Translations under genes and position numbers: made by a program
Shown: positions 1-64,000 of the stretch, piece by piece
Layout of the letters: every line of letters starts with the position of its first letter
Position numbering within the stretch: the first letter of the stretch is position 1
The notes under the pieces: model-generated
The model's database searches: none
Seen by the model: the letters and a program-made list of their open reading frames with translations, nothing else
Told to the model about the DNA's origin: nothing
Source of the DNA: Gracilinanus agilis
Lineage: Eukaryota
Assembly: GCF_016433145.1 (NCBI RefSeq)
Contig: NC_058130.1
Coordinates: forward strand, 708,317,536 to 708,381,535
Length of the DNA stretch: 64,000 bases
Reading direction: 5' to 3'

Positions 1-2362
1 TAGGGCCTGGGGAAAGGGCAGTTCCTCACCCTTCCTGCTAGGGCCTGGAGGGGTACAGAGCCAGGCCCCACAACGGTTACAGTGCCCAAGTGGGTAGATG
101 CTTTTCCTGGGTACAGTCCAACAGGCAGGGCAGCGGATTCCATACTTTTTATACCTGTGTGAGGGCAGTAGGTAGGTAGTAGTAGTAAAAGGCATTGATA
201 TGGTAATGGAACTTACAAAAACCAAACTCTTACTGTCCTAGTAACAGCTTTAAGACAGAAGGCCATCACTTCTCAGTCTTTTGGCTAAGATCAAGACAGA
301 AGGCCAAGAGCTAGGCCATGGGGGTTAAATGACTTGCCCAGGGTCACACAGCTAGGAAGTATCTGAGGCTAGATTTGAACTCAGGTCCTCCCAACTCCAA
401 ACCTGACAACTCTATCCACTGAGCCAACTAATTACCACTCATAGTACTTAAAAATTTTTCAAAACAAATATCTCATCCTCACCACAGAGCTGGGCTATTC
501 CCATGTTATAAGAGGAAGAAACTGAAGTGGATTCAATGATTTGCCCAGGGTCACAGGGTTAATAAGTATCTGAGGCTGGATTAGAACTCCTGGCTCCAGG
601 GCCAGCACCCTATCCACTTTGCCACTTATTTCAGAAACTAGGAAGCTGTCACCAAGTTCCCTTCTGACTCTCCAAGGGCCTTGAAAGGAAGGAAGGTTGC
701 TCGAATGCTTACATTCCTAAACCAAGTGGAATAAAGCTTCCTGACCCCTGGGCCAACTCTTAGAACCCCAAAACCTGGCCTGGGGTCACCTCACACTCAT
801 TGCTGCTTGCCAGGCACGTACCTGATGCCACAGGCATTACACAGTGGGGTCCCATCCTCGGCATCCCGCCACAGCGGTGTTCTCTGGGTTCGGCAGGAGG
901 CACAGCTTCGACTCCCTGAAAGGTCGGAGATAGGGATGAAGGAAGAAACAGCCACCCGCTTGGACCCTCTAAGCCTAATAATGGGGCCCCGAATTCCTGG
1001 TGTAGAAGAGGGTCCCTGGGGTTCCAGGGCTAGCCCTCCCCCTCCTCCCAAGGCCCAGAAGTCACACTATGCCAGGTGGTCCACTAAAAGAGCAGAGGCA
1101 GCCTTGATGAGGGGGAAGAGAGAGGGATGGCAGACAGAAATCGGAGGGCACAGAAATAGCTTCCAGCTACTGAGAAGCCTCCCAGTGGACAAGCAAGAAA
1201 CAGCCTGGTTCACCCACCTACCTTGGGAATCTTGATGGTTTGATGTGGATGCCCCCAGGGGACTAGGCAAGGCTCTCACAGGGCTAGGTGAAGCCCCCCA
1301 GCTCCGGGCACCACAGGCTGAACTGCAGGAAGGACAGGGGAGGGTTAGGCCCTGGGGATCATTCCTGCCTTCTCAGTTCTCAGGGTTCCACGTAAGGAGA
1401 AGTCCTGAATCACCCCTTCCTCCCTTTTGCCCCAATCAGCCGCTCTCCACTCCACTGTCCCCAGGTCTCTCCAGTGGGGGTAACACTTAGCCTCTGGGGC
1501 AAGAAACGTGAGGAGGCTGTTTGGATGCTCCCCTCTGTACCTGAATTGGGCAGTGATCAGCAGCTGGTGTCCCTCCCGCTCAGGCTTCAGGTGCATCTTC
1601 AGCATAACGCCCTGGAATCCGGGCTCCAGCCCCTCAGCTCCCCTTTGCGGGTGGGGCTGCTTGCGGAGGGTCCTGCCTGCCAGGGCCTGGAGGCCAGGTG
1701 GGCTCCCCAGTCTCACTCCTGGCCCTACCTGCTTCCTGGCCCTTGGGGGACTCAGTCGGTGACACTGCAGGCTGATGAGGGCTAAGGAGTCCACTGCATC
1801 CCAGGCAGGAGGGCCCCCGGGGACAGTCAGGGGGGCCAAGGCCCTGGGGGGCCCTGGGGGCTCCTGCCAGGGCTCAGCTTGGGAGGCTTCGGGGGCAGGA
1901 GCCTGAGGGAGCCGCTCTGCTGTCTCCTGAAGGAAGCGCAGGCCGGTCACTGCAGCTGGGAGGGCCAGCCAAGGAGACCTAGGGGCAGCAGGCAATGGGA
2001 TTAGCTGCCCTCCCCCAGGGTCCCCCGATTGACCCGAGACCCCCCTGGGCGCGGCCCCTAGGCGACCCTGCATGACCCCCCAGGGGGCGTCCCGGGGGTG
2101 ACCCCAAGGATCTGGGATGGGAGGGCTACTCAGGCCGGGCCCAGGCCTCCCGGGGCTGAGGGGCGGGTGGGGGGAGGGTGTGAGCCCTTAGACACCTGCA
2201 GCCCCCAGGGCCTTGGTTCTCCCGGCGCAGGATTAAGGAGCCGACGCTGGGAGAGGGGCGAGGCAGAGGGTGGACCCCCTGGAGCCCGGGCGCCGGCTCC
2301 AAGCAGGGCGGGGCCAGCAGCTCCCGGAGGTCAGAGAAGTCCGGGGTGGGCTCCCCCTCCAT
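1..2362 (-). CDS. ZGLP1: GATA-type zinc finger protein 1 (GLP-1); 5 coding exons, 3' end beyond window
   Basis: Exons 2362-2196, 1978-1541, 1322-1222, 915-822 and 154-<1, all GT-AG with matching phases (2,2,1,2). Motifs: MEGEPTPDFSDLRELLAPPCLEP, VTGLRFLQET, RKQPHPQRG..PGFQGV, GATA finger CASCRTQRTPLWRDAEDGTPLCNACGIRYKKYG, then CPAC..CNRC. The ATG is in a gccATGG context. Position next to FDX2 matches known synteny. Confidence 0.93.
265..295 (+). pseudogene. 3'-truncated U2 snRNA retrocopy
   Basis: ATCACTTCTCAGTCTTTTGGCTAAGATCAAG matches the U2 5' end (ATCGCTTCTCGGCCTTTTGGCTAAGATCAAG) with 3 mismatches. It is flanked by a 13-bp TSD AAGACAGAAGGCC (252-264 and 293-305) inside a SINE. Confidence 0.85.
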
Positions 2363-2620
2363 GGCGCGAGCGGGAGACCCCACCCCAGACCTCTGGCTAT
2401 TCCGGACGCTCCCACCACCCCCGCGCCCGACCAAGGGGGAACTGGCGGCAGCTGAGGGGGGCGTGGCCATTGCAAAGGCCCCACCCCGTCCTGAGTGTCC
2501 AGGACCCGGCTTTAGGGGCCACGCCGCCGACCCAGGGGGGGTCCTGGGCAGACACTCGCATGCGCGCCCGCCTTTCTGGCCTAGGCTGGTTTTCTCCGTT
2601 CTAGATTTTTCCCGACCCCA
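1950..2620 (-). promoter_or_regulatory. GC/CpG-rich ZGLP1 5' region with NRF1-like site
   Basis: CpG-rich relative to the flanks. CGCATGCGCG at 2557-2566 matches the NRF1 core, about 200 bp upstream of the ATG. Confidence 0.5.
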
Positions 2621-3389
2621 CTCCCACTTGCTACATGTGAGGCCATTGGGCAAATTACTTCTAGGAACCATTTGTTTCCTCTTTATAAAACGAGGGGAGG
2701 GGGTAGATTAGATGATTTTCCAAAGCTTATTGCAGTTTATTCAGTTCATTCCTGTCTTGGAGGAGCACTGAGTGGGCCTGGGCCTTTGGGAAGCACGGAC
2801 CCTAGACCTGGTTTTCTTCCTGCATGGGGCAAGTCTTTCCATTTCTTGGCACCTTACATTCCTAAGCTAGGTTCCATTTCCCTCAAGTTTCTATTTCTAA
2901 GCCTCCAACTCATGGGATAGTGTTGGCCTGGCCTCCAGGATTAGCCTGTTTTCACATCTGCAAAGTGGGGATGATTATAATTATCTCTCACAGGGTTGTT
3001 GAGGGGACTAAATGATATATGTAAATCACTTTGCAAGCTTTAATGAGCTGTGCAAATATTGACTATCCTGTCCCACAATTTATCTGCTAGAAACCCCCCT
3101 CATTTTCCAATTCAAAGGGACAAGTCACCTGAGTGAGCACTGGACTTCTGAGTCCTATGCAGAAGGCCTGGGATTCAGTTTTCTCTCTATTCTGCTTGCA
3201 TGTATGAATCTGACTCTGGCCAAATCTCTTTCTGGTGAACTGTCTCTCTAAGGTGTTTCCAATTTAAAATCTTCTGTTCTTATAAATTTAGGCTTATCCT
3301 GTTTGTCAGAGGGGTGGTGGCAGAATTATGGTTATCTAAGGCCCCTCCCTGTCCCAAAGAGGTTCCACAGACTCTGATGAACAAAGTGT

Positions 3390-3395
3390 TTTATT
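3390..3395 (-). terminator. FDX2 polyadenylation signal AATAAA
   Basis: First TTTATT on the + strand past the FDX2 stop, about 360 nt downstream on the minus strand. Confidence 0.65.
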
Positions 3396-3755
3396 GTGGC
3401 GCTAACAGATACCCCCACTTTGGGGGTCCAGGAGCCTTCTCCCCCCACTCCTTGCCAGGGCTGAAGCAAGAGGGGGAACCTTTTCCCCTAAAGCACAACT
3501 GCAGATTCCTCCTAAGAAAAGAGAGACTCCTCCATAGCCTCTCTCCTAAGTCCCCTTTGAAGGGCCATAAGGCTTCCACAATCTGATCAGCTTTGGTCAA
3601 CAGGGGTAGGCCCTAAGGAGAAAAAGGCAAGTGACAGGCTATATGTCCATTAAAGGAGTCCATGCCCAAGCCAGGCAACTACCAAGCCCTGAGGAAGAGG
3701 CCTGAGTGTCCAGCAGCTTGCAGGTGCCTCCAAACCCCTTTGCTGGTCCTCCCTG

Positions 3756-5720
<1,965 letters not shown>

Positions 5721-5768
5721 AAATAATCAGTCAAGTACAGTTTCATTAAAATCATTTTACTTAAAAAC

Positions 5769-5774
5769 TTTAAT
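5769..5774 (-). terminator. Probable RAVER1 polyA signal ATTAAA
   Basis: TTTAAT on the + strand. No TTTATT was seen between the RAVER1 stop and the FDX2 promoter. An AGTAAA alternative is at 6333-6338. Confidence 0.45.
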
Positions 5775-7610
5775 TCAGCAAATGTGGATTTCAAGGGACA
5801 GTCATATTTACGAGGACAGAGCTACTATCCCCCACCCAGGGTTCCTGTAGGGCAGACAGTGGAGGCACTGAAAACCTTGCCCTGGAAACTAGGGCTGGTC
5901 CAAAGACAGCAGGTTGGAGCCTAGAGCCCTGGAACAGGTAGTCCCTGGCAGGTCTAGCTCGGAAGACAAAGACAAAGTACAGATTAAGAGGGGCTATTAG
6001 GAACATGGGAGTGCAGTGGGGAAAAGCCCGAGGCGGGTCTTGGGAATGGGGGGAGAGGAAAGGTTAGGCATATGAGGTGATGTGCCCTGGGGCACATGGA
6101 GGCACTAGAGGGGGTTGGCTCACTTGAGTTGGGAGAGGGGCAGCCTACCCTAAAAGAGGAGGCCTGGGATGGCCCTTTCCTCTCCCTGGGGGCAAAGGTT
6201 ATCATTCTGCTTGGAGACTTTGGCCTTAGGGCTGGGGGCAGCTGGAGCTTTCCAGCTGACATAATTGGGCAGAAAGAATTTCACCATAAAAACCAAGTGG
6301 GGACAAAGTATGGGTGAAATGAAAGATAAAGCTTTACTTCAAAGGAGACCTCTGTAACTGTTGGGTCTGCAATCCAACAGAAAGCCACTCTCCAGCTGAG
6401 CTCATTGAGAGGAGGGGCTGGCTTAAAGGCTCACCTCCCAGTCTGTCCCTTCCTCTATCAGCTGTTTGGTCCTGAGTTTTAAGGAGAGAAGTGTAGCCCC
6501 AGCAGCTTCAGAATGAACCACAGATGCTGAGTTCTCTGGACTGGGCGGGGACTGAGGCTCAGGGCCTTAAGGCATCTGGGGACACAGGAAGGGCCATTAT
6601 TTCTGTATAAAGACCAAAAGCAGCAGCAGGGGGTGGGAGGCAGCCACACCTGCAGCATTAAAAAAAAAAAAAAAAAGCAGCCCCCCTCCCCCCCAACCAT
6701 TTCCAATATGTGGCTAAGAAGTTTAAAGCCATAAAGAAAATACAAAAGTTGAGCTTCCCAGGCTCCCTGGGATGCCCAGGAATCAGGGAGCTGGGTTCTT
6801 CCTGGCTTATTATTAAAAAAACAACACACACAAGAAAATAAAAACAATTGTTAAAAAATTTAAAGGCAACCTACAGATACAGCATTCCCCTAAAAAGGAA
6901 GCTGCACAATGTCCAAAGGCACTCAAACCCCAGGATCCAGCATAGGCCCAGCCTTATGGAGCCACCCAGGGAGCCCAAGACGCCTCTCAAGAGACACCAA
7001 GGAGAAAGAAAGGAGGGAGACAAAACACACAAAGAGATGACAGAAAATGGATGAGAGAAAAGTCAATGAAGAGTTACAGAGAAAAGGGTATTGAGGAGAA
7101 AGCAAGAATGAGGTCACAAACCCTGGGGGCCTCTTAAGGCTACAATGTTTTTGGGACAGGATCTCTGGTGGCCCCCCCCAGAAGTCCAAAGTGGGGCAGG
7201 GCAAGAATATTGCCCTAGAAGAGTGACATAGGTCCCAGGGTATGGGGAAAAGCAATCCTGACTCCTGCCCAGTCTGGTCCCTACATGTTACTTGAAGGAC
7301 ATCCCCTCTTTTTCTTTTCCCCCACTAAACAGGAACTCTGCAAGTCTATAGAACTGCAGGGCCCAGGGAGGATGTCAAAAGGTGCTGGTACTGAAGGGAA
7401 CAACCCCCATTCCCTGGCACAGCCATTTCTACTAAGGAGAAAGGAGCTGAGTCTGAGAGGGCTGGCCCTGATCAGAAGGCAAATTCTTTACATACATTGT
7501 TGTGTTTTTTTTTTGTTTGTTTTGTTTTTTTAAAAACTGGAAATCCAAGAGTGGGCTTTAAAAGCAGTCAGCCAGCTTGGGGTAGGGTCGAGGTTTTGAT
7601 CAGGGGTTCA

Positions 7611-10600
7611 TTAGAATATCCTCTTGCGTTTCAGGTAGGAATCTGCATAATGGCCCCCCAGGCCTTGGGAATGCTGCCCCACATACCCCCCTTCAGGGCT
7701 AGGCTCTGGGGAAGGAAGCAGGTGGGAGAAGCCCCGTTTCTGGCCACCCATAGGAGTCTGTGAATACAAAGTACAAAGCAGTAGGTGAAAGGTGGTCCCC
7801 CTTCCCCAGTCTTCCCCACGAACCACCTGCCCCAAGCCATTTACCTTCATCAGGCTGCCATGGCTGTCAGGGCCAGGACCCAGACCCAAGAGACCCTCTC
7901 CAGAACCCATGGGGGACGTGCCAACAACCTGAGAGGTGAGGGAGCATCAGTCTCGATTCCCATGATTCAGGCTTGCTAATCTCCCCTTTGCCCCATGAAA
8001 TCTTTTTGCTAGATACAACTTCTCTTCCCCAAAGGGACCTGGATTCTTTCATGAAATCTGCAACCCTCCTGAAGTTGGCTCCTCCACAATTAAAAGGTGA
8101 CTGTTGCCCCGAGGCTCCACCTCCCCCTCAGACTTGGAATTTCTGATGGTGGGCCAGGCAAGGAGTTCTTAAGCACTCTACTTCCCACTCCTCAGTAACC
8201 CCCCCCCTTTACATGTCCAATTAGGGGATCTTACCTTGTTGAGGTGACTCTGCTTGAGGCCAGCCTGCAGACCACTGGTGAAATAGGAGGTAGGGGAACC
8301 TGAGTAAAAGTGGGGAAGCCCCCCACTTCCACTGCCCCGTTCACCAAACCCACTGGGTGGGGGAGACATCTGCAGGGAACCAAGAAAACAAGAGACATGG
8401 GTGAGATTGGGTAAGAGAAAAAGAATGGGATGGGATAGAGAAAAGGGAATTTTACCTTATGTCTGCTGTGCCCAAGTGGTCCTAGTATGGGCCCCACAGA
8501 TTCTCGAGGATGGGAAAATATACGCCTTGGACCCAAATCCTGGTGAAGAGATCATACAGTTGGAAGGAAAGGTTCAGAGAACTAAACAGCTTCATAGCAA
8601 CCACCTCAGTAACTATAGCCCATATGGTCTTCCTGGTCAGGCATCCCTCTTTTGCTCTCTCCTAAGTTATAAAGCAACTGAGTTATAGAGCCCAAACTTC
8701 CTAGGAGAGAGCCTGGAGTGTGTTCCAAGGTCAGTAAACTCCTGTCCTGTTTGATCAGCATGAGCTGATTGAATATATGAGCTTCATGTGTGGTAAGATA
8801 AAGAAAATAGAAGGACAGAAGAAAAGGCAGAAGGTTGAGGCCCATAAGTCTTACCGGTGGATAGTCAAAGCCATAGCCATCTGAGGAAAGGCCTGAATCA
8901 GTGGACAGACGGGTGCTAGAAGTACCGCCCAGCATACTGGATTTCAGATTAAAAGCTTTGCTGCCACTCCCTGGGGCCAAAGGGAAAATATCAGATTTGC
9001 TTTTCTTAAAGCTATTCTACTCCCAACCCAACCCCTGAACCCCCATCCCTTCCCACCCTTACTCCAACCCAACTCCAGCCTAGACACTTTACTAAGCAGG
9101 CTACCTGTTGGTAAGAGACTGTGTAGGTTTAGGTAAGGGTTCAAAGGGATCCTGAAGTCCTTGGGAGGCTCTCCCAGCAGTGAGACCTAGGCAGGAAGAC
9201 ACAATCACCTTTGGCAAAGGCTTCCCATAACCTTGCCTGTTCCTCACCCAGAGGAAGGGTTTAAGTCTTACCCCAGAGGTTGGTGGGGGCCCATTCTCAC
9301 TGAGTTTCTGTAATCCACTGAGAACAGAACCCCGAAGGGAGGCAGGAGGTGGAGTGAGCTGAGTGGCTGAAGCCCCCAGAGCCAGAGCTTCACGATCTCC
9401 CCCTGCTGTGCCCAGCAGTGGAGGCAAGAGAGATGGAGGCTTCCCTCGAACTGGGGGCATGTCTGAGGGCAGGACTCCTCCTTTGAAAAGAGAATCTGCC
9501 ATGAGCATGGGAAACCCTAATTCTCCACCACCACCGCCCCATCTCCCCTCCCCCCCCAATCTAATCTCCTGTGAAGTCTGTCTGGCCTTTCAAGATCATC
9601 CCAAACTGTTTGTGCTATCACATAATCACTCCGTGTGAATTTTGTATTTCTCACTGTCCAGGCTGTTTCCTTTATACTGCAATAGAATGTAAAGACAGGA
9701 GTACACTGTATGTGTATATTCAGTGGGTACTTACTATATGCTTCTGAATGAACTGACTTTGTGGAAGGAGAGAATGCAGCAGAAACCCAATTTACCTGCA
9801 GGTAACTCTCCAAGAAGAGTGTTCCCAGGCTGGGTCCCAGATTGGAATGACCCTAAGGGAGAGTCTCCAAGGATCCCTGGTTTCTAGAAAGAGTTTGGTC
9901 AGTGTCAGAACTCAGGTAAATTTGAGCACCCAAGAGTAAACACTATTGGAGGGCAAGAGGTGGCCCATCAAAGCAACACAAGGGGAAAAAATCATCAGTA
10001 CTTCCAGTGGTGGGAGAAGAAGTCTGGTATTCATCAGTAAATCAAAACAACTACTGCTATTCCAAGAAAGATAATTGAAGACAGAAAATGAAAGTCCATT
10101 TCAGGAAGATAAGGATTATAAAGAAAAGGAAGGATCAATGAAAAGGTCAAAGTCCTCAGGTAGAGCTGGCCTAGGGCAGTCTCCAGTCAGGAAGTTTCTA
10201 GACAGTGGGGATAGAAAGTAGGTTTTCAGTTGGTCAATAGTGATCTGTGAACAAGACCTCCATGGTCAAACTAGGTCTCTGATTGTCAGCCTGCCAACCG
10301 GGCAGATGTAAGTGATGTGGTAGACTTCTGCAGAAAGGAATGGAGTTGCTTGATAATTATTCCTGGCCTTATCTTCCAACTCCTGACTCTGGTGGAGAGC
10401 TGGTATAGACTATGGAATTATGACCCAAGGAAGGAGGAAAAGGCAGTACCTGCTGGACTTGGCTCTGAGTCTGTAGGGCAAGCTGAAGCAATGCTGTGGA
10501 TAAAGCTGGGCTGTTCAACAGGGGCATGGTTGGAGGTGCACCCAGGAGGCCTATGAGACCAGGAAAAAAAAAAAAATCACTACTCCCTGGTTTTCCATTA

Positions 10601-13600
10601 TATTTCCTTACCACCCAGGAATACCTCCCAGGATCTATCTCCACATCCCAGAGGGCTAAAGGGAACACTTACCTTGCTTATTTCCACCCCCAGGACCATG
10701 CAGCAGAGGATTCAGAAGAAGTTGTAGAGATGCAGGGGGTCCTAAGCTACTGAGGATCTGAAGAATGTTTGGCTCAGGCAGCAGCCCCTTCCCCCTGTTC
10801 AGAGCCTTAAGAGACAAACCAAAGAAACCAATCATAGTTCAGCACTGCCACATAAAGATTAACCCAGGGCCTGGCAAGAGGGTAACATGAAGTAAGGTAT
10901 CCTAAATCCCAGACACCTAGGCCAGGAAACATGGGTTGCTTAATGTCCTATGTCCAAGGAGGCCCCACTCACCGTGGCCTGGGCAGCAATGAGGGCAGCT
11001 AGCATACTCCGGCCTGGAGGGCCTGGGGCACAGAAAGACACTCGGACAGGATTTCCAGCCAGGACCATCCCATCGGCCTGCTGCTGGGCTTCTTCAGCCA
11101 TCTGTGATGTCTCATACTCCAACACTGCAAAGCCCTTCAGCTGTCCATCCTGTCCATATGCGAGCTGTGAGGCAAAAAGACAGGAAATAAACTGGGGAGG
11201 CCTATCACTACCCACCTCCCAGTTTAGAGATAGGCAAGTCAAGAAATCTATGGTCAGGTCATCATGATATAGTAGAAAAACCAAGGACTTTGGAGCCAGA
11301 AAACCCAAATTCAAATTATGGCTCTGGTAAGTCATTCTCTGTCTCTAGGCCAATTTCCTCCTCTATGAAATGAAATGGACTGTAAGGTTCTTCCCATGCC
11401 CCTATTAATAAAGGTGTAACACTGACAATGAGCCAGGCAAGCTTAGGCCTGTTTACCTGGCAGAAGGTGGGAGAATGTACAGAAGAAAGAGCCTGTCGAA
11501 GTTCATCCACATCACTGTAGCCCTGGGGTAGGTGGTCAACACAGAGGCATCGTGAATGCAACAGTGCTGGAGTCAGCTGGCTGGCATCTGTCCAGTGCAC
11601 ATACAGTGTCCGGGGGCCCAGTGGTTTGCCCAGTAGGTCTGACTTGGCTCTAGCTGCTGAATCCTTCTTCATATACTCTACAAAGCCATAGCCCTTGGAG
11701 TGACCACTGCGCTCACTGTACACCAGGAAGCAGCGCTCCAGATTGCCAAAGGGTCTCACTAGCTCCTCAAACTGCTGCTGTGTGTAGCTTGGGGGCAAGT
11801 TGGCAATACAAAGCAGGGCATCTGTGGGCTGCAGCTGCACTGACAGCTCCTTATCCCTCAGGTGGCTCTGGTGAAATGTGCGGATCGCTGATTCTGCTTG
11901 TTCCCCATTCAGCAAAGTCACAAAAGCTGGGATGAAGGGAATCACAGAGGGAAAAAATGAATACAACTAATAAAACAAGAGCGCCCCCAGAATCTCATCC
12001 TCTTGCCCTACAGCTTCCAGACCACTTTTCTTGGAGGGCATGTCTTTCCTAATCTCAATTTCCCAAGCCAGAGCACCCACCACTCACCAGTCCCCTTGTA
12101 CTTGTCCACAAAACAGTACTTGAGCTCATAGTCACTGAGCAGGTCATGTACTTCCTGTAGAAATAAACAGGAGATCAAGAAAAGTCACCTAGAGGCTAAA
12201 AAAGTAGGGCATTGAGGGGTTGCGGGGTAAATGGCTTGAGAGAAGAAACAAACTCCAGGATTCTGACCAGCTCCTTGATGCCAACTGCAACACTGTTCTT
12301 CACAGGAAAGCTGTGGGGACAAAGATGACGGGGCTGCCTATGCCAGATGAGATATCATGTTCCCCACAGGGTTAAAGTAGTGGACAGAAGACTTAGGACT
12401 CCAGAAATTCGAACACCAGGCCAGAAGCAGAATTTGTCCTAAAACCAAGTAGCCTACAGATCTGTTCCTTTCCCACAGAGCTCTTTCTCAATGGTTTAAA
12501 ACCTTCCTATTTTAACACACTCTGGCAGTAAGACTAGAGACCTAGAATGTACCAGCAGCAGAAAAGAAGGTACTAGTGTAGCCATCTAATCCAATTTCAT
12601 ATCTAACAGATTCACAACTGTCAGTCTCTACTTGGACATTTTTTAAAAAATCCTTGCTTTTGTCCTAGTAACAACTCTAGGACAAAAGGGCAAAGGCTAG
12701 GCAATTGGAGTTAAATGACTTGCCCAGGGTCACCGTCACAGGTAGAAATATTGGAAGCCACATTTGAACTCCAGACTCGTTATGCCTGGTTCTCTATCCA
12801 CTGTGCCACCTGGCTGCCCTCCATCCACGTTTCTTTACAAAGAGATGTTTGTTCCTTTCTTGCAAATAAATGCCTTCCACATTTCCCTCTTCACCAGGTT
12901 CAAAGGATACTAGAAGCTTAAAAAAGAGTTGGGTTCCACTCTCCTAGCATGCCCACAGTAAATAAGGGAAGTACTGAATCCAGGGAATTGCACCAAGGGA
13001 TAGCAGAGTCATGACATTAAGGTTTACACAAGTATTCACACTAAAAACCCCATTAAGATGTTTGTTTTGCTAAGGATGAGGAATTATCTAGAGAAACTCG
13101 GCTATCCATCTTAGCGAGCCACCCACTTTTCAATGCACAAATATTCCCGGACCAGCCCCAGGAGTCAAGCCTGGCTGCCTCCTTTCCTTCCTTCCTCCAC
13201 CTCTCAGCCTGGAAGACATAAGAAAGGGCCTAGAGCCCGCAAGCAAGCCAGGAGCCTGGTAGCTTTGGGTCAGACCAGGCTGGCCCCAAGACTCTGGGGC
13301 CCCACTTCGGTGGCGCCGACTTCCAGAGACCTCCCCCAACCCTAAACTCGCCAGACGAAACACCATCCGGTCCCAGAAGAGCGCCCGCGGCCCCGCCCCG
13401 CGATGTCAATCACTCCATCTCGTACAAACTGGTTGGTTGCTCCAAGGATGCCACGCCCCCTCGATCTTTCCCTGCGTTCCCCTCCCCCCACCCAGCAGAG
13501 CACACTCCCTCGGCGTACCCCGCCCCGAACTCCCACGTTGGTATCTCCCACTCCCCACAGCCCCCTGGCGGAAGATGTCCTGCCGCCAGCGCTCTAGTCC

Positions 13601-13942
13601 GCAGGCCACCCCCCACCCCCCGGATCCCGCGGTGGTGTCTCTCATCCGTCCGTCCCCTCTACATAGACAGCGGACGTGTTAGTCTCTCTTGCCTCTCTCC
13701 CTCCCCACCCCCTCGCTTCGCACCTGGTTGGTCACGTCCCCCGGGAGGCCCCGGATGAGGATCTTTCGGCGGTTACGGAACTGGCGCTCAGTCCGCTCCA
13801 GGCGGCTCCGCACCTCTTCGGGGTCTAGTGGCGGCAGCTTCTCGTCCAGCGTCCTACGCTCTCCGACACCACCCGCTTCGGCCTCTGCCTCGGGCTTCGG
13901 GCTCAGCGGGGGCCGGTGAGTAACGGACACGTCTGCCGCCAT
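7611..13942 (-). CDS. RAVER1: Ribonucleoprotein PTB-binding 1, ~712 aa, 14 coding exons
   Basis: Exons 13942-13724, 12154-12088, 11926-11457, 11164-10973, 10805-10673, 10550-10450, 9883-9796, 9480-9272, 9186-9093 (or 9105), 8970-8855, 8539-8456, 8369-8235, 7928-7845 and 7757-7611. Starts [15 protein letters not shown]. Three RRMs; PTB-interacting motifs [21 protein letters not shown] and GLLGLGP; C-terminal NLS KRKRIF. Confidence 0.96.
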
Positions 13943-14850
13943 CTTGGGAAACCCGGCGCCTTCTGGGATCAGCGAGCCGGGGCGGAGCGGCCTAGAGCGG
14001 CAACGGCGCCGCGCCTGGCCATTGGCTAGGGCAAGTCCCACCTCCCTCTGCTCCTTTCGCAGCCCATTGGCTACGATACTCCTCCCGCCAGCATCCCGCC
14101 CACTCGTGGGTAAGCTGTGTTCCCTAATTGGACTTTGACCGCCTACTATAGGTGGGGAGGCGTGATTGAAGTGGCCGGCGGAAATGGTGAGCACGCTTTT
14201 CCGTAGCTCCACCCCACGTGGACAGGCGGAAGAACCTACTGAGAGCCAAGCTAGAGGCCGGAGGCTGTCTCTGTTGTAGCTTTTATTAACCTAGGCCGCG
14301 GCTTTGGGTCTCCAGCCTCTAGTATCCGGCTCCGGCCTCTCCATTGGCGTCCAGATTATTTAGGTGCATCCTTTGGGGCTGGTAACTGCCCCTCCGCAGA
14401 TTCTTCCGCAGGAACAAGATTGTGATCGCCCCCGCTGTGGTCGCGAGTCCCAGGGCCAGCAGTACCCCCACGACGATGGGCACCGGGTCCCTTCCGGATT
14501 CTGCGAGGTCGGGTGAAAGAGGGAGGCTCAGGCTTCCAGACTGCCCGGCCAGGCCTTCGATCCTGCCCTTCCCCACCACCACCACCAGGATCACTCACCC
14601 AACACGGTCACGGTCACTCGTTTGTCCGTCCGGCCCCGACTGCTTGTGGCTGAGCAGCGGTAGTGACCTTTGTGAGCCCTGGTGACCTTCAGGGGGACCC
14701 CGAGGTGCAGGGTCTTCTGATCTTTCTCCCGGGCACAGGCCACGAATGGAGCAGGGTTCCCACTGGCCTTACACTGCATAATCTGCGTGGTCCCTTCTGG
14801 CCAAGTCCAGTTCCCAGGACATTTGGTCTCTTCCAGCCGTGGGCCATCTG
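13280..14850 (-). promoter_or_regulatory. RAVER1 CpG island promoter overlapping the last two ICAM3 exons
   Basis: High CpG density. YY1 motif CAAGATGGCG spans the ATG; GC box GGGCGGAG near 13980; ATTGG (CCAAT) boxes near 14020, 14066 and 14127. Confidence 0.75.
14282..14287 (-). terminator. ICAM3 polyA signal AATAAA
   Basis: TTTATT on the + strand about 30 nt past the ICAM3 stop at 14319. Confidence 0.7.
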
Positions 14851-17800
14851 GGAAAATCAGGAGGTCAGTGCTAGGGGCTGGGAAGACCTTGACTAGCCAA
14901 TTTTCCTTGAATAGCCAAAGAAAAGAGTCAAAGGTGTTTATTCAATTAAATTGGAGATGTATAAAGTGCTTTAATTTAAATGTAGCCTCAGACACTCATT
15001 AGTTTCATGACCCTGTCCCAGTCACTTAACCTCCATATTCCTTAATCAACTGGAGAAGGAAATAGCAAATTAATGGTAGCTGTACAAACAAAAAAAACCC
15101 CAAACCCTATGGAATTAGGATTGACTGAACAACAACAAAGTGTTTAAATCTTGAAGCATGAGTTAGCTGCTATTTTATTTACTTTGTAATTTTTGTTTTC
15201 ATTAATAGTCATTCCCAGGTCTGACCATGTTACTTCAAAAACCTTCAGTGGGAGCAGCTAGGTGGTTCAGTAGATAGAACCTCAGGCCTAGAAATGGGAG
15301 GTCCTAGATTCAAATGTGGATTCAAACATTTCTAACTGTGTGACTGGGCTAATTAACCTCAGTTGCCTAGCCCTTCTCTTCTGCCTTGGAACTGATTTTT
15401 TTTTAAACCCTTAACTTCTGTGTATTGACTTATAGGTGGAAGATTGGTAAGGGTAGGCAATGGGGGTCAAGTGACTTGCCCAGAGTCACACAGCTGGGAA
15501 GTGTCTGAGGCCGGATCTGAACCTAGGACCTCCCGTCTCTAGGCCTGGCTCTCAATCCACTGAGCTACCCAGCTGCCCTGGAACTGATTTTTGATTCTAA
15601 GAAAGGAAAGGGTTTAAAAAAGGAACAACAAACTTCAGTGACCATTATATGTAAGGATAAAATACAAACTTCTGAGACATGGTGCAACCTCTAACACCAC
15701 CAGCCATGTGACCATAGAGGCAAATTACTTCTCTGCACCTCAATTTTCTCATCTGTAAAACAGATTTAATAGATACCTAAAGTAGTTAACTTAACAAGGT
15801 TGTTGTGAAGCAACTCGAGATTTTAAAAATTACATATTTATATAGTGATTACTATGTGTTAGGCACTGTGCCAAGCACTTTATAATTATCACAACCCTGG
15901 GAGGTAGGTGCTGCTCTTATTCCTATTTTTCAGATGAAGAAACTGAGGCAAATAGAGATTCAATGACTTGATTCACTGCTAGTGAGTGTCTGAGGCTGGA
16001 TTTGAGCTAAGGTTTTTCTGGCTCTATTCAGGACATCATCCATGAATTTTTTTTTTAATTCTTCTGCCTTAGAATTTATAAGAAGTATCAATTCAAAGGT
16101 AGCAGAGAGGTAAGGGTTAGGCAGTTAGGGTTAGTTGACTTGCCCAATGTCATACAGCTAGGAAGTAGGTAAAGTCAAATTTGAACCCAGGACCTCTTCA
16201 GGTCTGCTCTCTAATCCACTAAATCACCTAATTGCCCCTACCACCTATAAAAGTTTATGAATCTTAGGTATTTTTAACTTCCACAGGCCAACTCCAACCT
16301 ATGTCCAGCCTTCTATAATCTCCTTCCCCTTTACATAGCTTTTTTCAACCAAAGCTATTGCCTATACTGTCTGTCTCCCTTGCAATACCCATCTTCCCAC
16401 ATGGCCTGTGTTTAAATCTGGCTTCAGATCGCTTTCTAACTGTGTGACAATGGGCAAGTCAGCTAGCCCAATTGCCTTGTCCTTGCCATTCTTCTATCTT
16501 AAAATTGATCCTAAGAAGGGAAGAGTTTAAAAAAAATAAGGAAAAGAAAAGAAAGATATATGTATCATCTCATCCAAATAGTACCTTTGAAGGCAGCAGG
16601 TATGGTGCCTTTCATTCTTTATATCTTCAGGGCCACTATAGGACTCTGAATTTAGTAGTACTTAATATGTATTTCTTGAATTGTCTGGGCAGCACAAGAA
16701 ATTGGTGGTCAAGAGGCTGTACTTACATAGGACTAGAAGCTGAAGGCTCTTGTTCCTCCATAATTTCTCTCCCATCAGTTCCAGGACAGCTTGGCAGGTA
16801 AACCAGTACCCATCATATTCCTCAGTGGCTGTCAGGGAGAGCTGGGCAATCTCACCAGGTGAAAAGAGGGTGCCATTTATCAATACCCTGGCCCCTACCA
16901 GTGCCTCACAGGTCACATTCACTAAGGTCCCTTCAGGTACAGTGGGCTGGCTGATCACCAGGTTAGGTAGAGGGAAACCTGAGGAAAAGGATAAGGGACC
17001 ATTTTGGTATCCAGAGAGAGCTGAGCAGGGCCTTGACTTTGTCTTTGCCCTTGCCCTACCACCTCCCTCTGTCTCAGCCCCATCAGGTTGTGACTCTCCT
17101 TACTGTAAATGGTCAGATTTCCATGGACTTCTCGGTTTTGATTCCCTAGAGTCACGTTGCAAGTCAGCTCCCACTGGCCCTCTCTCTCTCCCTCTGCAAT
17201 GGCTGCTATGGCTGTGGCCCTGAGCATGTCCTGGCCCCGGGTGACTGTTAGACTCAGGTTTCTCCCTCCCAGGGACAGATAGATTTGGGCATCCTCCACT
17301 GGAAATAGCTTGTCAATCTCGCAGCTTACAGTGGTCTCCTTGCCGATCTCCAGAAGTTTAGGGGCTGTGAGGTGAGGGGGATCCTGGCCTAGGACTGAGA
17401 GGACAGGAAGAATTAGAAGAGAGAAGTTCAGACAGGTGGGAATAGAATGTGAAGGGTACTGGTACCTGTCCCCCTTTTGCCATCCCTCACCAAATGTGTG
17501 GAGCTCCACAGGGATCGAACTGTTCTGATAGAGGACTAAACCTTGTGGTCCCAGGTCCAGCTTCAGCTCTGCTCTGCAAGAGAAGTTGGCTTTGTGGTTC
17601 TCTCTACTGGCTGTGGCTGTGACTGTGATCTCTGCTGCCTTTTCTGGGCCTTGTTCAGAGACTGACTGCCTGCTCAGTTCCTGAGATCCTTGAAACAGTG
17701 CCACTGTCAGGTTTTGTCTGGGTCTCCCACCCAACACTTGGCATCGAAGGCTGAAATTCTGGCCGACAGAGATCCATGGATCCAGAGGTTCAAGCGCCAC

Positions 17801-20800
17801 ATATTCTGGTGGCTCTGGAAAGAGGAAAGAGAACCCCAAATGGACTGTGGGAGTAGAGGATTGCCTAGTTTCCCACTACCTCCTCCTAGTGGATAGGTTC
17901 AGCTTTGGACAGATTACAGTGAAACTTTTTTTTTAAACCCTTACCTTCCACCTTAGAATCAATTCTATCTATTGGTTCCTAGGCAGTGGTAAGGTATAGG
18001 CCAGTGATGACAAACCTACGACACACGTGTCAGTGCTGACATGTGTAGCCATTTTCAATGACATGTGGCCACATGCCGAGGATGAAACATTTGATGTAGT
18101 GTAGACACTGTGCACTATAGATGACAATTCTACCAATATTAATTTACCTATTTTGGTTTACTAAATATAGTTGCATATCATAATTATACATTTTTGTTAT
18201 TTAAACTATAAATATCATGTAATTATGTGTTTTTTTCTTCTTGAAATGACACACCACCTGAGTTATGCTCGTTTTTTTGGCGAATTTTGACACACCAAGC
18301 TCAAAAGGTTGCCCATCTCTGGTATAGGCAGTGGGGGTTAAGTGACTTGCCCAGGGTCACACAGCTAGCAAACATCTGAGACCAGATTGAACCTAGGACC
18401 TCTCATCTCTAGGCTTAGCTCTCAATCCACTATGCTACCCAGCTGCCCTCTGAAACTCTTGATTTAAGAAGACCTTCAAATACCCTTCATGACCTTGCCT
18501 CCTTCTACCTCTCCAGGCTTCCTTTACTTTGCTCTCCTGCTAAGTGCTTATTTGATCTAGTGACACTGGTCTCCTGGCTGTTCAAGGAACAAGACGCTCT
18601 ATATCTAAGCTCTGGGCATTTTCTCTGGTTTTTCCATGCCTAGAAAGAACTCCCTCCTACATTTTGACTACTGACCTCCCTGGCTTCCTTTAAGTCTTCT
18701 CTTAATTCTAGTGCTTTCCCATTGTTAATTATTTCTTATTTATCCTGTCTATCCTATCTTGTTTTGTATAGATTTCCATGTTGTTCTTTCTATTCAATTA
18801 TAAACTTCTCGAGGGCAAGGACTGTCTTTTGCCCCATTTTGTATCACCAGCTCTTAGCACAGTGCCTGGCACATATAGGCACTTGATAAATGTTGACTGA
18901 TTGTCTGAGTCTAGTTTTTAAACACCTCAACATTCATTTTAAAATCTTTTATTAGAACTAATAAAGGCTTTTTCTGGTTAAGTTGATCAAACTTTTTAAA
19001 ACCTAGCTTTTTAACTCAGTAAAAGGTTTAAATTAACACCATTTTTTGTTAAACCCTGAATATACTTTCCTAGGTGTTCTGTAATCAACAGATTTTCCTA
19101 AGTGCTGTGTGAAGAAGAGTAAATGTTCTTTCTCAAGGTCATCATGCTTATTGAAAATTGTTGGCTGGCCAAGAAGGAGGCAATAACTTGGTCAGGAGGT
19201 TATAAAACCCTAGATTTACAACCAGAACAGACCTTAGAGGTAGACCATCTTGTCCAACCCTTCATTCTACAGATGAGGAAACTGAATATGTACTAATTTT
19301 CATATAGCTGCTTCTGACCTCTCAATTTCATCTTGTCAGTCACAGGGCACATGTCCTGTAGTCATTTGTGTTATACAACCTTTCTAGATCCCACTGACAG
19401 ACCTTAGGACAGAAAGCCCACCCCTTCAAACACCTGCCAAAACAGTGGGTCATAAACTGGCAGAACACTAGGACTTTCCTGTCAGACCCGGACAGATGTA
19501 TAACTTGAACATATCCTAAGGGCATTCATTCCTGAGAACACCCCCACCCCACCCCCAGAAATAGCCAGTGAAGTCGAAGTCAACTTGTCCTCTACGCCCC
19601 CTCCTTCCCCAAACCTGTAAGACCCAATATCAACCCCCCCACCCTCAGGTGGGACTGCTTTGCCAATTCTCTTGGCAACAGGCTCCCCTTTACTACCTTT
19701 TCCCTCCTACCCTATGGGACTCTTAGCTATCTATTGGAATGGAGCTCCCCATCACCGCACCTCTCCTTCACACACCCCTTTCTTCCATTAAAGATTTGCT
19801 ATATTACCTTACTCTCCTTGTCTCTTGGGTTGAACCCCCATCAGTCAGACTGACCCCTACATGTCATGGTTCACTGGAGGCACATGATCTCTGCTCCACA
19901 TGCCCCAGTCATTCCCACTCCAGAACCCTATCGAACCCACAGACTTCATGGCACATTCCCTCACCTGTCCCACAGGCCATGGCAGTCTTGCCTGAGAAGG
20001 GGACATTGCTGGCTCAAATAGTCTGAGGCAGCTAGACATAACCACTGGTCCTGGAGTCAAGAAGATCTGGGTTCAAGTTGTGAGATAACTTTAATTTCTC
20101 TGACTCACTTTTTATTATTTAATAATGATTATAAATTAAGATACAATCTCCAGATCATTTAATCAACAAAATCTAGCCTCAGATAGCTGGGCACATCACT
20201 TAACCTCTGCCTTAGTTTCCTCAACTAAAATGGGGGTCATTGTACCATCTGTCTCCCAGGGTTTTTATGAAGATTAAATGAGATATTTGTAAAGCATTTA
20301 ACATAGTGCCTGGCACCCAAAGGGCACTCAATGAATGCTTGTTTCCTTGCTAGTCATCTTATGATGAGAGAGGATGACCAGTTCCCCCAGGCCTTAATAG
20401 GGTCTCTTGGGTTAGGAGGAAAGGAGACCTCGAGGTTAGGGGTGCTAGAATGATCCCAGAGATAATAATCCCAGGAGTGGTTGCCATAATGCCAGTGAAA
20501 GCTATTGAAAGACTTCGAGGTCAGGCACAGGGAGGCCATAGGAAATACATTTGCCTCTGCCCAGGAAATTTGCTCCTTATATTGATAAACCTATAGCAAA
20601 GCTCTAGTTGTTTGGTCCTAGGTATAGTTTTGGGGCCATAGTCACTAATGGTGTGCCACCATCTCTCCCTGCCCCCCCACACCCAGATACTTACGAATCA
20701 CAGTGATAGTGGTTCTGTGGACCATCTGAGGTTCCCCAAAGCAGTTGGCAAAGCAGAGGAGCTGGGTATCCTGGATCACGTTTCTCAGTAGGAATTCTTT

Positions 20801-21347
20801 CCATCTGGTCCCATTGGCAACTTGTGTCTTGTTAAGTGGAGTCTCCAGGCCAATGTATTGTGGCTGGTCACAGTTTGTACTGCAGTTCACCAGCAAGTTC
20901 CCCCCAGGAGCAGTCACTGGGTCTGGGGGTTCTATCCATATGATCCCTGGAACCCCTGAAAAAAGAGACATGGGCAACTGCCTCAGGCTCTCTTTTTAAG
21001 GACTTTCTTCCTGGCTTACCAAGTGTCTGGGCCCCTTTCTTACTTCCACCCACATTCCCCTTCGGACACACAAAACCCCCCTTGCCCTCTGAGGAAATCA
21101 TCCTCTCCTGGGATTAAGCCGGGTTAAGTTAATGGGTACTGCTCTCCAAGTTATCCTCATCTCTGGGCCCCCAGTACAAAAACCTGGGTCCCTCTGTCCT
21201 CTCTTTGCCTTTTCTCAAAGCTAAAAGAGAATAAGGGCCCTGGGACCTACAGGGGGCCCTCTCCCTTGCCTGGGTCTCACCTGAAAGCATGAGGGCAAAC
21301 ACCAGCAGGTTTAGGGAAGCCTTTGGCCAAGTCTTGGGGTGTGCCAT
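14319..21347 (-). CDS. ICAM3: Intercellular adhesion molecule, ICAM3 orthologue by synteny; 541 aa, signal peptide, 5 Ig domains, TM and tail
   Basis: Exons 21347-21281, 20955-20695, 17814-17491, 17394-17104, 16978-16727, 14847-14599 and 14500-14319, all phase 1, totalling 1626 nt. D1 has CSTNC..CFANC and the integrin-binding IGLETPL motif. 14 N-x-S/T sequons counted. TM is PIVVGVLLALGLATTAGAITILFL and the tail has RRGSY. The gene lies between RAVER1 and TYK2. Confidence 0.88.
15401..15578 (-). mobile_element. Young SINE1_Mdo-like SINE (short-tail variant) nested in an older SINE1
   Basis: TSD TGGAACTGATTTTT at 15387-15400 and 15579-15592. Near-identical to the copies at 25066, 29974 and 53526. 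Confidence 0.85.
17927..18448 (-). mobile_element. SINE1_Mdo-like SINE split by a hAT MITE
   Basis: The SINE halves rejoin across the GTATAGGC duplication. Confidence 0.8.
18002..18321. mobile_element. Non-autonomous hAT DNA transposon (hAT1/nhAT1-like)
   Basis: TIRs CAGTGATGACAAACCT ... AGGTTGCCCATCTCTG; perfect 8-bp TSD GTATAGGC (17994-18001 and 18322-18329); GACAC(A/G)CGTGTC-type subterminal repeats. Confidence 0.9.
19357..19861 (+). mobile_element. Solo LTR in ICAM3 intron 2
   Basis: TGTAG...CTACA termini; TSD TGTCC/TGTCA (4 of 5 match); ATTAAA about 70 nt before the 3' end. Confidence 0.7.
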
Positions 21348-21399
21348 GCAGGGCCTGCAGTGAGTAGGAGATAGAAGAATAAACACAGCAAAGTGAGGC

Positions 21400-21480
21400 T
21401 TCCTTCTGGCTTCCGGCAGTGGGGATCGGCGTTCCTGCTGAAATGCTTCTAAGCAGGAAGATTTCTACCTCAGAGGAAAT
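21400..21480 (-). promoter_or_regulatory. Putative TATA-less ETS-rich ICAM3 proximal promoter
   Basis: CTTCCGG 21410-21416, TTCCTGC 21432-21438, CAGGAAG 21454-21460 and GAGGAA 21473-21478 lie just upstream of the ATG. Short motifs only. Confidence 0.35.
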
Positions 21481-24400
21481 AGCTCCTGAACTCCCAATTC
21501 CCAGCCTGGAGGCTGCTCAGTGAGCATAAGAGTATGAAAGATGGGACCAAGCCCATAAGACAATTTTCCAATTCCAACAGAAGCATCTCTGATCTGTATG
21601 AAATCACTAGTCCCCACCCCCAACAGGAAGCCACCAGCCCTTGGCCAACAGTTAGGGTTAGGCCTTCTTCCTTTCTGCTAAGCAAGAGACTTGAATGGTA
21701 GAGCTAGAGTGGGGGAGGAGGGATTGATTGTCCTCTGGACAATGTTCACTGCCCAGCTTTGGTGCCCAGGGCTGGACTCATTCTGTTTCCTCTTTGCACT
21801 TCACATGCTTCCACAATGGGGGAATAAAAAAAACAAAACAACAAAACCAACCTCAGGGAGCATTTAGGGCTAGAGAGCAGGACAAAGAACTATGGGTGAA
21901 AGAAGCCTTTTAAGCTTGGTGTCAGCAGCAAGGACCTACCTGTTAGAGGTAACCCCAAGCAGGACCAGCTGCCTTCAGAAAGAAGGTTCTCCGGCCCACT
22001 GGAAGTTTTCCAGAAGAAGCAGGATTACTACTGGTCACAGATGCTTAAGTGTGAATTCTTTTTCTGGTATGAGTCGGGCCAGATGGCTGCCGAGGTCCCT
22101 TCCAACTCCTAAATTCTGGTCTGATTTTACAGAGATGAAAAATGAGTTCCAGAAGGGTTAAGTGACTTGCTCAGTCATGTGGGAAGTAAGTTTTTTGATC
22201 CAGATCAGATCCCAGGGCCTCTAGATCCATAATCATTCCTTTTCCCACTCAATCACACTGTTCTCAATTGATTCAAAGGAAGGAAGGAAGAAAAGAAAGA
22301 AACAAGCTCTTAGCATTCACTGTGCGATGCTAAGCATATTTTGCAAATATTTCATTTAATCCACAACCCTAGAAAATAGGTGCTATTATTACCCCCATTT
22401 TACAGTTGAGGAAGCTGAGAAAGACAGATTAAAGCGATTTACCCAGGTCACACAGCTAGTCTGAGGTCCACATTTGAATTAGGGTTTTCCTGATTCCAAG
22501 GCCAACACTATCCACTCAACCCCTTAGCTGTCTCTGTTGTATGGAAGAGTTCATAAAGAAGAAAGCCTTTATAATAGCTTTGTTCTGGCATCCCTATCCT
22601 GTTATCAGTGATCACTAGAAAGTGATTTAGAAGTTAGAAACCTGGGCTATTGTCAGGATTCTTGACTCTCTTCCTTTTCCCTCAAACTCTTTCAAGAAGG
22701 TGAGATATCTAACAGCTTTATCACTAAGCATCATAAATATTTTCTGAGCACATGTGAAGAAGCTATGGATAAGAAACGTTATGTTCTTGGGAACAGCAAT
22801 GACATGGTGAGTGCTGAGGCTAGAGCATTGGGTAGGAAGCCCAAATTTTATCTTTTTCCTGCTATAGATCTGACTGGGCTAGAAAGGGGTTGTCTCAAGA
22901 GCACAATCTACTTCTGAGACAGGCAGGTGGAGAAATGGATAGAGCACAGATCCAGAAGACCTGAGTTCAAATCCAGCTTAGGCACTTATTAGCTACATGA
23001 CTCCTGGCAAGTCATTTAACCTATTTTCTCAGCTGTAAAAAATGTTAACAATAAGAGCACCTACTTCTTAGGAATGTTGTGAAGATCAAATGAGAGAATA
23101 CATGGAAAAGACTTAGCACATTTTAGGCACTCTAGAATAGTTAGCTATTATCCTTTTTATTGTAACAGTACCACATCTGACATTTCCATAGCCTTTTAGG
23201 GCCTACAGATGCCTTTCCTCACAACAACTTTAGGAGGTAAGTCATGGAAATATTACTCTTCTCACTTTACAGGTGAGGAAACTGAGACACCAAAATGACT
23301 TGCCCAGGGTCGTAAAGCTAGAAAGTTGCAGAGATAAGACTCAAATTCAGGTCATGGCAAATGCTCTTACCTACACTGAGCTGCTTTGTGATATATATAG
23401 TGAGTTTTTGTCCTCCCTTTTCTGCTACTAAGTTTTGGGAGGGCTGGATCGCGTGGAATTAGGTCTGTTTTGCTTTAAATCCTTGTTCCATCATAAACAA
23501 GCATTTTGCATTTTAGACTTCTCCCTCTCCTTCCAGCTCCCACCACTCTTGCAGACTCAGCCAAGCTTCCCCTTCTCTCTACCCAAGGAGACAACATCTT
23601 GGACCATCTTTTTGTTACTGGGGTTTGCACCATCTCTCAATCATTCCCATGCTGGTTCTAGAGGAGGATTTAGGATAATCTTAGCTCCTCTTCGATGATT
23701 CCCAGTTCTCTCCTCTGTCACCAAGACTTAGCAATCTATCTCTTTTTCTGTGTATTATGTGTGGGAGGGGAAGGGGGTGTGGAGGAAGAAGAAAAGGGAA
23801 TAACAGTTTATCAAGTGTCAGGCACTGTGTTAAGCGATTTACAAATATCTCTTCGGCTTCCAGGCTTGTTAAAGTTTGCGTGCTGAAGAATGAACAGGGA
23901 CTGAGGCTAGGCAAGCAACTTCACAAAAGTTCTGATTTATTATACATTAGAGAAAGATTTTTATCTAGAGTAGAATGCTAAGCATTACATCATATTTAGG
24001 AGGCGTTTCTTTCCCACAGAATATTGTTTATGTAAAAGCATGAACCAAAACATTTTTTAAGACTTCTCTGTAAACCCAAGAATTCAATGGGCCAGAGTTC
24101 ATTCCCAGATATCTCACCTGCTACTTGCATAAACAACTTTGCTGTGACCTTCAACAGAACACAGAGGTGTCTCTGGGAAAATTATTTGTGGCCTTTTTCT
24201 CCCTGGATCAGACCCCAACATTTATTCATGGCTCTTTTCTCACTGGATCAGACCCTAACATCTCTTTGACCTTATCATTATTTCATTTCACAATACTCCT
24301 GTGAGGAAGATGCTATTATCAGCCCTGTTTTGTAGTTGAGGGAACTGAGGCAGATAGGGATTAAGTGATTTGCCCAATCAAGTGTCTGAGGCTGGATTTA

Positions 24401-24581
24401 AACTCAGAGCTCTGTCCACTGGGCCACCTAGCTGCCTATCCAGATGTATCACTCAATCCATATCCTGGGAGTCATCTATTCTCTTCTTCCTCAAGTAACT
24501 TAGTACCTGGCTCAATTCTTTGAGCCACCTCAACTCTTGCCTTTTACGCAAGGGGATTTCAACATTGCCACTGATGTTCCC

Positions 24582-25444
24582 TGTAGGGTTCCAGGTTAAA
24601 ACAAATCATGAAAGTATTAAAGATGCATTCAGTAGGTGACTCTTATGAGCAATAATATGCTCGTGTACCAGACTTCTGGATATATTTCTAATATTTCACA
24701 TAATTGATTTCTGGATCCTTGCATTGAATCAGGGCTCAAATCTTGTGGTACTCTGATCCCTTCCCACACCTGCAGTCAGAAGGTCAAATGAACCTCTGAG
24801 CTGGGCACTGGCTACTACACTGTCTTAGTCTTCATCTCGTTTATCTTGTTGTTTACCAAGCTGATGCTAAATTCTCTACCATGTCACATGTTTAATCAAC
24901 TATCTCCCTCTTCCCCATTCCTCAAAACTTCATTAAAAATGTTTTCACCTGTAGTTCGCTCTCTCATACCATCAGAAGAGCAATTGACAGGCTGGACGCT
25001 ATGCCGATGAATCCTGTGTCTCTTCGCCTTTTTTCTTGCCTTATATCCTCACTTCCTTAATCTTTTTTTTTTTTTTTAATTTTAAACCCTTAATTTCTGT
25101 GTGTTGACTTATAGGTGGAAGAGTGGTAAGGTTAGGCAATGGGGGTCAAGTGACTTGCCCAGGGTCACACAGCTGGGAAGTGTCTGAGGCCGGATTTGAA
25201 CCTAGGACCTCCTCTCTCTAGGCTTGGCTCTCAATCCACTGAGCTACCCAGCTGCCCCACTTCCTTAATCTTTAAACCCTTCCACCTAAATTCCCTCAGT
25301 CCCCAGTTTCTCTTTCAGGTGGTCAACCCATGTAAGAATATCTTGTTACAATATCTTGTAATGTAGCTGGTCAGCTACATTAAGAGTCAGCTATTGAATG
25401 CATCTTTAATACTTTCATGATTTGTTTATACCTGGAACCCTACA
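24582..25444. mobile_element. Unclassified TG...CA element with 64-bp terminal inverted repeats and a 5-bp TSD
   Basis: Left arm 24582-24645 and right arm 25381-25444 match at 60 of 64 positions. TSD TTCCC at 24577-24581 and 25445-25449. About 655 bp after removing the nested SINE. Confidence 0.85.
25066..25257 (-). mobile_element. Young SINE1_Mdo-like SINE
   Basis: 16-bp TSD CACTTCCTTAATCTTT at 25050-25065 and 25258-25273. Confidence 0.88.
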
Positions 25445-26741
25445 TTCCCTCCCATATAATGGCCTTCCAATTCTTCAGTCACTGCAACTCCTACAACCTA
25501 TATTTCTACTCAACTTTAGCTACTATGAGGACTGATACACTTTTCATTTCACCATTACCCACAAATATACCACTTTCGTTCTCAAGAATTTAGAAAGTCT
25601 TTTCTCTGACCATAGTTTTTTTTTTTTTTATCATTTTCTCCCTCCCTGTGCCTTACAATGGACTTCATTCTTCATCATCATCCATATTCCTAATTCTTCC
25701 AGCCTTTAGCAGTCTTTTAGGCTACCTGGTCAACTGCTTTGGGTTCACTTCCCAATCTTGACCCTTAAGCTAACCAGTTCAGCATTAAACTCTCCTCTCC
25801 TCTGAAAGTCCTTTCCCCTTTTTATCCTTTCAACATTCAGATCTTTGCCAAAACCTAATCATTTCCACCATTCACATCTGCTCCAGTGCTCCTGGGAAAC
25901 ATAGTAGGGGTTAATACATGTTTATTGATTGATCGATTGAGTGCTTCTGTTCACTCACTTGTTGCTGAATATAGCTGATGGAAGTCAGGCAACCCTGGTG
26001 AGTCTACTATAGATTTCTGTTATCTAATCTCAAATTGACACAGACTGCAGCAGAACAATCTCTGTATTCTTCCTTACTAAATTGTCTCTAGCATTACTCA
26101 AAGCAGCTATACCAAACCTTCCAACCTTACCTCAAGCCTCCACTGTCCACTCCCCTCCACCTTTCTTCTCAGCAGAGGATATTGCATCATACTTTATTGA
26201 GAAAGCAGAAGTCAGTTATACACCATGAACTTCCTCTCACCCCTCTTCTCTTTAAACCTGAGACCCCTTAGATGTCATTCCTCATTACTTCCTCCTTTTT
26301 ACTCCAGTTTCTGATGATGAGGTAGACTGTCCGCCAAACTCATCCCTCTATGTGTACCTATAATTCCAATCTCTCCTACCTTCCCCAGAGATTGCCTCCA
26401 CAAGAATCCATCCTTTCTCTGATTTTCAGATTAACTTCATTTTCTCCTTATCTATTGGTTTCGTTCTTGCTACCTACAAAAGTGCCAAGGTTTTTTTTTA
26501 ACCTAAGAAGAAGCAAAAACTTCTTTCCTTGATTCTACTTAATATCACCAAATGCTATCATCTTCTATCTCTTTTCCCTTTGTCAGATAAACTACAAATA
26601 TGCTCTCTACTCTCCTTGCCTCCACTAACTCTCCTCTGACTTAAATTCTCACCTCCTTAAAATCTCACTTCCATCCTTATCCCTCAATTACAATTGATCT
26701 CTTCAGAGTTAATGATGTTTTTTATTCATGTTCCAGATGAG

Positions 26742-26952
26742 NNNNNNNNNNNNNNNNNNNNNNNNNNNNNNNNNNNNNNNNNNNNNNNNNNNNNNNNNNN
26801 NNNNNNNNNNNNNNNNNNNNNNNNNNNNNNNNNNNNNNNNNNNNNNNNNNNNNNNNNNNNNNNNNNNNNNNNNNNNNNNNNNNNNNNNNNNNNNNNNNNN
26901 NNNNNNNNNNNNNNNNNNNNNNNNNNNNNNNNNNNNNNNNNNNNNNNNNNNN
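26742..26952. other. Assembly gap (211 N)
   Basis: Run of N bases. Confidence 1.
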
Positions 26953-28809
26953 GCTGTTATTATTATGACCAATTAAAAAAAAAAAACCTTACCTTCCATC
27001 CATACTGTGTATTGGTTCCAAGGCAGAAGAGTGGTAAGGGCTAGGCAATGGGGGTTAAGTGACTTAACCAGGGTCACACAGCTAGGAAGTGTCTGAGGCC
27101 AGATTGGAACCCAGGATCTCTGGTCTTTTGAGAAATTCACTGAGCAACTTAGCAGCTCTTATTATCTCCATTTTACAGTTGGGAAAATGAAGGCAGTCAG
27201 AGGTAAAATGACTTGCCCAAGATTATGTAGCCACACACAGTCTGAGTCTAGATTTGAATTTGGGTCTTTCTGACTCCAGGCCCAGTGCTCTAGCCACTGT
27301 GCCACTCTTGCCACAAAATTTCCCTCTTTCTCTTGAAGATACCACCAAGTTGGCAAACTTGGTATAATCCTCAACTCCTCTATCCTTCATCCCGTATATA
27401 TAACTAGTTACCACATCTTATCAAGTTTATCTTCACTATAACTCTTGTATCTGTCCCCTTTTCTCTATTTACTTGGATACTACCTTAGACTGGACCCTCA
27501 TTACCTCTCAGTTGGACTATTTTTTTTTGTTTTTTCTAATATGAAAAATTTTAATTAATTAATTTAGAATATTTTTCTATGGTTACATGATTCATATTTT
27601 TTCCCTCCCCTCCTCCCACCCCCTTCCTGTAGCCAATGAGCAATTCTACTAGGTTTTACATGTTAGGCTATTTTTTTGAAACCCTTTCTTTTTTTTTTTT
27701 TTTGAGGAAGGTTGATTTAAACTCTGACCTTCCACCTTAGAATCAATACTGTGTATTGGTTCCAAGACAGAAGAATGGCAAGGGCTAGGCAATGGGGGTT
27801 AAGTGACTTGCCCAGGGTCACATAGTTAGGAAGTGTCTGAGGCCAGATTTGAACCCAGGACCTCTCATCTCTGGGCTTAGCTCATTAACCACTGAACCTA
27901 ATAAGGTTTCCTGCCTCAAATTTCTCCTCTCTCTAATCCAATCTGCACAGAGATGCCAAAATGATTTTCCTAAGACATAAGAGATGATCCCGCCACTCCC
28001 CTCCTCAATAAGCACCAGAGATCCCCCGTTCCCTCTAGAATAAAATGCAAATTCTTCTGTTTGGCATTTAAAGCCCTTCATAAGCTAAATCTAATGTATC
28101 TCTATAGTATTATTATACTTATTTCCCTTCATTCTCTGGTCTGGTCAAACTGGTCTTCCTGCTCTTCCTTACAAACAACATTCCATCTCCATTTTCTAAG
28201 CCTTCGAATTGGCCATCCCCTTAGCCTGGAATGCACTCTGACCCTCCCACCTCCTAGAATCTTGAGTTTCTATCAACCCACAGTTCAAGCATTATTTCTA
28301 TGTGAAACCTAGAGATGCTGAAGATTAGTTTTAAATGTATCAGGAAACTGAAATGAGAAAAGATCTTAATACTTTGGTCAATTTACTTCACTTCTCATTT
28401 TAAATCTACTAGTTTATAAGTTTATAAGCCAACGCTAGCATACACTACGAGATATTAGAATATACTAGGAGGTTTGTTGCAGGACCAGATACAATTAGAC
28501 TTGTTCTGAAAATTCCCCGTTGTCTAAAGCTTTATGATTTGTAACACCTTTGTCACATGCTAGAATCTTTGAAGCCACAATTGTTCTGATCCCATGTTAT
28601 CTTTGAATGGGCACACTAATGCACTGTTGGTGGAGCTGTGCAGTAGTTCCATCCTTCTGGAAAATAAGTAGCTAAAATGCCCGTATCTTTTAGCCAGAGC
28701 TTCTGCCACTAGGCTCTCTATACCCCAAGGAGGTCAAAGACAAAGACAAAAACAAACACCAACATTTATAGTATCGCTTTTTGTAGTAGCCAAGAACTAG
28801 AAACAAAGT

Positions 28810-29040
28810 TGTTTTGTTCCTTAGTCGTTTTGGTCATGTCCCGCCCTTCGTGACGCCCTTTGTCATTTTCTTGGGAAAGGTGGTTTTGCCATTTCCTTCT
28901 CTAGCTCTTTTTGCAGATAAGGAAACTAAGGCAAACAGGGTGAAGTGACTTACCAAAGTCACACAACTAGTAAGTGTCTGAGGTCAGATTTGAACTTGGG
29001 AAAATGAATCTTCCTAACTCCAGATCTGGCACTTTATCCA
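28810..29040 (-). mobile_element. MAR1-type CORE-SINE
   Basis: RTE-like tail (GTTGTT..AGTCGT..TGCCATTTCCTTCTC) followed by CORE and tRNA-head sequence in reverse orientation. Preceded by an old L1 ORF2 fragment at ~28600-28805. Confidence 0.7.
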
Positions 29041-29080
29041 CAAGAGATCTCCCTGGAGTTGCTGACAATTCAGGAAACAT

Positions 29081-29082
<2 letters not shown>

Positions 29083-29120
<38 letters not shown>
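29083..29120. repeat. (AC)19 microsatellite
   Basis: Read directly. Confidence 0.95.
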
Positions 29121-29123
<3 letters not shown>

Positions 29124-29973
29124 CATGTTCCTTAACTACAAGTGCCTGCAACCCTGGTGTGCTAAGAGTGAACTTTCCACCCACTGTGAAATCTCCTTGA
29201 GATACGAGATCATATCACAGTTCCCAAGAGCTCATCTAATCCTGTTTATTCTTCTGCCTACTCTAATATACATTGCTTCCTCAATTTCCATTTATTATTT
29301 ACATTGATAGAAAGGTTTACTAGCTCTCCAAGGGGGTGTGTAATTGTATTGTTAGTGGGAGGGAGCCAAGTTGGTGAGAGTAAAATAATTGTTACTCTCT
29401 CCTTGAGAACAGTCAGGGAAAGTGCCTTTTAATCTGAACTCATGTCATATCCCTAGACCACAGCTATTTGATGTATAATAGATAAATAATAACTATAATG
29501 CCCCCCTCTTGGAGTAGAAGACTGGTGGAAAGATCATCCAGTCACAGCCTTCCTAGATCCTGCCTGGCCCTTCCTAGTTAGGCTGCTGGCTAAGATGCCA
29601 TAGTCTCCTTCCTCTCCACAATTATAGTGTCTCTTAGAGACAGGATGAGCAAGATCCCCAGGCAGATATCTATCCATGGCACATCTCTTTCTACACTGAT
29701 GGTCACCCACATACATACTCTACACTTTTATAGAAATTCACATTGTTTCCCTCAATAGTGTAAGCCCCTTTGAGCTCTGACTGTATCCCCAATGCCTAGT
29801 ACAGTATCTGGAACATAATATTCCATGATTGCTTGTTGATTGATTGGTCTGAGAAAGCAGAACCACGAGTAATGGGAGGAAGATACAGAGAATCAGACTT
29901 CAGTTCAATGGAAGGAAAAATATTCTAATAATTAAAGCCATTCAAAAAATGGAATGGGCTACTAATGGTTTTT

Positions 29974-30172
29974 TTTTAATGTTTTATTTTTTTATTTTTA
30001 ACTCTTAACTTCTGTGTATTGACTTATAGGTGGAAGAATGGTAAGGGTAGGCAATGGGGGTCAAATGACTTGCCCAGGGTCACACAGCTGGGAAGTGTCT
30101 GAGGCCGGATTTGAACCTAGGACCTTCCGTCTCTAGGCCTGGCTCTCAATCCACTGAGCTACCCAGCTGCCC
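29974..30172 (-). mobile_element. Young SINE1_Mdo-like SINE
   Basis: TSD CTACTAATGGTTTTT at 29959-29973 and 30173-30187. Confidence 0.88.
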
Positions 30173-30284
30173 CTACTAATGGTTTTTATCTTTAATAATA
30201 GAGGTCTTCTAGCAACAATTAGGTAGGAATTGGGCAGCCATTTGTAGGTGATATTGTAGAGGAAATGAATTTTCGTTTTCATTT

Positions 30285-30630
30285 TTTTAATTCATTTTTT
30301 TATTTTTAGAAAAATTTTCCATGGTTACATGATTCATGTTTTTACTTTCCCCTTCACCCCTTCAAACTACCCCCACAGTGAACTCGAATTTCCACTGGTT
30401 TTAACATGTGTCATCAATCAAGACTTATTTACATATTATTGATAGTTGCATTGGTGTGGTCCTTTCGGGTCTACATCTCCAATCATGTCTGCATCAACCC
30501 ATGTGTTCAAGCAGTTGCTTTTCTTCTGGTTTCCACTCCTGCAGTTCTTCCTCTGAACATGGGTAGCGTTCTTTACCATAAATCCCTCAGAACTGTCCTG
30601 GGTCATTGCATTGCTGCTGGTACAAATGTC
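30285..30630 (-). mobile_element. 5'-truncated L1 3'UTR
   Basis: CCATGGTTACATGATTCATG.. 3' end shared with the L1 at 63046+ and the shorter piece at ~27525-27663. Confidence 0.7.
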
Positions 30631-30656
30631 CATTATACTTAAAAATAAGCTGGACT

Positions 30657-31107
30657 GAGCAGCTAGATGGCACAGTGGATAGAGCACCAGGCTGAGTCAG
30701 GAAGACACATCTTCATGAGTTCAAATCTGGCCTCAGACACTTATTAGCTTTGTGACCCTAGGCAAGTCTCTTAACCCCTTTTGCCTCAGTTTCTTCATCT
30801 GTAAAAATGATCTGGAGGAGCAGCTATGTGGCTAAATGGATAGAGAGCTGGGCCTGGAGAGGGAGGGTCTTGGGTTCAGATGTGGCCTCAGATATTTCCT
30901 AGCTGGGCAAATCACTTAGCCCCCATTGCCTAGCCCTTACCAGTCTTCTACCTTGGAACTGATACCTAGTATTGATTCTAAGTAAGGGTTCTTTTTCAAT
31001 GAGCTAGAAAAGGAAATGGCAGACCATTCCAGTGTGTTTGCTAGGCAAACCCCAAATAGAGTCAGAAAGGGTCAGACATGGCTGAAACAACTGAACAACA
31101 ACAACAT
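30657..31107 (+). mobile_element. MAR1-type SINE with nested SINE1 (~30810-30995)
   Basis: Head GCAGCTAGATGGCACAGTGGATAGAGC, CORE, then tail GGAAATGGC..CTGAACAACAACAAC resuming after the nested SINE. Confidence 0.75.
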
Positions 31108-31359
31108 AGACTGGACTAGATGGCCTTTGAGGTCTTTCCCAAATCTTTTATTCCATGGTCTTCTGTGAATTGAGGGTGCTAGTGGGATATCTAAGCAGAG
31201 ATACTCAAAGGATAGAAATGCAGATCTGGAACTCTGAGAAGATGGTAAGCAATTACCTGTCATAAGTGGGTATATCCTCCCTTCTTTTTCATAAGAGACT
31301 CCAAGGGCTGTTTCTTCATAAGAATTATAAATTAAGAATTAATCTATGGTCCTTTAGAG

Positions 31360-31788
31360 AGACATTTATGGTTGTACATGGGCCTACAGGGAGACTTGTA
31401 AATCCAAGAGGCCTCTCCAAAGGACTATATTCACCAAGGAACCAACTAGCACTAGATGGAAATGTGGAAATAAGGACAGAGGCCTGCAGGCTGTTGCATA
31501 AGACCTCTGAAGAGATGCCCAACAACAGAAAGAGGTAAAGGAAGGAGTAAACCTTTTTTTTAATAATAAAATAAAAAAGGAAGGAGTAAACCTAGACATT
31601 TATGGTTGTACATGGGCCTACAGGGAGACTTGTAAATCCAAGAGGCCTCTCCAAGGGACTATATTCACCAAGGAACCAACTAGCACTAGATGGAAATGTG
31701 GAAATAGGAAAAGAGGCCTGCAGGCTGTTGCACAAGACCTCTGAAGAGATGCCCAACAACAGAAAGAGGTAAAGGAAGGAGTAAACCT
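31360..31788. repeat. Tandem duplication of a 195-bp unit
   Basis: Copies at 31360-31554 and 31594-31788 differ at only a few positions and are separated by a 39-bp spacer. Confidence 0.92.
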
Positions 31789-33189
31789 CATTGGGGATAA
31801 AGGCAGAGAGATGCTTAGCAAGGACAGAGTCATACTTTGGTGAAGCTTTTGCTATTACCTTTGCTAGTACTAGAGAGATTGAAGTGGCAGGAAATCTGAG
31901 GGGCATCCTGGACTTATGTCTTCACTAGTTTAATGTCTGTGAACTATTTAGATTCCAGGGATTAAGGCAGGAAGTAGATTTTCTAGGGTCTCTAGTATTT
32001 TATACTTGGGTAAAATGAGAGAGTTTCTTTGATGGTCTTAGAACTTGGAGATGAGTCCTTTGTAGGTAATGAAAGAACTGGCCAAAAAGGGCCCCAATTC
32101 TGAGAACATGTAAAGTATACCTTGTCATGCCAATCCATATGGAAATTTTCTTTTTATAGCAATGTATAATGGAGAGAACTTTTCCCTTCTTTCTTGAGAG
32201 CAGAAGGAAATATTCTTTGATTGTTTCTTATTAGAAAAACTTTTAATTGGCCACTGAGGAAGAAGCAAATGGGCATTCGAAAGGTTCAAATGGATGAACT
32301 CTGATGACTTAAAAAAATACCCTACTTTCCACTTTAGAATCAATCCTAAATACTGGTTCCAAGGCAGAAGAGTAGTAAGGGATAGGCAGTTGGGGTTAAA
32401 TGACTGGTCACACAGCTAGGAAGTGTGTGAGGTCAGATTTGAACCCAGGACCTCTCTCAGATGGCTTTTGAGGAAAAACTGCTGTAAGCTGCTGAATTGG
32501 GAAGAATTCCCCAACTGCCTTCCACATGTCAGTGAACAAGTGATACCTCAGTTTATTCTGTCTCTGTTGCGTTTCCTCTTTCCTCAGTTTCCACACTGAA
32601 CATTGGAGATGGAACAGGCTAAGTCATGACCTTGTGAACTTCAAAAAGCTGGAAAAATCATGAGGTTCAGCAAATGGAGTTGGTTATGGTGTCTTCTGGC
32701 TTCAGCAGCTGAAGCTAGTGAGGAGCCAATCCTGATGAATGACTTGTTTGATCTGGCCCAATAGTGAATTGCCCCAGAACCAAGATACCATGTCCTATGT
32801 GAGATTCATATTGCAGAGGGGGATTCCAGCTGCAAGAGAGGGGTTCAAGCTACAGCAATATGAATCTCACACCTATAAGCAAGGGAGCAACTTAGGCTAT
32901 GCTATACCAAGAAAGGAAATCAGAATTATCTACCATCAATGCCTTTTTTCAGATCATTGATAGAAATAGTAACACAAACACAGATGTCTGGGGCACTCCA
33001 ATAGAGACTTCTTTCTAGGGTGACATTAAAATATTATCTACTACTCTGAGGATTGACTATGCTCTTGTATACTTCCACAAAGTTGCAGTGATGAAAACCA
33101 GATTGCAAAGGGTATTGGAAGGAGCTGAAGTGAAGGCAGTGAGCTCAGACCATTATTTCTAGAAGATTGGTTCTGAAAGAAAGTATGGG

Positions 33190-33823
33190 TGTGAAGATAG
33201 AATTAACTCTCCTTTTGTCTATTTTTAGCTAATCAAATCAAGAACTTAAAGTACCCCTACTTAGTAGCTAGCTAACCATTAGGTAAGAGAGCTCACAAGT
33301 CATTTACTAGTTCACACCCTTAAAAGCCACAAGCACTCCCCCCATCTTGGGCAGTGCTCAGCAAATTGGGAGACTGCAAATGGTTCCTGTAAAGAGGGAG
33401 AGAGACAGGAAGTGACATAGAAAAAGGGGTATAAAAAAAGAGACTGAACATGGTCTGGCACTCTTTCCTGCCTTGGCTTTTGGAGAGACTCTTTCCTTGG
33501 ATTCTGCATCAATGAGTAGAGCTTGGTGGAACTCTGGCTGAAGACACCACCAGGACTTCTGACTAAGGACTACCGGAAATCCACATGGAGACTGGGACTT
33601 GGGGAAGCCCCTGCCAGGGGATGAGCCCTTTACCAGAGCAGCACTTAGGGCTTGTAGGCTAACTAGGCTTTGTTTCCCTCCTATATTTCCCACTTTCACT
33701 ATCTCCACCCTGTTGTAAATAAAAGTTGCTAATGGTAATTTTGACTTAGAGGCTAATATTTTATAAATTGTGACCACTTTTATAACTCTCATATTGAGCC
33801 AAAACCTAAATTTAATTGTTACA
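33190..33823 (+). mobile_element. Solo LTR (ERV1-like, 4-bp TSD)
   Basis: TGTG...TTACA termini; TSD TGGG on both sides; ACAGGAAGTG ETS site, TATAAAA near 33430 and AATAAA near 33718 in LTR order. Confidence 0.8.
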
Positions 33824-33868
33824 TGGGTTAATTTTTAAGGAGGTAGCAGAATAAAGGGGAAGAGGTAT

Positions 33869-33870
<2 letters not shown>

Positions 33871-33914
<44 letters not shown>
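33871..33914. repeat. (GT)22 microsatellite
   Basis: Read directly. Confidence 0.95.
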
Positions 33915-33917
<3 letters not shown>

Positions 33918-35534
33918 TGTTTTAGGATAGAGGAGACCTGAATCTGTTCATAGATTAAGGGGAAAGAGGAGGGAGTCAGAAGACCCAGGTGTGAAATCCT
34001 CTTCTGTCACTTATTATATTTGTGACATTGAGCAAGTCACTTAATTTCTCTTGTCCTCCATTTGCTCCTCTGTAAAATGGGGAGGGGGATGAACTAGATA
34101 ACTTCTAATGCTCCTTTCAACTCTAATTCTATCTAGGATAACTAATGGAGTGGAATCCTGGAGAAAATGGGAGAGGATAGGATCAAGGTGTGACTACAGA
34201 GAAAGAGAGCATGGGTAAAGGCACTGAGAAATTTGGAGGAACAGAGGAAGGAAATTCAGGATATAGTCCTATGTAGATTCAATCTTCTTAATAAGGCAGT
34301 TGGTGAGGCTGTCTGTTGGGAATGGAGGATAGAGGGGATAGAGCTGGGCCTTTGAGAGAAGAGAAAGTTTGAAATAGCTTTTGTGGAGTGTGTGAAAGTA
34401 AATAAAATATGAAAAAAAAAGATGGGATTACCATGCAACTGCAACTGGGCCTGGCTGAGGTTAGACAGGATAAATTTGTCATAGATGCACTCAGCATTTT
34501 TCTAGCTTCATTCAGGAACATTAGGCTGCTTGGCAGGAAGAACCAAAGAGTTGAATGGAAGGAGTTTTCTAAGTTGAATGTTAGTAAGATAAGAACAGTA
34601 GATCAAAGGAACATATTTCAAGATTAGGTATCTATAGGTGCCAGGCTCTTTGCTAGTCACTGGGCATAAAAAGGCAAACTTGAAAAGACAAAAAAAGACA
34701 AGTTTGTTCTTGAGAAGCTTGCTATCAAAGAAGATATATCATGGGGCACTGATCAATGAAGACCCAGTTCTGGAAGTACTGCATTCTCTGGGAGTTCTGC
34801 CTGCTCCCAAATCTGTTTCTGAAGGTGAATAATATTTTCCCAATTCGAAGTGTGTGCAGGTATTCTATGACTGCTTCCTGTCCTTTACATGTGGAGAAAA
34901 GCCTTTTAATTGGTCTTTGAGGCAAAACTAAGTGTGAACACAAAAGGATACAAAACTAGCCACATCAGTCTTTTTATTTCCTTGTGGCAAATCGAGGGAA
35001 GACTTGCAATAAGCCTTTAGTAGTAGGGAGAGAGGCCATGGGTCCTAATTTCCAGGCACTACCATGTGGTTTCTGATTACTGGGTACCTATTTCTTTATC
35101 TCTTGATATTTGTTTTAGCTTCTCTTTGGTGGATCAGTATTGGAGATGGAATGGATTAGACTAAAACCTTGTGTACTTGAGAAGATCGGAAGAGTTTGTC
35201 CAGTACCCAAGCCTGAGGAAGAGCCAACACCAAGGGGTTATCTAGTTGGCCCAACCCAGCAGTGGACTTATCCAGAAGCAAAGACATTGTATCTTGCAAG
35301 CAAAGAAGCATCTCTGTCTACTGGCTATAATGCACTGATTTTAAGTTTGAGTTCTCTTTCCCTCCATGGATTCAGGTGGCAGAAGGGAGCATATGTACCA
35401 GTGTAGGAAGGTTTTTGTACTTTAGTTATTGCATCATTTCAGTCAATATCTCTTTGTAAAAAATAATTGATGTCAATTGATTATCAATTATATTGAAGAC
35501 AAACCAACTAGTTAAATCTATATTGGTGCACTAA

Positions 35535-37195
35535 TGTTGAGGGGGTGAAGGGAGGGTAGGTAGAAGGAAGGATGGATGGGAGAAAGGAGAGAGGAAGGGA
35601 AAGGAAGGTAGCAGGGGGAAATTGACCAGAGCCCTTTGGGGCTCAAATAAAAGATCAGAGAGTAGCTTTAGGGTTTAGAATAGCTAGGTCTTATTTAAAT
35701 TAGAAAGGGGAAGGTCTAGGAAAAACTAGGATGTAGATAGAAAGGGTAAAAGGCACCGAGAAAGATCAGAGTAGATAGCGTCAGTCAGCCTCCGGGCTCA
35801 GAGAGTAGACAGACTCCAGGGTAGAGAGATGGAAAAGATGCCACACTCTCTATTTTATACTTTTTCTGACACTTCCCACAAAGGAAGTGGGAGTTGTCGG
35901 GGAAAGTTGTAGCAGGGATCCCTGGGAGATGTAGTCTTCCAGGGCTTACAACAATTCCAAATGACACATTCCCCCCTGTGATCCTTTGGGAGACCAATCT
36001 CCCCAATGGATCATATAACAAACATAAATAAATTTACAATTACAATAAAATAAAGGGTATATACATCAATACAAGGGGAGAATGATAACAGTTTTTTTAC
36101 AATATAAAGAAATCACATACTTGGCGCTTCTTTTACAAAAAAATCAGGGGGCAGACCCCTTTTCTTCACAACAATACATGTACATATAAAACAAATACAT
36201 TTAAGCAAAACAGATGAATTTAACAAAACAAATGAATTTTAAACCAGCAAATGAATTTAAAACCCCCCAAAGTTCAAAATTTTGCTCCGGTTGCTCTTTT
36301 AGGCTCCTGGATCAGCATGCATTTTCCATGTGGTCTCCACAGGCATCTCCATTTGGATTCCAGGAGGCAGTAAACTTTTCCTAAAATAAACTCTCCATAT
36401 GAAATAAAAACACATTCCCCCCTGAGGAGGATAGAAAGAAACAATGAAATCACAGAGGGGTATATGGCTGAGGCAGGAGGCATGTGAATCACTGCCAATC
36501 AAATTCATCAGAAAAATTAGCACAAAAAGGCCAAATAACTAGTGGATGAAAAATTCTAAACATCCAATCCTAAATTTTTTATGGAAAAGTTCTAAATAAG
36601 AAAAAAAAGAAAAAACACACTAGGTCTTTGAATAATGTCCAATCAAAGTAATCCATGTCCAATATCATGCATTTACCCACTTAACAGCCAGGACCACAGT
36701 CAACAACCATAGTAAGAAGATTAGGAAAAAGGACTAGATTTGTATTTATTGGTCTGATATTATGTCATGTCTTCTTTTCTTCTTTCGTCGTTTCTTCTCA
36801 GGGAAATAATATGGAGACAGAACAGCCAATTGTTAGGTACTTGATATAAATTTCACAAGGAGTGTAGTTCCAGGAGTCCTACATCTTAACGTATGTTAAG
36901 CCTCACAACCTCAATTCTCACACTAGGTTCAAGTCCTGTTTATTGGCATAGAAGTCTCAGCAATCCTAGTAGGATTGGTTTCTCTTTTTGACCTGTGTGC
37001 TGGTTTGCTAATCAATGATATTGATGCCACTGCAATGATAATAACTGGCATTAGCAATTGATATTGGGGACAATAATCACTAGAGACTTTAATATCTCCA
37101 AGGAGAGCACATTGGACTGTACCATTAGAAGAATTGCACAGACCCTTGGAGGACATCTCGGTGCTACAGTGGGCATTGAATCTGGAAAACCTGAT
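35535..37195 (-). mobile_element. ERV 3' remnant: LTR (35535-35968), PPT and env-like internal sequence
   Basis: Minus-strand TGT start at 35968 is preceded by the purine tract CAGGGGGGAA; TATAAAA near 35855; ...CAACA end at 35535. Decayed internal frames show N-glycosylation sequons, Cys residues, a furin-like RSKR (36994-36983) and a TM-like FFLIFLLWLLTVVLAV (~36733-36684). Confidence 0.65.
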
Positions 37196-37419
37196 TTCAC
37201 ATCTAACCTTAGATACTTTCTAGCTAGGTGACTGCACAAATCACCTAGCCTCTGTCTGCCAAGGACTGGGAATACAACTACAAAATTGATAGATAGTCCC
37301 TATTTTCAAGGACCTTACAATCCATTGAGGGGAAAGCAACACACAAAAGGAAACTGAACAGGGAAAATGGCAGGGAGAGATGGAAGTACTTAATGTGGGG
37401 TTATGATGGAGAAGTGCAA

Positions 37420-39400
37420 ACAAGTACAACTGGTGAGAAGACTTGGCTATCCTAGGCTCCCTTCTTAAATGAAAGTTCTCACTGTCAATGGGGACAGAGA
37501 GTGTGAGTTCCAGGGCTGAAATGATCTTGCAGGATGAAGAGGTTCCTGGGAAAAGTTCAAAGGTGTGCAACCGGATGGAATGTAAAAGGGACTGTGTCCT
37601 CTTTACTACTTCATTTCCATGCAGAATGGGATCAAACAACAAAATTTCTACATAACATGGTTCCACCAAGTTCATGATCAAAGGCCATGTAGCTATGGGA
37701 TGAGCCATTATCTCATCTACAAACTACCCTGGGTCTTCAAAGTTGTTCCTGGCTCCTCAGGGACCTCCAAGGTAGATGGGCTAATCACAAACCAAAGCAT
37801 GGGCTCCACACCAGGATCTGCTAGTGACTTGCTCTCTTGGCCTGGAAACTATCATGATTCATAGCCTTCAACTTCCTTCGCCTAAAACAAAGGAAGAAAA
37901 GGGCTGTCGCCTACATTTTTGGGCCACATAGCCAGGCTTAAAGCCTCTCCCATTTCAACACTGACTCTCTCCCTCACCAGAATGCTGACAGGCAGGAAGA
38001 AGTCTGTCAAAGAGAAGGACTAGATTCTGATTGTCTAGTGTCTTTTCAATTACCCTAGTACTGACTAAGCAACCAATCAAAAAACTTCTTCATCATGTGG
38101 TAAATGGACCAAATCAGATGAAGAATCAGTGTTTGTGTCTCAGAGGCATCCTGTGCATGCTCCCGAGGACAGAGCCCATTGGCCATTCTTCTGATATATT
38201 TGGATTACTCATGTATCAAGAGCATTAAAGAACTGTCAAGCATCTGACCTGGAAAAGAAGGACAAATTCATGGAGGGCATTAGAGGGCCAAATTATAGGC
38301 TTGCCGTGGGCTCGACGTCTTTCAGAGCCTGATATCATATGGCAAATTTGTTGACAAAAACTTGAAAAGCTTTATGGGGTCCATAAGAACCAAATCAACC
38401 ATATGTTGCATTTATTCACTGGCTTTACATTCTAGCATAGTGGAGAAAAGTTTTCTGCTTTTGTAATTCATATTTAGTCTATCTAGATCTGATCAAAATG
38501 GGTAGTTAGTTGTAAGTGCTGAAGAAGAGGATGTCATCCAGCTGAACTGAGTGAGCAGTGAGGCTTCATACCTAGCAGTATAATATGAAGACAGGCAACT
38601 GAGAATTTTTACAAAACCTGCCAGATTTGGAAGTATGAGCAGAATCATTGTGGGTAGTAAGGTCCCCAGTGATCGCTGCCTCTATATCATTTGCCAGTGC
38701 CAGTTATTATGTCTGCAGTGGCATCAGTATCGTTGATTAGTGCACCACTGTCGATTTAACCAGTTGATATGTCATCAATACAGTTGATAATGAATTAACA
38801 TCAATGATCTTTTTTTTTTTTTTTTTTTAAACCCTTGTACTTTGGTGTATTGTCTCATAGGTGGAAGATTGGTAAGGGTGGGCAATGGGGGTCAAGTGAC
38901 TTGCCCAGGGTCACACAGCTGGGAAGTGGCTGAGGCCGGATTTGAACCTAGGACCTCCTGTCTCTAGGCCTGACTCTCACTCCACTGAGCTACCCAGCTG
39001 CCCCAATGATCTTTTGCAAAGTAAAATCAGTATTTCAGAAATTAGAAATTTCAGCAAATATTTGAAATGATGCAATACCTAAAGTACAAAAACTGCAGTG
39101 GAGCACACCCTCCCTTCTGCCACCTGAATCCATGGAGTGAGAAGGCTCAAACTTAAAATCAGTGCATCATTGCCAGTGGATAGAGATGCATCCTTACTTG
39201 CAGGATACAGCATCTAAGCTGCTGAAATACACAGATGCAAAGTTAAAAGTTTTCAAAGAATCCATGAAAAGATAGAACAGTAAACAAAGTCTCTCTGTGA
39301 AGATGAAAGACCAAGAGAACCAAATCCCAACAGTCCAATTCAAGACTACCACTTTCTATCATAAATATAGACTAGATGGCTATGAATTTGTCTAGGGCAC
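37420..39400 (+). pseudogene. Decayed PNMA-family (Ty3/Gypsy gag-derived) gene or retroelement gag fossil
   Basis: Colinear motif blocks: RFLGK (37540), LFLAPQG (37743), LCMLPR (38151), WITHVSRALKNCQASDLEKKDKFMEGIRGP (38201-38290), [16 protein letters not shown] (38328-38378), F*HSGEKFSAFVI (to 38468), QLN*VSSEA (38539), RQLRI (38593) and a mutated CCHC knuckle (39357-39398). Many stops and frameshifts; interrupted by a SINE. Confidence 0.8.
38814..39003 (-). mobile_element. Young SINE1_Mdo-like SINE inside the PNMA-like fossil
   Basis: TSD CAATGATCTTTT at 38802-38813 and 39004-39015. Confidence 0.88.
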
Positions 39401-39884
39401 TTGAGGGCATAATTATCATTTGGAGAAAGCAGATACCTATGGAACCAGTGTTGGTTTGAGGTTTGAGGGTTGCTTTTGTTTTTTTCCTAATCAACAAATT
39501 AAGAAATGTTTAATTAATTAATTAACTAAGGCTTACAATTATTTTAAATTATATTTATATTTTATTTTTTAATATATAATATATAAATGTAAATATATAA
39601 ATATATAAATATATTTATTTAAATTATATTTATAAATTATAAATATTACAATTATTCCACTCCTGAAATTCATTTGGAGCAACAAAAAAATCAAGAATCT
39701 CAAGGGAGGGGTAGCTAGGTAGCAAAACAGATTGAAAGCCAAGCTTGGAGTTGGGAGGACCTGGGTTCAAATCTGGCTTCTGACACTTCCTAGCTGAGTG
39801 ACCCTGGACAAGTCTAACCCCCATTGTCTAACCCTTACCTCTCTTTTGCCTGGGAACCAATATACAGTATTGAATCTTAAGTCA

Positions 39885-39918
39885 GTGCTTGCTTCGACAG
39901 CACATATACTAAAAAAAA
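39885..39918 (+). pseudogene. 3'-truncated U6 snRNA retrocopy
   Basis: GTGCTTGCTTCGACAGCACATATACTAAAA matches the U6 5' end with 2 mismatches, followed by an A-run. GAATCTTAA is duplicated at 39872-39880 and 39919-39927, inside a SINE1 at ~39705-39955. Confidence 0.85.
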
Positions 39919-39954
39919 GAATCTTAAATTGAAGGTAAAGGTTTTAAAAAAAGA

Positions 39955-41000
39955 TTAAAGGATATGAAAAAAATGCTCCAAATCGCTAATAGTTGAAAAG
40001 TACAAATTGAAGCAATTAAGGTTCTACTTCATACTTATCAGATTGGCAAAGATAACAAATTGGCAGAGATAATACCATATTGACAAAGAAAATTATGTAT
40101 GTTGGAGGGGTTGTAGGAAAACAGACACATTAATGAACTATTGGTGAAGCTTCAGAATTTGTAAAATTGGTTCAGTCATTTTGGAAAACAATTTGGAAAT
40201 ATGCCCCCCAAAAGTCACCAAACTGTGTATGCCCTTTGCTTCAAAGTATTATTACTAGGACTATATCTCAAAAGGGGCATAAGAGGAAAAGCACCCATAA
40301 TTACAAAAATATTCATAGTAGTTTTTTTGTGGTGGAAAAGAAAACTGAAAATTGGAAACTGAGGGGATGCCAATCAATTAGGGATTGGATGAACAGGTTA
40401 TGGTATATGAAGGTGATAGAATACTATTGTGCTGTAAGAAATGATGAAGGAGATGGTTTTGAAAAAACCTTGGAAGTAAGCAGAACCAGGAGGACAATTT
40501 ATACAATAACAACATTGAAAAGACAAACAACTTTAAAAGAATTATAAGCCCTGATCAATGCAATGACCAATCGTGATTCCAGAGAATCAATAAGGAAGTT
40601 ACCCGTTTGCCTCAGTTTTATCAACTGTAAAATGGGGTTAATATTAGCACCTACCGCGCCCCCCAGGTCATTGTGAGAATAAAATGAGATAATATTTGTA
40701 AGTCACTTAGTATAGTGCCTGGCACATAATAGGCACTATGTAAATGCTAGTTATTATTATCATTATTACTACTGTTACTTTTATTACTATTATTATGTTA
40801 CCCACCTCCTGTTAGAGATGGACTCAAGATGCGGAATGAGAGGTCTTGAAGGAATAATGAAGGAACTTGCTTTGCTTGAGTGTACATATTTTTACAAAGG
40901 GTTTGTTTTTTTCCCAATGGATAGGGGAAAATGAAAGAAGATAAAAGAATCAAAGCAAGATGACCATGTTTTGCTGAGCTTGATGTGCACAAAATATTGA
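39955..41000 (+). mobile_element. Old L1 ORF2 3' end and 3'UTR fragments with an internal MIR/L2 piece
   Basis: ORF 40167-40547 reads ..FWKTIWKY..WKLRGCQSIRDWMNRLWYMKVIEYYCAVRND.., typical of the L1 ORF2 C-terminus. Confidence 0.75.
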
Positions 41001-41979
41001 AGAGACTTGGAAAAAAAGAAATTAAATGGAAATTTGACTACCAGAAAAAAAAGACTTAAAAGTGAGATCAGTTGATTATGAAGTTATTATTATTAAGTAC
41101 CTACTATGTGCCCAGTACTGTGCTAGGCAGTGGGAATGCAAAAAGAGGTAAAAGGCTCAGTTCTCTCAAGGAGCTTACAATATAATGGAAGGGACAATAT
41201 GCAAACAGGATATACACAGGAAATAACAAGGACACCACACTGGAATTAAGAGGAATGGGGAAGATTTCCTGGAGGATGTGAAATTTTAGTTGGGACTTCT
41301 AGGAAGCCAGGGAGGTCAGAGATAGCTACACTAAAGAAGACATTAGACAGTGAGGTAGTCCCAACTTCTTTTGTTATGTGCTTGACATAAAAGAACTAAA
41401 AAATGGTGTAAAAAAAAAAAAAAAGCAAGCTACATTGAAGCAGTAATTCAAGCATAGCTAAGTCCTTCTTGTTTCCAGGTTATCAGAGAAAACTTCCAAG
41501 AAGGTTCTCAGAACAAATAGATCCTATATATGGACACCCAGTATCTTTGCCTGGGACAGAAGAGCACCCCAGAAAATTCCTTTCTTGCCTAGCACCTCAG
41601 CTATAGCATCCTGTAAGGTAAAGAAACAAACTATAGAACGGTGTGGGACAGAATTTCCAAAAAGCAGTCTTTGGGCATTAAAATTGCGGGTCTGAGCTGG
41701 GCAAGGCAGTGTACGTGTGTACTCTCTGCTCCTGGGAAGTCTGAGATCGGTGGACCTGGAATTCTAAGCTTTAGCAGAACTAAAGCCACCAATATGGCTG
41801 CCTGAAGGCTAGCTCAGGTTAGAAACGATGCCCATCAAAGCTCCCGAGCTAATTAGCAGTAGGGTCAGGCCCAAGGCTGCAAACACTTCCAGCCCGAGTG
41901 GTATTGCAAGCCTTAGCATCCAGAAATTAAAATTTAAATTAAAATGAGGTGAGGAAGTGATGCTGGCTATAATCTTGAA

Positions 41980-43330
41980 CAGTAAAGTATGAGGCAAGGG
42001 GTCCCCTTGTAAGAGGATGAGGGGACAGTGATAAAAGGGGCTGGAGGAAAGGATAGGTTTCAAACAGATATCATGGGTAGAATCAATTTGGGGTAGGAGT
42101 AGGGCAGCTGGGTGGCTCAGTGGATTGAGAGCCAGGCCTAGACAGAAGGTCCTGGTTTAAATATGACCTCAGATACTTCCTAGCTGGGTGACCCTGGGCA
42201 AGTCACTTAACCCCCACTGTCTAGCCCTTACAGCTCTTCTAACTTAGAACCAATACACAGTATTGATACTAAGAGGGAAGATAAGGGATTTTTTTTTTTA
42301 AAAAGAGAAAGAATTGATTAGGGAAGGGCAAAAGGGTTGTTTTGCCATAGTGAGTGTATAATTGAGATTAGATAACACAAATTTATGGTAGCCTCAGACA
42401 GCAGGGTTGAGGCTGCCCCCTAGATCCATTCGGCAGCAGGCAAATAAGAGCTGAAGAAGTAAATGATGAGAGTAATTGAATTACTGTTTGGCAAGGATAT
42501 GAGTGATGATTAGACAGTGGGACAAGATTTCAGAGTAGAAGATGGTGTGTATCATTGAACCTGGTTAATTGTAGGGGCCTAGCAATCAAGGAGGATGGAA
42601 ACAGGGCAGTGGTTGGTTGGAAATCAATGGAAATGTTTGGGAAAAAGTGGAAACAGTGATGGTTCAGGAACATACTGAAGGGACAGAGGGACTACAAGTC
42701 AGGGTGAAGATGAAGACTAGGTCTAGGGTGGGTAAGTTCTAGGGAGAGATAGAATGATAAGAGCTTATGGATGAATAAAGGACTTTAAGAATTCTTGATG
42801 AAGGAAGAGAAACATTTCTCTGTAATGGTGGCATCAAGGATCATCCTTGTATCTGGCTAAGGGACAGTGAAGGAATAGGTCATGGGAGTTGAGGAGACTG
42901 AGGAACAAGGCGTCCAGGGTATTTGAGGGAACAAGTGAAACTCTTCTAATAGGAGATTGAAGTAGAGAGGAAGATCATGAGTCAGCTACTGATGTTCTTG
43001 AGAAAGGAGGAAAAATAACTAGTGAATAACTGCCACCAAGATCTGGATAGGGCAGTATAGCTGGATTGACTCTAACTCAAAGGAAGTTGCTGAATGCTAG
43101 CAGCAGAAGGAAGGTCTGGAATTAGTAATGGGAAAAAGAAAGGCCAGTTCTTCCAAGACCAGTGTACTGGGAGACACGAGAGAAGATACAGTGAGTAATG
43201 GAAATGATAGTTGGGGATGCAGGCAACATCTGGACACAATCCTGTCTTTGTGAGTTCCAGAATAGAGGGAGAGAACAGGTAGAGGAAAAGCAAGGGAAAC
43301 TAAGGTGTAGGAGAAAAGGAGATAATGATT
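41980..43330 (-). mobile_element. L2 fragment with nested SINE1 (~42103-42295)
   Basis: Purine-rich reverse L2-like sequence; SINE head GGGCAGCTGGGTGGCTCAGTGG. Confidence 0.55.
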
Positions 43331-44938
43331 AGATCAGAGTTGCAGATCTTGGAGGTAGGACAATTTCTACTGATGTTGAGGTCCATGATACCATTTCATC
43401 TTCTGAGTCCTTATTACACTTACAGACTTTACAATTGTATATTTAAACTGTATGATATATGTAAGCTCTGTTTCTCTAAAGATTCTGAGTTATTTCTATG
43501 GCACTTTGAAGTTTACAAAGTTCTTTTCAAACCACATCAGTGAGGTGCAGGTATTATCATCCTTATTTTATAAGTGTAACATATGCTCTGGAGCCATTCT
43601 CCTAACTTCTAGTCTCACAAAGAGATGAGAATCCTCAAAGCCCAGTTATATCACTCCTCAAGTTTCTAGAGATAGCCCTGAGGGATCTGAGGGGTGCCTT
43701 TCTAATGCTATATGTCATGTGGCCCCCAAGGGTGTACTTTCCCTATTGATTATCAGTTGATCTCTATTAATTAATAAAACTCAATTAGCTTTTAGAAATA
43801 GATATTATGGTGGTATAGTTGGTAAAATGCTAGCTTCCACCCTCCCACCAAGACTGTGATATTCTCTCCTAGAGGTACACATATGCACTTATCTAAGTGA
43901 ACCTCAGTCCTTGGTTGTCTTCTGTATTTGTGTTTTAACAGAAGCAGAATTTCAGAGTTGGAAGGGACAAACTCAGTGACCACTGAGATAACCCTTACCT
44001 TCAAGGATTTCCTCTTGACAAGTGATCATCCAGACTCTGAAGACATCCAAGGAAGGGTAAACCTACCACTTCTTGGGACAGTTTACTCCACTTTTGGACA
44101 TTCAAATTATTAGGGACTTTTTATTCCCTTCTTTTTTTTTCTTCTGACAATTGCTTCTTTGCAATTTCCAGAGTCCTGGTTTCTTGAGTTGTGCTAGCTG
44201 CCCAACGGGAGATGATCCCTGCAGCTATTTTTACTTCTGGAAGGAAAACCAGGATTACCAGGAAGAGGATGCTTCGACCAGATGTGTCAAGAAAGTCCAA
44301 GCCATGTTTGTTCAGAAGATCTGAACATTGCGTTATCCCCACAAAATTCTTTGCTTTTTGGGAGAGTGTAATAGAAGTGATGGGTTTTTGTTTGTTTTTA
44401 GCATTTTTTAACATGCCCTTATTAATCTTCTGATTTGCCTTTTTTTTTTAAGAGGAAATAAATGTCCCCCATTTGATATCAAATTTTGGCATTGTGTATC
44501 TTTTTTTACAAAGCTTCTTGTTAATCTTTTTAGTGAACATTTATAATCAACCATTCTGTTTTCTTCTAGAGACTTCTGAAGTTCTACTCCTAGGGAGTGA
44601 GCATAAGCAAGATAGAAAAGAAAATCTTGACTTTTGGGGGGGGGGGAGGGTGTCAGTCTCAAGGTGAATACAAATTCTGAGTCCAGAATTAGAGACCCTT
44701 TTCTAGGAGGAGCTTCCTCTCACATTCCTGACAACTATTTGTTGAATTGAGTTGGATTCCCTGCCCCTTCCCCTGTGAGTTCATTAACGATTTGCTTTAT
44801 TAACAGGATGATTCATTTCCTTATTCTTTACTCTTCATAGAGTAAGTCACATCTTCCTTGGGCTCATTCTCTCAACTTGAACTGGCACTTGCAAGTTGGA
44901 TACCCACAGGGGCAATTGCTATTTCAAGTACTAGGGGT

Positions 44939-45854
44939 GATCCTATGGGTGGGTAAGCTCTAAACACCAAAGCTCACCAGCCCCCCCATTGATAGATTTT
45001 CCCCTTAACAACCAGCTAGTAGACTAAATTAGCTTTTAGATAAAGCATTTACTCAAATGGCACAGCAAGAACAGTAGTTACAAAACATCTCCCAAAAAAA
45101 TCTGGGATTTACTCTTCCACAAATTCACAGAGACAAACAGACATGAACTTAAAATACAGTATGGTGAGGCACATATATAGAGAGAACATATGTAGCCAAG
45201 GAAATCCACAATTCTGGAATACAAAGGATTTCATGTCCTTTCTTTTTCCAGAGTCCTCAAGAAATTCTCTGCAGGGCAGGGCATTAGTAGCAGTGATGAG
45301 TCACTTCACTGCTTGGCTGGTTCTTCCTAGGGTACAACATCTCCATTGGATGGGCTGTTCAGGTATGCTTGCCACTCACAGGGTAAGGTGTCTTGGATGG
45401 ATAGCTCAATTTGTTGCTAGATTTAGTCAACTAGTTTGCTGTTGAGCCAGCTCCTTACTGGGATTATGTACTGACCTGCACAAGTCTCTTTCTTGGCCAC
45501 TGGGCAGCTGCTGTCAGTCTGGTCTGGGTAGGGTGTTTGGCTGCTGTGTTCTTTACAGGATGTGGCATCTGCTAGACAGGTCAAAAGGGTGTTCTGATTC
45601 AATTTCTGGCTCAAATCAGAATTCTCAGTGAGGAACCACACCTTAATTTATAAAGATCAACCAGTTCACCTCCCAGATCTCAGTTGGGATTTCATGCAGC
45701 TCGGTAGCTCCAGACAAAGGCAAGGAGTTGTTTGTATTTATGCAAATCTCAGGATCTTCCTAAACCGTAGAGTGCTTTTATACTTCAATGTTCCTGTCTT
45801 ACCCAGCTTCCAACCTTCAGCTTTGTTGAAGTCCAATAGGGTAGGCTCCTTACA
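44939..45854 (-). mobile_element. LTR-like element, boundaries uncertain
   Basis: Minus-strand TGTAAGG start and TATAAAA at 45782-45776. No matching TSD was found. Confidence 0.4.
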
Positions 45855-46162
45855 ACAGGATCAGATTTAGAACTAGAAGTTTCTTCTCGTTCTTCCTTCA
45901 AGTTCATCTAATCAACCATTTAATAGATGAGAAATCTGAAGTTCAAAGAGGCTTACCTTAAGGCTTTGCCTAAGGTAACACACATAGGAGGTAGCAGAGC
46001 TGGGATTTTTTAATCCACTACTCTGGACTCCAAATCCAACTTTCCATTGCACTGATTGAGACTGAAGCTCCTGGACTGAGGGAAGGCCTGGATGACTCCA
46101 GAATGGTGTAGAGTATGAACTTAAAGTCTATTTGATCCCATACATAGTCCCTCCTTCAATAT

Positions 46163-46780
46163 TGTTCAGGCTGTTGGCCACACAGTCCTCATTGTAGACG
46201 TTCCACTGAACCACATTCGAGTGTCCAGCTCAGAGACATTCCAGCTACCACTTCCAACTTCCCTTCTTTTCCTGGTGGTAGTTACTGCCCCAATTGTGTT
46301 TCCCTACCAGTTACTGTGGGAGGGATGGATGGGGTCCTTTGGAAAGTCTGTGTATATATCTATATGGATGCATATCTGTCTCTCTATATAAGTATTAGAG
46401 TATCCAAAAGCTGGAATGAGGCACTGAACTTTGCCCAGTGTGAGTATCCAATTGTAAATAAAGGCAGTTGCCTCTTCAGTCCCATCCACTTGGATGGTGC
46501 CCAGAAGCTTCTTCCTTTTTATTAATTAAATCTTTGCCTTGGCAATAAATCTATTACCCTTAACACTCAAGCATTATGCTATGGGGCAATCTATATATCA
46601 TCTGCATATCATTCATCACCTCTAGAGGATCCTATCGTGGGGAACTACCTGCTGTTCCTCTTCCTTGCCCACCAGCACTCCCAGAAGGCTTCTTGAGTAT
46701 GAAGCTCTGGTAAGTACTGGGCTGTGGGCAAGAGAGGACAAAGACCTTGCTTTCAAGATTTAGGGAGTCCTCTTTCAAAC
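46163..46780 (+). mobile_element. LTR-like element, boundaries uncertain
   Basis: TG start, TATATAA near 46385, two AATAAA and a strong donor CTG|GTAAGT at 46710. No TSD confirmed. Confidence 0.35.
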
Positions 46781-48096
46781 ACAGACACACAACACAATCA
46801 CTCTTTTCTGAGTGTGAGTTGCTAGGGCTCCAGATCCAAACCTGACCAGTAACTGGGGTTAAAGAATCTCAAAGAAGCTGAATTTACAGAAAGAAGGCCT
46901 GCTGGACTTGAATGGGAAATGAAAAGGAGATGGCAGTGTTTCTTAGAGAAAGGAAGTGATACTTTGATGACTAAGTACACTCCCATCCACACCCAGTCTG
47001 GATTCACTTTAGAGCCCAGGAGACTCAGTATGGGGGAAGGGAATGGAAGAGAGACAGGGAGAGGGAGAGATAGGAGATAGTCCCATGTGGTTAAGGGAAA
47101 AGGGAAAATGGAGCTCAAGACTTAAAGCCCATTCTGCCTCATCTAGCCTGGGTGCCTGACCCCAGGGAGGGGGTAGGTCCTATCTTTTAACTTTTGAAAA
47201 CAGGAACATTTATCTGTGACTTCCTATGGCTGATCCTTAAGACCAGGATCTGTAGCATTTTTTCCTGGGTCAACCTTGCCTAGCTCAAAAAGGACCCTTA
47301 ACACCTCCCTACACAGATGAAGCTTGTTTTCCGCAGAAGGAACATGAGTTTACTTGTGGGTAAACCTGGGCACTAAGAGTATACGTATTGGGGGAAGGCA
47401 CCTGACCTGGGGATGAAGGTACAGTGGAGAAGACAGAGGACCTAGCAAAGGTACACCCTAAAGATTCTCCATTATGCTCAGGTTTCTACTCTCAGTCCTT
47501 CCCTATCTGAAATGGACCCTGGTGTAGACAGGAGAAGAAAAAGGGGAAAGAATAAAGGCAGAAAAGGGTTAAAGGTCTCTTGGAGAAAAGGCAACAATAT
47601 CATGTTTTCCCCTCATTGGTCCTGAGATGGTGAAGGGAGGGGCAGAGGTGTGTTTCTGGGAAATGGGGGGGCCTAGGGCAAGGCACAAGGCAGTGACTGC
47701 CTATGGGGAGTAAACAGATGGCTGATCCCTCATTGCCAGCTTTGAGGGAGGGGCTGGCAGAAATCACAGTGTTAGGTCCCTCCCTTAGTTGGTGTCTCAT
47801 TTTCAAGGTTTCAAACTTGAAGGTGTTGGATGGGTAGCTAGGCAGCCCCAGCCATATCACCCCTGGGCACCACATGGCATTGGAGAAAAAAAAGCTGTGG
47901 ATGGCACCAATTGGCTCTTCCCCATGAGTTCCAAGGGGTTAAATATGGCCTCAATCTCCCCTCCCCAGAGTGGGGATGGTGTGAGGAGGAGAAGACAATC
48001 ACTGAGGGGCCTAACAGTGGGGCCCCAATCAGATCTTCCACTGCTATAGGGTATCAGATGAACCCGGCTTGGCTACAGTTGCTGGAGGCCCCTCCT

Positions 48097-57680
<9,584 letters not shown>

Positions 57681-59849
57681 CTTGATCTTCTGCCACTTGA
57701 AGGGGCACTTTAGGCCCCACACTCCAAAGCTCTTTCCACCCAGGTTGTCCTAGTCCAGAGTTAGGAGAAAAGGAAGGAAAACAAATGGAGACTCATTGGA
57801 TGGAATTATGGAAAGGGCATTAGCCTTGGGGGTCTAAGACCTCAGTCTGAGTCCTGGTTCTGACATTTACTAGATATATGACATAGAATACCTACTTTCA
57901 CTTTTTAGTCTGTTTCTGTAAAATGAGGAGATTGCTAGATCTTTAAGATTTGTTCTTGCTCTATGATTCTAATAATAGACTTGAAGACATTGCTTTAAGA
58001 AGTAGCTAGTCTGCAGGAAAAAAACCACTTCAGGGCAGCTGGAATTCTCTCTAAGTCAAGCCTTCCTCCCACCAATGTGTGTTGGATCCAGACTCTCTAT
58101 TCCAGAAGCAGTTTTATCCCTTTTCCCAAAGCATAGAAGAGAGCATCTTCAGAAAGTCTAGGGCATGATACCCAAGGGCTCAGATCTGAGGGTAAGTGGG
58201 ATCCACTACCCTAGGCTTTCTCAGAATGAATACAGCTCCTACAAAAATAGGTAGGCACCTCAATCTACTCTACCACCCAAATCTCCTTGTAGCCCTCAGA
58301 TATACAAGCAGGCTTATGCAAAGAAATCTAATTCTAAATTAGTGATGGTGAACCTTTTAGAGACAGAGTGCTGGCCTCCTTCCTCCCTACCCCAGACAGG
58401 GGAGGGAGGAAGCGCTCCCATTAGGCTGTTGGGCAGAGGGACTAGGGAAGTGAGGAATGTCCTCAGGGGCATGGAGAGGGGGAGGGGAACAACTGGGTCC
58501 TGAACTCCTCTTTCAGACAACTGCAGGCATGCCCACAGAAAGCACTTTGTGTGCCTTTTTTTGGCTATGTGCCATAGGTTCACCACCATGGTTCTAAGCC
58601 CTAGCCCCTTGGCAACCTCATCATAATGGTTCAAGCACCTGGGAGATGATGGGGACAAATGAGGAAGGGGCACTAGAAATTGAAGTTTAGGACACTTAAA
58701 AAGGGATATTCCCACCCAACAGTACACAATCTAACTAGCCAGGGGTTTGACATCAAATTCTCAGTTGTCTAGCTGAGAAAAAGTCAAGTTGTCCATTGCA
58801 GACAGATCTCTTCCTAAGTGAGAAAACTGGATTTCACTGTGACATGAACTCATCTTACTAGTTCATCAGTCCTAAATCTAGTTCCTAAGATACTAAACAG
58901 AGGAAAGAAATAGCATTTCTTGCCAGAGCATTTTCTTGCCAGAAAGACCCCTTAAGATCAGAGTACAGGAATATGTGAATTCTACCTTATTTCTAGCTCT
59001 TCTCAGCCACAGCTCATCCTCCTTAATCTTCTTCACTCTAAAATACCCAGTTTAGAAAGTTCTAAAAGACTTATGATGGAGAGTGCTATCCACTTCCAGA
59101 GAAAGAATTATTGGAATCATCTTTCACATTAGTGTATTTTTGGTGTTTTGGTTATGCATGATTTTGCTTTTACAACAATGACCAATATGGAAGTATTTTG
59201 CCTGACAATAAAAAATAAAATAAAATACCCAAAAACTAAAAAAATTTTAGTTATTTGGAAAACTGAGATGGCAAAAGGGTTTCTGAGACAGGGAATAATT
59301 CTGCTGGAGAGTTAGGATCAGTCCTTGAAGGAATGAAGGGAAATGTTCTCAAGTGTTCTCAGGGAAAGAGCTTCTAAGATCTACCAACATGCCTAAATAC
59401 TAGATCTATGCAGAGACAATGGAGGGACAAAGATGGCACAGTTCCTAGTATGCAGTAGTGGCTTAATGAATGCTTACTGGAATGGTTTAGAGGTAGTGAG
59501 AAGGCTCACACTGCAGTGCAGGATCCCTGGAGGCAGTATCTTAGAAACTGTAGGCCTCATCACTGATGCTCCCCAAACCTAGCAACGCTACTGTCACCTC
59601 TTAACATGTTTATCCCATTCGCATCCCCTCTCATCAAATGCTATCCTCCCTCCTATCTCCCCACAAAGTCTACCCACATACCCCTAGAATGCTCCCTAGT
59701 TGCAGCCCATCCCGGTCTTTTCCACACCGCCCCTCACCTCACCCCCACTCCCCCGCCTGCTCTCACTCTGCTTCTGAACCCATTCCATGAACTGTTCCTA
59801 CTTTGGAGCCTGTCCCAAGCCCTGAGCCCATGCTCAACTCAGCCCCCAC

Positions 59850-60500
59850 CCCAGTCTTCCCATCCTAGTGACTGCCTGCACTTCAGTCCCTGCGCACCCG
59901 GGCTCCCTTCCCATCTGCGTCCTCTGTGGGCACTGCCCCCTGGGTGCCAGCAGGAGAAGGCAGCGCCAGGGCCGCCAGATCACAGCCCCTTCTGCCCAGG
60001 GGTCCCGCAATCCCAAGGGTTCCTTCACACCAACCGCGCCAGACTCCCGATCCGCCTCCCGGGCCGCGCAGCTTCTTGGCTTCCGAGCCTGTGCCCGGGG
60101 CTCACCTGTCAGCGCCTAATCTCGTCAGTATTCAAGTCCGGGTAAGCTGCCGCGGTCGCAGCCGCAGCCTTAGACCCCGTTACCGCAGCCGGACCCTCAG
60201 ACTGACAGGGCTTCCCTCTAGACGCAGCTGAGAGGCCGCATCCTATTGGTCTCCTGCAACAAACGCATCCATTGGTGGCTGCCGCAGCGCCTTCCCATTG
60301 GGAGAGCGGCGACTGCCAGTCCATTGGCCAGCCCTGCGCATCTGGCGCTCAGAGATGATTGGCTAGACCCGGCAGAAGATGGCAGTGATTGGTCAGTGGA
60401 AAGAAAGGCAGAAAAGGTGGACGGGACTTAGTAGTGAGGGAGTGGGCTAGAGATAAGTTCCTCTCTAAGAGGTGGGCGGTCTCCGAAGTTCTCCCTGGGG
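59850..60500 (-). promoter_or_regulatory. TYK2: TYK2 CpG island promoter and non-coding exon 1
   Basis: CpG-rich. Minus-strand donor CAG|GTGAGC ends an exon at 60106. Six ATTGG boxes at 60245-60392; YY1-like AAGATGGC at 60376. Confidence 0.75.
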
Positions 60501-63045
60501 GAAATGAATCTTCTAAAAAGATTTTTCTAGTCACGCCCTAATAAAGAACTTTCGAAGTCCGGGATTGTTGCCTTTAGGATCTAATTCAAACCCCTTAGAG
60601 GAGACAGCGTTGTGCAATGGAGAGAAGAGTTTTGAAATCAGAGAACTTGGGTTCAGATCTTGCCTTCGCCACTTCACCCCTCTGAGCTTCAGTTTTCTCA
60701 TCTGTAACATGGGAAGGGAGGAAGGTTCATTTTGATGGTTTTTAAGGTGCCCTCTAACTCTTAAATCATTGATCCTGGCACTCACGGCCTCAAAGGTGTT
60801 TAACCAAACCTTTCGGTCTCATCTTAAAAAGAACAATAACAAACCAACAAAAAACTACCCTCGCCTTCTATCTTAGAATTGTTAAGTGTAAAGGCAGAAG
60901 AGTGATAAGGGCTGGGAAATTGGGGTTAAATGGTTTCCTACAGCTAGGCAGTGTCTTGAGGTCACATTTGAACCCTGGACCTCCCCTCTCCAGACCTGGC
61001 TCTCTATCCAATGAGCCACCTAAATGCCTTTCCTCTTTCGACTGACACTCTCATGTTCCTGATTGCTAGTGCCTTCTCCATTTAACAATGTGTCTTATCT
61101 GCTTTATCTATCCTCCCGTAGCTGGGATGAGGGATGGGAGATTTCATCCACAAGTGCCTGCACTTGAGCTGGGGTCTATCTATGAATGTCCCTCTTGGCT
61201 TCCTCATTTGAATGAAAGATCCCAATTTCCCAGTAGTTTTTGTATTTCCACAGTCTAGCACAGTGCCTGGCAGGGTAGCTGGAATTTAGCAAATGCTTAT
61301 CAAATGTCCGCATCTTTCAGGCACCAACCCAATGGGAATAATTGCCTAGAGGCAGTGAAAGCATTGCTGTGTGGAGCTGGGAGAGGACCAGAGCTTCAGC
61401 TCAGAGGAAATCTTGTCTCTCACAAACACCCCAATTTCCTCTGAGCATTTCCTGTAATAACCTTCAGCTCCTATTCCTCTCCAGAGAGGAAGGAAGCAGC
61501 CACTTCCACTCCCAAGTAATTAAGAGGATAATTCTCTCCCAAGCCTCCCCACAAAGAGCACAAAAAAATTCACACCCAAGGGCCAGGGCCCACCTAATAT
61601 CTGTCCTTCCTCTGTTCACAAGGGTGGAGGAGGGTAGCTCTCCAAAACCAGAGCAGGAATCTACAATGCATTCCACAGAGGCTGAGATAGGGTTCTGGGT
61701 CATTCTCCGGCTTTTATCCAAGCAGAGCTTCCATTAACCACCCGATACTTATGGCAGGGGCTGCCATACATATTCCTCCAAACTGCCCCCTCTCCTTCCT
61801 CACCTTGAGATTAAAAAAAAACAAAACAAAAAAACAACCAATTGCTTGAATGTAGTTCTAGCCCCAGCCTAACCTACCCAGAAAACAACTTCTCCACAAC
61901 TCAGTTATTCATTTACAGGAAGTTTAAACATATGTTCCCATTTTATACCTGGGGCTGTGACAATTATTTTCCTTTGAACCATTGTGCCCAAGCTGTGACA
62001 TGATAGGAAGCTGAGCCAATTTAGCCTGGCTTGCTAATTAGCTTTTTTTAATGAATTCACTACCATTCTCTGTATTCAAGCCCCAGATATGTCAATATGC
62101 ATAGCAGAAAGGCATCTGCATTCATCCTGAATCGAGTCAACATTTCCCTGGCCAGAGGGAAATATATTTCTTATTAATAATCAATTATGTCAATAGTTTT
62201 CTTGTTGAAATTTCCTTGCATTCCTAGTACAAATGCAACTTAGTAATAATGAAAGATTTTTTTTAAAATATTTTTTGCTTTTGCCTCTTTGCTAATATTT
62301 AATTGTTGTCCACGGGTCCCACCATCTCTAGGTCCTTTAGGATTAGGGTTCAAATTGTAGAAACATCTTTTTGCTTATTTCCTCCCACCTGCTTAGAAAA
62401 ATGAGAACTTCTGAAGTGAACTCTGGTCCAAATAGTCATAGGATGATTGATTTAGATATGGAAGGAATCTTAAAAACTATAGAGTCCAACCATCCATTTC
62501 ACTGATGAGGAAAAAGGCCCAGAGAATTACTCCAAGTCACACACAGCTAATAAATATCTGAGGGGGATTTTCAACAATTATTCTTGATTTCAGGCCTCCT
62601 CATTTGCTTACATTAAATATGTACCTAGGTGAGAAAAAGCATAACATTTGATCAAGCCACAAAAGAATAGTAAAGTGTAGAAAAAATAGTAAAAAAAAAA
62701 AAAAAAAATCTGGTTCTTTGATTCCAGGGTAGATAGGGAAAGCTCCTCCAAAACTTTTGAATGGGTAAGGAACAGGCAAGATCTCTCTGCTGCTGGAGTG
62801 AGGGATGGGAAATTTTACCTCTTAAGTGCCTGCTTCTTTGGTGGGATCATCAGCTAGTCTCCCTATTTTTTCCACAATTTGGATATCTTCTCTTCTGGCT
62901 TACTGGTACCAATGATTCCTCTATTTCTGGAGCAGTTAAAGACACCTCTTCTCTCTCAAACACACCTCTTTCTTGGCCAGCCCTGTTCCAAATCCCAGGA
63001 CCTGATTTTTTTTTTAAAGATCAACATACTTTTATTTTGCTTTAT

Positions 63046-64000
63046 TTTTTATTTTTTTAATTTGTATTTTGAATATTTTCCCATGGTTACATATTTCATG
63101 TTCTTTCCCTCTCTCCCAAATCCCTCTAGCCCCCCCCCCTTAGCCAACACACAATTCCAGTGGGTTTTACATGTATCATTGATCAAGACCCAATTCCATA
63201 TTATTGATAGTTGGACTAGAGTTATCATTTAGTGTCTACATCTCCAATAATATCCCCATTAGCTCATGTGTTCAAGCATTTGTTTTTCTTCCACAGTTCT
63301 TCCTCTGAATGTGGCTAGTTTTCTTTCTCATAAGTCCCTCAGCCTTACTCTGGATCCTTACATTGCTGCTAGTAGGAGAAGTCCTTTATGTTTAATTGTA
63401 CCACAGTGTACAATATTCTCCTGGTTCTGCTCCTTTCACTCTGCATCAATTCCTGGAGGTCATTCCAGTTCACATGGAATTCCTCCAGTTTATTATTCCT
63501 TTCAGCACAATAGTATTCCATCACCAACAGATACCACAATTTGTTCAGCCATTCCCCAATCGAAGGACATTCTCTCATTTTCCAATTTTTTTCAACCACA
63601 AAGAGCAAGGCTATAAATATTTTTGTACAAGTCCTTTTCCTTATTATCTCTTTGGGGTATAATCCAAGCAGTGCTGTGGCTGGATCAAAAGGCAGATAGT
63701 CTTTTAAAGCCCTTTGAGTATAGTTCCAAATTGCCATCCAGAATGGTTAGATCAATTCACAACTCCACCAGTAATGCATTAATGTCCCAATTTTGCCACA
63801 TCCCCTCCAACATTCATTACTCTCCCCTGTTATCATTTTAGCCAATCTGCTAGGTATGAGGTGATACCTCAGAGTTGATTTGCATTTCTCTAATTATCAG
63901 AGATTTAGAACACTTTCTTATATGCTTATTGATAGTTTTGATTTCTTTAACTGAAAATTACCTATTCATATATATCCCTTGCCCATTTATCGATTGGAGG
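63046..64000 (-). mobile_element. Opossum-type L1 3' portion (ORF2 C-terminus and 3'UTR), runs off the window
   Basis: ORF 63369-63737 reads IWNY..PFDPA..LLGLYPKE..CPSIGEWLNKLWY..MEYYCA..LMQSERSRTRR. T-rich tail at the left end. Confidence 0.92.

Follow-up and report, generated by a model that had tools for sequence, protein, structure and literature searches.

The question raised by this locus is to which class of mobile element an 863-nt insertion (24582-25444) belongs; we studied it within a 64,000-nt stretch of Gracilinanus agilis contig NC_058130.1, hereafter the window. The original prediction had put forward two candidates, a solo LTR and a DNA transposon of the Ginger2/TDD type, and in our assessment both were rightly named. 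The left arm (24582-24645, + strand, starting with TGTAGGG) and the right arm (25381-25444, − strand, ending with CCCTACA when read on the + strand) are 64 nt each and are complementary at 60 of 64 positions, the count originally given; we located the four mismatches at 24597, 24598, 24632, and 24636, while the outermost 15 bp are perfect. In a blastn search within the window, one arm finds the other with an E-value of 1e-22. The sequence TTCCC lies directly outside the terminal TG and CA (24577-24581 and 25445-25449, both on the + strand), making a duplication of 5 bp, not 6; with the ends fixed, the probability of an exact repeat of 5 bp by chance is 0.0013. The window has 4210 TG starts, of which 23 are matched by a perfect inverted repeat of at least 10 bp located 300-1500 nt away; only the 863-nt element shows a 5-bp duplication, one other pair having 4 bp. 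The ends and the duplication thus bear out that a mobile element was inserted here by a TG...CA, 5-bp-staggered reaction of the integrase type, as had been claimed. Terminal repeats of 64 bp, for their part, are typical of cut-and-paste elements.

Beyond these 64 bp, the inverted likeness is not significant, as 257 of 500 shuffles, and 520 of 2000, do equally well; a degenerate inverted repeat that could be followed by eye to about 110 bp was dropped on this ground. Just inside the left arm lies a small hairpin (24645-24664, + strand; for the fold of 24640-24700, z is −2.9 and 1 of 200 shuffles is equally stable). The right arm is adjoined by a perfect 10-bp palindrome (25360-25381, seen in sequence and fold) and, beside it, by a 10-nt direct micro-duplication on the + strand (25337-25346 and 25350-25359, within 25337-25359). 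The longest open frame of the element has 72 codons, which leaves it without coding capacity, and an Rfam search returned no match. There is no second copy of the element in the window, every long match being to a SINE.

The order of events at the site can be read from its neighbours. The element interrupts an old LINE, whose left part (24504-24581, + strand) is an open frame of 26 codons with a GDFN motif and whose right part (25450-25590, + strand) carries on with 47 open codons in the same frame. The claim that the flanking frame rejoins across TTCCC holds as far as the single open frame is concerned; its L2 label had no Pfam support (LINE matches for 0 of 3 short pieces), and we take the LINE to be of L2 type from its endonuclease motif GDFN. 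As had been noted, the element was in turn invaded by a young SINE (25066-25258, − strand), presumably of the opossum SINE1_Mdo type, which would mark the DNA as marsupial and opossum-like, between two exact 15-bp copies of its target-site duplication (25051-25065 and 25259-25273, + strand). This SINE is 96.4% identical over 195 nt to another window copy (53534-53727) and 91-94% identical to three more; its insertion is later than that of the element, which measures 655 nt without it, again as originally stated.

The element stands about 3.2 kb upstream of the predicted start codon (21347) of an ICAM gene (16955-21347, − strand; Pfam PF21146 and PF03921), in a mammalian RRM-ICAM-kinase gene cluster that also comprises an RRM gene (11316-11963, − strand) and a tyrosine kinase gene (51448-51828, − strand); this gene order is presumably that of RAVER1, ICAM3, and TYK2. 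Several other features of the surroundings were recorded. An ordinary solo LTR of 634 nt at 33190-33823 (+ strand), which we used as a control, has TG...CA ends, a 4-bp duplication (TGGG), a 3-bp terminal repeat, and the words GGAAGT, TATAAA, and AATAAA at its positions 219, 241, and 529, respectively. Another LTR at 35535-35968 (− strand) has GGAAGT, TATAAA, and a purine tract directly before its start; its duplication was not found, and it is likely the 3' LTR of a provirus with its interior to the right. A 408-nt LTR-like insertion in a MIR-like repeat (23853-24260) has TG/CA at one end only, a possible 5-bp duplication TCTCT, and a 40-nt tandem duplication (24182-24261). A 195-nt tandem duplication (31360-31554 and 31594-31788, 97.4% identity) is either a recent duplication or an assembly artefact, and an assembly gap of 211 N (26742-26952) lies 1.3 kb from the element.

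If the element were single-copy, its arms would point to a local inversion artefact, and we turned to public sequencing runs to look for other copies. An index of 22 runs was used, 20 of which contain some of the words searched for (organisms A-E, no RNA run being listed among them); four runs, X1, X3, X18, and X8, representing organisms A, B, C, and D, respectively, were compared after reading 18.7, 21.2, 18.3, and 10.1 million records. Contigs were placed at 80% likeness on 24410-25075, a span that covers no more than the left flank and the first 494 nt of the element. There were 847 matching contigs in X1, 795 in X3, 779 in X18, and 298 in X8. In X1, the unique flank has a depth of 40-50 and the arm one of about 11,000, while most of the interior lies between 500 and 3,000 and a peak at 24686-24708 reaches 57,000, values that are no copy number and support “many copies” only; the profiles of the other three runs have the same shape. 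Contigs with a loose end exactly before 24581/24582 number 36 (X1), 24 (X3), 41 (X18), and 14 (X8), and agreement among these loose ends at the left terminus is 0.39-0.49 across the four runs, so that the flanks of other copies are unrelated and share no common target motif. Contigs from the unique flank itself stop before the insertion junction. The many contigs, together with unrelated flanks that start at the left terminus, rule out a single-copy inversion artefact, and this outcome favours the original prediction: the element belongs to a repeat family with many dispersed copies, present in four organisms. When metagenome, viral, and prokaryote collections were scanned for exact motifs, 0, 1, 0, 3, and 0 loci were returned; the four microbial or viral loci are alike over 11-32 nt only and were discarded as chance matches.

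The family has subfamilies in all four runs, as shown by sites that are bimodal (24626, 24633, 24666, and 24714, at 33-73% of depth) and by an indel-bearing variant, recognizable at 24652-24667 by loose ends that agree closely (up to 0.95); the variants may co-segregate. “Skip” joints were not counted as deletion derivatives, since 13 of the 15 joints listed consist of one contig with unknown or replaced intervening letters. The segment 24663-24731 (+ strand) is the deepest in all four runs, by depth and by contig counts, reaching 2.5 to 5 times the depth of the arm, and would be common to a much more abundant related subfamily.

Are both arms a property of the family or of this copy? The duplication adjoins both arms, and both were therefore present at integration. 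Private changes are found in the left arm at 24632 and 24636, whereas at the matching places the right arm has the letter found in 95-99% of depth (X1, X3, and X18), so that the right arm is not a late copy of this left arm. Of the suggested overwriting of one end of a solo LTR, a late version dating from after insertion is thereby disfavoured, given that the right arm ends exactly at the duplication and keeps the family letter where the left arm has changed. At other loci, at least three contigs join the left arm to the left interior (record 2 of X1, record 17 of X3, and record 9 of X18). One further X3 contig (depth 28) joins 24642 to 24711 on opposite strands, which suggests a shortened copy with both arms and, hence, a right arm elsewhere. 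We also weighed the case of an ordinary solo LTR family in which the long right arm exists in this copy or in very few, having arisen by a template switch in the insertion's own round of replication. No right-arm inner junction near 24645 appears among the 24 loose-end rows listed for the four runs, the perfect palindrome and the micro-duplication that adjoin the right arm would suit such an event, and the inverted likeness is lost inward of the 64 bp. One would nevertheless expect unitigs to break at the inner edge of an arm, so the missing row is not decisive; the opposite-strand X3 contig, moreover, has an arm in inverted orientation attached to left interior sequence, and any post-insertion change would need to end exactly at the duplication and to predate the left-arm changes at 24632 and 24636. 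We consider this account quite improbable.

A transposon reading has to be taken more seriously, while still being unlikely in our view: the element would be a non-autonomous MITE, whose 64-bp arms are bound by a transposase resembling Gypsy integrase, of the Ginger2/TDD kind, which makes 5-bp duplications. It is in keeping with the lack of coding capacity. According to PMC2836005, Ginger1 elements have arms of about 40-270 bp and 4-bp CCGG/CCGT duplications, while Ginger2/TDD elements have arms of 45-297 bp, with 4-bp duplications in RTATAY for metazoan Ginger2. The 64-bp arm of this copy is within the published ranges and its TGTAG fits the TGTNR end of Ginger2/TDD; TDD-4 and TDD-5 do make 5-bp duplications (PMC2836005). 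The opposite-strand joint between 24642 and 24711 in X3 (a single contig) could then be an internally deleted copy with two arms, and the inner arm is covered by 54-60 contigs in X1, X3, and X18 vs 11-52 for the typical interior, about twice as many, as two arms per copy would give.

Against this, TTCCC, at 5 bp, fits neither the CCGG/CCGT rule of Ginger1 nor the RTATAY rule of metazoan Ginger2, and the flanks of the other copies are without a common motif. The Ginger2/TDD lead of the original prediction is, thus, sustained by the TGT ends and the arm length, but is weaker than was claimed: according to PMC2836005, 5-bp duplications among Ginger groups are made only by the TDD elements of Dictyostelium, and PMC3575427 reports no GINGER2 transposon in any vertebrate from a tBLASTn survey that included opossum. 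The vertebrate GIN1 and GIN2 are described as domesticated genes (PMC3424704, PMC5753468). The arms are also less widely common than 24663-24731, the reverse of what transposase binding would lead one to expect, although depth is a soft measure; the same peak in depth and contigs weakens the two-arms contig count. No autonomous partner was found in the window or in the microbial and viral collections. The broader claim, that of a Ginger/TDD-type cut-and-paste family with 64-bp arms and 5-bp duplications, in many copies in marsupial genomes, which would be the first dispersed Ginger-like family in a mammal, appears to us doubtful to a slightly greater degree. From mammals, the literature consulted reports only domesticated single genes derived from Ginger.

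From the long terminal inverted repeats and the missing coding frame, one could also envisage membership in a different group of DNA transposons that makes 5-bp duplications, or two elements joined in a composite. The TG...CA ends with an att-like motif tell against it, as does one duplication bracketing the entire 863 nt; Transib, a group with 5-bp duplications, has CAC ends, which also counts against it. Such an origin is very improbable.

The reading that we prefer, with confidence only slightly better than even, is that the element is a solo LTR of a marsupial endogenous retrovirus, lying on the + strand, and that its U5 end likely repeats the initial 64 bases of U3 in inverted form, a change that would go back to a founder element. 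It is favoured because of the TG...CA ends with an att motif, the 5-bp duplication, the lack of target preference, the subfamily variants, the succession of AATAAA, hairpin, and tract, and the two ordinary LTRs nearby. By a Dfam rule of thumb, TG...CA ends, a poly(A) signal, and duplications of 4-6 bp indicate solo LTRs, and co-segregating variants point, for the Dfam curators, to class I (PMC7805219). Table 3 of PMC3601003 gives an att motif for HML (betaretrovirus-like) elements, the att repeats of LTRs being about 7 bp. The 5' HML motif has 11 letters, and TGTAGGG fits the first 7; CCCTACA fits 7 of 7 letters of the 3' motif. The duplications of HML-2 are 5-6 bp (PMC4425911), and among RepeatModeler consensus models for opossum, 212 are LTR vs 55 DNA (PMC5851578).

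Some observations do not go in the same direction. The terminal repeats of the two neighbouring LTRs are 3 bp vs 64 bp in the element, which counts against an LTR. Neither a primer-binding site, nor a polypurine tract, nor internal sequence was found at the terminus among the loose-end rows listed for the four runs. Within the window, there is no direct, LTR-type pair of the element, and Pfam gave only 1 match (ICAM_N) in 80 open frames between 17.8 and 48.2 kb, with no gag, pol, or integrase family.

The orientation of the putative LTR was judged from its internal signals. An A-rich box (24932-24937, + strand), about 300 SINE-free bases from the element end, reads ATTAAA in this copy, whereas 90-100% of depth at place 24933 in each of the four runs supports AATAAA, the reading of other copies; from its letters, it may be a poly(A) signal or a TATA-like box. 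AATAAA occurs on either strand in 1011 of 2000 shuffles, so that the hexamer alone says little. The box is followed by a predicted stem-loop (24941-24999, + strand; z of −2.0 for the fold of 24938-25000, with 8 of 200 shuffles as stable), which is not significant in the longer fold of 24930-25050 (40 of 200 shuffles), and by a pyrimidine-rich, A-poor tract (25002-25054, + strand; 75% C+T, 11% A). The order of poly(A) signal, hairpin, and pyrimidine tract has been described for LTRs (PMC2664473). On the minus strand, we found the GGAAGTGAGGATATAAGG motif at 25056-25039, where GGAAGT and GATATAAG overlap the target site of the SINE. TATA-like words occur only at 24679 (+) and 25047 (−), and neither orientation of the element has a clear pair of TATA and poly(A) signals.

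Base composition was compared between the two orientations. After the A-rich box, it is 63% C+T and 19% A; after the TATA of the neighbouring LTRs, with n = 2 for this control, C+T is 55% and 68% and A is 20% and 14%. The 120 nt that follow the minus-strand motif have 40% C+T and 32% A, unlike both neighbours. We preferred the + orientation since the sequence downstream of the box resembles the neighbouring LTRs and that downstream of the minus-strand motif does not. The promoter-like motif noted earlier on the minus strand is, thus, present, but its promoter reading, and with it a minus-strand LTR, is disfavoured by composition. Both the retroviral origin and the + orientation are what we infer from such signals.

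For a solo LTR on the + strand, the following history can be proposed. While a progenitor was being replicated, a template switch would have placed a copy of its U3 terminus at U5, so that each end had a TG...CA site usable by integrase; scars of the switch could be the palindrome (25360-25381) and the micro-duplication (25337-25359). Such a founder event is deduced from one copy. Descendants would then have been reverse-transcribed and integrated by a retroviral integrase. One copy went into the old LINE with a 5-bp duplication and with both arms already in place. The interior of its provirus would have been removed by LTR-LTR recombination; later, the SINE was inserted and the arms drifted to 60/64 identity.

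The literature searched, Repbase and Dfam being outside its scope, yielded no marsupial LTR or MITE described as having arms of this kind, and its matches to the terminal motifs are, by their listings, unrelated primers. Given its abundance, the family probably has a name in Repbase or Dfam; LTR names in the opossum repeat library run to numbers beyond 100 (PMC4408412). If the element is an LTR, a retroviral element would be able to multiply after one of its ends had been remade into a long inverted likeness of the opposite end. Terminal inverted repeats are the proposed origin of LTRs (PMC3601003), and the element would then be a structural half-way point between LTRs and terminal inverted repeats of that ancestral type, as well as a trap for any classifier that assigns every repeat with long arms to the DNA transposons. 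If it is instead a Ginger-type MITE, a transposon superfamily would be added to mammals, pointing to horizontal transfer into marsupials.

Compared with known systems, the element resembles Ginger2/TDD (TDD-4 and TDD-5) in its TGTNR ends, its arm length, and the 5-bp duplication of TDD (PMC2836005). It differs from metazoan Ginger2, with its 4-bp duplication in RTATAY, and from the group as a whole in occurring in a vertebrate, PMC3575427 reporting no GINGER2 from vertebrates; the arms are not the most widely common part of its family, and no transposase-bearing copy is known here. Ginger1 and the domesticated GIN1/GIN2 are similar in TGTNR ends and arms of 40-270 bp, but the 4-bp CCGG/CCGT duplication of Ginger1 is missing from the element and from the flanks of its other copies. 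The solo LTRs of marsupial endogenous retroviruses, class II or betaretrovirus-like by the att motif, although class III also makes 5-bp duplications, have terminal inverted repeats of about 7 bp vs 64 bp here, and neither their pair of TATA and poly(A) signals nor a linked provirus was found for the element. With these solo LTRs, it shares TG...CA ends, termini of the TGTNGGG/CCCNRCA type, a 5-bp duplication, a length of 655 nt, the lack of a coding frame, subfamily variants, and dispersed copies, as well as an A-rich box, then a predicted hairpin, then a pyrimidine tract in like order.

Follow-up and report, generated by a model that had tools for sequence, protein, structure and literature searches.

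PNMA-type gag sequences in marsupial genomes have been catalogued by Iwasaki et al. 2013, who searched the opossum and the tammar with the gag of Gypsy12_DR (PMC3789554). Under the label "PNMA pseudo", 12 loci were listed in the opossum (mdPNMA pseudo1-12) and 19 in the tammar (mePNMA pseudo1-19; Table 1 of PMC3789554). In two surveys, no more than one PNMA gene was found intact in marsupials (PMC3670739, PMC11011659). The coding exon of PNMA2 has been described as the gag of MamGyp-int, an ancient dispersed repeat (bioRxiv 10.1101/2023.02.09.527862) with LTR families of its own in Repbase (PMC5753468).

Here we analyzed a marsupial window (the whole stretch of DNA under study, 64 kb) for which a preliminary description had proposed the fossil of a PNMA-family gene at 37420-39400, between ICAM3 and TYK2. 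Judged from its sequence, the segment at about 38151-38650 (+) very probably is a relic of a PNMA-type capsid. It has the properties of the "PNMA pseudo" loci, namely similarity to PNMA/Gypsy12_DR gag, an ORF of <100 aa and a location in a marsupial genome. Those loci passed a TBLASTN threshold of E<1e-9, whereas the relic, perhaps in a more advanced state of decay, might not reach it; it is possibly one of the loci listed in PMC3789554.

One comparable locus is PNMA-MS2 (opossum chr1), which has been judged a pseudogene and, like the relic, consists of PNMA-type capsid sequence only, with neither pol nor LTRs. PNMA-MS2 retains a 112-aa ORF and lies in an olfactory receptor cluster. Here, no PNMA-like stop-free piece exceeds 45 aa and the flanking genes are ICAM3-like and TYK2-like; the two are therefore different loci. 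PNMA-MS1 (also M-PNMA, in a LAMA3 intron) and the eutherian PNMA1-like genes belong to the same capsid family as the relic (PF14893), and the blocks of the relic follow the order of PNMA1 through the CA domain, as judged with the PNMA1 strings quoted in the preliminary description. These genes are intact, expressed and conserved and have an N-terminal RRM-like domain, whereas the relic is broken and its N-terminal domain is not detectable. PNMA2, for its part, assembles capsids. Fragments of MamGyp-int, an ancient mammalian Ty3/Gypsy element with the LTRs MamGypLTR1 and MamGypLTR2, are dispersed, very old and usually without nearby LTRs or pol. No LTR or pol was detected at the relic.

Results

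Profile and string matches to the PNMA capsid

The profile evidence was obtained from single stop-free pieces taken one by one. A 45-aa piece (38195-38329, +) matched the Pfam PNMA family (PF14893) at 20.8 bits (E=2.9e-4), short of the gathering cut-off of 25. Residues 3-35 of this piece correspond to positions 17-49 of the 161 positions of PF14893, and the matched DNA, 38201-38299 (+), constitutes capsid block 1, in frame A. Coverage of the profile is limited to positions 17-49 because the stops leave only short uninterrupted pieces. Among ~85 stop-free pieces scanned in 35.3-46 kb, this was the sole match to a retroelement family; noise in the same set reached E=0.015-0.085 at best and involved unrelated families.

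The PNMA1 strings quoted in the preliminary description were scored in six frames against the whole 64 kb. These strings come from that description rather than from a database; they seem to agree with PNMA1, although no paper was found that prints them. Block 1 reads WITHVSRALKNCQASDLEKKDKFMEGIRGP (38201-38290, +, frame A), and the corresponding string found its best site at 38201 with a score of 82 (z=9.9; runner-up 29). Block 2, PDIIWQIC-TGA-QKLEKLYG, lies at 38328-38378 (+) in frame B, so that a +1 frameshift follows block 1; it consists of PDIIWQIC (38328-38351), an in-frame TGA (38352-38354) and QKLEKLYG (38355-38378). Its string scored highest in the window at the cited place, with 27 against 26 for the runner-up. 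Block 3 (38430-38477, +, frame B) opens with F and a stop, and continues with HSGEKFSAFVIHI at 38436-38474 (+), between the in-frame TAG at 38433-38435 and a second one at 38475-38477. It too is the window-wide best site of its string (32 versus 26).

The three block maxima fall on one strand and are colinear, with 42.3 codons from block 1 to block 2 and 34 codons from block 2 to block 3. For blocks 2 and 3 the score margins are small, and their weight comes from the co-location of the three maxima within 280 nt. The profile match itself covers one 33-residue stretch below the Pfam gathering cut-off, and blocks 2 and 3 were recognized through the quoted strings. The PNMA-type capsid fossil proposed beforehand is supported, on the + strand, by the Pfam PNMA match of 38195-38329 together with the three colinear best sites, for a family that had been named in advance.

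The separate stop-free pieces of block 2 gave no Pfam match, and the stop-free piece of block 3, at 13 aa, is below the length usable for profile tools. NCBIfam, a prokaryote-oriented library, gave no match, as expected, and phmmer against PDB matched no PNMA2, Arc or Ty3 chain with three pieces of the relic. A protein homologue search by shared words, limited by query length, produced no candidate. When the 45-aa piece was compared by phmmer with 1.84 billion representatives, the only protein returned was a repetitive one of 803 aa without a Pfam domain (P0001), and we judged this match spurious.

Extent and decay of the relic

When the window was translated, every peptide quoted in the preliminary description was present at the place given for it. 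Upstream of block 1, the peptide LCMLPR (38151-38168, +, frame B) is a possible decayed capsid-start motif. It had been presented as five single transitions away from LRVFSG. The arithmetic is correct, but the relation is a weak one that is common to 29 of 127,508 window positions; the chance of one such five-transition site within the expected 60 nt is p ~0.014, and LCMLPR is outside the top BLOSUM matches in window-wide scoring. Extrapolated from profile position 17 at 38201, the PF14893 domain would span ~38153 to ~38633, which fits LCMLPR at the start.

At the other end, a frame-C stretch beginning YEDRQLRIFTKPARFGSM (38584-38650, +) may be the C-terminal end of the capsid domain, which would require a further frameshift. 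The extrapolated domain end falls within this stretch, which may resemble the terminal part of the capsid domain of PNMA1; neither Pfam nor PDB searches gave a match for 38584-38650.

To connect these parts, the frame has to change twice, first between 38168 and 38201 and then between 38299 and 38328. Over 38151-38477 (~110 codons) the reading contains at least three in-frame stops (at 38352, 38433 and 38475) and at least two frameshifts. The longest stop-free piece with PNMA homology is the one of 45 aa, and the locus contains no intact gag-like ORF. In-frame stops make up ~2.7% of the ~110 codons of 38151-38477, versus ~4.7% (3/64 codons) expected in random sequence. As a rough guide, this density suggests long neutral decay, without a visible trace of a selected phase. 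It had also been argued that most stops are one substitution away from the expected residue; the same can be said of nearly every stop codon, and the argument is no evidence. The relic at ~38151-38650 is dead and most likely functionless today.

The upstream half and the opposite strand

The proposed interval of 37420-39400 stands only in part. Support is confined to ~38151-38650, and the claimed extent is for this reason too large: 37420-38150 has no PNMA or PNMA_N match, and 38650-39400 consists of an inverted-repeat arm and a SINE. For the proposed N-terminal half (37420-38150, +), the short strings RFLGK and LFLAPQG were located at 37540-37554 and 37743-37763. None of the stop-free pieces of at least 20 aa in this half matched PNMA or PNMA_N (PF20846), so that these two strings could not be upheld as N-terminal blocks and 37420-38150 is without support as a part of the relic. 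The RRM-like PNMA_N domain, which in the PNMA family lies N-terminal to CA, was matched by no stop-free piece in 37250-38244.

On the opposite strand, a 155-aa ORF (37241-37708, -) has neither a Pfam match nor a homologue, and is therefore taken for a chance ORF. It was also rejected as a candidate second capsid copy, since comparison at the DNA and protein levels showed no similarity and neither a Pfam family nor a homologue was matched.

An inverted repeat and a SINE beside the relic

The DNA around the relic is a repeat mosaic in which SINE copies occur together with an inverted repeat and with a 1.47-kb insertion. Arm A of the inverted repeat (38645-38809 and 39005-39240, +) and arm B (37104-37001 and 35535-35270, -) were recognized by blastn against each other, with 76-83% identity. 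Arm A begins just where the capsid homology stops. Arm B is divided by the 1.47-kb insertion (35536-37000), which is flanked by an imperfect 11-nt duplication.

Arm A is interrupted by a tRNA-derived SINE (38810-39004, -) with a poly-T at 38810-38828 and a target-site duplication, aatgatc, at 38803-38809 and 39005-39011. Copies that are 90-92% identical to it occur in the window at ~25050-25260, 29980-30175 and 53535-53730. This SINE is of a marsupial type, in keeping with a marsupial origin of the window, and younger than the arm that it interrupts.

No supported protein family was found by Pfam in any frame of arm A or arm B. The arms may belong to a repeat family of their own, or the 3' continuation of the relic may have been duplicated locally in inverted orientation. 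Two protein readings of the arms were considered and rejected. A retropepsin-like motif in arm A (IVD-stop-CTTVDLTS, resembling LVDSGATxNFIS) has no Pfam match, and the same stop is present in arm B. A gammaretroviral env in arm B had been suggested by TLV_coat (E=0.062) and by a DYC...RSKRE spacing like that of MLV SU; it was rejected because RSKRE sits in the 1.47-kb insertion and arm A is without RSKRE.

Transposon hallmarks and gene neighbourhood

Homology to a PNMA/Barthez-type gag capsid, as in a Ty3/Gypsy relic, is present, for the CA part only. Other parts of such an element were sought around it. Among 49 + strand pieces of at least 35 aa in 39.2-46 kb, no Pfam family of pol (protease, RT, RNase H or integrase) was matched at E<=0.1, in a search by short pieces that shorter or more decayed remnants would escape. 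The same families were not found in the pieces of 38584-39392 and of arm B. Self-comparison of 30-47 kb revealed no direct LTR pair around the relic, the only repeats being the SINE copies and the one inverted pair. A second capsid copy was found nowhere within the 64-kb window, including the DNA beside arm B. With pol, direct LTRs and a second copy all not found, the relic is without the features that would positively mark a retrotransposon insertion, and a host-gene origin keeps some probability. The statement in the preliminary description that there is no pol and no direct LTR nearby thus holds within the sensitivity of the short-piece searches and the self-comparison. Nor was a poly-A tail or a target-site duplication recognized around the relic, and neither an Rfam family nor a tRNA was matched when the region was scanned for them.

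The genes of the window were located by protein-family matches, all on the opposite strand. An RRM exon lies at 11316-11963 (-), an ICAM-1/3/5 D2-domain exon at 16955-17836 (-), JAK-type kinase exons at 49518-51780 (-) and a JAK-type FERM / PH-like exon at 54524-55039 (-). The order of these exons fits the RAVER1-ICAM3-TYK2 arrangement of the human genome. The ICAM3-TYK2 context that had been claimed is confirmed by the ICAM-1/3/5 D2 exon (16955-17836, -) on one side and the JAK-type exons (49518-55039, -) on the other. The relic is intergenic, between the ICAM3-like and the TYK2-like gene, and 7 kb or more separate it from the closest TYK2-like exon that was detected.

Discussion

We consider the relic to be, most likely, a non-functional and neutrally decaying CA remnant of a PNMA-type Ty3/Gypsy gag. 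An LTR retrotransposon of the Gypsy12_DR-like/Barthez/MamGyp-int lineage, whole, fragmentary or as a copy, would have arrived between the ICAM3-like gene and the TYK2-like gene. Deletion, truncation or later insertions would then have removed pol and the LTRs, and probably also the N-terminal part of gag, and the remaining capsid part would have gathered stops, frameshifts and a neighbouring SINE. We infer both the retrotransposon rather than host-gene origin and the order of these losses. Retrotransposon fragments of great age have commonly lost pol and LTRs, so that the absence of both here is no sign of domestication.

Chance resemblance, with no real feature at the site, is quite improbable. 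The matched family is the one named beforehand, with a per-family p of ~1e-8 for the 45-aa piece, and the noise matches of the ~85 control pieces are at least 50-fold weaker. In addition, three window-wide maxima lie within 280 nt, in order and on one strand, which has a joint probability of ~1e-7 if the strings are genuine (each maximum falling in a target of roughly 60 positions out of ~128,000). These figures have to be set against a Pfam score under the curated threshold, an E-value that nears 1 if it is rescaled to a blind six-frame scan of every piece in 64 kb, and the margins of just 1 and 6 score units by which blocks 2 and 3 beat the runners-up in the window. The gag-only content without pol or LTRs would also be accounted for if the relic were a pseudogene copy, made by segmental duplication or as an L1-mediated retrocopy, of the domesticated marsupial gene PNMA-MS1 (M-PNMA), which is the one intact PNMA gene of marsupials (PMC3789554, PMC3670739). 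Such a copy is unlikely, however, as neither the poly-A tail nor the target-site duplication of a retrocopy was recognized around the relic and the N-terminal domain is not detectable.

The preliminary description had favoured an independent domestication, in which the locus (it would be a 'PNMA-MS3') was for a time a functional single-exon PNMA gene, then died, and is maybe intact in other marsupials. A locus that contains gag only, with no pol or LTR detected, that is present as a single copy within the window and whose capsid blocks are still recognizable is what such a history would leave. Yet we found nothing specific to domestication and no intact N-terminal domain, and the density of stops (~2.7% versus ~4.7% in random sequence), roughly interpreted, shows little of a prolonged period of selection. 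Past purifying selection is a signal that a single sequence does not carry, and domestication is not the simplest reading. Dead gag relics are, moreover, the known majority class, and only one intact marsupial PNMA gene emerged from two systematic surveys (PMC3670739, PMC11011659). On this evidence we regard a domesticated gene that later died as very improbable. A second marsupial PNMA domestication at ICAM3-TYK2 that is still intact and selected in another marsupial lineage is hardly to be expected.

As a decaying remnant of a PNMA-type Ty3/Gypsy gag, the relic is one more dead gag fragment of a kind that catalogues of marsupial loci already contain. The novelty attributed to it was overstated: marsupial "PNMA pseudo" loci are on record (PMC3789554), and PNMA-type gag belongs to the dispersed repeat MamGyp-int. 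At most, the relic would serve as a marker by which Gypsy12_DR/MamGyp-like activity could be dated. Should an orthologue turn out to be intact elsewhere, a second capsid-forming PNMA gene would be present in marsupials. The locus would then be a test case for single versus repeated PNMA domestication (PMC3670739 versus PMC3789554 and PMC11011659), and would bear on whether PNMA genes originated once, in the therian ancestor, or repeatedly.

An inverted repeat flanks the capsid remnant

The decayed PNMA-type capsid remnant (~38151-38650, plus strand) is flanked on both sides by an inverted repeat of ~400 nt, whose arms (35270-37104 on the minus strand and 38645-39240 on the plus strand) are 76-83% identical. 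Capsid homology ends where the right arm starts, at 38645. A protein-family search with both arms returned no match. The left arm is broken by a 1.47-kb segment (35536-37000), which is bordered by an imperfect 11-nt duplication (GGTGCACTAAT / GGTTTGCTAAT) and contains a tandem repeat of 19 nt at 36188-36260. Either the segment inserted here and duplicated its target site, or the reverse happened and the right arm underwent a microhomology deletion.

The right arm is split by a marsupial-type tRNA-derived SINE (38810-39004, minus strand) with a poly-T head and the target duplication aatgatc. Since its copies at ~25050-25260, ~29980-30175 and ~53535-53730 are 90-92% identical, the element belongs to a fairly young subfamily.

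Candidate coding sequences in and around the remnant

The 45-aa stop-free piece of the remnant that matches Pfam PNMA (38195-38329, plus strand) was searched against 1.84 billion representatives. The sole match was P0001, a repetitive protein of 803 aa with no Pfam domain, in which the piece aligns to a repeat present four times (FEALKDCAASALTRLR...). The match was judged spurious.

The preliminary description placed the N-terminal half of the remnant at 37420-38150. Opposite this region lies an ATG-initiated ORF of 155 aa (37241-37708, minus strand), the longest among the ORFs listed for ~18-54 kb. It is probably a chance ORF, because neither a Pfam match nor a homologue was found for it and it enters a MIR-like SINE fragment (37170-37311). 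A stop-free 96-aa piece on the same strand (36932-37219) matches TLV_coat, the retroviral env family, weakly (E = 0.062), and its DYC...RSKRE spacing resembles that of gammaretroviral SU. We rejected the env reading and judged the resemblance to be chance, because RSKRE lies within the 1.47-kb segment and is absent from the right arm.

Other repeats and flanking genes

Downstream, a stop-free 136-aa piece (40137-40544, plus strand) matched no family in a Pfam search; it ends in a candidate LINE-1 motif, …IEYYCAVRNDE…, as seen in the C-terminal tail of ORF2 in mammals. Elsewhere in the window, a 195-nt unit occurs in two tandem copies (31360-31788; 97% identical, start-to-start spacing 234 nt), and a run of 211 Ns (26742-26952) represents an assembly gap or masked sequence.

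Pfam matches on the minus strand mark the flanking genes: JAK-family kinase, FERM_F2 and PH-like exons of a TYK2-like gene (49518-55039), an ICAM-1/3/5 D2 plus Ig exon (16955-17836), and an RRM_1 exon (11316-11963) that synteny suggests is RAVER1-like.
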